From a virus, in the IMG/VR virus record IMGVR_UViG_3300028586_000006, positions 1 to 45,518 of that record: a stretch of 45,518 nt of DNA; one strand, written 5' to 3'. The position numbers were made by a program, and so were the translations under genes. Below the pieces are notes generated by a model. It made no database searches and was not told where the DNA came from. It saw only the letters and a list, made by a program, of their open reading frames with translations. This document shows, piece by piece, positions 1-45,518 of this stretch (its first letter is position 1; each line of letters opens with the position of its first letter).

Positions 1-9010: not shown

Positions 9011-9040
9011 ACGAAAGGGCGAGGCATCGCTGCCCCGCCC
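9011..9040 (-). terminator. Putative intrinsic terminator/attenuator after the head-gene block
   Basis: On the - strand: GGGCGGGGC-AGCGAT-GCCTCGCCC (9 bp, one G.U), followed by TTTCGTG. It lies in the 71-nt gap between the 9062 stop and the tailspike start at 8990. Confidence 0.45.
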
Positions 9041-9061
9041 CTCATATCGCGAAAGCGCGTA

Positions 9062-9475
9062 TTACGAAAGCGGGTTGCTGGTCTTCTTGGTCGACTTGCG
9101 ACCCGTCGCCGGCTCGCCACCCTCTTCGACTTCAAGCGCTTCTGCGCTGCCCTCGGCGACGATCGGCGCGCCTTCGGCGGTCGCATACGCGTCACCGACC
9201 TGCATGTCGCCGGCGGCGATCTGCTGCGGCGCAGTCGGGTTCGGACCCGATGGACCGATCGCCGCCATTACGACGGGCGCCGACGGAACGCGCGCGCCAT
9301 CCGGATCGACCAGGCCGACATCCTTGGTCTTGCCCTTCAACGGCTTGTCGTCCTCGCCGTAGATCTTGTCGTCGAGATCGATCTCGTCGGTTTCGATCCA
9401 CACCGGCGTATTAGCCGGTACGAGCCGGCCGTCGATGAAGCTGACGCCGGTCGTCACCATCTGCTTGCGTGCCAT
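9062..9475 (-). CDS. Hypothetical head-associated protein
   Basis: 137-aa ORF with GGAG 8 nt upstream of ATG 9475. It is the last gene before the putative terminator. Acidic, with a disordered C-terminal half. Confidence 0.75.
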   Translation of the reverse strand: MARKQMVTTGVSFIDGRLVPANTPVWIETDEIDLDDKIYGEDDKPLKGKTKDVGLVDPDGARVPSAPVVMAAIGPSGPNPTAPQQIAAGDMQVGDAYATAEGAPIVAEGSAEALEVEEGGEPATGRKSTKKTSNPLS

Positions 9476-9487
9476 GATCTGTGCTCC

Positions 9488-9919
9488 TTAGAAGCCGGTG
9501 TTCGACGGCAGGTACGGCTGCCGATCCGTGTCCGCCACGATATAGGCCGACACCGCGCCGGCGGCCATCGTGCCGACCGTCGTATACCGGAAACCGATAT
9601 AGCGCTTCGTGTTGTCGGGGATGACGATGTCCATCAGCGGCGGACCCGCCGACGTGGCCTGCGCCACCGCGACCGTATTACCGGTCGCCAGCACGTCCGG
9701 CGACGACAGATCGGCATTCGCCGACTGGAGCAGCTGGACCTGGACGCTGGTGCCGCCAGCGAACGTCTGCACCGCAGTGACCAGCGCCTTGCGCGCCCGC
9801 CCGCGACCGACGTTGGTCGCCGGCGAGAGCAGGTCGATGACGTTCGTCGAAACGGTGGTCGCCGCCGCGCCGACCAGGCTCTGTGCCTGGCTCGGGCGAA
9901 GCTGTGCGTCAGTGATCAT
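9488..9919 (-). CDS. Capsid cement/decoration protein candidate (Bbp16-like)
   Basis: 143 aa, immediately downstream of the major capsid gene. Size, position and the ...KRYIGFRYTTVGTMAAGAVSAYIV.D... segment resemble the BPP-1 cement protein family. Called from memory, not searched. Confidence 0.6.
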   Translation of the reverse strand: MITDAQLRPSQAQSLVGAAATTVSTNVIDLLSPATNVGRGRARKALVTAVQTFAGGTSVQVQLLQSANADLSSPDVLATGNTVAVAQATSAGPPLMDIVIPDNTKRYIGFRYTTVGTMAAGAVSAYIVADTDRQPYLPSNTGF

Positions 9920-9956
9920 AATTCTTCTCCCTATGAGGTTACCGCTTCGCGCCGGA

Positions 9957-10988
9957 TCAGACGACCTGCGCCTCGTTGATCTGCATCGCGTCGGTGCGCA
10001 GGATCGGCACGCCGCCGAACGACGTCATGCGACGCCCGCCGACTTCCTCCATCGAGAGGAATGCGTTCTTCTGGTTGACCAGCTGACGCTGGAAAAACGC
10101 CTGCATGTTGCGGTCCATCAGGAAGAACGCCTTCCCGTTGTCCATGTCCTGCACGCGCGACTGCGCCTGGATCATTAAATCCTGGATGTCGGCGCCGGTC
10201 GAGCCCGACTTGGTCAGCGTCGCCGGATCGATGTTCGCGATGCGGACGGCATAGCGCCAGTCCTTGACCATCATGCCGCAGCGCCACAGCCAGTGATCGC
10301 GGAAACCGATGTACGGGTTGCCGCTGGCGTCGAGCAGCGTCTGACCACCACCGTTCTCGGCGGTGCCGGCTGCGTGGCTGGTCGCGTCCTCATGGAGCAG
10401 CCCGCCCTTTGTGCCCTTCGGGTAGATACCGGTGATCGTGTCCGGCCCCGAAACGATCAGCCAGATCGACCGCAGCGCCGCGCCGGTGCCGCCGGCGCTG
10501 ATGACGTTGTTCGCGGTCGCCGACACGCCGGCGTTCAGCGAGTTGTAGCGCGGCGCGAGACCGGTGAACGACTTCGGATCCGCCGAGTTGTTGCCGTAGA
10601 TCAGGGTCTGCGCCATGCGATGGCCCATGCCGATGATGTGCGGGCGACCTTCCTGCAGGCGATAGCCGGAGATGTTGCCCGACATGATCGCGAGTTCGCG
10701 ATCGCACTGGCTGAAGTCCTCGAGCAGCGCGCAGGTCTCTTCGATCTGCGTGACGGCGCCCTTCGTGACGGGCACGCCCTCATTGATCGCGCGGAACGAC
10801 GGCGTCGGCAACGCGGTGCGCGCGGCATCGCGGTGACCGGTAATGAGGTTGCCCTCACGCCAGTTGAACATTTCCAGGAACGGGTTCGTCTGCGTCAGGA
10901 TTTCGCTGATATCGAGCAGCTTGCCCTGCGGATCGAGGACGGACAGAACGTCGTTAAGCGTCTGTACGCCGGTTGCGGTAACGGCCAT
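9957..10988 (-). CDS. Major capsid protein (HK97-fold, BPP-1 Bbp17-like)
   Basis: 343 aa with GGGAGA 6 nt upstream. It lies between the scaffold and cement genes, and its composition and length are typical of a major capsid protein. Confidence 0.85.
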   Translation of the reverse strand: MAVTATGVQTLNDVLSVLDPQGKLLDISEILTQTNPFLEMFNWREGNLITGHRDAARTALPTPSFRAINEGVPVTKGAVTQIEETCALLEDFSQCDRELAIMSGNISGYRLQEGRPHIIGMGHRMAQTLIYGNNSADPKSFTGLAPRYNSLNAGVSATANNVISAGGTGAALRSIWLIVSGPDTITGIYPKGTKGGLLHEDATSHAAGTAENGGGQTLLDASGNPYIGFRDHWLWRCGMMVKDWRYAVRIANIDPATLTKSGSTGADIQDLMIQAQSRVQDMDNGKAFFLMDRNMQAFFQRQLVNQKNAFLSMEEVGGRRMTSFGGVPILRTDAMQINEAQVV

Positions 10989-10999
10989 CTATTGTCTCC

Positions 11000-11782
11000 C
11001 TATGCCGGCTTGCCGTAATACTTTTCTTCGCGGGTCAGCGGTGCAGCCGGCGTACCGCCACCGCGTTCGAAGCTCGTGTCCTCGCCGATTGCATTGCCTA
11101 CGGCGAACGCGAACCGCAGCATCTGTGGATGGTTGCCGAGGCCATGCTGGTCGAGGAACTCGCGAAACCCTTCACCGCCGAGGCGATCAAGCGCTTTCGC
11201 GCTGACCTGCTGCACTTCGGCGAGCGAACGGCCCGCGTATATCTGATCCGCCTCGACGGGCTCACCGGCGGCGTTCGTGCCACCGACGACCGAGGCACGG
11301 GCATCGGTCGCCCAGTCCTTCGACACCTGCGCCGCGCGCGACGCCAGGTCATCGGTCATCTGCTGCTGAACGCTCGGCAGGACGCTCTCGGTGTAGACGC
11401 CGGCGAGCTTCGACAGCCCCTCGTTCGACAGGTTCAGCTCGCGCGCCAGCGGCGTGACCGCGGCGAGCGCCGCCACGTCGATCGTCATGCCTTCCGGCAA
11501 ACCCGACAGCTCGTATTCGGCGTCTTCCGCCGGCGCGCCGAACATTGCCGCGTTCGCGGGTGGTTCGCCTTCGGGTTCCGCGCCGTCCGTCTGCTCGCCG
11601 TCGGGTTTCGCCTCGTCGACCTTCGGGTTCAGCAGCGAACCGTCATCCGGCTTCGACGGGCTTTCCGTAGTCGACGAGTTCGTATCGGACGAGCCCGGTG
11701 CCGGGGCGTCGGCCTTCGGCGCCGGTTGGGTCTCCGTCGTCTGCGAGCTCGGCTCGGGGGTCATATCGGACTGGTCGGGCAT
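11000..11782 (-). CDS. Scaffolding protein
   Basis: 260 aa with GGAG 7 nt upstream of ATG 11782. The N-terminus is acidic, Pro/Glu/Asp-rich and disordered; the C-terminal part is helical. It lies between the portal and capsid genes. Confidence 0.75.
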   Translation of the reverse strand: MPDQSDMTPEPSSQTTETQPAPKADAPAPGSSDTNSSTTESPSKPDDGSLLNPKVDEAKPDGEQTDGAEPEGEPPANAAMFGAPAEDAEYELSGLPEGMTIDVAALAAVTPLARELNLSNEGLSKLAGVYTESVLPSVQQQMTDDLASRAAQVSKDWATDARASVVGGTNAAGEPVEADQIYAGRSLAEVQQVSAKALDRLGGEGFREFLDQHGLGNHPQMLRFAFAVGNAIGEDTSFERGGGTPAAPLTREEKYYGKPA

Positions 11783-12041
11783 CGGGATACTCCATCAGGG
11801 CCTGGTGTTCGGCTGCCAGGATAGCAGCAAGCGCATCCGGCCGAGTGCTCTCGGCGGTCCGCAGCATGTCGAACGCCAGGCTCCTTCGTCCCTCGGCAAA
11901 GGCGAGGTGGCTTTTGGACCCGTACGCACTTTCTAAAATGCCTGCGGTGTTGATGACTGTAAAGAGAAATCTCTGGAATGCCGGCTGTAGCATCAGGTTC
12001 TCGATATCGCGCTTCGCGAGATCGGCACGCTTGTCGCTCAT
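11643..12041 (-). CDS. Bbp19-like small head-module protein
   Basis: 132 aa. DIENLMLQPAFQRFLFTVINTAGIL...FAEGRRSLAFDMLR matches my memory of the Bbp19-like domain. The 3' 140 nt overlap the scaffold gene in another frame. Confidence 0.65.
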   Translation of the reverse strand: MSDKRADLAKRDIENLMLQPAFQRFLFTVINTAGILESAYGSKSHLAFAEGRRSLAFDMLRTAESTRPDALAAILAAEHQALMEYPDARPVRYDPRAELADDGDPTGAEGRRPGTGLVRYELVDYGKPVEAG

Positions 12042-13744
12042 ACCGCGCCCGCCGCCCCGCCCATCATCTGCTGAAGCAATGACGTGTCGCCGCCGACGTT
12101 CGTGCGCGACAGCAGCTCGGCAGCCTGCGCGCCTTGCTGCACGGCCGGCGCCATCTGCGCCATTTGCGCCGCCTGTTGCTGCTGCTGCATCTGCTGACGC
12201 ATTTCCTCGACGACCTGGTCGGACCGGATAATGCGCGGCGGCGTGCCGGTGCCGGTCGCGAACTCGTCGATCGCCTGCTCGGCGTCGAACTTGATCCCGG
12301 CATCGGGGAACATGCCTGCGACAAACCCGACGAACCGCGCCGCGCGTTCGATTGCGGTGTTCTGCGCTGCCTTCTGCGCCTGTGCGAGCATCGACACGAA
12401 GTCGATCGTCAGCGGTCGACCCTGCAACTCCTTCGGCGCTGGCGGCACCTGGTTGAGCGACGTCAGGATGCTGAAGGCGCGATCGATCGCGACCTCCAGC
12501 TTCTCGACGTTGACGCGGTCGACAACCGGCCCAAGCTGCGTGTATTTCTCGTTCTCGCGCAGCGACAGCTCAAGATCGTTGCGCGGCTGCACGCCCTCCA
12601 TCTGGCTGATCGCCATGAACATGTCGACGAAGAAGCACTCGTCGACGTCGCGCCGGACGGCTTCGTGCTCGTCGCGGATCGCGCCGAGGGTCTGGTAACC
12701 GAGCTCGAACATCGGCGCGACCTTGTCCATGTCCATCGCCGTGCCGAACGTCACGCTGCCAGGATCAAGCCGCAGCTTGTTGCCCGACATCCCGATCGGC
12801 GCCTTCATAGGCGGCTTGACCATCAGGTCGCGCGACCGGCCGCGGTTACGCGCGGTCAGCTGCATCTCGCGCAGATCCGGCAACGCGTAGAAGCCGGGCG
12901 ACGAGGACGAATAGACCTCGTTACTCGTCGTCTCCCAACGCGGCGCCCAGAACGGCTTGCTGTCGTAGCCGCTGACGCGCAGCAGCTTCTCCTTCTCGGT
13001 GCAGCCTTCCTCCCACGACACCGACGCCCACGGCTTGTTGCCGGTGTCGATCTTGTCGGGATCGCGCTCACGCCGCGGCTCGATCGCGTGGATCACCGGG
13101 AACATCGTCTGGTAGTTACCCTTGTCGTACGCATCGACGACGTGCTTCGATACCTTGTCGCGCCCGTACGACTGCATCATCTGCATCGTCGTCAGGTACG
13201 AGCGACGGTAGAGCGTGTCGACGCGCAGGCCGTGATCGGTCGCGATCCAGTACTCGCCGGCGGTCAACGAGTGACAGACGGCGCGATAGTCCGGATGCTC
13301 CAGCATCACGCACGCCTCGATGCCGATCGTGCCTAGTTCGGCGTAGCCGGTCTTCGAGGCGTCGTAGAAATTCGTGCCGGCGAACAGGTCGTAGATCATC
13401 CGCTCGACCTCGGCGAGCCAGATCTTCACCGGCTCGTATTCCATCAGCTCGCGATCGCCGGTGGTCAGCTTGAACCACGGCAACGCTTGGCTGTTGAGCC
13501 CGGCCTGCATGCCGTTGGTCAGCGTCCGCGCAGCGCGTCCGCCGCGGCTGTCGCGCGTCGCCATGTTCGCGCGGCGCGGGCTATTTTGCCCGTTTGCGCG
13601 CTGCTGCGACATCTGAACCATCCCGCGCGCCGGGAGCGTCAGCTGGAAAATCTCCTGCCAGTCGCCCTCATACGGCTGCCGCACCGCTTGCATCGACGTC
13701 AGGCGCTGCTCGCACTTCTCACGGATCGTCTTGTCGTCAACCAT
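12038..13744 (-). CDS. Portal (head-to-tail connector) protein, podovirus type
   Basis: 568 aa. The N-terminus ...RLTSMQAVRQPYEGDWQEIFQLTLPARG is typical of T7/P22-like connector families. The C-terminus is Gln-rich. It lies between the terminase and scaffold genes. Confidence 0.9.
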   Translation of the reverse strand: MVDDKTIREKCEQRLTSMQAVRQPYEGDWQEIFQLTLPARGMVQMSQQRANGQNSPRRANMATRDSRGGRAARTLTNGMQAGLNSQALPWFKLTTGDRELMEYEPVKIWLAEVERMIYDLFAGTNFYDASKTGYAELGTIGIEACVMLEHPDYRAVCHSLTAGEYWIATDHGLRVDTLYRRSYLTTMQMMQSYGRDKVSKHVVDAYDKGNYQTMFPVIHAIEPRRERDPDKIDTGNKPWASVSWEEGCTEKEKLLRVSGYDSKPFWAPRWETTSNEVYSSSSPGFYALPDLREMQLTARNRGRSRDLMVKPPMKAPIGMSGNKLRLDPGSVTFGTAMDMDKVAPMFELGYQTLGAIRDEHEAVRRDVDECFFVDMFMAISQMEGVQPRNDLELSLRENEKYTQLGPVVDRVNVEKLEVAIDRAFSILTSLNQVPPAPKELQGRPLTIDFVSMLAQAQKAAQNTAIERAARFVGFVAGMFPDAGIKFDAEQAIDEFATGTGTPPRIIRSDQVVEEMRQQMQQQQQAAQMAQMAPAVQQGAQAAELLSRTNVGGDTSLLQQMMGGAAGAV

Positions 13745-13904
13745 TCCGGTTTGCCCTTACCACCTGCGCGCGTCGCGGCAATTCCTGCGCTGCCGTCAGC
13801 GCGACTTCGGCGATCACCTCGGGCGCCGGCGCGGCACCGCTCCAATCCATGTCGCGGATCGCCTTGGCGACCACCTCGACGTCACGCGGATCTGGTTCAG
13901 CCAT
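13737..13904 (-). CDS. Small hypothetical protein (55 aa, below the ORF-track cutoff)
   Basis: My translation is [55 protein letters not shown]. The composition is balanced. The start overlaps the upstream stop, and the stop overlaps the portal ATG (ATGGTTGA). Confidence 0.45.
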   Translation of the reverse strand: MAEPDPRDVEVVAKAIRDMDWSGAAPAPEVIAEVALTAAQELPRRAQVVRANRNG

Positions 13905-14097
13905 TGCCGGTAACGCCGAGCGGGTTGCTGGTGGCAGGCATGCCGAGCGTCGCGGCCTGCATCAGCGCGGTCGACGACCAGCCGTTGCGGCGCTTCGCGC
14001 GATCGTTCGCACGCACCGAGGGGTCGCCGCCGTTCGGCAACACCGTTGCCGCGCGTTCGGGCGTGGCCTGGACTTTAGGGGTGCGCGGCGCACACAT
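13897..14097 (-). CDS. Small hypothetical protein (66 aa)
   Basis: ATG 14097 is preceded by AAGGAG at 7 nt. Sequence: [66 protein letters not shown]. It is the in-frame C-terminal part of track ORF 13897..14190. Confidence 0.45.
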
Positions 14098-14599
14098 TTT
14101 GCGTCTCCTTGCGTCGCGGCGACCGCCGGTTGTTCGCTTGTTCCTTGCGCGTCGCCCACCGGCAGTTACCGGGTTCGTAGCCGCGGTCATTGTCGATGCG
14201 TTCGATCGTCAGCCCCTCCGGACAATCGCCCATATCTCGATGAAACGCTTCGAACGAATTGCGCCACTCGTCGCAAACGCGAATGCCGCGCAAGAAGTAA
14301 TCCGCTTTTCGCGCGTGCCCCGGCTGCGTGCGATCGCGCATCGCTTTCCAGCATCGCCATGTCAGTGTGCCCTTCATGCCGTGACGCACATTGGCCTTTC
14401 CGACCGCTGCCATGTTATCGCGCGAGAAGCAGCCGCATGACTTCGTCTCGCCCTGTCGAAGGTATGAGCCTGTCGTTGTGATCGTCACTCCGCAATCGCA
14501 ACGGCATATCCACGCAGCAAGTCCGCCACGAGAAGGCGCGCGACGCAACACGACCAGCCGCTCGAAGCGTTGTCCAGTCATATCGATCACCGCCGCCAT
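14075..14599 (-). CDS. HNH-family endonuclease between terL and portal
   Basis: 174 aa. [10 protein letters not shown]...WICRCDCG......[11 protein letters not shown] is the common phage HNH N-terminal Zn-finger pattern. The C-terminus [26 protein letters not shown] is an HNH-type core. The start lies 2 nt after the TerL stop. Confidence 0.8.
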
Positions 14600-14601
14600 G
14601 C

Positions 14602-16254
14602 CTACCCCTGCAACACGCGAAACCGCGCTTCCTCGTAATCGTCAGCGCCGCCACCGATCGTGACGTCAGCGTAACCACCCACATCGTAGCGCAACTTCGG
14701 AGTGGTGACCAGACTGTACAGGACAGCGTCGCCGCGATCCGGCGAACGCCCAAGCCGCTTCTTGATATCGTCCTTGCTCTCGACCTTGATCCCCGCCGTC
14801 GTCAGCTCCCACTTCGGCGCCGCGAGATCGGACAGCAGTTCCGCGTCATCGGGCAGCGCGATCGGGTTCGGGTTGCGGGGATCGAGCGCTTCGCGCATCC
14901 GCCAGTGCAGCTCGGCACGCAGGTTCACGAACCGCAGCAACCCGCTGGCGTCGTTGCCGAGGCTCTTGGCCGCACCGTTGATGGCGACCGTGTGGACGTT
15001 GCCTTTCGTCAGGAAATCGTAGGGGCTGGTGCCGATACCGACGACGTCGAGGTGAACCGGTGCCGCGTCGGTGCGGAAGCGGATGACCTGCGCTGCCGCC
15101 AGCGCGCCGTCGTTGACGTTGACGCCCTTGATCGCGAGGATACGGTCGAACCACGTCCCATGCCGACGCGAGATCACCATCTTGTCCTTGCCGGTGGCGC
15201 CGGTGTTGGACCCCATGTTACCGCCGCGCGCCGCGTCGACGCCCATGCTGTCCATCGGGCCTTTCGCATCACGCGATTGCCAGCGGCGCATTGCCGCTTC
15301 GATCCACTCGGTCGGGATCACCTGGTCTTGCGGATCTTCGACGCCGGCCATGAAGTCACCTCGTAGCATCTGCTCGCGCAGGACAGGCGGCAGCTGCTGA
15401 AGCTGACGCAGATACGCGCCATCCGCTGCCAGGAACGGGTTATCGGACAGATGCGCCGTGATGAACGTCCGGCTCGTCGGCGTCACGATATCCTCGATCG
15501 CGTAATCGGCCGGCTCGAACTCATAGACGGGCTTACCCTGCACGATGACGAACGGCGCGTTACCATGCTCGGGCGGCAGCATGTAGTCGGGATCGTCGCC
15601 GATCGTGGCGAACCAGCGCAGCTCGCCATCGCGAGCCGGGTTCGGGTGCTTCCGGTCGAGCCACGGCGCGAAGAACTTGATCACCCATCGCCCTTCGGCG
15701 GTCGTCGGCGGGTTGAATGTGAGGATGACGCGGGTCTTCTGCCCGGGGACGTGGGTGCGGACCCACCCCATCGTATAGCGGACCTGGCTCTCGCGCATCT
15801 GCGTGGCCTCGTCATACGCCTTCAGGTCGTAGTCGACGCCCTGCTGCTTCTCTTCGTCGCCCTCGTTCTCCATGCCGGCGAACTCGATGACGCGATCGAC
15901 GTCGTCGGGACCGCGCAGCGCCCAGGTGCTGCCTTGGCTGGAGTAGCCGTCACGGCTGCCGAGCGAGAGCGCGATGTCCTGCACGAACTTGCGCGTCGTC
16001 ACCTTTTCCTGCCGGATGATGAGACTGCGGCGGTGCGCGGTCGTCGCCAGCCCGCGGATCAGCGCCGACTTGCCGCCGCCGGCCGCGCCGCCATAGCCGA
16101 TGATGTCGGCCTCGCTGTCATAGGCCATCGTCTGCTTGCCCTCGTTGGGCGTGAACAGCGGCTCGTAGCCGTTGACGATAGCGTCGAAGCGTAGCCGCTC
16201 GCTCGGCGTCATCGCCGCGACGAGCGTACGGATTTCAGCGGCGGTGTAGGGCAC
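14602..16254 (-). CDS. terL: Terminase large subunit
   Basis: 550 aa with a GTG start. The Walker A motif is [13 protein letters not shown]. It has an N-terminal ATPase domain and a C-terminal nuclease domain of the expected length, and lies beside terS and the portal gene. Confidence 0.9.
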
Positions 16255-16366
16255 GCAGCGCGGCGTCCTTCAGCTCGCCTCCGATAACGCCTATCGCGCC
16301 GCACGCCAACGCGATGACGCTGCCGCCGACGGTGATCTTCAGGAACTCGACACCGGCTTCGATCAC
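16235..16366 (-). CDS. Possible 43-aa membrane micro-protein between terS and terL
   Basis: The GTG start overlaps the terS stop (GTGA). My translation is [43 protein letters not shown], with one hydrophobic helix. It fills a 108-nt gap that is otherwise empty and overlaps the terL start by 20 nt. Confidence 0.3.
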   Translation of the reverse strand: MIEAGVEFLKITVGGSVIALACGAIGVIGGELKDAALRALHRR

Positions 16367-16905
16367 GACAGTAGCTCCTTCGCCTTGGCGTCGATCACGA
16401 TATCGCGGGGCGCGATACGGGTACGCGTCGCCACATCACGCAGCATCGCCTCGGCGCGGTCCGCGGCGTCCGGTGCGGGCTTGTTGAGAGCCTGGCCATC
16501 GGTCGTCAGGTCGAGCTTCGGCCCGTAGGTCTTGGGTTTCAGCATCTGCGCGAACTTGATCTCGGCATCGATCCGCAGCTTCATCACCTTCGGGTCACGC
16601 GCCAGCATGGCACGCTCCAGCGCGACACCGGAGAGCCCGTCGAGCGGCACGACTTCGCCGAGGTCGGCAATGTGCTGCGCTTTCGTCAGGCGAGCCTCGA
16701 TACCGAGTTCACGGGCACGGGCGAGTTCGCTTTGCAGATCAGGGTTGCGGCTGACCCATGTCCAGAACGTACCGCTAGACGGCATCCCGTCATCGTCCTG
16801 CAGGATCGTCGTCACCGCGCGCCCACACGCCACCTGCACGAACACATGATCGATCATGCGCTGACGCGTATCGGCATCGTAGGTCGTAGAAATCGGAGCA
16901 CCCAT
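16363..16905 (-). CDS. terS: Terminase small subunit
   Basis: 180 aa. The N-terminal HTH-like region ...VACGRAVTTILQDDDGMPSSGTFWTWVSRNPDLQSELARAR is typical of small terminases. It is the first gene of the late operon, directly upstream of terL. Confidence 0.75.
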   Translation of the reverse strand: MGAPISTTYDADTRQRMIDHVFVQVACGRAVTTILQDDDGMPSSGTFWTWVSRNPDLQSELARARELGIEARLTKAQHIADLGEVVPLDGLSGVALERAMLARDPKVMKLRIDAEIKFAQMLKPKTYGPKLDLTTDGQALNKPAPDAADRAEAMLRDVATRTRIAPRDIVIDAKAKELLS

Positions 16906-17018
16906 CGCCGAAATATGCCCTTTCCCTCGTCAACACGCAAGCCTGCCAACGCTCTATCGAAAATCCGATAGACATCCCTGCGATTTCGCATTGAGCAAAA
17001 TTTTCACCGGGTTTGTAT

Positions 17019-17308
17019 GGCGGACCGGCGGGCGGGCAATCCCTTACGCGCACCCTACAGGTGCATAATAACTCCTACTATTACCATATTTCCATTTAAC
17101 TTATAGAAAAAAGCTGTCCGCCGGTCCGCCACGTCAAAAACGACGTATTTCTGCGGGTTTCACGCCGGACAGCTATTCGGACAGCCGCCTGTAAAACCGT
17201 CCGCCTGCCCGCCCAAACCTGTCCGCCATCACAAAATCGCGATGCTCGACACTGCGCGGACAGCTCGGCGGACAGCGCGCGGACGGTTCGCGGACCGGAT
17301 CGGACGTG
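17019..17308. repeat. Iteron cluster: about 12 copies of a CGGAC-core motif (best form GGCGGACAGC) in both orientations
   Basis: - + strand copies at 17019, 17165, 17177, 17256, 17267, 17279, 17290 and 17300.
- Inverted copies (..GTCCGCC) at 17113, 17123, 17198 and 17219.
- An AT-rich tract lies at 17065-17112 and a hairpin GCACC-ctaca-GGTGC at 17050-17064. Confidence 0.85.
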
Positions 17309-17326
17309 CTTTCCGCTTGACAGTGT

Positions 17327-17371
17327 AAAGCGATAACGCTACGCCGCGCTATCACAATCTGGAGAACGGCG
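17327..17371 (+). promoter_or_regulatory. Putative promoter plus conserved leader for the small-membrane-protein cassette
   Basis: CTTGACAGTGTAAAGCGATAACGCTACGCC...AATCTGGAGAACGGCGATG is near-parallel to the promoter region at 23298-23357 (CTTGACAGCGTAAAGTCGATAGCGG...AATCTGGAGGACGAAAATG). The -10 element is uncertain (GCTA-type). Confidence 0.45.
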
Positions 17372-17755
17372 ATGGACACGCGCGAACGTGAAGCCAAAAT
17401 TACCGAAATAATCAAAGCAGCCGAGCGGATGAATATCGGCCCTGCCTGCGTGACGTGCCGCTTCGCACGAGACGCAAATTATTCGGCGCTAGGCTATTGC
17501 CGAAATCCCGTCGCGAAATTGGATGCGATCGTCAGCACGCAAAGTGTCAGCACGAGCTCTCGCCGAAAGCTGACCGATATGAGGTCAGCGACAGGCTTAT
17601 GCGGACCGGAGGCGCTCTTGTATCAGCGACGAATGCTCTTCATCACGCCGTTTTGGCGACAGCCCACAGACGGGCAGGCAGTGCTTCATGCAATCCCGCA
17701 AATCATTTTCCTGGTTCTGATTTTTCTGGCCGCCATGACATGGGTGATGGCGTGA
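17372..17755 (+). CDS. Hypothetical Cys-containing protein with a C-terminal transmembrane helix
   Basis: 127 aa with the SD TCTGGAGAAC. Motifs: CVTCRF...GYCRNP...LCGP. The C-terminus is QIIFLVLIFLAAMTWVMA. G+C is lower than in the backbone. Confidence 0.75.
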   Translation: MDTREREAKITEIIKAAERMNIGPACVTCRFARDANYSALGYCRNPVAKLDAIVSTQSVSTSSRRKLTDMRSATGLCGPEALLYQRRMLFITPFWRQPTDGQAVLHAIPQIIFLVLIFLAAMTWVMA

Positions 17756-24264: not shown

Positions 24265-24792
24265 ATGTACGAGATCAAGATCACCGCCACCACGCTGCCG
24301 GAACTCGCCAGCGCGATCCTTGCTGTCGCCGAGAATTACCGAGCAATCCCTGCAGGGGGCACCATCAGCGACACCGCACCCGCCGACGACAAGCCGAAGC
24401 GCACCCGCGCCAAGGCGGAACCGACCGGCGACGCGGCACCCGCTGCCAGCAAGCTCGAGCCGGCTGACGAGGGAAACGCCGGTGCGAACGCGGGCACGAG
24501 CGCAGCATCCGATACGGTCGGCACGTCACAGGACGATGGCTCGACGTCTTCGACTTCCACGACTGCGACGAGCGCTGCATCCCTTTCTGACGAGAAGCCC
24601 GCCGCCGGCCCGACGCGCGATGACGCGATGTCCGTTGCGGTCAAGTTCAGCCAGAAGCACGGTACCGACGCACTGGAAAAGGCGCTGGAGAAGGTTGGCG
24701 CGAAGAAGTTCAGCGACGTCGGCGCGGACAAATATCAGGCGTTCATCGACGAGATGAACGGTGTCGACAAGGCAGCCAGCGCGCTGTCGTGA
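24265..24792 (+). CDS. Hypothetical protein with a long disordered acidic/Ser-Thr-rich centre
   Basis: 175-aa ORF with GGAGAAC upstream. It has folded-looking N- and C-terminal segments (MYEIKITATTLPELASAIL... and ...KFSQKHGTDALEKALEKVGAKKFSDV). Confidence 0.8.
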   Translation: MYEIKITATTLPELASAILAVAENYRAIPAGGTISDTAPADDKPKRTRAKAEPTGDAAPAASKLEPADEGNAGANAGTSAASDTVGTSQDDGSTSSTSTTATSAASLSDEKPAAGPTRDDAMSVAVKFSQKHGTDALEKALEKVGAKKFSDVGADKYQAFIDEMNGVDKAASALS

Positions 24793-24798
24793 TATCGG

Positions 24799-24885
24799 GG
24801 TGCGGCGCTTTCGGGCGCCGCGCTTCCGGTGAGGGGCGGGACGTCTACCCGCGGGGTCGATTTAGATTTCACCCCGCCCCTCTCC
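24799..24885 (+). promoter_or_regulatory. Structured intergenic RNA element, copy 1 (UUCG hairpin plus a long-range GGTGAGGGGCGGG / CCCGCCCCTCTCC helix)
   Basis: The hairpin is 24802-24808 / 24815-24821. The long-range arms are 24828-24840 and 24873-24885. It is homologous in sequence and architecture to 27068-27170. Confidence 0.55.
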
Positions 24886-24907
24886 CGAAGCACCTGGAGG
24901 ACGAACA

Positions 24908-25093
24908 ATGAAAATCATGATCGAAGTGGACGGCACCAACCCACGGACTGGGGCGCCTGACGTGGCATATCTAACCGTGGTGATCGACGATCTGCTGATT
25001 CGGTCGGTTCGAGGTAGTCGAAAAGCATACATCATGCAGGAAGTCGGCAACGCGATCGACAAGCTGCTAGAAACGGAAGGCGTATTGCAGTGA
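24908..25093 (+). CDS. Hypothetical small protein
   Basis: 61-aa ORF with the SD CTGGAGGAC. G+C is lower. The stop overlaps the next GTG start (GTGA). Confidence 0.7.
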   Translation: MKIMIEVDGTNPRTGAPDVAYLTVVIDDLLIRSVRGSRKAYIMQEVGNAIDKLLETEGVLQ

Positions 25094-26403
25094 CCGAGGT
25101 CGTCGAGAAGAAGCACGCCGTCCTGTCGCCGAGCGGCTACAGCCGGTGGTCGGCCTGTCCCGGTAGCGTGGCGCTCGAAGCGCCGTTCCCGAACCGCGGC
25201 AGCCACTATGCACGCTATGGCACCGCGATGCACGAGATCGGCGAGAAATGCCTGCTCGGCGCTGGCGATGCCGAGCAGTTCGTCGGCGATACGTTCGTCG
25301 TCGAGGGGTACGACATCGTGGTGACGATGGAGATGGCCGACGTCGTCAACGAATACGTGTCATACGTTGGCACGTTCCTCGATGCCGCGGCGGGCGATAT
25401 CATCATGCCCGAGCAGCGCGTGCCGCTGACGCACATGACCGGCGAGGAAGGTGCCGAGGGCACGTCGGACGTCGTCGGCTTCCGCAAGCGCGCGACCGGC
25501 GGCTGGACGATGGTCATCATCGACCTGAAGACCGGGCAGGGCGTGCCGGTGTTCGCCAAGGGCAACGGGCAGCTGCGCATGTACGCCGGCGGAGCGCTGC
25601 GCAAGTTCAGCGCGCTCTATGACGTGGTCGACGTGCAGATGGTCATTATCCAGCCGCCGCTGAAGATCGTCGACGACGAGACGCTGACGGTCGACGAACT
25701 GCGCGCGTTCATGGATGAGGTATCGATCGCCGCCGGACGCACGCAGATCGGGGGCGTCGAGCTGGTGCCGGGCGAGAAGCAGTGCAAGTTCTGCCGTGCC
25801 AAGTCGACCTGCCCGGCGCTGCGTGACGAGGTGCTGGCGACCGTCACCACGATGACGCCTGGCGCGTTCCGCAATCTCGACGATGATATCGCCGCGCTGC
25901 CGAAGACCGTGTCGGCGGAAATCAAGGTGGCGGATGACGGCGAACTGCTCGCCGCGCAGATGCGCAGCCTCAAGCTGGTCGAGGACTGGATGAAGGGTGT
26001 GCGCGCCGAGGTGGAGCGGCGGCTGTTCGAAGGGCAGCCGGTGCCGGGCTTCAAGGTGGTGCAGGGCAAGCAGGGCAACCGCGCGTGGAGCGATCCCGAT
26101 GCCGCGCTGGCGGCGCTCAAGAAGGTGCCGACGCTGAAGATCGACGACGTGGCACCGCGCGCCGTGGTGTCGCCGACCGCTGCCGAGAAGCTGCTGAAGG
26201 GCGACGAGAAGCGCTGGTCGAAGATCGCGCCGCTGATTACGCAGGCACCCGGCAAGCCGTCGGTCGCGCCCGCCAGCGACTCCCGTCCCGAGTATCAGGT
26301 CGTCTCGACGGCCGACAGCTTCGCCACGCTCCCCGCGGCGGAAATCCCCTTGACAAGCGAAAGCGGCAAGGGCAAACCGAGCGTGCAGGATCTGCTCTCG
26401 TAG
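25090..26403 (+). CDS. DUF2800-type PD-(D/E)XK (Cas4/RecB-like) nuclease
   Basis: 437 aa. The N-terminus LSPSGYSRWSACPGS is the DUF2800 signature. A C-terminal Cys cluster reads KQCKFCRAKSTCPA. It is followed by the usual DUF2815 and PolA partners. Confidence 0.85.
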   Translation: MTEVVEKKHAVLSPSGYSRWSACPGSVALEAPFPNRGSHYARYGTAMHEIGEKCLLGAGDAEQFVGDTFVVEGYDIVVTMEMADVVNEYVSYVGTFLDAAAGDIIMPEQRVPLTHMTGEEGAEGTSDVVGFRKRATGGWTMVIIDLKTGQGVPVFAKGNGQLRMYAGGALRKFSALYDVVDVQMVIIQPPLKIVDDETLTVDELRAFMDEVSIAAGRTQIGGVELVPGEKQCKFCRAKSTCPALRDEVLATVTTMTPGAFRNLDDDIAALPKTVSAEIKVADDGELLAAQMRSLKLVEDWMKGVRAEVERRLFEGQPVPGFKVVQGKQGNRAWSDPDAALAALKKVPTLKIDDVAPRAVVSPTAAEKLLKGDEKRWSKIAPLITQAPGKPSVAPASDSRPEYQVVSTADSFATLPAAEIPLTSESGKGKPSVQDLLS

Positions 26404-26443
26404 AGCCTGTCTTTTGGAAGCTACGACACAAGGAAGCTACGAC

Positions 26444-27064
26444 ATGAAGGTGATGTTGATCGATACCCCCGCCGACCCCGTCCGGTTCGGCTTCGCGCAT
26501 CTGTTCACGAAGCGCCCCGGGATGAAGAACCAGGACGGCTCGACCTCCGAAGCGAAATACGAACTGACACCGATCATCGTGCCGGGCGGCGACAACGCCA
26601 AGCGCGTCGAGGAAGCGATCGTCGCGGTCGCCAAGGAGAAGTGGGGCGACAACTGGCGCGATCTCTACGCCGAGTTCGCCGACGACCAGAAGGGGCTGCG
26701 CAAGGGCGACGGCAAGCGCAACCAGTCCGGCGAAACTTATGATGGGTTCGCGGGCAATCTCTTCGTCACTGCGCGCAACACGAACCGCCCCGGCGTGTTC
26801 AACCGCACCGCGGCGCCGGTCGTCGAAGGCGACGACGGCGCGCCGTACAGCGGTTGTTTTGGCAACGTCGAGATCGACGTGTGGGCGCTGAAGAAGCAGG
26901 GCGTGAAGAAGCGGATCGTCATCGATCTGCTCGGTGCACAGAAGACGCGCGACGGTGATGCGTTCGGCGCCGGCAGCGCGCCGTCCAAGGCGTCCGCGTT
27001 CGCCAATCTCTCGGCAGCGGATGACGCCGACGAGAAGCCGAAGGCGACCAGCCTGCTCGGCTGA
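26444..27064 (+). CDS. DUF2815-type single-strand DNA-binding-like protein
   Basis: 206 aa from ATG 26444 (AAGGAAG upstream). MKVMLIDTPADPVRFGFAHLF...KYELTPIIV...GDG...YDGFAGNLFVTARN..RPGV...YSGCFGNVEIDVWA fits DUF2815. The call is supported by synteny with DUF2800 and the DNA polymerase. Confidence 0.8.
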   Translation: MKVMLIDTPADPVRFGFAHLFTKRPGMKNQDGSTSEAKYELTPIIVPGGDNAKRVEEAIVAVAKEKWGDNWRDLYAEFADDQKGLRKGDGKRNQSGETYDGFAGNLFVTARNTNRPGVFNRTAAPVVEGDDGAPYSGCFGNVEIDVWALKKQGVKKRIVIDLLGAQKTRDGDAFGAGSAPSKASAFANLSAADDADEKPKATSLLG

Positions 27065-27067
27065 CAC

Positions 27068-27170
27068 GGTGCGGCGCCTTCGGGCGCCGCGCTTTCGGTG
27101 AGGGGTGCATCGGGCCGCTGACGAGCGGATAGGCCGACGGCCTGCTTGAACGACAGGCGCACCCCTCTCC
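27068..27170 (+). promoter_or_regulatory. Structured intergenic RNA element, copy 2 (C(UUCG)G hairpin plus a long-range GGTGAGGGGTGC / GCACCCCTCTCC helix)
   Basis: The hairpin is 27071-27078 / 27083-27090. The long-range arms are 27097-27108 and 27159-27170. Inner hairpins lie at 27115-27128 and 27131-27143. Confidence 0.55.
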
Positions 27171-27191
27171 TAAAGCGTTCTGGAGAACATC

Positions 27192-27578
27192 GTGGAAATC
27201 TGGCGCGACATCCCCGGATACGAGGGGCGCTATCAGGTCAGTGACGAAGGGCGCGTACGGTCTCTTGATCGACGCGTTCGTCTTTGGACGCTGCAAGGTG
27301 GTGAGCAGTTTGTCAAAAAAGCAGGTCGGGTGCTAACCCCCGGCGTTCTATCGACAGGACATCTCTACGTCTTCCTCGGGCGGGGCAATAGGCGGGCGGT
27401 TCATAGGCTCGTGCTAGAGACGTTTGAAGGGCCATGTCCCGCCGGTATGGAATGTCTGCATGGACCGGATGCAAATCCCGCTAACAATCACCAAAATAAT
27501 CTTCGGTGGGGGACACGAAGCGAAAACTTGAAAGACGATTACGCACGAGGCGTCCGCACGCCAATGGTGTATCTATGA
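27192..27578 (+). CDS. HNH homing endonuclease (NUMOD4 + HNH_3 type)
   Basis: 128 aa with a GTG start after TCTGGAGAAC. WRDIPGYEGRYQVSDEGRVRSL is a NUMOD4-like motif; VHRLVLETFEG...CLHGPDANPANNHQNNLRWGT..EN is the HNH_3 core. G+C is lower. The stop overlaps the DNA polymerase ATG (ATGA). Confidence 0.85.
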   Translation: MEIWRDIPGYEGRYQVSDEGRVRSLDRRVRLWTLQGGEQFVKKAGRVLTPGVLSTGHLYVFLGRGNRRAVHRLVLETFEGPCPAGMECLHGPDANPANNHQNNLRWGTRSENLKDDYARGVRTPMVYL

Positions 27579-29590
27579 CTATTTTGTTTCTGGATATCGA
27601 GAGCTATTCCGATATCCCGATCCGCGACGGCACGCACCGCTATGCCGAGAGCGTCGAGATCACCGTCGCGTCTTGGGCGTTCGATGACGAGCCCGAAGAC
27701 GTGGTCGACCTGACGCTCGGCGGTGGGTTGCCGCGGCGGGTCGTCGACGCGATCCGCGATCCCGCGGTGACAATCGTCGGCCACAACTTTGGCATGTTCG
27801 ACCGCGTCGTGCTGCGCGCGGCCGGGCTCGACATTCCCGCCGATCGGCTGTGGGACACGATGGTGCAGGCTCTGGCGCATGGCCTACCGGGCAGCCTCGA
27901 ACGGCTCGGCGACATCTTCGGCATTAGCGAGGATCAGGCGAAGCTCGCCAGCGGGAAGCGGCTGATCCAGATGTTCTGCAAGCCGGCGCCGAAGAACCAG
28001 ACAGTGCGCCGCCGCACCCGGTTGACTGATCCGAAGGAGTGGGCCGAGTTCCTCGATTACGCGAAGCGCGATATCCCGGCGATGCGCTTCCTCTACCGCA
28101 ACATGCCGCGCTGGAACTATCCCGGCGATCGCACGGCGAACGGCTACCGCGGCGAGTACGACAACTGGCTGCTCGACCAGGCGATCAACGATCGCGGGAT
28201 GTGCGTTGACACCGATCTGGCGCGCGCGGCGATCGACGCCGTCAACAAGGCGCAGAAGGTGCTCGACGCTCGCACCGCCGAGATGACCGATGACGAGGTG
28301 GCGCGCACCTCGCAGCGCGACAAGCTGCTTGCGCATCTGCTCGCCGAATACGGCGTCACGCTGCCCGATATGGCGAAGACCACTCTCGAGCGACGGCTGC
28401 ACGATGACAATCTGCCCGACGCGGTGCGCGAGCTGCTCGCGAACCGGCTGGAGAGCAGCACGACGTCGAACAGCAAATACAACGCGCTGCTGCGCGGCGT
28501 GTCGCGCGATGGCCGACTGCGCGGCACGCTCCAGTTCTGCGGCGCCGCGCGCACCGGCCGTGATGCCGGGCGGTTGTTCCAGCCGCAGAACCTGCCGCGA
28601 CCCGATATGGCGGCAGCGGATATCGAACACGGTATCGCGGCGCTGAAGGCGGGCACCGCGCACCTGCTGTTCGACAGCCCGATCAAGCTGGCGAGCAACG
28701 CTATCCGCGGTTGCATCGTCGCCGCGCCCGGGCGCAAGCTGGTCGTCGGCGACTTCGCGCAGATCGAAGCGCGTGTCCTGCCCTGGCTGGCGGGTGAGCA
28801 GTGGAAGCTCGATGCGTTCGCCGCCTATGACGCCGGCGAGGGGCCGGATCTCTACAAGGCGACCGCGGCGCGCGTCACCGGTAAGCCCGTCGACGAGGTG
28901 ACGAAGCCCGACCGTCAGCGCTATGGCAAGGTGCCCGAGCTCGCGTGTGGCTACGGCGGCGCGAAGGGCGCGTTCTTGTCCATGTCCCGCCTGCTCGGCG
29001 GTGACGAGATGCCGGAAGCGCAGGCCAAGGAGATCGTCGACGCGTGGCGCGCGGCAAACCCCGCGATCGCCGACTGGGATGACGGGCTATGGGCGCTGCT
29101 GAACCGCGCTGCCTTTGACGCGATGCGGTCACCGGGTCAGGTGTTCTCGGTCAACGGCAAGATGACTTTCGAGAAGTGGCGCGCGTGGCTGCGCTTCACG
29201 CTGCCGAGTGGACGCGCGCTCTGCTACGCGGATCCGCAGATCATCGAAGACCCGCGGATGCCGGGCAAGATGACGCTCTCCTACATGGGGCTGAACAGCT
29301 ATACCCGCAAATGGGAACGGCTGACGACCTACGGCGGCAAGCTGTCGGCGGACGGTACGCAGGCGACAGCGCGCGATCTGCTATGGCACGCAGCGCAGAA
29401 CGTTGAGCGCGCTGGCTATCCGATCCTGACCCGCATCCACGACGAACTGGTGACCGAACCGCTTGACAGCGACAAGTTCAATGTGGCAGGGATGATCGCC
29501 GAGATGACCCGCCGTCCGTGGTGGATCGACGATGCGCTGCCCCTCGCCGCTGACGGCTTCGAGGGACCGCGTTATCGGAAGGACGGCTAA
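27575..29590 (+). CDS. Family A DNA polymerase with a 3'-5' exonuclease domain
   Basis: 671 aa from ATG 27575.
- ExoI: FLDIESYS.
- Motif A: VVGDFAQIEARVL.
- Motif B: RQRYGKVPELACGYGGA.
- Motif C: RIHDELV. Confidence 0.9.
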   Translation: MTILFLDIESYSDIPIRDGTHRYAESVEITVASWAFDDEPEDVVDLTLGGGLPRRVVDAIRDPAVTIVGHNFGMFDRVVLRAAGLDIPADRLWDTMVQALAHGLPGSLERLGDIFGISEDQAKLASGKRLIQMFCKPAPKNQTVRRRTRLTDPKEWAEFLDYAKRDIPAMRFLYRNMPRWNYPGDRTANGYRGEYDNWLLDQAINDRGMCVDTDLARAAIDAVNKAQKVLDARTAEMTDDEVARTSQRDKLLAHLLAEYGVTLPDMAKTTLERRLHDDNLPDAVRELLANRLESSTTSNSKYNALLRGVSRDGRLRGTLQFCGAARTGRDAGRLFQPQNLPRPDMAAADIEHGIAALKAGTAHLLFDSPIKLASNAIRGCIVAAPGRKLVVGDFAQIEARVLPWLAGEQWKLDAFAAYDAGEGPDLYKATAARVTGKPVDEVTKPDRQRYGKVPELACGYGGAKGAFLSMSRLLGGDEMPEAQAKEIVDAWRAANPAIADWDDGLWALLNRAAFDAMRSPGQVFSVNGKMTFEKWRAWLRFTLPSGRALCYADPQIIEDPRMPGKMTLSYMGLNSYTRKWERLTTYGGKLSADGTQATARDLLWHAAQNVERAGYPILTRIHDELVTEPLDSDKFNVAGMIAEMTRRPWWIDDALPLAADGFEGPRYRKDG

Positions 29591-29603
29591 CTGGAGAACG
29601 GCT

Positions 29604-29756
29604 GTGGATCAGCAAGATCAAGCGGATCGCATAGATGCGCTGCTCGATGAGTTCGAGAATGCTGTGATTGAGTATCGCGAATACCAATGCGGCGAGACCG
29701 GCGATCGTTATGACAAGGCACGCACAGCGATTGCCGACGCGCTGGTCAACGTATGA
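29604..29756 (+). CDS. Possible 50-aa protein
   Basis: GTG start 3 nt after CTGGAGAACG. Sequence: VDQQDQADRIDALLDEFENAVIEYREYQCGETGDRYDKARTAIADALVNV. The stop overlaps the next ATG (ATGA). Confidence 0.5.
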   Translation: MDQQDQADRIDALLDEFENAVIEYREYQCGETGDRYDKARTAIADALVNV

Positions 29757-30157
29757 GCGACCTCGGCTATTGCCCCGACTGCAACGCCCCCGGCGTCGGC
29801 CGTCGCCGCGGCACCGTCTATTGCCTGAACGGCCACGGCCATGCGCCGGACGCGTTCGTGCATCGCGTCACGGCGCCGCGCGTCAAGGAGCAGCTCGTCG
29901 AGAGCTATCTGGTGCAGCGCGTCAAGGAGACCGGTGGCACGGTGCGCAAGGTGCGATGGGACGGCCACCCCGGCGCGCCGGACCGGTTGTGCGGCTGGCC
30001 GGGACGCCACGGTCTCGTCGAGACGAAACGCCCGCATGGCAAGGCGGAAGCTCACCAGGCGCGCGAGCATGACAAGCTACGCGCTATCGGATTTCGCGTT
30101 GACGTGATCGACACGAAGGAAGGCGTCGACGCGTACGTTGCGGAGATGACGGGATGA
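29753..30157 (+). CDS. VRR-NUC domain nuclease with an N-terminal zinc ribbon
   Basis: 134 aa. The motifs are CPDC...C.NGH, then GAPDRL....GLVETKRPHGKAEAHQAREHDKLRAIGFRVDVI (D...ExK core). Confidence 0.8.
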   Translation: MSDLGYCPDCNAPGVGRRRGTVYCLNGHGHAPDAFVHRVTAPRVKEQLVESYLVQRVKETGGTVRKVRWDGHPGAPDRLCGWPGRHGLVETKRPHGKAEAHQAREHDKLRAIGFRVDVIDTKEGVDAYVAEMTG

Positions 30158-30741
30158 GGGTGCTAGTAGCTTGCGAATATAGCGCAACGGTGCGGGATGC
30201 GTTTCGTGCGCGAGGACATGATGCCTGGTCGTGCGATCTCTTGCCGACCGAAGGTGATCCGTCATATCATTGGCAGAAAGACTGCATCGACGTTGCTACG
30301 CTGACAGACCATTTCGGAAATTGGGATTTGATGATCGCTCATCCGCCCTGTACCGACTTGGCCGTCAGCGGCGCGCGGCACTTTGCCGAGAAGATTGCGG
30401 ATGGCCGACAGCAACGGGCGCTGGACTTCGTGCAGGCGCTGCTTGAGGCACCCATACCACGCATCGCTCTAGAAAACCCCATCAGCGTCATCAGTAGCAA
30501 GATCCGAAAGCCGGACCAGATCATTCAGCCGTGGCAGTTTGGACATGGTGAAACGAAAGCGACCTGCCTGTGGCTGAAGAACCTGCCCCCGCTGACGCCG
30601 GTCAATGTCGTCGCGGGACGCAGCGACCGCATCCATAAGATGCCGCCCGGACCCAACCGGTGGAAGGAACGCAGCCGCACTTATCAAGGTATCGCTGACG
30701 CGATGGCGGATCAGTGGTCGCGCGCGGTGCTTCTCTCGTGA
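30154..30741 (+). CDS. Small DNA cytosine-C5 methyltransferase-like protein (no obvious target-recognition domain)
   Basis: 195 aa. MRVLVACEYSATVRDAF lies in place of motif I. HPPCTDLAVSG is a motif IV-like PC dipeptide and ALENP is motif VI-like. The C-terminus is RSRTYQGIADAMADQW. G+C is lower. Confidence 0.65.
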   Translation: MRVLVACEYSATVRDAFRARGHDAWSCDLLPTEGDPSYHWQKDCIDVATLTDHFGNWDLMIAHPPCTDLAVSGARHFAEKIADGRQQRALDFVQALLEAPIPRIALENPISVISSKIRKPDQIIQPWQFGHGETKATCLWLKNLPPLTPVNVVAGRSDRIHKMPPGPNRWKERSRTYQGIADAMADQWSRAVLLS

Positions 30742-32141
30742 CCCGCATCCCCTTCACCCCGCGACCATGGCAGCCGATGATGATGGAGCATATCGCCGAG
30801 CATCGCCGCTGCGCGCTGTTCGCGAAGATGGGATCGGGCAAGACCTCGGCGACGTTAATCGGGCTGCAGGCACTGGATCTGCTCGACGAAGGACCGGCGC
30901 TTATCATTGCGCCGAAGCGCGTCGCGAAGAACACATGGCCCGCCGAGGTGAAGCGCTGGAACGAGACGGCGCATCTGCGCGTCGAGCCGATCGTCGGCAA
31001 TCTCACCGAGCGGTTCCAGGCGATCGCCCGGCCGGCGCAATTCTACACCACGAATTACGAGCAGCTGCCGTGGCTGGTCCGACACTTCGGTCGCAACTGG
31101 CCGTACCGCACGATCATCGCCGACGAAAGCACGAAGCTGAAGGGGCATCGGCTGCGCAACGGCGGCGCGCGCACTGACGCGCTGGCGAAGGTCGCGCACC
31201 GCTACGAGAACCGCTTCATCGAGTTGACCGGCACGCCGTCGCCGAACGGGCTGAAGGATCTGTGGGGGCAGCTCTGGTTCATCGACCGCGGCAAGCGCCT
31301 CGGCACCAGCTTCGACGCGTTCTCGCAACGGTGGTTCCGTCCCGATCCGTCCGGCTACGGGCTCGAACCGCTGCGTTACGCGCAAGAGGAAATCCAGAAC
31401 GCGATCCGCGATATCGCGCTGACGGTCGACCCGGCCGACTGGATCAAACTCGACCCGGTCATCGAGACCGATATCGTGGTGCCGCTGCCGGCAGCGGCAC
31501 GCGGCGTCTACGAGAAGATGGAGCGCGAGATGTTCTTGGAGCTCGAGCGCAGCGGTGCGCTGCACGAGATCGAGGCGGTCAACGCCGCGGTTCGGACGAA
31601 CAAATGCCTGCAGATCGCCAGCGGTGCGCTCTATCTCGGCGATGCCAGCGACGCCGGTCCGCGCGAATGGGCGGATCTGCATGACGCGAAGCTGGAGGCG
31701 CTGGAGAGCGTCGTCAACGAGGCGGGCGGAATGCCGGTGCTGGTGGCGTACCAGTTCAAGAGTGATCTCGCGCGGATCCTGAAGGCGTTCCCGCAAGCGC
31801 GCTACTTCGACGATAGCCGCGAGACCGAGGACGCCTGGAACGCCGGCCGTATCCCGATCCTCGTCGCGCATCCCGATAGCGCGGGGCACGGCTCCAATCT
31901 CCAGCACGGTGGCAACATCCTCGTCGACTTCTCGTCGGGCTGGAACCTGGAGAGCGACGACCAGATCATCGAGCGGCTCGGGCCGATGCGTCAGTATCAG
32001 GCCGGCTATGACCGCCCGGTGTATCGGTATCGCATCATCGCCGAAGGCACCGTCGATGCGATGGTCAAGGAACGGCGCACCTCCAAGCGCCGGGTGCAGG
32101 ACATTCTCCTGGAGAATATGAAAAGGAAGGGATTGGTATGA
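30738..32141 (+). CDS. SNF2/DEAD-like superfamily 2 helicase
   Basis: 467 aa from GTG 30738 (GTGA overlap). Motif I is AKMGSGKT and motif II is IADESTKLK. The C-terminal helicase lobe includes ...ILVAHPDSAGHGSNLQ... Confidence 0.85.
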   Translation: MTRIPFTPRPWQPMMMEHIAEHRRCALFAKMGSGKTSATLIGLQALDLLDEGPALIIAPKRVAKNTWPAEVKRWNETAHLRVEPIVGNLTERFQAIARPAQFYTTNYEQLPWLVRHFGRNWPYRTIIADESTKLKGHRLRNGGARTDALAKVAHRYENRFIELTGTPSPNGLKDLWGQLWFIDRGKRLGTSFDAFSQRWFRPDPSGYGLEPLRYAQEEIQNAIRDIALTVDPADWIKLDPVIETDIVVPLPAAARGVYEKMEREMFLELERSGALHEIEAVNAAVRTNKCLQIASGALYLGDASDAGPREWADLHDAKLEALESVVNEAGGMPVLVAYQFKSDLARILKAFPQARYFDDSRETEDAWNAGRIPILVAHPDSAGHGSNLQHGGNILVDFSSGWNLESDDQIIERLGPMRQYQAGYDRPVYRYRIIAEGTVDAMVKERRTSKRRVQDILLENMKRKGLV

Positions 32142-32419
32142 CTGAATTAAGTGACACTCTTGCCGAGCGCGGCGCACGTTACGGTTCGTTCGAAGACCAC
32201 GCGGCGATTGCGCAGAACATTCAATTAGCGATGCGCGGCACTGACACTCATCCCACTCGATGGGATTACTTGTCGCCTGATATGGCGCAAGCGCTGACTG
32301 TCATCGCCGATAAGATCGCCCGCATCCTAAACGGAGATCCTACCTACCTCGACAATTGGCACGACATTCAGGGTTATGCCCGGCTCGTCGAGCAGCGTCT
32401 GGAGAAGAGAAATGCCTGA
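32138..32419 (+). CDS. DUF6378-like small helical protein
   Basis: 93 aa. ERGARYGSFEDHAAIAQ...ADKIARILNGDP...D.W.DIQGYARL fits the phage DUF6378 pattern as I remember it. Confidence 0.6.
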   Translation: MTELSDTLAERGARYGSFEDHAAIAQNIQLAMRGTDTHPTRWDYLSPDMAQALTVIADKIARILNGDPTYLDNWHDIQGYARLVEQRLEKRNA

Positions 32420-32573
32420 ACTGACGAGACCTCCAAAGACGCCGCGAGAGTGGCTGGAAAATGTGCGCTCGCGCGGCGGCATCGACGCCGAGTGGGCGCA
32501 TTCGTTGTTGCGCGGCGCGAAGCTGGATGACCCGCAGGTCGTGGTGCCTGCCCCAACCGGAGATTTGATATGA
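32412..32573 (+). CDS. Possible 53-aa protein
   Basis: ATG at 32412 after GGAGAAGAG. Sequence: MPELTRPPKTPREWLENVRSRGGIDAEWAHSLLRGAKLDDPQVVVPAPTGDLI. The stop overlaps the next ATG (ATGA). Confidence 0.5.
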   Translation: MPELTRPPKTPREWLENVRSRGGIDAEWAHSLLRGAKLDDPQVVVPAPTGDLI

Positions 32574-32830
32574 CGGAGACCGCTGGCGTCGGCCATAATG
32601 GCCTTGCCGCCGATGAGGTGCGTCTGCTTGTAGAGCGGCAGGAACGGCTGATCGAAGAACGTAAGGGGCTGAACGACGATATTCGCGACGTCCGCGCCGA
32701 AGCGAAGTCGCGTGGCTACGACCCGAAGATGATCGACTTTCTGGTGCGCGAGCGCAAGAAGCGGAAGGAGGATCGCGACGAGCAACGCGCGTTGCAGGAA
32801 ACCTATCTCGCTGCGTTGGGGATGCTGTGA
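32570..32830 (+). CDS. GapR-like nucleoid-associated protein (DUF2312/UPF0335)
   Basis: 86 aa. LLVERQERLIEERKGLNDDIRDVRAEAKSRGYDPKMIDFLVRERKKRKEDRDEQRALQETYLAALGM closely follows the DUF2312 consensus (..iERiErLeeEkk.i.dD.kdVyaEAK..GfD.k..r..v..Rk.d...r.E....l..Y..ALGm). Confidence 0.85.
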   Translation: MTETAGVGHNGLAADEVRLLVERQERLIEERKGLNDDIRDVRAEAKSRGYDPKMIDFLVRERKKRKEDRDEQRALQETYLAALGML

Positions 32831-32994
32831 TGACGCGCAAGCAAGCCGTTTCGCATTCGAATATGCGCGGTCGCGGACCGGCGGTAGAGCCGCCGCTCGA
32901 CGTCCAGCGCGTCGAGCCGGAACTGACCGCGCCGTGCTTCTTCTGCGGCGCGCGCGGACCGTGCAAACACGGCAACAAGCACCGGGTTCACTGA
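32830..32994 (+). CDS. Possible 54-aa Cys-containing protein (below the ORF-track cutoff)
   Basis: The ATG overlaps the upstream stop (TGATG). My translation is MTRKQAVSHSNMRGRGPAVEPPLDVQRVEPELTAPCFFCGARGPCKHGNKHRVH. The 3' end overlaps the converging o-spanin gene by 7 nt. Confidence 0.4.
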   Translation: MTRKQAVSHSNMRGRGPAVEPPLDVQRVEPELTAPCFFCGARGPCKHGNKHRVH

Positions 32995-33326
32995 TCGGCG
33001 GGATCGGGCGTGCGCGCTGCCGGGCAATCGAACGGAAGCGCCACGCCCTGCCGGATCAACGACCGGCACAACCGCCCGCCCGCCGCCGACAGGCGCTCGC
33101 CCCACGTCTCCACGGCGACGCTATAGCGTGCCGCCGCCGCATCGCTGGTTAGGATGTCATCGCTTGGCCGCGGCTTTGGCTCCTGCAACTCCTTGACCAG
33201 CGCCGCAGATACGCTTGAAGGCGTCGCTGGTCGCGCCGGTTTGACGCAGCCGGGCGCAACCAAGAGCAACGGTAGCAGGGCTAGGGGCAGCGCTGCGCTG
33301 CGCGGGCGGGACAGCATCGATCGCAT
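32988..33326 (-). CDS. Outer-membrane spanin (o-spanin lipoprotein)
   Basis: 112 aa. The signal and lipobox read ...ALPLALLPLLLVAPGC. It is Pro-rich. It starts inside the 3' part of the i-spanin gene and extends beyond it (overlapped architecture). Confidence 0.75.
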   Translation of the reverse strand: MRSMLSRPRSAALPLALLPLLLVAPGCVKPARPATPSSVSAALVKELQEPKPRPSDDILTSDAAAARYSVAVETWGERLSAAGGRLCRSLIRQGVALPFDCPAARTPDPADQ

Positions 33327-33555
33327 CGGTCAGTTTCTTTCCCATCTTCTCGACAGCGGTATCGTCTACCAGCCGCTCGACAGCCTCGGTTTCCAGATCC
33401 TGGTTGCGGCGCTCGACGCGTTCGATCGTCGCGTTGGCGTCCTTCAGTTGTGCCTTATATTCGTCGCGCGATGCCGCGGCGTCGGTCCACATGAGATAGA
33501 GGAACGCGATCGCCAGCACCACGCCGACAGGCAGGATGATGCGCAGGTACGTCAC
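33157..33555 (-). CDS. Inner-membrane spanin (i-spanin)
   Basis: 132 aa. An N-terminal TM helix ILPVGVVLAIAFLYLMW is followed by coiled-coil-like charged sequence. The GTG start overlaps the holin stop (GTGA). Confidence 0.75.
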   Translation of the reverse strand: MTYLRIILPVGVVLAIAFLYLMWTDAAASRDEYKAQLKDANATIERVERRNQDLETEAVERLVDDTAVEKMGKKLTDAIDAVPPAQRSAAPSPATVALGCARLRQTGATSDAFKRICGAGQGVAGAKAAAKR

Positions 33556-33887
33556 CGACGCTCACCCGTCGGCGCGCTGTCGAGTAGCGCAGGATCGGGC
33601 GGCGGGCCTGCCGGTGGCGCGACCGGCACAGCACCCGTCTGCTCGGTCACCTTGGCATTCGCTACGCCCTGGTCCTTCAGCCGGATCGCGCCGGCGGTCG
33701 CACCGATGCACGCTGCCAGTCCCGCGGGGAAGGCGAGGCTGAACTCGGTGACCGACACGTTCTTGATCGTTCCGGCAGCGACGAACGCCGGCACCGACAC
33801 CGCATAGATCGTGGTGCCGAGCGCGCCAAGGACGCGCTGCACCTCGTACTCGCCGCCGATGCCGCGCAGCATGTTGAGGATGCTCAT
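33552..33887 (-). CDS. Holin candidate (two transmembrane helices)
   Basis: 111 aa from ATG 33887 (ATGA overlap with the endolysin stop). The TM segments are VLGALGTTIYAVSVPAFVAAG and FSLAFPAGLAACIGATAGAI. The tail is hydrophilic and Pro-rich. Confidence 0.65.
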   Translation of the reverse strand: MSILNMLRGIGGEYEVQRVLGALGTTIYAVSVPAFVAAGTIKNVSVTEFSLAFPAGLAACIGATAGAIRLKDQGVANAKVTEQTGAVPVAPPAGPPPDPALLDSAPTGERR

Positions 33888-34429
33888 AGCCCCACCCGGT
33901 TCGCCAGCCAGCCGAACAGGAAATCTTCGTTCGGCGCCCGCCGGCGCGCAAGATCGAGATAGCGCGCACCTTGCGAGCAGTTGAGCCCTTTCAGCACGGC
34001 GTCCTCGGCCGCGAGCCGACCGCGCGCCGCGATCAATCGGCCGAGCGCGCCGACAGTCGCCGGCCCGATCTTGCCGTCTTCGGCGATGTCGGCATAGTCC
34101 TTGCCCTGTCGGTTCAGTCCGTTCAGCCATTGCTGAAGCCATACCGCAGGAACGCCGACGCCCATATTGACGCCGGTGTCGAACAGCTCTTCCGCGATCG
34201 GCGGGCTAATCTCATGGATCTTCGCGAAGCCGGGCCTCACGAAATACTGATCGGTGTAGATACGCTTCGCTTCGTCGCGCGACAGGTTGCGCATCGAACC
34301 ATTATAGCCGTTCAGGCTCGCCACCTCGGCGGTGATCCCCCACATGGTTTCGCCGCCGCGGTCTGACGGATGGTTGCTGTAGCCGCCTTCCTTGCCGATC
34401 GTCGCGTCGATGATGCTGCTGATGCTCAC
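33884..34429 (-). CDS. Endolysin, GH108 lysozyme domain plus PG_binding_3 domain
   Basis: 181 aa from GTG 34429 (GGAGG upstream; GTGA overlap). IGKEGGYSNHPSDRGGETMWGIT is the GH108 signature. The C-terminal part DGKIGPATVGAL...LARRRAPNEDFLFGWLANR is PG_binding_3-like. The 168-aa upstream extension of the track ORF is Arg-rich and was rejected. Confidence 0.9.
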   Translation of the reverse strand: MSISSIIDATIGKEGGYSNHPSDRGGETMWGITAEVASLNGYNGSMRNLSRDEAKRIYTDQYFVRPGFAKIHEISPPIAEELFDTGVNMGVGVPAVWLQQWLNGLNRQGKDYADIAEDGKIGPATVGALGRLIAARGRLAAEDAVLKGLNCSQGARYLDLARRRAPNEDFLFGWLANRVGL

Positions 34430-34836
34430 GGCTTGCCTCCGATTGTGCCTTCGACCTTGCCGGCATGCGGATCGATCTTCGCATCGATGCGCGCCGGCGG
34501 GGCAGGGATGAAGCCGGATGCACGCCCGGCGAGATAGATGGCGCTGAATACGCTGGCGACGGCAACGAGAAACGCGATCACCTTTGGTAGCGCCGCAACC
34601 GCGTTCATCATGCCGGTGCGACGTTGAAGATCCGCTTCGAGCGTTGCGATACGGCCAGCCATTGCCGCCACCGCTTCGTGTGTCCGCTGTTCCTCGATGC
34701 GTGCCAGGCGTTCCAGCATCTTCGTCTGCGTGTCGGTCATCATCCGCACGCTCTCGGCAAGCTGCCTGATGACGTCGAACTGAAACCGAACGTCGTCCGG
34801 TCCCTGCTGTAGCATCCGCGCTATAGGGTCGGTCAT
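34426..34836 (-). CDS. Membrane-anchored coiled-coil protein (holin/antiholin or lysis regulator candidate)
   Basis: 136 aa. About 75 aa of helical N-terminus are followed by the TM helix LPKVIAFLVAVASVFSAIYLAG. It sits between the tailspike and the endolysin, in the T7 gp17.5 position. Confidence 0.7.
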   Translation of the reverse strand: MTDPIARMLQQGPDDVRFQFDVIRQLAESVRMMTDTQTKMLERLARIEEQRTHEAVAAMAGRIATLEADLQRRTGMMNAVAALPKVIAFLVAVASVFSAIYLAGRASGFIPAPPARIDAKIDPHAGKVEGTIGGKP

Positions 34837-36878
34837 CAGATCGTCCAGGTGAGTGTTTGCAGACGAACGCCCTTCGTGCCTGTCGCGCTGAACGGCGCGC
34901 CTGACACATCCTTGAAAAGCGAGATCGTGCCATCAGTCATAATCGTCGCCGAACCCATCTGGATACCACCCGCGGCGTCCTGAACAATGCACGGCACAGT
35001 CTTCGACGCGGCCGGCCATACGGCTTGGGGCAACCCGATGATCGTAGCCGTGGTCGCGTTGCTGGTGCCGGTCAGCGGCGGAACATCCATCGACACCTGC
35101 TTGCCCTGCTTGATATAGCGGGCACTCCCCACCGGCGGAGCGGTAACGCCGTTTAGCTGGATCTGCGCGGTGATCTCGTCCTGCCCTGCGAACTTGCGAA
35201 GATCGATCGACCCTCGGGTTTCGTCAAGCAACACCACGCCCGAGTTGACGTTGTTCGCGTGATACGACAGGCCGACCGGCCACAGCACGTCGGTTCCTGT
35301 ACCTGTGGGCAGGAACCGGCTGTTCGCAATCGCACCGGCGTGGACAACGATCGGGGCGCCTGTCGAGTCGACTGCGCTGACGTAGATATGTTGGTCGGGA
35401 TTGCCGCCTGACCCGCCGGCGCCGTTGTTGTAGAACGTCACCGCGTTGATATCGAAGCCCGCCATGTACGGCATATCGCAGAAGATCGTCGCCTTTCGGC
35501 GGATGATGCCGCCGATCGCCGCCGACGCGCCGGCGGCGAGCAGCCGCGCGTTGTTTTCGAACGTGCTGCCACGCAGGCTGAACCCCTGGATACCGAACCC
35601 GCCGGTGAAGCGGATCGCTTCGTACCCGCTATCTTCGACGCTGATATTGTCGAGCGTCCAGCCGGTAGCGAGATCAACGAAATCGTGCTTGAAAAAGACG
35701 CCGTTGCGGCCGTTGCCTTTGAAAATATTCCTGTTGTTGAACTGCCACTGATTGACGTTGCCGATCGTCTCGATATGGAGACCGTCGCGCTGACAACCGG
35801 TGAAATTGCAACCGTCGAACACGTTCCAGATCGAACGGCTATAGCATGCTACGCCGTCACGACCCTGAAAAAACCAGACGTTACGAAAGTGATGGCTGTC
35901 GTTCTGCCACTGCCCGCCATCACCGATGCCGTTGAGCTTCAGCAAATCGCATGCGCCGTAAGTACCCGGCGCGCGGTTCTCCAGCCAGAGATCCTCGAGC
36001 TCAAACCCGACGATATGATTTGTCTGCGCCGTCGGCGTCGCGCTGCCGAGCGTAAAGATCGGGGAATTATCGACGTTCTCGAAATAGGTGAGCTGCTTGC
36101 CCTCCCCGCGGATTGATATGCCGTTACCGCCTTCGATGTTCACCTTCGAGCGGTAGCGTCCTTTACGCGCGACGATGCCCCGCCCGGTGCCGATCGCCGC
36201 TACGATATACGGCGTCAGGTCGGTGGTGTTCGTGCCGGCCTCAACACCGGCCCACAAGTTGCGCGGGATCTTGTCGTAAAGGTTCAGCGGCTGCCGCCGT
36301 ACGACATCACGGAACGTGTTAACTGTGCTGCCGGGTGCCTGCTCTTCGGCGCGGTAGACGATCAGCGAACCGCCGAGCGTCGGATCAGCCAGGTCAGAAC
36401 GCAGCGCCCCATCAGCGCCGGTGCCGGTCAGCGCGACCATATCACCGGCTGCGTCGAAGCCGAGCACCCGACCGACGCGCTGCGCGATACCGGGTAGCGA
36501 CGCGCCTGCTTCGCCGAGCGGGGTGCGGATCGAACGCGACACTTCGCCTTTCAGCCAGATGTCGCGGATCGCGGCGCGATCGAGATGCGGGTTGAGCGCA
36601 TCGGGAAAGTAGGGAGCGAAACGCGCGAACTGCGCTGTCTGTTCGAACGATGGCGCGCTGGCGACGTAGACCACGGCGCCAACAGGCAGCGTCGCCGATA
36701 CGGTGCCGGTTCCGTCGCTCTGCAACGATACAGCGTAGGTGCCGACCGGCTGCTCTGCGCCATCCGCGATCAACGTGACCTCGCTGGTGTCGACCGCGAT
36801 GAAGCCAAACGGAAACAGCTGTGCCGCTCCGGTAGCCGTATACGGACCCGAGAACGCTTCGGTGCTGTTTACGCTCAT
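34836..36878 (-). CDS. Tailspike / depolymerase 2 (fibre-type N-terminal anchor plus beta-helix)
   Basis: 680 aa.
- The N-terminus FSGPYTATGAAQLFPFGFIAVDTSEVTLIADG...TVS...Q...F...LDRAAIRDIWLKGEVSRSIR is a common tail-fibre N-domain pattern.
- The central part has repeated ...N..F.GN/G.DG motifs typical of pectate-lyase-fold spikes.
- It sits in the T7 gp17 position. Confidence 0.75.
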   Translation of the reverse strand: MSVNSTEAFSGPYTATGAAQLFPFGFIAVDTSEVTLIADGAEQPVGTYAVSLQSDGTGTVSATLPVGAVVYVASAPSFEQTAQFARFAPYFPDALNPHLDRAAIRDIWLKGEVSRSIRTPLGEAGASLPGIAQRVGRVLGFDAAGDMVALTGTGADGALRSDLADPTLGGSLIVYRAEEQAPGSTVNTFRDVVRRQPLNLYDKIPRNLWAGVEAGTNTTDLTPYIVAAIGTGRGIVARKGRYRSKVNIEGGNGISIRGEGKQLTYFENVDNSPIFTLGSATPTAQTNHIVGFELEDLWLENRAPGTYGACDLLKLNGIGDGGQWQNDSHHFRNVWFFQGRDGVACYSRSIWNVFDGCNFTGCQRDGLHIETIGNVNQWQFNNRNIFKGNGRNGVFFKHDFVDLATGWTLDNISVEDSGYEAIRFTGGFGIQGFSLRGSTFENNARLLAAGASAAIGGIIRRKATIFCDMPYMAGFDINAVTFYNNGAGGSGGNPDQHIYVSAVDSTGAPIVVHAGAIANSRFLPTGTGTDVLWPVGLSYHANNVNSGVVLLDETRGSIDLRKFAGQDEITAQIQLNGVTAPPVGSARYIKQGKQVSMDVPPLTGTSNATTATIIGLPQAVWPAASKTVPCIVQDAAGGIQMGSATIMTDGTISLFKDVSGAPFSATGTKGVRLQTLTWTI

Positions 36879-39800
36879 CGCTTGTCATCCTCGATCTTGC
36901 CGCGGGTCAAGCCGGCGTACCAATCTGCGATCGACTGCGGTTCTACCTCACCCCGTTGATACTGCCAAAGGAATTTGGTCGTCTGCCCCGGCTGCCCGAG
37001 TGGCGTATGCGTCAACGCGCCGACCGCATTCGCAAGACCGGGCACCGCGTCGGGTGTGAAATCCTTCTCGCCTTGCTCGATCTGGTAGAGCCGCGTCGCC
37101 GACTTCGTCATATCTTCAAAGATGCGCGACACCGGCGTGCCGCCGAATGAGGCATATTGACCCGCCATCTTACGTTCTCCGAAGGTGGCCGCGTCGCGCG
37201 CGAACGGGATGCCCGAGAACATACCGAAGCCGACGTTGCGCGCCGCCCACTTGATCGTCGCCTGCGGCATTCCTTCGGGGTCTTCCTTGTCCTCCTTCGG
37301 CCAATCGCCGGATAGAAGCGCGTCGGTCAGCATCTGCGCGACGAGGAAGAAGAACGTCAGGTTCGCCGCGCGCGTCCAATCCTTTCGCTTCACGCCGCGC
37401 GCGGCCTCCCACTGCGCGTTGAACAAGACGTTGAACGGGGTATAGAACATGACGAACAGCTTCTGCGCCTCGCTCGACGGTGCCTGCCATGCTGACAGAT
37501 CCTTGGCACGACCGCCGCCCTGGCTGGTAACGACCATCTGATCGGCGTAGCGCGACGCCTGCTCGTCGGCCATGCCCTCGTTGACCGCCTTCGCGTGCGC
37601 CGTCAGCCACGTCGGGATGCTGACGATGTGCAGATCGATCATGCCGATATGCCACATCGACCAGGCGGTGACGCTGTCCATGTAGCTGTGCCGGCCTGCC
37701 AGCTTGCGGAACGCCGTGTCGACCTCGACGCTGCTCTCGCGCAGGCGCCTCTGCATCTGCTCGCTGCGCGAGAACACGAAGTTGTGGACCTCGCTCTGCT
37801 TGCCGGCTGCCATCGCCGGGATCGCCATAAGCGTCCGGCGCATGTTGTTGACCAGTCGCGGTGTCTGCTTTCCGCCGAGGCGTGCGAGGCTGGCGGTCAG
37901 GCCGCTGACCTGCGCGACGCCGGTCGAGAAGCGCAGCCCCATGCCGACAACGGTGATGCCCTGCCGGGTGTAGCGCAACACCTTTTCCATGAACTTTGCA
38001 CCGTCCATGTTGACGTAGGAGGTGATCTGACGTTGCAGCCACGGCGCGAGCTGGCGCCGGTACTCGCGCCCGAGCTTCAGGTCGATCGCCCCGCGCACCT
38101 GGTCGTTATCCGTCACGCGGATCACGTCGCGCGCATATTCGGCATAGGCGAGCCGGGTGATTACTTTCTCGATATGCTGAAGCAGGATGCGGTCAAGGCT
38201 ATAGGTCATCGGCCCGATCGCCTCGGTGCGGGTGATCGTGTGCCCCTTCGGCGTCCCAAGCCCCGAGCGCTTGCCGAACATGTCGTCGGTCTGCTTGTCG
38301 CTGTTCTTCTCGGCGACGCCGGACCGGTCGGTGTCGTAGACCACCGGCCAATAGCCGCCCGCGAAGATACCGTGCGGCGTCTCGATCGGAAGCGGGGTCA
38401 CCTTCTCGGGCACGACGCCGGTCAGCCCGCGTTCGGTTTCGACAATCGACGGCCACAGCTTCTCGACGCCGTCCCACATTGACTGGACGAACTGCCAGTC
38501 GTCGGCGGTCAGGTGGCGGTTTAGCACGTCGCGCACCGTCAACGCGTTCCAGCGCTCGCCGCGCGTCATCTTCTCGAAGTTCGACGCGTTGCCAGTGTTC
38601 AGCGCGATCGCGAGTAACTCCTTGCGCGTGACCGTGATCGGTTGCCCGAGCCGCGGGTCATCTTCCGACAGCCCGACGTTGAACGTCAACTCCGGTATGG
38701 TGACGAGTTCCTCCAGCCGGCGCTGGTCCTTCGCCGACATATCGGTGTAGCGCTGCGCGAGCGGGATCAGCACCATGTCGCGCAGCCGGGCGCGCTTGTT
38801 CTCGGCATCGGTGGCGCGGTGAACGAGCAAGTTCATCATCGGCCCGTTCTGGTTCTGCACATCCATCTCGAGCGCCAGCGTGCTGATCTTCAAGCCGCCG
38901 GCGGTCCAGTCGCGCAGCGCGTTGCGGCCACGGTCGAGCAGCGGGCGCGACGATGTTTCGTTGAACGTCTTTTTCGGCAGCACGCGATCGGGCAGCTCGC
39001 GCAGGTTAGCGACAATGCCGCGGATCACCTCGGCGAAATCGCGCTCCTTCTGCCCGTCGAGCAGCTTCTGTTTGTGCCGGCCAAGCGCCATCAGGCTGTC
39101 GACGGCATCGCGCAACCCGAAGAGCTCTTCCACCGAGACCCGGCTGTAGTGCTGCGTCGCCGCAGCGAGACGCGGCGGGACGAACACCTCGAAGCCGTCG
39201 GCGGCACGGGCTTCCGCCCATTCGCGGAAGTTCTCCAGTTCGTCGAGCCCCTTCTGCGACGCGGTACGGAACGAATAGCCTTCGAGCAGCGCGTGGACGC
39301 GATCGAAATAATCCTGGTCGACCGACTGCATGGCGGCGCGCTTGGCGAGCTTCCCCATCCGCGACACCACCGTGTCGACTTCGTCGGCAGCGGCTTTCGC
39401 CTCGACGAGCAGCGCGTGGTTCAGCATCTGTGCCTGCTTCTGCCGGAACGCCTCGTCGACGTTGCCTTCGAGGATCGCGGTCTCGGCGAGGCGCGCTGCC
39501 TTCGCCGTCGCACGCGCATAGCGCTGCATCGCCGACCGGCTGGCAACGTCGTTGACGATCCCGGCCTCGATCTTCCGTCGCGCCCATTCACGCGCCAGCT
39601 TGTACGGCGTCGGCTTTGCCTGCGTGCGGCGCGCCAGCGCACGCGCCTCCGACGAGATGACCTCGCCCTGCCGGTCGTTGTTGATGGCGGCGATCGCTTC
39701 TTCCTCGATCGAGCCATCAGACAGCGGGTCACGCGTGCCAGCATCGGTGATCGCTGCGTCGACCGCCTCGTCGATCAGCCGGTCGCGCAGCTGCCGCTTG

Positions 39801-42800
39801 TCGCCGAGCAGCCGCATCGCGCGCGTCTGCGCCTGGATATCGAGCAGCGCGTCGATCATCTCCGATCCGGATGCAAATCCAGTCATTTCGGCGATATCGT
39901 CCACGAACGTCGCGTCCCGCTCACCGATACGGACGTTCGCAGGCAGCCGGCTCTCGATGTCCTCGCCATAGCGCATGACCAGCCACGCGCGGTCGAGCTT
40001 CACCGGCAGCACCTGCTCGCCGATCTTGCCGGTCCGTAGCAGCCGCAGCGCCTTGAACCGCGGTTCGTCGCTGATCGCCGTCTCGGCTTCGTCGCGGATC
40101 GCGCGGGTCTCTTCACGCACACGGCGCTCGCGCTGCTGCTTGATCCGCGCCATCGTGCGGAAGAGCAGCGCGTCGTAGGCGTCGTCCCGCGCCTGCGTCA
40201 CCGTCTTCTGGTAGGCGTCGAACTCGGCGTCGGTCATGCCTGCCTGCGCGGCATCGGTGAACAACGCACGCGCATTCTGCTCGTCGGCGTAGGCGTCGAT
40301 CGCGTCCTGCGTCGCGAGCATCCGGTCCATCACCGAGCGGATCTCGGGATTGATCGGCGAGCGCAGCCGGCTGACGACCTCGTAGATCCGCAGCAGCCAG
40401 CCGCGGAAGGCGGTGAACGCCGACTGAAGCGCGCCGGTCGGCGCCTTGCCTTCCATTGCGTAGCGCTCAAAGCCGCGCGCCCACAGCTCGTGCGCTTCAC
40501 GCGGGATCACGTTGTCGGTCAGCGCAGCGCCGTTATCGGCAAACCACTTCTGCACCACGTCCCAGTCGGCGGCGACGTCGGCCGGCGCTCCTTCGGCGGT
40601 GGCGTTCTTCTGCAACTCTTCGAGGAACAGATGACCCGTTTCGTGGATGAGCGTACTTAGATCTGCGTTCTCGAACAGTGTGATGACACTGCGATCGCCA
40701 TAGAGCGCGATCTGTCCGCGCGGTGCCGAGCTGTCGGTGTTCTGGTTCAGGATGCGTGCACGCCGCGCATTGATAAACGCTGCGCCGTTGGGCGTCACGT
40801 CACCTGTTCCGCTTAGCGCGTCGACAGGATGGCCCGCCCTCGCAAGAGCGTCATATAGCTGCGTAGCGATGCCTTGACGGCGAAACGCCGGACGGACATA
40901 CGCCGAAACTTCAAATGCTTCCTTAGCATCGTCGGTCGTCGGCATCTGCACCGCAGCTTGCGGAGCGCCTTTTTCGTCGCGATAGACAGCGATCGCTAAT
41001 CCGTCTTCTTCGCTCACTGACACACCGGCGGGGCCGGTGCGCGAGACAAACGACAGCACTGATGCCGGACCGAGCCCGTCGTCTCCTGCGCCGCTTTGCG
41101 GTGCATTTGCGGTCACTGGCGACTGATCCATCACCCGCTGCGCGCTGCTCGCATCGTATTCGCCGCGGCGGAACTCGACCGGTTTCGCGCGGTGATAAGA
41201 CAGCGCGTCGGTGCCAAGCCGTTGCCCCCACGCCTCGCGTGACGCAGCATAGACCGCTGCCTGATGCGACGCCGCCTGCGCGGTGAAGCCGGCGTCGACC
41301 AGCTGCTGCCGCACTTCGTCGTAGACCGCAGTCGTCGGTTCGGCTGCCGCGGCTTCCGTCTGCGCCGCCTTCGCGATTTCCTCGCCGCGCTGCTCCAGCG
41401 TGCGCGTCACCTCTTCGCCTTCGCGCACCGCCTCGCGCGCCGACAGCCCGCCGGCGCTAAGGCGCGCGTCGTCCTTCAGCGCTTCCCACGCCGGGGTTCC
41501 CGCCAGTTTCGTTGCGACATCCGCCAGCGGCACCACCACGTCGCCACCCGTCGCCCGCGCCTCGTCAAGCTGGCTGCGCAATCCTTCGAAGAACCCGTCC
41601 GCATCTTCAAATGCCTCCGATTGCATGTAGGTCTCGACCGCTTCCGCCGGCAGATAGACATGCTCGGCGTCGCCGTTCTCGGTCGACTGTTCGACGAACT
41701 TGCGGAAGCTCTCGGGATCGCGCTGCCGCAGCTTCGACGTCTGCGCGGCACCCATGATCTTGCCGAGGCGCGACGCATTGTCGTCGGCCGTCAGCACGCG
41801 CGACACCCGGTCGGCGGTGCGGACACCGGCTTCGATCGCCACGTTCGTCGTTCCGACGGTGGCGGCAACGGCGAGCGCGGTTTGCGCTGCCGCCTCGGGC
41901 CGCGCGCGCAGATAGTCACCGAACGTCTTGCCCTTGTTGACGCCGATCGTCGCCCACTCGTTGAAGTCCTGGAGCGCGGTCGCTGTCTGCTCGCCGACCT
42001 GCTCGGCGACCATGTTCTTCGCCAATCGCTTGAAGAACGGCGTCCCGACCTTCGTGTCTTCGAGGAACTTCAGCACCGGTATGCGCTCGGTCAGTGTCTC
42101 GACGCCGCCCTGCGCCAGCCCGTACGCGCCCGCCTGTAGCGGCGACAGCCCCTCGTCACGCGCCTGCCCGTACGACTGCCCGCCCGCAATCGCGCCGACC
42201 GCGCCGAGCCCCGCCGCAGGTGCTCCCGCCAGCCCGCTGCCGAGCGCGAGCAATGACGTCGGCACGCTTTCGATACCGGCGTACAGCGACCCGGCGACAA
42301 AGCCCTGATCCTTCGGACGGAACCGTGCCTGCATCTCGCGCTGCTGCGACGCCATGTCGCGTAGCAGGTTCGGCGTCCAGCGCGTCGTGCCTTCCGCCGC
42401 CTTCTCGCGCTGTGAGGTGCCGGTCAGCGCGTCGAACGCAGCGTAGAACGGATCGACCTTTTCGCGGATCTCGCCGAGTGCGCGCAACCCTTGCGTCACG
42501 CCTTCGGCGGCGCCGAACAGACCCGACACCAGGCTTCCGCCGACGTTGCTCGCGATGCCCCGCGCGCGCTGCGTCCACGGCTTGGCCGGCTCGGGCTTGT
42601 TCCAGAACGACTGGAACTGGCGGCTGATCGCGGCCATGCTCGCCGTGTCGTCATGCGCGACGGCGGCGGCGCGCGGGTCGGCCATGAACCGCGCGATGTT
42701 CGGGTGCTCGCTCGCCGCCGCCGCGACGCGCCGCTGCCGCGCCATCGCATCGTAGTTGCCGATCTCGTCCTGCGCGACGCCGGCGGGCACGCCCATCTCA

Positions 42801-42988
42801 CGCTCGTACCGGTTGGCGCGCGCCGCGATATCCGGGTTCGTATCTGGCAAGACGTTGATCTGCGCGGCGCGCACGTCCTGATCGGGGATGATGCTATCGT
42901 ATTTGCTGGTCAGTTCCGCGCCGCGCGACGCGCGTGCGTCGGGCTTGGACCGGTTGGCGAAAAGGCTATCGTATCTGTTATCGGTCAC
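36875..42988 (-). CDS. Giant internal virion / ejection protein (gp16 position), polyvalent: GNAT-like segment plus HExxH metallopeptidase motif
   Basis: 2037 aa with a GTG start (GTGA overlap). It contains AYVRPAFRRQGIATQLYDALARAG (a GNAT-like Q/RxxGxA segment, plus-strand about 40850-40905) and STLIHETGHLFLEEL (HETGH codons at 40631-40645). There are long helical regions and C-terminal hydrophobic segments. Confidence 0.85.
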   Translation of the reverse strand: MTDNRYDSLFANRSKPDARASRGAELTSKYDSIIPDQDVRAAQINVLPDTNPDIAARANRYEREMGVPAGVAQDEIGNYDAMARQRRVAAAASEHPNIARFMADPRAAAVAHDDTASMAAISRQFQSFWNKPEPAKPWTQRARGIASNVGGSLVSGLFGAAEGVTQGLRALGEIREKVDPFYAAFDALTGTSQREKAAEGTTRWTPNLLRDMASQQREMQARFRPKDQGFVAGSLYAGIESVPTSLLALGSGLAGAPAAGLGAVGAIAGGQSYGQARDEGLSPLQAGAYGLAQGGVETLTERIPVLKFLEDTKVGTPFFKRLAKNMVAEQVGEQTATALQDFNEWATIGVNKGKTFGDYLRARPEAAAQTALAVAATVGTTNVAIEAGVRTADRVSRVLTADDNASRLGKIMGAAQTSKLRQRDPESFRKFVEQSTENGDAEHVYLPAEAVETYMQSEAFEDADGFFEGLRSQLDEARATGGDVVVPLADVATKLAGTPAWEALKDDARLSAGGLSAREAVREGEEVTRTLEQRGEEIAKAAQTEAAAAEPTTAVYDEVRQQLVDAGFTAQAASHQAAVYAASREAWGQRLGTDALSYHRAKPVEFRRGEYDASSAQRVMDQSPVTANAPQSGAGDDGLGPASVLSFVSRTGPAGVSVSEEDGLAIAVYRDEKGAPQAAVQMPTTDDAKEAFEVSAYVRPAFRRQGIATQLYDALARAGHPVDALSGTGDVTPNGAAFINARRARILNQNTDSSAPRGQIALYGDRSVITLFENADLSTLIHETGHLFLEELQKNATAEGAPADVAADWDVVQKWFADNGAALTDNVIPREAHELWARGFERYAMEGKAPTGALQSAFTAFRGWLLRIYEVVSRLRSPINPEIRSVMDRMLATQDAIDAYADEQNARALFTDAAQAGMTDAEFDAYQKTVTQARDDAYDALLFRTMARIKQQRERRVREETRAIRDEAETAISDEPRFKALRLLRTGKIGEQVLPVKLDRAWLVMRYGEDIESRLPANVRIGERDATFVDDIAEMTGFASGSEMIDALLDIQAQTRAMRLLGDKRQLRDRLIDEAVDAAITDAGTRDPLSDGSIEEEAIAAINNDRQGEVISSEARALARRTQAKPTPYKLAREWARRKIEAGIVNDVASRSAMQRYARATAKAARLAETAILEGNVDEAFRQKQAQMLNHALLVEAKAAADEVDTVVSRMGKLAKRAAMQSVDQDYFDRVHALLEGYSFRTASQKGLDELENFREWAEARAADGFEVFVPPRLAAATQHYSRVSVEELFGLRDAVDSLMALGRHKQKLLDGQKERDFAEVIRGIVANLRELPDRVLPKKTFNETSSRPLLDRGRNALRDWTAGGLKISTLALEMDVQNQNGPMMNLLVHRATDAENKRARLRDMVLIPLAQRYTDMSAKDQRRLEELVTIPELTFNVGLSEDDPRLGQPITVTRKELLAIALNTGNASNFEKMTRGERWNALTVRDVLNRHLTADDWQFVQSMWDGVEKLWPSIVETERGLTGVVPEKVTPLPIETPHGIFAGGYWPVVYDTDRSGVAEKNSDKQTDDMFGKRSGLGTPKGHTITRTEAIGPMTYSLDRILLQHIEKVITRLAYAEYARDVIRVTDNDQVRGAIDLKLGREYRRQLAPWLQRQITSYVNMDGAKFMEKVLRYTRQGITVVGMGLRFSTGVAQVSGLTASLARLGGKQTPRLVNNMRRTLMAIPAMAAGKQSEVHNFVFSRSEQMQRRLRESSVEVDTAFRKLAGRHSYMDSVTAWSMWHIGMIDLHIVSIPTWLTAHAKAVNEGMADEQASRYADQMVVTSQGGGRAKDLSAWQAPSSEAQKLFVMFYTPFNVLFNAQWEAARGVKRKDWTRAANLTFFFLVAQMLTDALLSGDWPKEDKEDPEGMPQATIKWAARNVGFGMFSGIPFARDAATFGERKMAGQYASFGGTPVSRIFEDMTKSATRLYQIEQGEKDFTPDAVPGLANAVGALTHTPLGQPGQTTKFLWQYQRGEVEPQSIADWYAGLTRGKIEDDKR

Positions 42989-45159
42989 CGCAATCCACCA
43001 CCAGCGTCGAGATATGCCTTTGCTATATCACGTTCACTGATCGGTCGAGAACCGTATTGACGACGCCAGGCGGCGGTGATCGCCTGCCGGTCGGCGTTCG
43101 GCACCGACACGGCATACTTGCCGCCGGCTGCCTCGACCGCGGCGCGCGGCAGCGGCTTGCTGGCATCGTTGTTCAGATAGACCGGAGCGAGCTGCGCGCG
43201 AACGATGCCGGCCAGCTCGTCGTCGGTCAGCTTGCTGCCCTTGCGCTGCTCGGCAACAGCGACTTGCCCCCGCACCCGGTCCTCGACCCGTGCGCGCCGC
43301 AAACGGTTTTCCTTCTGCTTGGAAGGCGTCAGCCCCTGCAATTCGATGCCTGCTGTCTGCGGCGCGTAGCGCCCGACCATCTCCGACACGCGGCTGAAGC
43401 TGACCCCGGCGTCGGAGTTCGTGCCGCCGCCGTTCTTCATATCGATCTGCGCCTTGCGTAGCGACATCCATTCGCCCTTCGACATCTGCCCGCGGACCTT
43501 ATACAGATCGGCGTTGACGAATGCCTGCTGCGTCGACGGGTTGCCGGACATCTCCAGCATATCGAAATAGGTCTCGCCGCCGGCTTCGATCGCATCGCCC
43601 TTCGTGTTCGCGTCGGCGATATTCCGCAACGTCGACAGCACCCCCGGCGCGAGCCGGGCGCGAACGCCGGCGGGCACCTGCGTAATGCTGGTGAAGTTGT
43701 CGCCCGCCTGATCGATCACCGAATAGGCGGCGTCGCGCGCGTCCTCTTCGGCGCGAGCCTTCAACTGGTCCGTGCGCGACACGTCCTGATCGATGCGCCG
43801 CAACAATGCCTGGTATTGCCGCGGCGACAGGTTCTGCGCCGTCGCGATATCGCGCGCCCGGTCGTAGAGATTGGCCTTGTCCTGCCGCTCGGCACTGTAT
43901 TCCGGCAGCGTCTCACGCCAGTTCTGCTTCGCCGGATCTACCTTGTTTCCAGCTTCGTTTCGGACGGTGAAGTGAAGATGATTTCCCCGAGACGCACTGC
44001 CTGTGTTCCCCACACCACCGAGGACGGTATCCGCGTCGACGGCGTCTCCCGCCGAAACGTTGACGTTTCGTAGATGCGCGTAACCTGTGACCCGCCCATC
44101 CGGATGTCGCACGAGAACCGAATTGCCACCTGCTTTGTCATACCATACCTTTTCGACCTTGCCGGACATCGGCGCGTAAACCGGCGTGCCGACCGGCGCC
44201 GCCAGATCTTCCGCATTGTGCTGCCGACGCCCGCCGTCACGGCTGTCCGCGAACCCGCTCGACGTTCGCCCCTTGCCGCGCAGTGGATCGCTGTTGACCT
44301 TGGCGACTTCGCCCTGGTCGCGATGCGCGACTTCCGGATCCGGCGTCGCCTCTATGCCGTGTGCGCCGGCGAGCAGCATCCCGTAGGCACCGTCGACCGT
44401 CGCCTCTTCGACGTCCTCGCGCATCGTGCGCCGCAGACGTACCTCGTCCTGCTCGGTGATCTCGCCAGCGTGCTTGTCGACGTACGCCTTCGCCGCCAGC
44501 GGGTCGCCGTCGAGCAGCTTCTGCGCGACGCCGAGATGGTAGCCCGACACCGCGCTGGCCTTCTCCCGCGCAATCACCTCCGGCGCGGCGCCCGGGTTCA
44601 GCGATCCGACTTCGGTCAGCGCGTCGGCCAGCGCCTGCTGCGATGCCGCCGGGTTGTCCTGTGACAGCGAAATCGCGCGATCGACGTTGCTTTCGAACCG
44701 CGCCTTGCTGGCGTTGATGTTGAAGCTCTCGATCTCCTTGCGCTCGTGCGTGTCGTATGTTGCGAGCTCCTGCACTGACAGGCGGTCGAACGCATCGCCG
44801 AGCATCCGCTGCTGACGCGGGTTCGCCATCGACGTGACATACTGCTTGCGCAGCTCGGTGATCTGGTTGCGCGCCTGTGCTTTCGCCGCAACCGCGTCCT
44901 GCCCGCGCGCCGTCAGCACCGTATTGCGGATGCCGGACAGATCGGCCTGCGCTTTCGCGTCAGCGCTCTTGACCGCGGCGGTATCGTAGATCGCGTTAAC
45001 GCGATCCTGATCGTCGGCGAACTGACGAACGTCCTGCCCGAAGCGCGCTACGGCGCCGCCGATGATCTGACCCGAGCGATCGTCGGACGCGTCAAGGCGC
45101 TGCCGCGGCAACGGGTTGGCTTCGACACGGTTCTGGATATCGACTGGAGCGGTAGGCAT
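42985..45159 (-). CDS. Internal virion protein with an M23 (LytM-type) peptidoglycan peptidase domain (gp15 position)
   Basis: 724 aa. HNAEDLAAPVGTPVYAPMSGKV...GNSVLVRHPDGRVTGYAHL......VLGGVGNTGSASRGNHLHFTV is the M23 signature (plus-strand about 43960-44230). Confidence 0.85.
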   Translation of the reverse strand: MPTAPVDIQNRVEANPLPRQRLDASDDRSGQIIGGAVARFGQDVRQFADDQDRVNAIYDTAAVKSADAKAQADLSGIRNTVLTARGQDAVAAKAQARNQITELRKQYVTSMANPRQQRMLGDAFDRLSVQELATYDTHERKEIESFNINASKARFESNVDRAISLSQDNPAASQQALADALTEVGSLNPGAAPEVIAREKASAVSGYHLGVAQKLLDGDPLAAKAYVDKHAGEITEQDEVRLRRTMREDVEEATVDGAYGMLLAGAHGIEATPDPEVAHRDQGEVAKVNSDPLRGKGRTSSGFADSRDGGRRQHNAEDLAAPVGTPVYAPMSGKVEKVWYDKAGGNSVLVRHPDGRVTGYAHLRNVNVSAGDAVDADTVLGGVGNTGSASRGNHLHFTVRNEAGNKVDPAKQNWRETLPEYSAERQDKANLYDRARDIATAQNLSPRQYQALLRRIDQDVSRTDQLKARAEEDARDAAYSVIDQAGDNFTSITQVPAGVRARLAPGVLSTLRNIADANTKGDAIEAGGETYFDMLEMSGNPSTQQAFVNADLYKVRGQMSKGEWMSLRKAQIDMKNGGGTNSDAGVSFSRVSEMVGRYAPQTAGIELQGLTPSKQKENRLRRARVEDRVRGQVAVAEQRKGSKLTDDELAGIVRAQLAPVYLNNDASKPLPRAAVEAAGGKYAVSVPNADRQAITAAWRRQYGSRPISERDIAKAYLDAGGGLR

Positions 45160-45518
45160 CAGCCGATCCTGCTCTGCGCACGCATCTTGCTGGTCTGCGA
45201 CGCTGCGCCGAGCAGCGTACCTGCCGCGCCGATAGCGCCCGACACGAACGCGGCATTGCCTTCGCTGCGCGCCGCGCGACCTTTCATCACGTAGTTCGCC
45301 GCGTTGATATCGTAGCCCTGCACCTCGCGCCGGGTGTTCTCGGCGATCGTGCTGCTATCCTCGTATCCAATTTGCGCGGTGTCGAGTTGCATGTCCATCG
45401 TCGAGCCGAAGGTCAGGTCGAGCCCGTTCGCGGCGCTGGCGGCGCGTTGCGCGCCGATCGACTGCGCGAGCATCCGATAGCGCTGAAGCTGCGCCGTCTG
45501 TCCGCGCGATACCGCATC
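45159..45518 (-). CDS. C-terminal part of the gp14-position internal virion protein (same gene as 1..283; 45392-45518 duplicates 1-127)
   Basis: Track ORF 45159..45473 (MLAQSIGAQRAASAANGLDL...) stays open to the window edge and is in frame with 1..283 through the end repeat. Confidence 0.75.
   Translation of the reverse strand, partial: DAVSRGQTAQLQRYRMLAQSIGAQRAASAANGLDLTFGSTMDMQLDTAQIGYEDSSTIAENTRREVQGYDINAANYVMKGRAARSEGNAAFVSGAIGAAGTLLGAASQTSKMRAQSRIG
45392..45518. repeat. Second copy of the 127-bp terminal repeat
   Basis: Identical to 1-127 by direct reading. Confidence 0.95.

What the first reader, a model, noticed from the sequence alone, without database searches (positions are those of the whole stretch)
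16906..17371. 466-bp non-coding hub: about 12 CGGAC-core iterons, an AT-rich tract and an inverted repeat between terS and the rightward cassette (candidate ori and/or pac region)
**Seen.** This is the largest non-coding region of the genome.
- 17019-17308 holds about 12 copies of a CGGAC core in both orientations. Several are the extended form GGCGGACAGC (17113-17122 inverted, 17256-17264, 17267-17276).
- My rough expectation for CGGAC on both strands of 290 bp at this base composition is about 1.
- 17065-17112 is the most AT-rich stretch in the window (aataactcctactattaccatatttccatttaacttatagaaaaaag). It is preceded by the hairpin GCACC-ctaca-GGTGC (17050-17064).
- An inverted repeat TCTATCG-aaaatc-CGATAGA lies at 16953-16972. 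Its CGATA half-site recurs in the early promoters at 23314-23328 and about 17337.

**Established knowledge.** Iterons next to an AT-rich DNA-unwinding element define many phage and plasmid origins. Repeated boxes upstream of terS define pac sites in SPP1-type phages.

**Inference.** This is the replication origin, the packaging recognition site, or a late-promoter activator array. The binding protein is unknown.
Basis: partly seen in the sequence, partly recalled or inferred. Interest (0 to 1): 0.65.

Follow-up and report, generated by a model that had tools for sequence, protein, structure and literature searches.

The report
Phage replication origin with CGGAC iterons
The repeat-rich gap upstream of terS is most likely this phage's replication origin, of the type known from staphylococcal pathogenicity islands (SaPIs), read by the phage's own primase-helicase; it is a solid annotation of a known kind, not a new kind of element.

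Summary
CGGAC occurs 12 times in 290 bp, against 0.73 expected and at most 4 in any other window. The 48-bp tract at 17065-17112 is the most AT-rich in the genome, and both inverted repeats are real.

It is the SaPI/PICI type.
- Two inverted iteron pairs, GGCGGAC(A/C/G)G, flank an 80-bp core made of a GC palindrome and a G-free AT tract. Nine more iterons lie on the helicase side.
- The likely reader is the phage's fused PrimPol-VapE primase-helicase (18280-20544, minus strand). Its ATPase is homologous to SaPI1 Rep (PDB 7PDS). Its modelled C-terminus is a winged helix.
- Relatives, including BPP-1 and Caulobacter SR18, have the same layout with different iterons.
- Iteron type follows the helicase C-terminal domain, not TerS.
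- The hub stays beside the helicase gene where no terminase is nearby.

A pac-site role is not supported. A separate conserved terS promoter candidate, with its own palindrome, occupies 16906-16972.

No binding or replication experiment exists, so the function is inferred. Novelty: new member of a known kind.

The parts
17012..17038 (+). terS-side iteron arm: GGCGGAC (17019-17025), then one-mismatch copies GGCGGGC (17027-33) and CGGGC (17033-37). It is one arm of the inverted repeat that brackets the core.
   Evidence: I3: 14-nt perfect inverted repeat 17018-31 / 17118-31. Equivalent arms occur in relatives.
17039..17064 (.). GC-rich part of the core, with the hairpin GCACC-ctaca-GGTGC (17050-17064) and a CGTAAGG-like box.
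   Evidence: The strand containing the core, taken as single-stranded DNA, folds with z = -5.2. Relatives have a GC-rich palindromic segment at the same place.
17064..17112 (.). AT-rich, strand-asymmetric tract: G-free on the + strand, so C-free on the helicase-sense strand. Proposed unwinding and priming zone.
   Evidence: Top-ranked AT-rich 48-mer (79%) and longest G-free run of the window. Homologous C-poor (mostly C-free) cores occur in 15 related hubs, many sharing TTTCT.A..GG and AGTAGTATAGG boxes.
17113..17131 (-). Helicase-side iteron arm: two full iterons, CTGTCCGCC (17114-22) and CGGTCCGCC (17122-30), 8 bp apart and inverted relative to the terS-side arm.
17164..17184 (+). Pair of iterons CGGACAGC, 12 bp apart (17166, 17178).
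   Evidence: D4.
17197..17227 (-). Three inverted iterons: CCGTCCGCC (17197-205), one-mismatch CTGCCCGCC (17205-13) and CTGTCCGCC (17219-27).
17255..17307 (+). Five direct iterons at 17257, 17269, 17280, 17291 and 17301. Spacing is 12, 11, 11 and 10 bp, about one helical turn. The array ends 12 bp from the -35 box of the rightward promoter.
   Evidence: Relative L228 has three such copies at 21-22-bp spacing.
18280..20544 (-). Fused primase-helicase (PriRep), the proposed initiator: Prim-Pol domain, VapE/SF3 ATPase and C-terminal winged helix (about 18301-18444). The real start is probably the Met at 20544, not the ORF's first start codon at 20919.
   Evidence: Pfam PF09250 + PF05272. phmmer hit to 7PDS SaPI1 Rep, E 6e-27. 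AlphaFold2 model pLDDT 90.9, ending helix-helix-beta hairpin. Foldseek top hit 7pds, E 3e-20, TM 0.75-0.77. Start inferred from the alignment.
16906..16952 (-). terS-proximal block conserved in relatives whatever their iteron type. Candidate terS promoter (TTGCGT-17 nt-CATATT) placed to give a leaderless or near-leaderless terS mRNA.
   Evidence: Conserved columns in alignment A1 and in L228. No Shine-Dalgarno sequence precedes the ATG. The promoter assignment is inference; the consensus scan did not call it.
16953..16972 (.). Perfect palindrome TCTATCG-N6-CGATAGA just upstream of the conserved terS block. Candidate operator for an unidentified regulator; not part of the iteron system.
   Evidence: Unique in the window. 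Relatives carry different palindromes at the same place: CCGATCGG in two of L011-L013 (L012, L013), TATGGGA-AA-TCCCATA in L228.
17316..17371 (+). Rightward promoter and ribosome-site cassette for ORF 17372-17755 (CTTGACAG.GTAAAG.CGATA.CG ... CAATCTGGAG.ACG...ATG). A near-copy lies at 23297-23357.
   Evidence: The same cassette occurs in L228.
16363..16905 (-). terS (Sf6-type small terminase).
   Evidence: PF20901, phrog_1482. TerS similarity does not track iteron type.

Best explanation
The hub at 17012-17308 is the phage's origin of replication, of the self-loading-helicase type described for staphylococcal pathogenicity islands (SaPI) and other phage-inducible chromosomal islands (PICIs).

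Proposed mechanism:
1. The phage's fused primase-helicase (PrimPol + VapE-type SF3 ATPase + C-terminal winged helix; 18280-20544, minus strand) binds the 9-bp iterons GGCGGAC(A/C/G)G through its winged helix.
2. Two iteron pairs in opposite orientation (17019-17033 and 17114-17130) flank an 80-bp core. The core holds a GC-rich palindrome and a 48-bp, 79% A+T, strand-asymmetric tract.
3. That tract melts, and two hexamers load, one on each side.
4. The PrimPol domain primes synthesis, and the phage's family-A DNA polymerase (27506-29590) extends.
5. The nine further iterons on the helicase side (17166-17305) probably raise local occupancy or cooperativity. Because they abut the -35 box of the rightward promoter at 17318, they may also couple initiator binding to that promoter.

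The terS-proximal 65 bp (16906-16972) is a separate element: a conserved terS promoter candidate with its own palindromic operator.

Shown here: the sequence anatomy and its statistics, homology and predicted fold of the initiator, and co-variation of iterons with the winged helix. Inferred: binding, melting, loading and initiation.
For: 1. **Anatomy matches the published definition.** In SaPIs, Rep is a self-loading SF3 helicase whose C-terminal winged helix reads penta- or hexanucleotide iterons. There are 6-12 iterons just downstream of rep, an AT-rich centre, and at least two iterons on each side pointing in opposite directions (PMC9371898). Gram-negative PICIs have the same layout, functionally tested for EcCICFT073 (PMC6092414). 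The window has 12 CGGAC cores, an AT-rich centre and inverted pairs on both sides.
2. **The initiator is homologous.**
   - The only PDB sequence hit of the window protein is SaPI1 Rep (7PDS), E 6e-27.
   - The AlphaFold2 model (pLDDT 90.9) ends in helix-helix-beta hairpin.
   - Its best structural match is 7pds: E 3e-20, TM 0.75-0.77.
3. **The layout recurs with lineage-specific iterons.** Fifteen related hubs have the same plan of iterons, C-poor (mostly C-free) core and inverted iterons. These include BPP-1 (TTTGCCTCG), Caulobacter SR18 (GTAACCACCT), L011-L013 (GGTGAACACCT), L094 (GGTTACGACC), L099 (GTCTACAC), and Xenorhabdus prophage L107 (GTAACAACCT).
4. **Iteron type follows the winged helix, not TerS.**
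   - Window versus L011-L013: the PrimPol domain is 70-73% identical, the same as within that trio. The helicase is 54-55% (80-89% within the trio). The last 60 aa are 25-28% (66-80% within the trio).
   - L228 has a winged helix 92% identical to the window's, the same GGCGGAC(A/G)G iterons and a near-identical core. Its TerS N-terminal 70 aa are nearer to L012's (70%) than to the window's (64%).
   - In the L094/L097/L099/L100 clade the helicase core is 95-100% identical but the last 55 aa are 65-84% identical. The four phages have four different iteron sets. Their TerS types pair L094 with L100 and L097 with L099, and their bbp27-like helix-turn-helix proteins are nearly identical (L094 vs L099).
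5. **The hub travels with the helicase gene.** It begins at or within about 120 bp of the helicase stop codon in L094, L099, L104, L105, L107 and L108, and about 100-150 bp after the stop, beyond a terminator, in L102. L102, L105 and L107 have no terminase within 4 kb.
6. **No second site.** The extended iteron forms no other cluster in the genome and sits at no other promoter.
Against: - No experiment supports it. Nothing here shows binding, melting or initiation.
- In the window the hub lies about 970 bp from the helicase stop, behind terminators and a convergent ORF. This is also so in BPP-1, L011-L013 and L228.
- The array is lopsided: 11 perfect cores on the helicase side of the AT tract and one perfect plus two degenerate copies on the terS side.
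- In every Rauchvirus-like relative the hub also lies upstream of the packaging genes, so synteny alone cannot exclude a packaging or late-transcription role.
- Co-variation rests on few independent lineages. In the second clade another variable zone (aa 110-180 of the primase part) also changes.
- L104 and L107 have similar iterons but dissimilar winged helices.
- GC skew shows no inflection at the hub, though here it only tracks gene direction.
Confidence: 0.8

Rival explanations
1. The repeats are the packaging recognition (pac) site. TerS oligomers would bind the CGGAC boxes upstream of their own gene, as in SPP1, and direct the first terminase cut.
For: The hub lies directly upstream of terS. 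In Rauchvirus-like relatives it always precedes the terS-terL block. Helically phased repeats would suit DNA wrapping around a TerS ring.
Against: - TerS similarity does not follow iteron type. L011 and L012 share GAACACCT iterons with only 28% identity in the TerS N-terminal 60 aa.
- L228 shares the window's iterons, but its TerS N-terminus is closer to L012's.
- L097 and L099 have 86% identical TerS N-termini and different iterons.
- The hub sits at the helicase stop codon in loci with no terminase within 4 kb.
- In the SR18 GenBank record the 2.08-kb terminal repeat ends inside terS (position 2078), about 620 bp from that phage's hub.
- From established knowledge, P22's pac site lies within its terS gene; Sf6 packaging is reported to start in a region around terS.
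Confidence: 0.06
2. The repeats are mainly a transcription-factor array. They would switch on the late (terS) promoter or control the divergent rightward promoter, with no role in replication.
For: The region lies between divergent transcription units. Five phased iterons end 12 bp from the -35 box of the promoter at 17318. A weak sigma-70-like match lies in the AT tract on the minus strand. A late promoter must exist somewhere here, because terminators follow the helicase gene.
Against: - The extended iteron occurs at no other promoter and forms no other cluster.
- The twin promoter cassette at 23297 has no iterons.
- In many relatives the hub starts at the helicase stop codon with no promoter context, and it co-varies with the helicase C-terminal domain.
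- The small HTH protein next to the hub in L094 and L099 is nearly identical although their iterons differ.
- A distinct conserved promoter-like block with its own palindrome already exists at 16906-16972.
- A secondary regulatory role for the initiator bound at the iterons is not excluded.
Confidence: 0.1
3. The inverted repeat and core encode a structured RNA or a recombination site such as attP. The paired changes in the two arms would then reflect base-pairing or recombinase arm sites.
For: The two arms change together between phages, which mimics compensatory change. The core strand folds well as a single strand, z = -5.2.
Against: - No Rfam family matches anywhere in the hub.
- Most iterons are extra direct copies outside any stem: five phased copies in the window and three in L228.
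- No integrase was found among the window's proteins scanned.
- The hub tracks a helicase gene, not an integrase.
Confidence: 0.02

Closest known systems
SaPI origins (SaPI1, SaPIbov1, SaPI5) with Rep or PriRep self-loading helicases
   Same: - The initiator is an SF3/VapE helicase with a C-terminal winged helix; in SaPI5 it is fused to the primase.
- Short iterons (5-6 nt core), 6-12 copies, lie 3' of rep.
- The centre is AT-rich, with at least two iterons on each side in opposite orientation.
- Each element has its own Rep-iteron specificity (PMC9371898).
- The window protein hits 7PDS by sequence and by fold.
   Different: - The host element is a complete 45-kb podophage of high-GC Gram-negative type, not a satellite island.
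- The hub lies about 970 bp from the rep stop, behind a convergent gene cassette.
- The iteron distribution is lopsided (11 versus 1-3).
- The core is strand-asymmetric and partly conserved across lineages with different iterons.
- ATPase identity to SaPI1 Rep is only about 20%.
Gram-negative PICI pri-rep-ori modules (for example EcCICFT073)
   Same: Two iteron sets flank an AT-rich region immediately 3' of the initiator gene. The module was shown functional on a plasmid (PMC6092414).
   Different: [quoted passage not shown] Here it sits in bona fide phages, including BPP-1 and Caulobacter SR18.
Enterococcus phage Abitsa predicted origin (Efquatrovirus)
   Same: A full phage with a PriRep5-like self-loading helicase and seven 10-bp iterons around an AT-rich region, identified by the same reasoning (PMC13517437).
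   Different: Gram-positive siphophage with unrelated iterons. No co-variation or comparative analysis was seen in the passages I read.
Satellite phage P4 alpha protein with ori and crr (from memory, not checked here)
   Same: One polypeptide combines primase, SF3 helicase and a C-terminal origin-binding domain that reads short iterons in both orientations. The GGTGAACA in relatives L011-L013 is the complement of the P4 type I iteron TGTTCACC as I recall it.
   Different: P4 needs a second cis site (crr); no second iteron cluster exists in the window. As I recall, the P4 primase is DnaG/Toprim-like rather than Prim-Pol.
SV40 and papillomavirus origins (large T antigen, E1)
   Same: SF3 helicase-initiators bind inverted pentanucleotide repeats that flank a palindrome and an AT tract, and they assemble as double hexamers. 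This is a mechanistic analogy from established knowledge.
   Different: The origin-binding domain is N-terminal to the helicase and is not a winged helix. These are eukaryotic viruses with no detectable sequence relationship in the DNA-binding part.

Membership tests
SaPI/PICI-type Pri-Rep origin (self-loading SF3 helicase initiator) | The initiator is an SF3 (VapE/D5-like) helicase homologous to SaPI Rep. | tested here: met
   PF05272, E 3e-53. phmmer to 7PDS_A, E 6.4e-27. Foldseek top hits 7pds chains, E 3e-20, TM 0.75-0.77.
SaPI/PICI-type Pri-Rep origin (self-loading SF3 helicase initiator) | The initiator has a C-terminal winged-helix DNA-binding domain. | tested here: met
   The AlphaFold2 model (pLDDT 90.9) ends H253-261, H270-282, E285-290, E295-300. 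Most of the 306-residue segment aligns to 7pds (TMq 0.75-0.77). This is a prediction, not a solved structure.
SaPI/PICI-type Pri-Rep origin (self-loading SF3 helicase initiator) | A primase (Prim-Pol) is adjacent to or fused with Rep. | tested here: met
   PF09250 Prim-Pol lies in the same polypeptide, the fused form seen in SaPI5.
SaPI/PICI-type Pri-Rep origin (self-loading SF3 helicase initiator) | Six to twelve short iterons lie immediately downstream of rep. | tested here: met
   The window has 12 CGGAC cores. The hub is downstream of rep but about 970 bp away, behind a convergent cassette. It directly abuts the stop codon in relatives L094, L099, L105, L107 and L108.
SaPI/PICI-type Pri-Rep origin (self-loading SF3 helicase initiator) | An AT-rich centre has at least two iterons on each side, pointing in opposite directions. 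| tested here: met
   GGCGGAC + GGCGGGC (one mismatch) at 17019-33 face GTCCGCC x2 at 17116-30 across the 79% A+T tract.
SaPI/PICI-type Pri-Rep origin (self-loading SF3 helicase initiator) | Rep and iterons have cognate specificity. | tested here: met
   Tested by comparison only. Iteron type segregates with winged-helix type in window/L228 versus L011-L013. The winged helix is a divergence hotspot in the L094/L097/L099/L100 clade.
SaPI/PICI-type Pri-Rep origin (self-loading SF3 helicase initiator) | Rep binds and melts the origin, and the module replicates autonomously. | not testable with these tools
   Needs EMSA or footprinting, permanganate probing and a plasmid maintenance assay.
pac site of SPP1/P22/Sf6-type headful phages | The site is recognised by TerS, so it should change together with the TerS DNA-binding domain. 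| tested here: not met
   TerS N-terminal similarity does not track iteron type.
pac site of SPP1/P22/Sf6-type headful phages | The packaging series starts at the site, so genome termini map there. | tested here: inconclusive
   Only assembled contigs exist for the source run. The window is a circular assembly with a 127-bp overlap. In SR18 the annotated terminal repeat ends inside terS, not in the hub.
Phage P4 ori/crr system | A second cis-acting iteron cluster (crr) lies at a distance from ori. | tested here: not met
   The three GGCGGACNG copies outside the hub are scattered singles.
Lambda-type or plasmid iteron origins (initiator recruits a host helicase) | A dedicated non-helicase initiator (O/RepA type) is present, often with the iterons inside its gene. 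| tested here: not met
   No such gene was seen among the window proteins scanned. The iterons are intergenic. An O-type arrangement was seen only in the unrelated prophage L010.

The most novel reading that the evidence does not exclude
The SaPI/PICI-type self-loading PriRep-origin module is native to, and widespread in, BPP-1-like podophages and related prophages, including the model phages BPP-1 and Caulobacter SR18/JessA.
- It carries a partly conserved, strand-asymmetric core. That core may be the melting or priming site used by the conserved PrimPol domain.
- Its specificity turns over fast, through in-place iteron replacement together with changes in, or exchange of, the helicase winged helix.
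- Satellite islands would then have taken their 'unique' origin from phages.
- The specificity switching could reflect competition between co-infecting replicons.
Probability: 0.35. Interest if true: 0.6.

Novelty: new member of a known kind. Interest (0 to 1): 0.4.

Why it matters
- It gives this phage, and by extension BPP-1 and the Caulobacter Jessaviruses, a concrete and testable origin with a named initiator domain.
- It shows that an origin layout once described as exclusive to phage-inducible islands is common in full phages. That bears on where satellite replication modules came from.
- The paired natural variants (window/L228 versus L011-L013; L094 versus L099) are ready-made material for mapping how a winged helix reads its iteron.
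- The same variants could serve for building orthogonal replicons in high-GC Gram-negative hosts.

Tried and rejected
- **Read-level termini analysis.** The only run holding the window (a leaf-litter metagenome) is kept as contigs, so no read-start pile-ups can be seen.
- **GC skew.** There is no inflection at 17 kb. The skew follows gene direction and turns near 24 kb.
- **TerS-based search of bacterial genomes.** It returned only a Qipengyuania prophage with a lambda-O-type arrangement and no synteny with the window.
- **Scan of viral contigs for paired CGGACAGC.** It gave more than 118 mostly single chance hits. The loci with dense clusters (L156, L182, L166, L185) carry no VapE homologue and are unrelated systems.
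- **Close homologues of the helicase and winged helix.** None exists in IMG/VR (best 49%) or in the protein database (best 54%, on a 1.4-kb contig). The metagenome scan then supplied L228.
- **Literature on BPP-1 and Jessavirus packaging.** The primary papers (PMC344406, PMC9391073) are not held.
- **Sigma-70 promoter in the AT tract.** One weak match on the minus strand is not conserved in relatives, so I did not adopt it.
- **CGATA half-site link.** The link between the 16953 palindrome and the rightward promoters is at chance frequency.
- **RNA and attP readings.** There is no Rfam match and no integrase was found.

Full report
**Context**

The window is a circularly closed assembly: positions 1-127 equal 45392-45518. 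It is therefore a complete phage genome of about 45.4 kb, at 64% G+C, from a leaf-litter metagenome.

Its nearest named relatives are the Rauchvirus-like podophages: Bordetella BPP-1 and Caulobacter SR18, JessA, RapA and BL94.

Gene order around the finding:
- terL, 14602-16254 (minus strand)
- terS, 16363-16905 (minus strand; Sf6-type, PF20901)
- the 466-bp gap
- a rightward ORF, 17372-17755
- terminators
- a leftward fused primase-helicase carrying Prim-Pol and VapE domains

Alignment with relatives places the true start of the primase-helicase at the Met at 20544.

- CGGAC occurs 12 times between 17021 and 17305, 8 on the + strand and 4 on the - strand. The genome-wide rate is 0.73 per 290 bp, no 290-bp window outside the hub holds more than 4, and Poisson P is about 2e-11.
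- The consensus is the 9-mer GGCGGAC(A/C/G)G. Six of its nine copies in the genome lie in the hub, and the other three are scattered singles.
- 17065-17112 is the most AT-rich 48-mer in the genome (79%). 17064-17105 is the longest G-free run.
- The hairpin at 17050-17064 and the palindrome at 16953-16972 are as described.
- A 14-nt perfect inverted repeat (17018-31 / 17118-31) brackets the AT tract.
- The five rightmost iterons are spaced about one helical turn apart.
- The proposed CGATA half-site link is not supported: CGATAG occurs 21 times against 21.6 expected.

**Anatomy**

Read in the sense of the helicase gene, the hub runs as follows:
1. Five direct iterons (17307-17255).
2. Three iterons in the opposite orientation (17227-17197).
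3. Two iterons (17184-17164).
4. Two iterons (17131-17113).
5. The AT tract, which is C-free on this strand.
6. A GC-rich palindrome.
7. One perfect and two degenerate iterons in the opposite orientation (17038-17012).

The core unit is therefore two iterons, an 80-bp core, and two inverted iterons.

The terS-proximal 65 bp is a different element. 16906-16952 is conserved in relatives whatever their iterons. It reads as a weak -35 box, a 17-nt spacer and CATATT, with no Shine-Dalgarno sequence before the ATG. I read it as a candidate promoter for a leaderless terS mRNA; this is inference. The palindrome at 16953-16972 lies just upstream. Relatives have other palindromes at that place.

**The same layout recurs in relatives, each with its own iterons**

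| Locus | Iteron |
|---|---|
| window, L228 | GGCGGAC(A/C/G)G |
| L011, L012, L013 (TerL 75-79% identical) | GGTGAACACCT |
| L018 | TGGGACA |
| Caulobacter SR18 | GTAACCACCT |
| Bordetella BPP-1 | TTTGCCTCG, two copies each side |
| L094 | GGTTACGACC |
| L099 | GTCTACAC |
| L097 | TG(C/T)AACA |
| L104 | GTAACAAC |
| L107 (Xenorhabdus prophage) | GTAACAACCT |
| L108 | AGACAACCT |

The cores are C-poor, mostly C-free, on the helicase-sense strand. Many share TTTCT.A..GG and AGTAGTATAGG boxes. L094 and L099 have homologous hub backbones in which the iterons have been replaced in place.

**Which protein reads the repeats**

1. *Window versus L011-L013.*
   - The PrimPol domain is 70-73% identical, no more distant than those three are from each other.
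   - The helicase falls to 54-55%, against 80-89% among the three.
   - The last 60 residues fall to 25-28%, against 66-80% among the three.
   - The TerS N-terminal 60 aa are only 28% identical between L011 and L012, although those two share iterons.
2. *L228 as a positive control.* This 2.6-kb metagenome contig has a C-terminal domain 92% identical to the window's. It carries GGCGGAC(A/G)G iterons and a near-identical AT core. Its TerS N-terminus is nevertheless closer to L012's (70%) than to the window's (64%).
3. *The L094/L097/L099/L100 clade.*
   - The helicase core is 95-100% identical and the last 55 aa are 65-84% identical. The four phages carry four different iteron sets.
   - TerS types pair L094 with L100 and L097 with L099, which does not match the iterons.
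   - The adjacent bbp27-like HTH protein is nearly identical between L094 and L099.
4. *Position.* The hub starts at or near the helicase stop codon in L094, L099, L104, L105, L107 and L108, and about 100-150 bp after it in L102. L102, L105 and L107 have no terminase within 4 kb.

**What the initiator is**

- The only PDB sequence match is 7PDS, E 6e-27. This is the SaPI1 Rep-DNA complex.
- An AlphaFold2 model of the last 306 residues (pLDDT 90.9) ends in helix, helix and a beta hairpin, which is a winged helix.
- Its best structural matches are the 7pds chains (E 3e-20, TM 0.75-0.77). Next come the NrS-1, SaPI5 PriRep, ASFV and poxvirus D5-type primase-helicases.

**Comparison with what is known**

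PMC9371898 describes SaPI Reps as follows:
- They are self-loading SF3 helicases that also act as initiators.
- Their C-terminal winged helix recognises penta- or hexanucleotide iterons.
- Six to twelve iterons lie just downstream of rep, around an AT-rich centre.
- At least two iterons on each side point in opposite directions.
- Two hexamers are thought to load, one on each side.

[quoted passage not shown] A 2026 paper predicts such an origin in Enterococcus phage Abitsa (PMC13517437).

The window meets every sequence-level criterion. Its departures are the 970-bp separation from rep (also seen in BPP-1, L011-L013 and L228), the lopsided iteron distribution, and the host element being a complete podophage.

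**Rivals**

- *pac site.* TerS does not co-vary with the iterons, and the hub stays with the helicase gene. In SR18 the depositors' 2.08-kb terminal repeat ends inside terS, about 620 bp from that phage's hub.
- *Pure transcription array.* This is unlikely because the iteron occurs at no other promoter. The twin promoter cassette at 23297 lacks iterons. A secondary regulatory effect on the promoter at 17318 remains possible.
- *Structured RNA or attP.* There is no Rfam match and no integrase was found. Most iterons are direct copies outside any possible stem.

**Verdict**

The hub is most likely the replication origin, with confidence about 0.8. It is a new member of a known kind. All functional steps remain inferred.

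Noticed in passing
window 1-127 and 45392-45518: The two ends of the window are an exact 127-bp direct repeat. The window is therefore a circularly closed assembly of a complete genome of about 45,391 bp. The overlap is probably the assembler's k-mer length, not a physical terminal repeat.
   Followed up: partly
window 17316-17376 and 23297-23357: Two rightward genes (17372-17755 and 23368-23670) are preceded by near-identical promoter and ribosome-site cassettes: CTTGACAG.GTAAAG.CGATA.CG ... CAATCTGGAG.ACG...ATGG. The same cassette occurs in relative L228 (about 1262-1320, minus strand). This suggests a co-regulated set of small rightward genes.
   Followed up: partly
window 18280-20919 (-): The long ORF has a 125-codon, arginine-rich 5' extension that is absent from all relatives. 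The real start is probably the Met at 20544 (MRYGA...). The protein is also mosaic: its PrimPol domain is as close to L011-L013 as those are to each other, while its helicase and winged helix come from a more distant lineage. A recombination joint therefore lies near the linker (aa ~440-500 of the alignment).
   Followed up: yes
window 27192-27578 (+): An HNH homing endonuclease (NUMOD4 + HNH_3) sits between the Enc34-type ssDNA-binding protein gene and the family-A DNA polymerase gene. It overlaps the annotated start of the polymerase ORF (27506).
   Followed up: no
window 1181-1254 (+): A tRNA-Trp (CCA) gene was found by both ARAGORN and Rfam.
   Followed up: no
window 17001-18000: The stretch holding the hub and the rightward ORF 17372-17755 has the second-lowest G+C of the genome in 1-kb bins (58.5% against ~64%; 5001-6000 is lower at 55.9%). 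The ORF has low GC3 and only one weak homologue (L013, 24% identity). It looks like an inserted accessory cassette between the helicase gene and the origin.
   Followed up: partly
window 21507-22118 (-): This ORF carries a Lar-like restriction-alleviation domain (PF14354), a possible anti-restriction gene in the early leftward operon.
   Followed up: no
L010 / L007 3545-3621: A Qipengyuania prophage found through a distant TerS match has about 20-nt repeats (AACCGTCCCAAAAACGGAACA) inside a replication-protein-like ORF. This is a lambda-O-type origin-in-gene arrangement, unrelated to the window's system.
   Followed up: no
L105 5690-6010 and L102 6380-6790: Long in-frame tandem repeats (about 33-nt and 18-21-nt units) lie in minus-strand ORFs downstream of the hubs in these two contigs. 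They look like repeat proteins, not iterons.
   Followed up: no
L156 1-200; L182 5540-5810: Unrelated viral contigs carry dense CGGACAG or GCTGTCCGC arrays: a 12-copy tandem array at a contig end, and a two-orientation cluster across a gene start. No VapE homologue is present in either locus. The same short word may serve other DNA-binding systems.
   Followed up: partly
L011-L013 hubs (for example L012 4588-4866): The iteron GGTGAACACC of these relatives contains the complement of the phage P4 type I iteron TGTTCACC, as I recall it from the literature. This may be coincidence or a shared winged-helix specificity. I did not check it against a P4 sequence.
   Followed up: no

Follow-up and report, generated by a model that had tools for sequence, protein, structure and literature searches.

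The intercistronic RNase III sites of phage T7, R0.3 to R18.5, are each built of an upper stem, an internal loop and a lower stem, and their cleavage has been demonstrated. They are several similar, irregular hairpins of about two helical turns that lie in early mRNA between cistrons, just 5' of a ribosome-binding site, and their structure, internal mismatches included, is more conserved than their sequence. In the lambda sib/tI retroregulator, sequence neighbouring the terminator enters an extended duplex only in the read-through RNA, and the RNA fates differ. REP/BIME elements such as that of malE-malF are GC-rich intercistronic hairpins that follow a highly expressed cistron, an arrangement that fits differential expression within an operon. 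In T4-type phages, repeats called PeSLs combine a terminator with a promoter and sit where genes are shuffled (PMC4122927, PMC2839356), and the put RNAs of HK022, about 70 nt long, consist of two stem-loops and are present as two similar copies downstream of early promoters (PMC9378689).

The element analysed here occurs twice in one phage genome (copies E1 and E2), and each copy is made of a tetraloop hairpin (H1) and a long second helix (H2) that abuts it. By analogy, the logic of its putative mechanism comes closest to that of the T7 sites and of lambda sib/tI. It shares with the T7 sites the irregular hairpin of about two turns, the intercistronic place just 5' of a ribosome-binding site in early mRNA, the internal mismatches and a structure more conserved than its sequence; the T7 sites, however, have no abutting tetraloop hairpin, whereas in the element the length and mismatches of H2 vary between lineages and cleavage is only predicted. 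With sib/tI it has in common the duplex that would form in read-through RNA, but in lambda the extension lengthens the same stem at a single site that acts backward on int, whereas here a second helix abuts the first, in two copies that lie between co-transcribed genes. REPs, unlike the element, are scattered through host genomes in hundreds of copies, with neither a conserved second helix nor an attached Shine-Dalgarno sequence (SD).

PeSLs resemble the element as repeated stem-loop motifs that border variable, mostly ORFan genes at recombination joints, but they contain an early promoter and occur in many copies in hyperplastic regions, whereas the element has no promoter and occupies two fixed positions. 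The put RNAs likewise have two adjacent stem-loops and two sequence-similar copies per genome in early transcripts; they differ in having fixed bulges and a triplex, in lying promoter-proximal in two separate operons and in binding the zinc-binding domain of RNA polymerase beta' (PMC9378689). The element, unlike put, has a perfect, terminator-like H1 and an H2 apex that varies in length, and a single operon holds both of its copies. The DUF2800 and DUF2815 RNA motifs, candidate cis-regulatory RNAs, were reportedly described from Firmicutes by Weinberg et al. in 2017. DUF2815 is the family now called Enc34 SSB, and both motifs are named for the same gene families that neighbour the element. No Rfam model matched the window or ten relatives, even at E <= 10.

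Genomic setting of the element

The window, that is, the whole stretch of 45,518 nt analysed here, is a circularly assembled 45.4-kb phage genome in which a repeat search found 127 nt to be identical at both ends. Its DNA is GC-rich (67% GC), and its nearest cultured phages are BPP-1-like and BcepC6B-like, at an exonuclease identity of only ~37-40%. An early/replication gene block occupies the + strand from ~20.9 to 33.8 kb and has just three sizeable gaps, which are taken up by E1, E2 and a canonical terminator (23816-23850). Both copies lie inside the replication/recombination module of this block, the order of which is 175-aa gene, gap 1, 61-aa ORF, exonuclease, SSB-annealase, gap 2, HNH and family A DNA polymerase:

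24265..24792, + strand: conserved 175-aa gene, phrog_408 (function unknown), with its stop 6 nt before E1
24908..25093, + strand: 61-aa ORFan in variable slot 1, its stop overlapping the exonuclease start (GTGA)
25090..26403, + strand: DUF2800 / PD-(D/E)XK exonuclease, core gene at the right edge of slot 1
26414..27064, + strand: Enc34/Gp2.5-like ssDNA-binding and annealing protein (SSB), ending 3 nt before E2
27192..27578, + strand: NUMOD4-HNH homing-type endonuclease in variable slot 2, its stop overlapping the PolA ATG at 27575 (ATGA)
27575..29590, + strand: family A DNA polymerase (PolA), core gene at the right edge of slot 2, its start at 27575 taken from homology to L095, one of the relatives described below

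For the SSB gene, a start at 26414 and one at 26444, the latter chosen in an earlier sequence-only reading of this DNA, are equally possible.

Searches against Rfam gave a tRNA as the sole match at the gathering score in the window; between 24600 and 27400 at E <= 10 there were only chance matches (E >= 0.8), and ten relatives, including BPP-1 and BcepC6B, gave none. Full-text literature searches found no description of the element.

Sequence and fold of the two copies

E1 falls in the gap that runs from the 175-aa ORF's stop (24792) to the 61-aa ORF's start (24908), and E2 in the one from the SSB stop (27064) to the HNH start (27192). The features of the two copies are as follows:

24799..24899, + strand: E1, from a GGUG lead through H1 and H2 to the CUGGAG ribosome-binding site; covariance model 84.7 bits
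24802..24821, + strand: E1 H1, GCGGCGCU-UUCG-GGCGCCGC, an 8-bp GC hairpin with a UUCG loop
24822..24891, + strand: E1 H2, 5' arm 24822-24840 with 3' arm 24873-24891, 17 pairs plus C.C and U.U 1x1 mismatches
24894..24900, + strand: E1 SD CUGGAGG, conserved together with the element, 7 nt 5' of the ATG at 24908
27068..27185, + strand: E2, with GGUG lead, H1, H2 and CUGGAG; covariance model 78.1 bits
27071..27090, + strand: E2 H1, GCGGCGCC-UUCG-GGCGCCGC, with a canonical closing C(UUCG)G
27091..27176, + strand: E2 H2, 5' arm 27091-27108 with 3' arm 27159-27176, 16 pairs plus C.U and U.U mismatches
27180..27185, + strand: E2 SD CUGGAG, ahead of the GTG at 27192

The first 38 bases of the copies (24799-24836 and 27068-27105) differ at two positions only (36/38 shared), and the pattern common to E1 and E2 had zero matches in all of 100 shuffles. 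Neither a repeat search nor a covariance-model scan with filters off found a third copy in the window, and no sigma-70-like promoter was found at or within either copy. H1 is a stable GC-rich stem-loop of 8-10 bp (-15 to -22 kcal/mol). In E1 it can be extended to 10 bp by GU on the upstream side and GC on the downstream side, and in E2 the 10-bp form is followed directly by UUUCGG; this longer form, GUGCGGCGCC/GGCGCCGCGC, draws in the two junction nucleotides on which H2 is otherwise based. Folding places H2 flush on H1 in both copies, starting at the nucleotide directly after the tetraloop hairpin, and H2 then runs for 18-19 positions with two 1x1 mismatches and ends 2-3 nt before the CUGGAG ribosome-binding site. 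Its apex comprises 32 nt in E1 (24841-24872) and 50 nt, with predicted branching, in E2. Folding z-scores were -3.05 for copy 1 and -5.7 for copy 2.

The sequence-only reading had described a repeated structured element here, and the sequences and coordinates it gave for both copies were all correct. Its pairings, GGTGAGGGGCGGG (24828-24840) with CCCGCCCCTCTCC (24873-24885) in copy 1 and GGTGAGGGGTGC (27097-27108) with GCACCCCTCTCC (27159-27170) in copy 2, were reproduced, as were the mutually unrelated apical inserts of 32 and 50 nt and the T.T mismatch in both copies. Its helix was nevertheless under-called, since H2 continues for seven further positions toward the base (GCUUC-C-GG / CC-C-GAAGC in copy 1, GCUUU-C-GG / CC-U-AAAGC in copy 2), an extension that adds another compensatory change, C-G to U-A, between the copies.

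Two further pairings were considered. Minimum-energy folding gives the window copies, and several distant lineages too, an outer helix around both hairpins (P0, GGUG/CACC), yet it is present in only 4-5 of ten core-clade copies and was therefore left out of the element definition. If the anti-SD-like 3' arm pairs instead with the true SD, only 5 bp result (UCUCC/GGAGA), which was deemed too weak.

Covariation in a core clade of uncultured phages

With the exonuclease as anchor and a degenerate pattern of the element core, we found relatives carrying the element in the IMG/VR contigs 3300017693_000001 (L001), 3300017421_000003 (L002) and 3300035156_000051 (L095) and in two short metagenome contigs (L098 and L099). 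Together with the window they form a core clade of ten copies from six uncultured phages, always at the same two syntenic positions, and every contig that spans both positions carries both copies. This constancy was absent from the sequence-only reading, as were the reach of the architecture to BPP-1 and the variable-ORF slot beside each copy, both described below.

Covariation was counted over the ten copies in an apex-trimmed structural alignment (seed); a MAFFT alignment of the untrimmed copies, in which the 3' arms were mis-registered, was replaced by it. H1 is near-invariant, with C-G to U-G changes only and 100% pairing, and 9/19 pairs of H2 carry changes on both sides. The argument for a functional RNA structure that had been made from covariation between the two window copies thus becomes strong once relatives are included. 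Across the alignment the paired fraction of cells is 91.8%; sliding the 3' partner by 1-3 columns brings it down to 43-57%, and none of 500 column shuffles attained the observed value on any of five measures. RNAalifold, which had been put forward as a check, was run on full-length copies realigned to the covariance model and recovered both helices independently and left both mismatch columns open; 8/10 copies keep the positions of the 1x1 mismatches. Even whole arms have been replaced with pairing kept, as in GGUGAGGGG/CCCCUCUCC versus GAUAACGCG/CGCGUUAUC and GAUGAAGGG/CCCUUCUUC. Over the same ten copies the flanking genes have diverged to ~71-79% amino-acid identity while the sequence of H1 is near-invariant. 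This is not accounted for by a pure terminator or processing role, and it suggests either a sequence-specific ligand or homogenisation by recombination.

As to the strand, G.U cells exceed A.C cells both in the core clade (19 versus 5, three of the A.C in one chimeric copy) and family-wide (16 versus 6), the H1 loop is UUCG or UACG in 8/10 copies, the covariance model scores 66-85 bits on the + strand versus 20-25 bits on the - strand, and the unit is always oriented in sense, between stop codon and SD. Folding energy makes the sense strand more stable in just 7/11 cases, and since this difference is small the strand call rests on the G.U excess, the H1 loop and the sense orientation. By these sequence criteria the element is very probably a sense-strand RNA.

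Covariation alone does not tell RNA from single-stranded DNA of the same strand, and hairpins in the displaced + strand might serve in replication or recombination, for example as a priming or loading signal. Such a role would suit the setting, a replication/recombination module with the genes for SSB and polymerase close by, and a G-rich 5' arm with a C-rich 3' arm in H2 would favour R-loop formation too. We nevertheless consider a DNA structure highly improbable: UNCG and GNRA tetraloops are RNA stability motifs, the element invariably runs in sense from a stop codon to the next SD, which is conserved as part of the unit, and neither an AT-rich unwinding region nor iterons lie nearby.

Architecture of the element in distant phages

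In more distant relatives the core-clade model gave weak + strand matches at the homologous position after the SSB gene, and direct inspection of every locus retrieved revealed the same architecture there in ~20 lineages, with unrelated sequences. Each begins with a GC-rich hairpin, in many cases capped by a UNCG or GNRA loop; a long helix follows without a gap, and then the SD of the next gene, and the 5' base of the long helix is a U/pyrimidine run directly after the hairpin. Examples are L046 (AGCCCCCC...GGGGGGCU, then CUUUUGGUGAGGG.../...CCCUCGCCAAAAG), L021 (H1, then H2 with base UUUAUUCU/AGAAUAAA) and L070 (H1, then H2 with base UCUUCGG/CCGAAGA). L080 carries a tandem pair of modules, and L003 and L012 have one module directly before the exonuclease gene and another after the SSB gene. 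In BPP-1, a cultured phage of Bordetella, the module sits between bbp40 (SSB-annealase) and bbp41, with H1 CCCGGCC-UUCG-GGCCGGG, H2 CGCUUUGGCUGGGGCG/CGCCCCAGCCAAAGCG and a fold z of -3.3.

Over 28 H2 helices, 92% of 462 basal positions are Watson-Crick pairs; G and U prevail in the 5' arm (G 193, C 85), C and A in the 3' arm. Family-wide, the basal stem of H2 has 9-23 pairs. The total element size ranges from 66 to 122 nt, following the variation of the H2 apex, and the U.U mismatch is not kept outside the core clade. A few relatives have H1 without the rest of the module (L031/L088, L035, L065 and one E. coli phage), so the module is common rather than universal. In this E. coli relative, vB_EcoM-606R2, only a simple hairpin follows the SSB gene, and after it comes a reverse-strand AT-rich insert. 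A generic scanner for a hairpin with an abutting long helix returned 48 matches in the window versus 16-38 in shuffles and was dropped as too unspecific in 67% GC DNA. The element is a genuine, conserved and so far uncurated structured element: it is repeated within the genome, folds into a covarying structure, keeps its positions and extends broadly across phages.

The contrast between the strict H1 of the core clade and its turnover elsewhere bears on whether the element might be an operator, at which a phage or host RNA-binding protein represses or activates translation of the next gene, with H1, the GGUG lead and the basal H2 mismatches as its site. Autoregulation by T4 gp43 and gp32, RegA and the ribosomal-protein operators are precedents. 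Among the ten copies H2 and the neighbouring genes vary, but H1 and its flanks are near-invariant; most copies keep the positions of the 1x1 mismatches, as described above, and the element ends 2-3 nt before the SD. In L095, which has no inserted ORF there, the polymerase gene comes straight after copy 2. Outside the core clade, however, the sequence of H1 is wholly different and the architecture is retained, so a sequence-specific ligand would have to co-evolve in every lineage. Neither H1 nor H2 sequesters the SD or start codon, no candidate RNA-binding protein was identified, and the downstream genes differ between phages, which leaves such an operator without a constant regulated target. 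We therefore rate it as unlikely.

The junction between the helices raises another reading, that of a cis-acting processive antiterminator RNA of the kind of HK022 put or of the boxB-boxA-boxC of nut and rrn, which would bind polymerase or recruit Nus factors through a GCUCUUU-like junction. In the core clade this junction is GCGCUUU; L046, L070 and L087 have GCUCUUUU or UGCUCUU, and the sequence resembles boxA. A G/U-rich stretch comes next and makes up one side of a long stem, an arrangement that rrn leaders also have. Two stem-loops in two similar copies in the early region would also match putL and putR (PMC9378689). The element nevertheless varies from 66 to 122 nt with its H2 apex, against ~70 nt and fixed bulges in put, and its H1, a perfect GC hairpin followed by a U-run, is terminator-like rather than like put stem I. 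The copies stand 2.3 kb apart in one co-directional block and not beside promoters, a consensus scan showed no strong terminator downstream to suppress, and the AACAA half of boxA is missing; any GC stem with a U-run looks boxA-like. An antiterminator is, on balance, very unlikely.

A broader possibility, which we judge quite unlikely, is that the element belongs to a class of phage regulatory RNAs, widespread but not yet described, whose target is the expression machinery of the host, whether by put-like or nut/rrn-like reprogramming of polymerase or as a ribosome-directed device. In the latter version an SD-mimic 5' arm (GGUGA, GGAGGUG) may be caged by an anti-SD-mimic 3' arm (CCUCACC, CACCUCC). 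The strictness of H1 and the asymmetry between the G/U-rich and C/A-rich arms may then reflect contacts with that machinery.

Variable ORF slots beside each copy

To the right of each copy, and bounded exactly by it, is a replacement slot the size of an ORF. Copy 1 is followed by a different ORF in each of the six phages, with a forced-alignment identity of only 14-24%, and none of these ORFs has a Pfam match; those of the window and L095 have just a 9-residue patch in common. The 61-aa ORF of the window has no relatives in IMG/VR and retrieved only itself among 5.8 billion protein clusters, and a contig look-up for it in other element contexts gave nothing. The slot after copy 2 is occupied as follows:

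Window: HNH endonuclease
L002: N6/N4 DNA methylase
L001: 47-aa ORF
L095: no ORF, PolA following directly

Pairwise homology ends within a few bases of the start codon of the slot ORF and restarts at or just inside the next core gene. Between the window and L098 it covers 23926-24915 and then resumes from 25091, and between the window and L001 it extends up to 27192 and begins again from 27585. In both slots the stop of the inserted ORF overlaps the start of the core gene, as ATGA or GTGA. (Global-alignment identity of the flanks versus the element was uninformative, as unrelated GC-rich genes also reached ~75%.) Since the inserts have no conserved DNA at their flanks other than the element on one side and the beginning of the following core gene on the other, whole ORFs appear to have been swapped by homologous recombination between related phages. 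In L095, copy 2 has a 5' arm that equals that of the phage's copy 1 over 18 nt, together with a 3' arm of the copy-2 type, a combination that by its sequence indicates the footprint of gene conversion between the copies. An exonuclease/annealase pair is encoded between the two copies.

These features could mean that the element is in the first place a DNA recombination linker, a patch of homology for the exchange of accessory ORFs like the T4-type PeSL, its RNA fold being secondary. The diversity of ORFs after both copies, the homology breakpoints, which coincide exactly with the element/start-codon edge on one side and with the beginning of the following core gene on the other, the gene conversion in L095 and the exonuclease/annealase pair between the window copies all favour such a role, for which PeSLs are a published precedent (PMC4122927, PMC2839356). 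A homology patch, however, has no need of a fold, yet H2 pairing is kept by compensatory changes and the architecture outlives complete sequence turnover. With two copies per genome only and no promoter component the element departs from the PeSL pattern, and selection alone also predicts ORF-exact mosaic joints. A primary function as a linker is accordingly improbable in our view; the recombination-linker pattern is real, yet the element more likely gives rise to it than exists for it. An integron attC-like site is not apparent, as the right edge of each slot is a core gene start codon with no second element, and the element is not dispersed in the manner of a REP or MITE, since its two copies occupy syntenic sites that do not change from relative to relative.

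Termination and the proposed mechanism

The terminator strength of H1 was scored with a d'Aubenton-Carafa-type index, its energies taken from ViennaRNA:

H1 of L021, the best relative: +29
H1 of copy 2: +17.8, with UUU directly after the 10-bp form
Canonical terminator of the window (23816-23850): +14.3
H1 of copy 1: -8, with UU only
H1 of L003_E1, the worst relative: -42

Several relatives score -20 to -42, and the U-run is canonical in several; a consensus terminator scan (>= 5 T in 8) flagged neither window copy. The sequence-only reading put forward an RNase III-type site, an attenuator and translational control, all of which are candidates still, and held that the element is 'probably not a simple terminator'. 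This stands in so far as the conservation of H2 makes the element more than a terminator; it understated H1, which in copy 2 scores as terminator-like, above the canonical terminator of the window, and which carries a canonical U-run in several relatives. Judged from such scores, termination at H1 is plausible and probably partial in copy 2 and many relatives. Given the short U-run, the score of copy 1, the strongly negative relatives and the blank consensus scan, termination is not universal for H1. The universally conserved property is the pair of abutting helices, not termination.

We propose that E1 and E2 are a paralogous, cis-acting, sense-strand intercistronic RNA 'punctuation' module of the early/replication operon, a proposal on which our confidence is evenly divided. 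As the polymerase leaves the upstream gene, H1 with its UNCG tetraloop would fold, with a short U-run directly after its 10-bp form, and act as a leaky intrinsic terminator; the hairpin would shield the 3' end of the terminated upstream message, which includes that of the SSB, a protein needed in bulk. In read-through transcripts the distal C/A-rich arm would pair back onto the U-run and the G-rich stretch after H1, forming H2 flush on H1 and so burying the U-run. H2, with its ~17-20 positions and conserved 1x1 mismatches, would then stand stacked on H1, 2-3 nt before the next ribosome-binding site, a geometry that could provide a double-strand-specific (RNase III-type) processing site or a 5' stabiliser. 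In either case H2 would uncouple the upstream cistrons from those downstream, among them the exonuclease and the DNA polymerase, which are presumably needed in small amounts. The effects on termination, processing and expression are what we infer from the architecture.

The two closest analogues bear on different parts of this proposed module. H2 has the duplex features of a T7-type RNase III site, being sense, intercistronic, about two helical turns long and irregular. As in a sib-like arrangement, the U-run and junction are the 5' base of H2, and the 3' arm of H2 lies 50-85 nt downstream. A basal length that ranges from 9 to 23 pairs and a U.U mismatch that is not kept would, on comparative grounds, be looser than expected of a strict RNase III determinant.

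Implications

If the proposal holds, many temperate podophages of Betaproteobacteria would set the expression ratios of their replication operons by a common, unannotated RNA device, and the group that has it would include BPP-1, the model phage for diversity-generating retroelements. The element is easily recognised by a tetraloop hairpin abutting a long helix, with the U-run after the hairpin in the base of that helix; it would be a new Rfam family, and its presence in a cultured phage (BPP-1) makes it directly testable. The two copies also mark two exact hot spots for the loading of ORFan genes, a homing endonuclease and a DNA methylase, so that the slots would be a good place to seek anti-defence genes and a natural insertion site for engineering. 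The element would thus be a second independent example, after the PeSLs of T4-type phages, of regulatory stem-loops that coincide with gene-shuffling joints.

Genome completeness and the start of the replication operon

The first 127 nt of the window (1-127) are identical to the last (45392-45518), which indicates that it is a complete phage genome of ~45.4 kb, obtained as a circularly closed assembly. Further features, besides the element copies E1 (24799-24899) and E2 (27068-27185) of the replication operon, include:

1181-1251, + strand: tRNA gene (Rfam RF00005, 52.5 bits), adjoining the late genes of the - strand
23816-23866: canonical intrinsic terminator, with a stem of 14 bp and a UUUUU tail, and an adjoining palindrome

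The palindrome, CTTGTTGACAACAAG, is perfect over 15 bp and lies directly 3' of the terminator. The consensus TTGACA within it suggests that the replication operon begins with an operator that overlaps a -35 box.

H2 arms and the region downstream of SSB

In H2, the longer irregular helix abutting the GC tetraloop hairpin H1, the 5' arm repeatedly resembles an extended Shine-Dalgarno (SD) sequence (GGUGA, GGAGGUG) and the 3' arm the 16S anti-SD (CCUCACC, CACCUCC), both in the window and in the related loci L087, L080 and L061. Arm composition was strongly asymmetric, with 193 G vs 85 C in the 5' arms of 28 H2 helices.

24828-24836: SD-like arm of H2 in the window
24877-24885: anti-SD-like arm of H2 in the window

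In L080, the gene for the ssDNA-binding protein (SSB; Enc34/Gp2.5-like in the window) is followed by a tandem pair of complete H1-H2 modules (8134-8345). In many relatives (L004-L030, for example L004 from 7757 onward, L063 and L025) a small conserved gene with the motif GHN...L..L.ERIE.LEEEKK.I..DIKDV..EAK..G.D.KI directly overlaps the SSB stop, and the module follows this small gene, not SSB.

Among BcepC6B-like phages and prophages (L051, L055, L060, L069, L071, L076 and L090), SSB is followed by a conserved stretch of non-coding DNA (CGCGGGGCGCTCGTCTCC...GGCATGCGCAAACCGCGAGCGCTGAAATCAGACAGCGGAAAGATCGGGACGCCGG). It had no match in Rfam; a structured RNA distinct from the H1-H2 module is one possibility.

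L051 (phage BcepC6B), 7963-8180: non-coding stretch of ~180 nt, 3' of SSB

Insertions between SSB and PolA

In the window and in the E. coli relative L101, a gene lies between SSB and the family A DNA polymerase gene (PolA):

Window, 27192-27578: free-standing NUMOD4-HNH endonuclease gene, of locally lower GC
L101 (Escherichia phage vB_EcoM-606R2), 4907-5536, reverse strand: very AT-rich gene at the SSB/PolA junction

The endonuclease gene fits exactly between E2 and PolA, its stop codon overlapping the PolA ATG. Its absence from this junction in L095 makes the E2/PolA junction of HNH-less phages a candidate homing target. The AT-rich gene of L101 likewise points to the SSB/PolA junction as a general hot spot for insertions.
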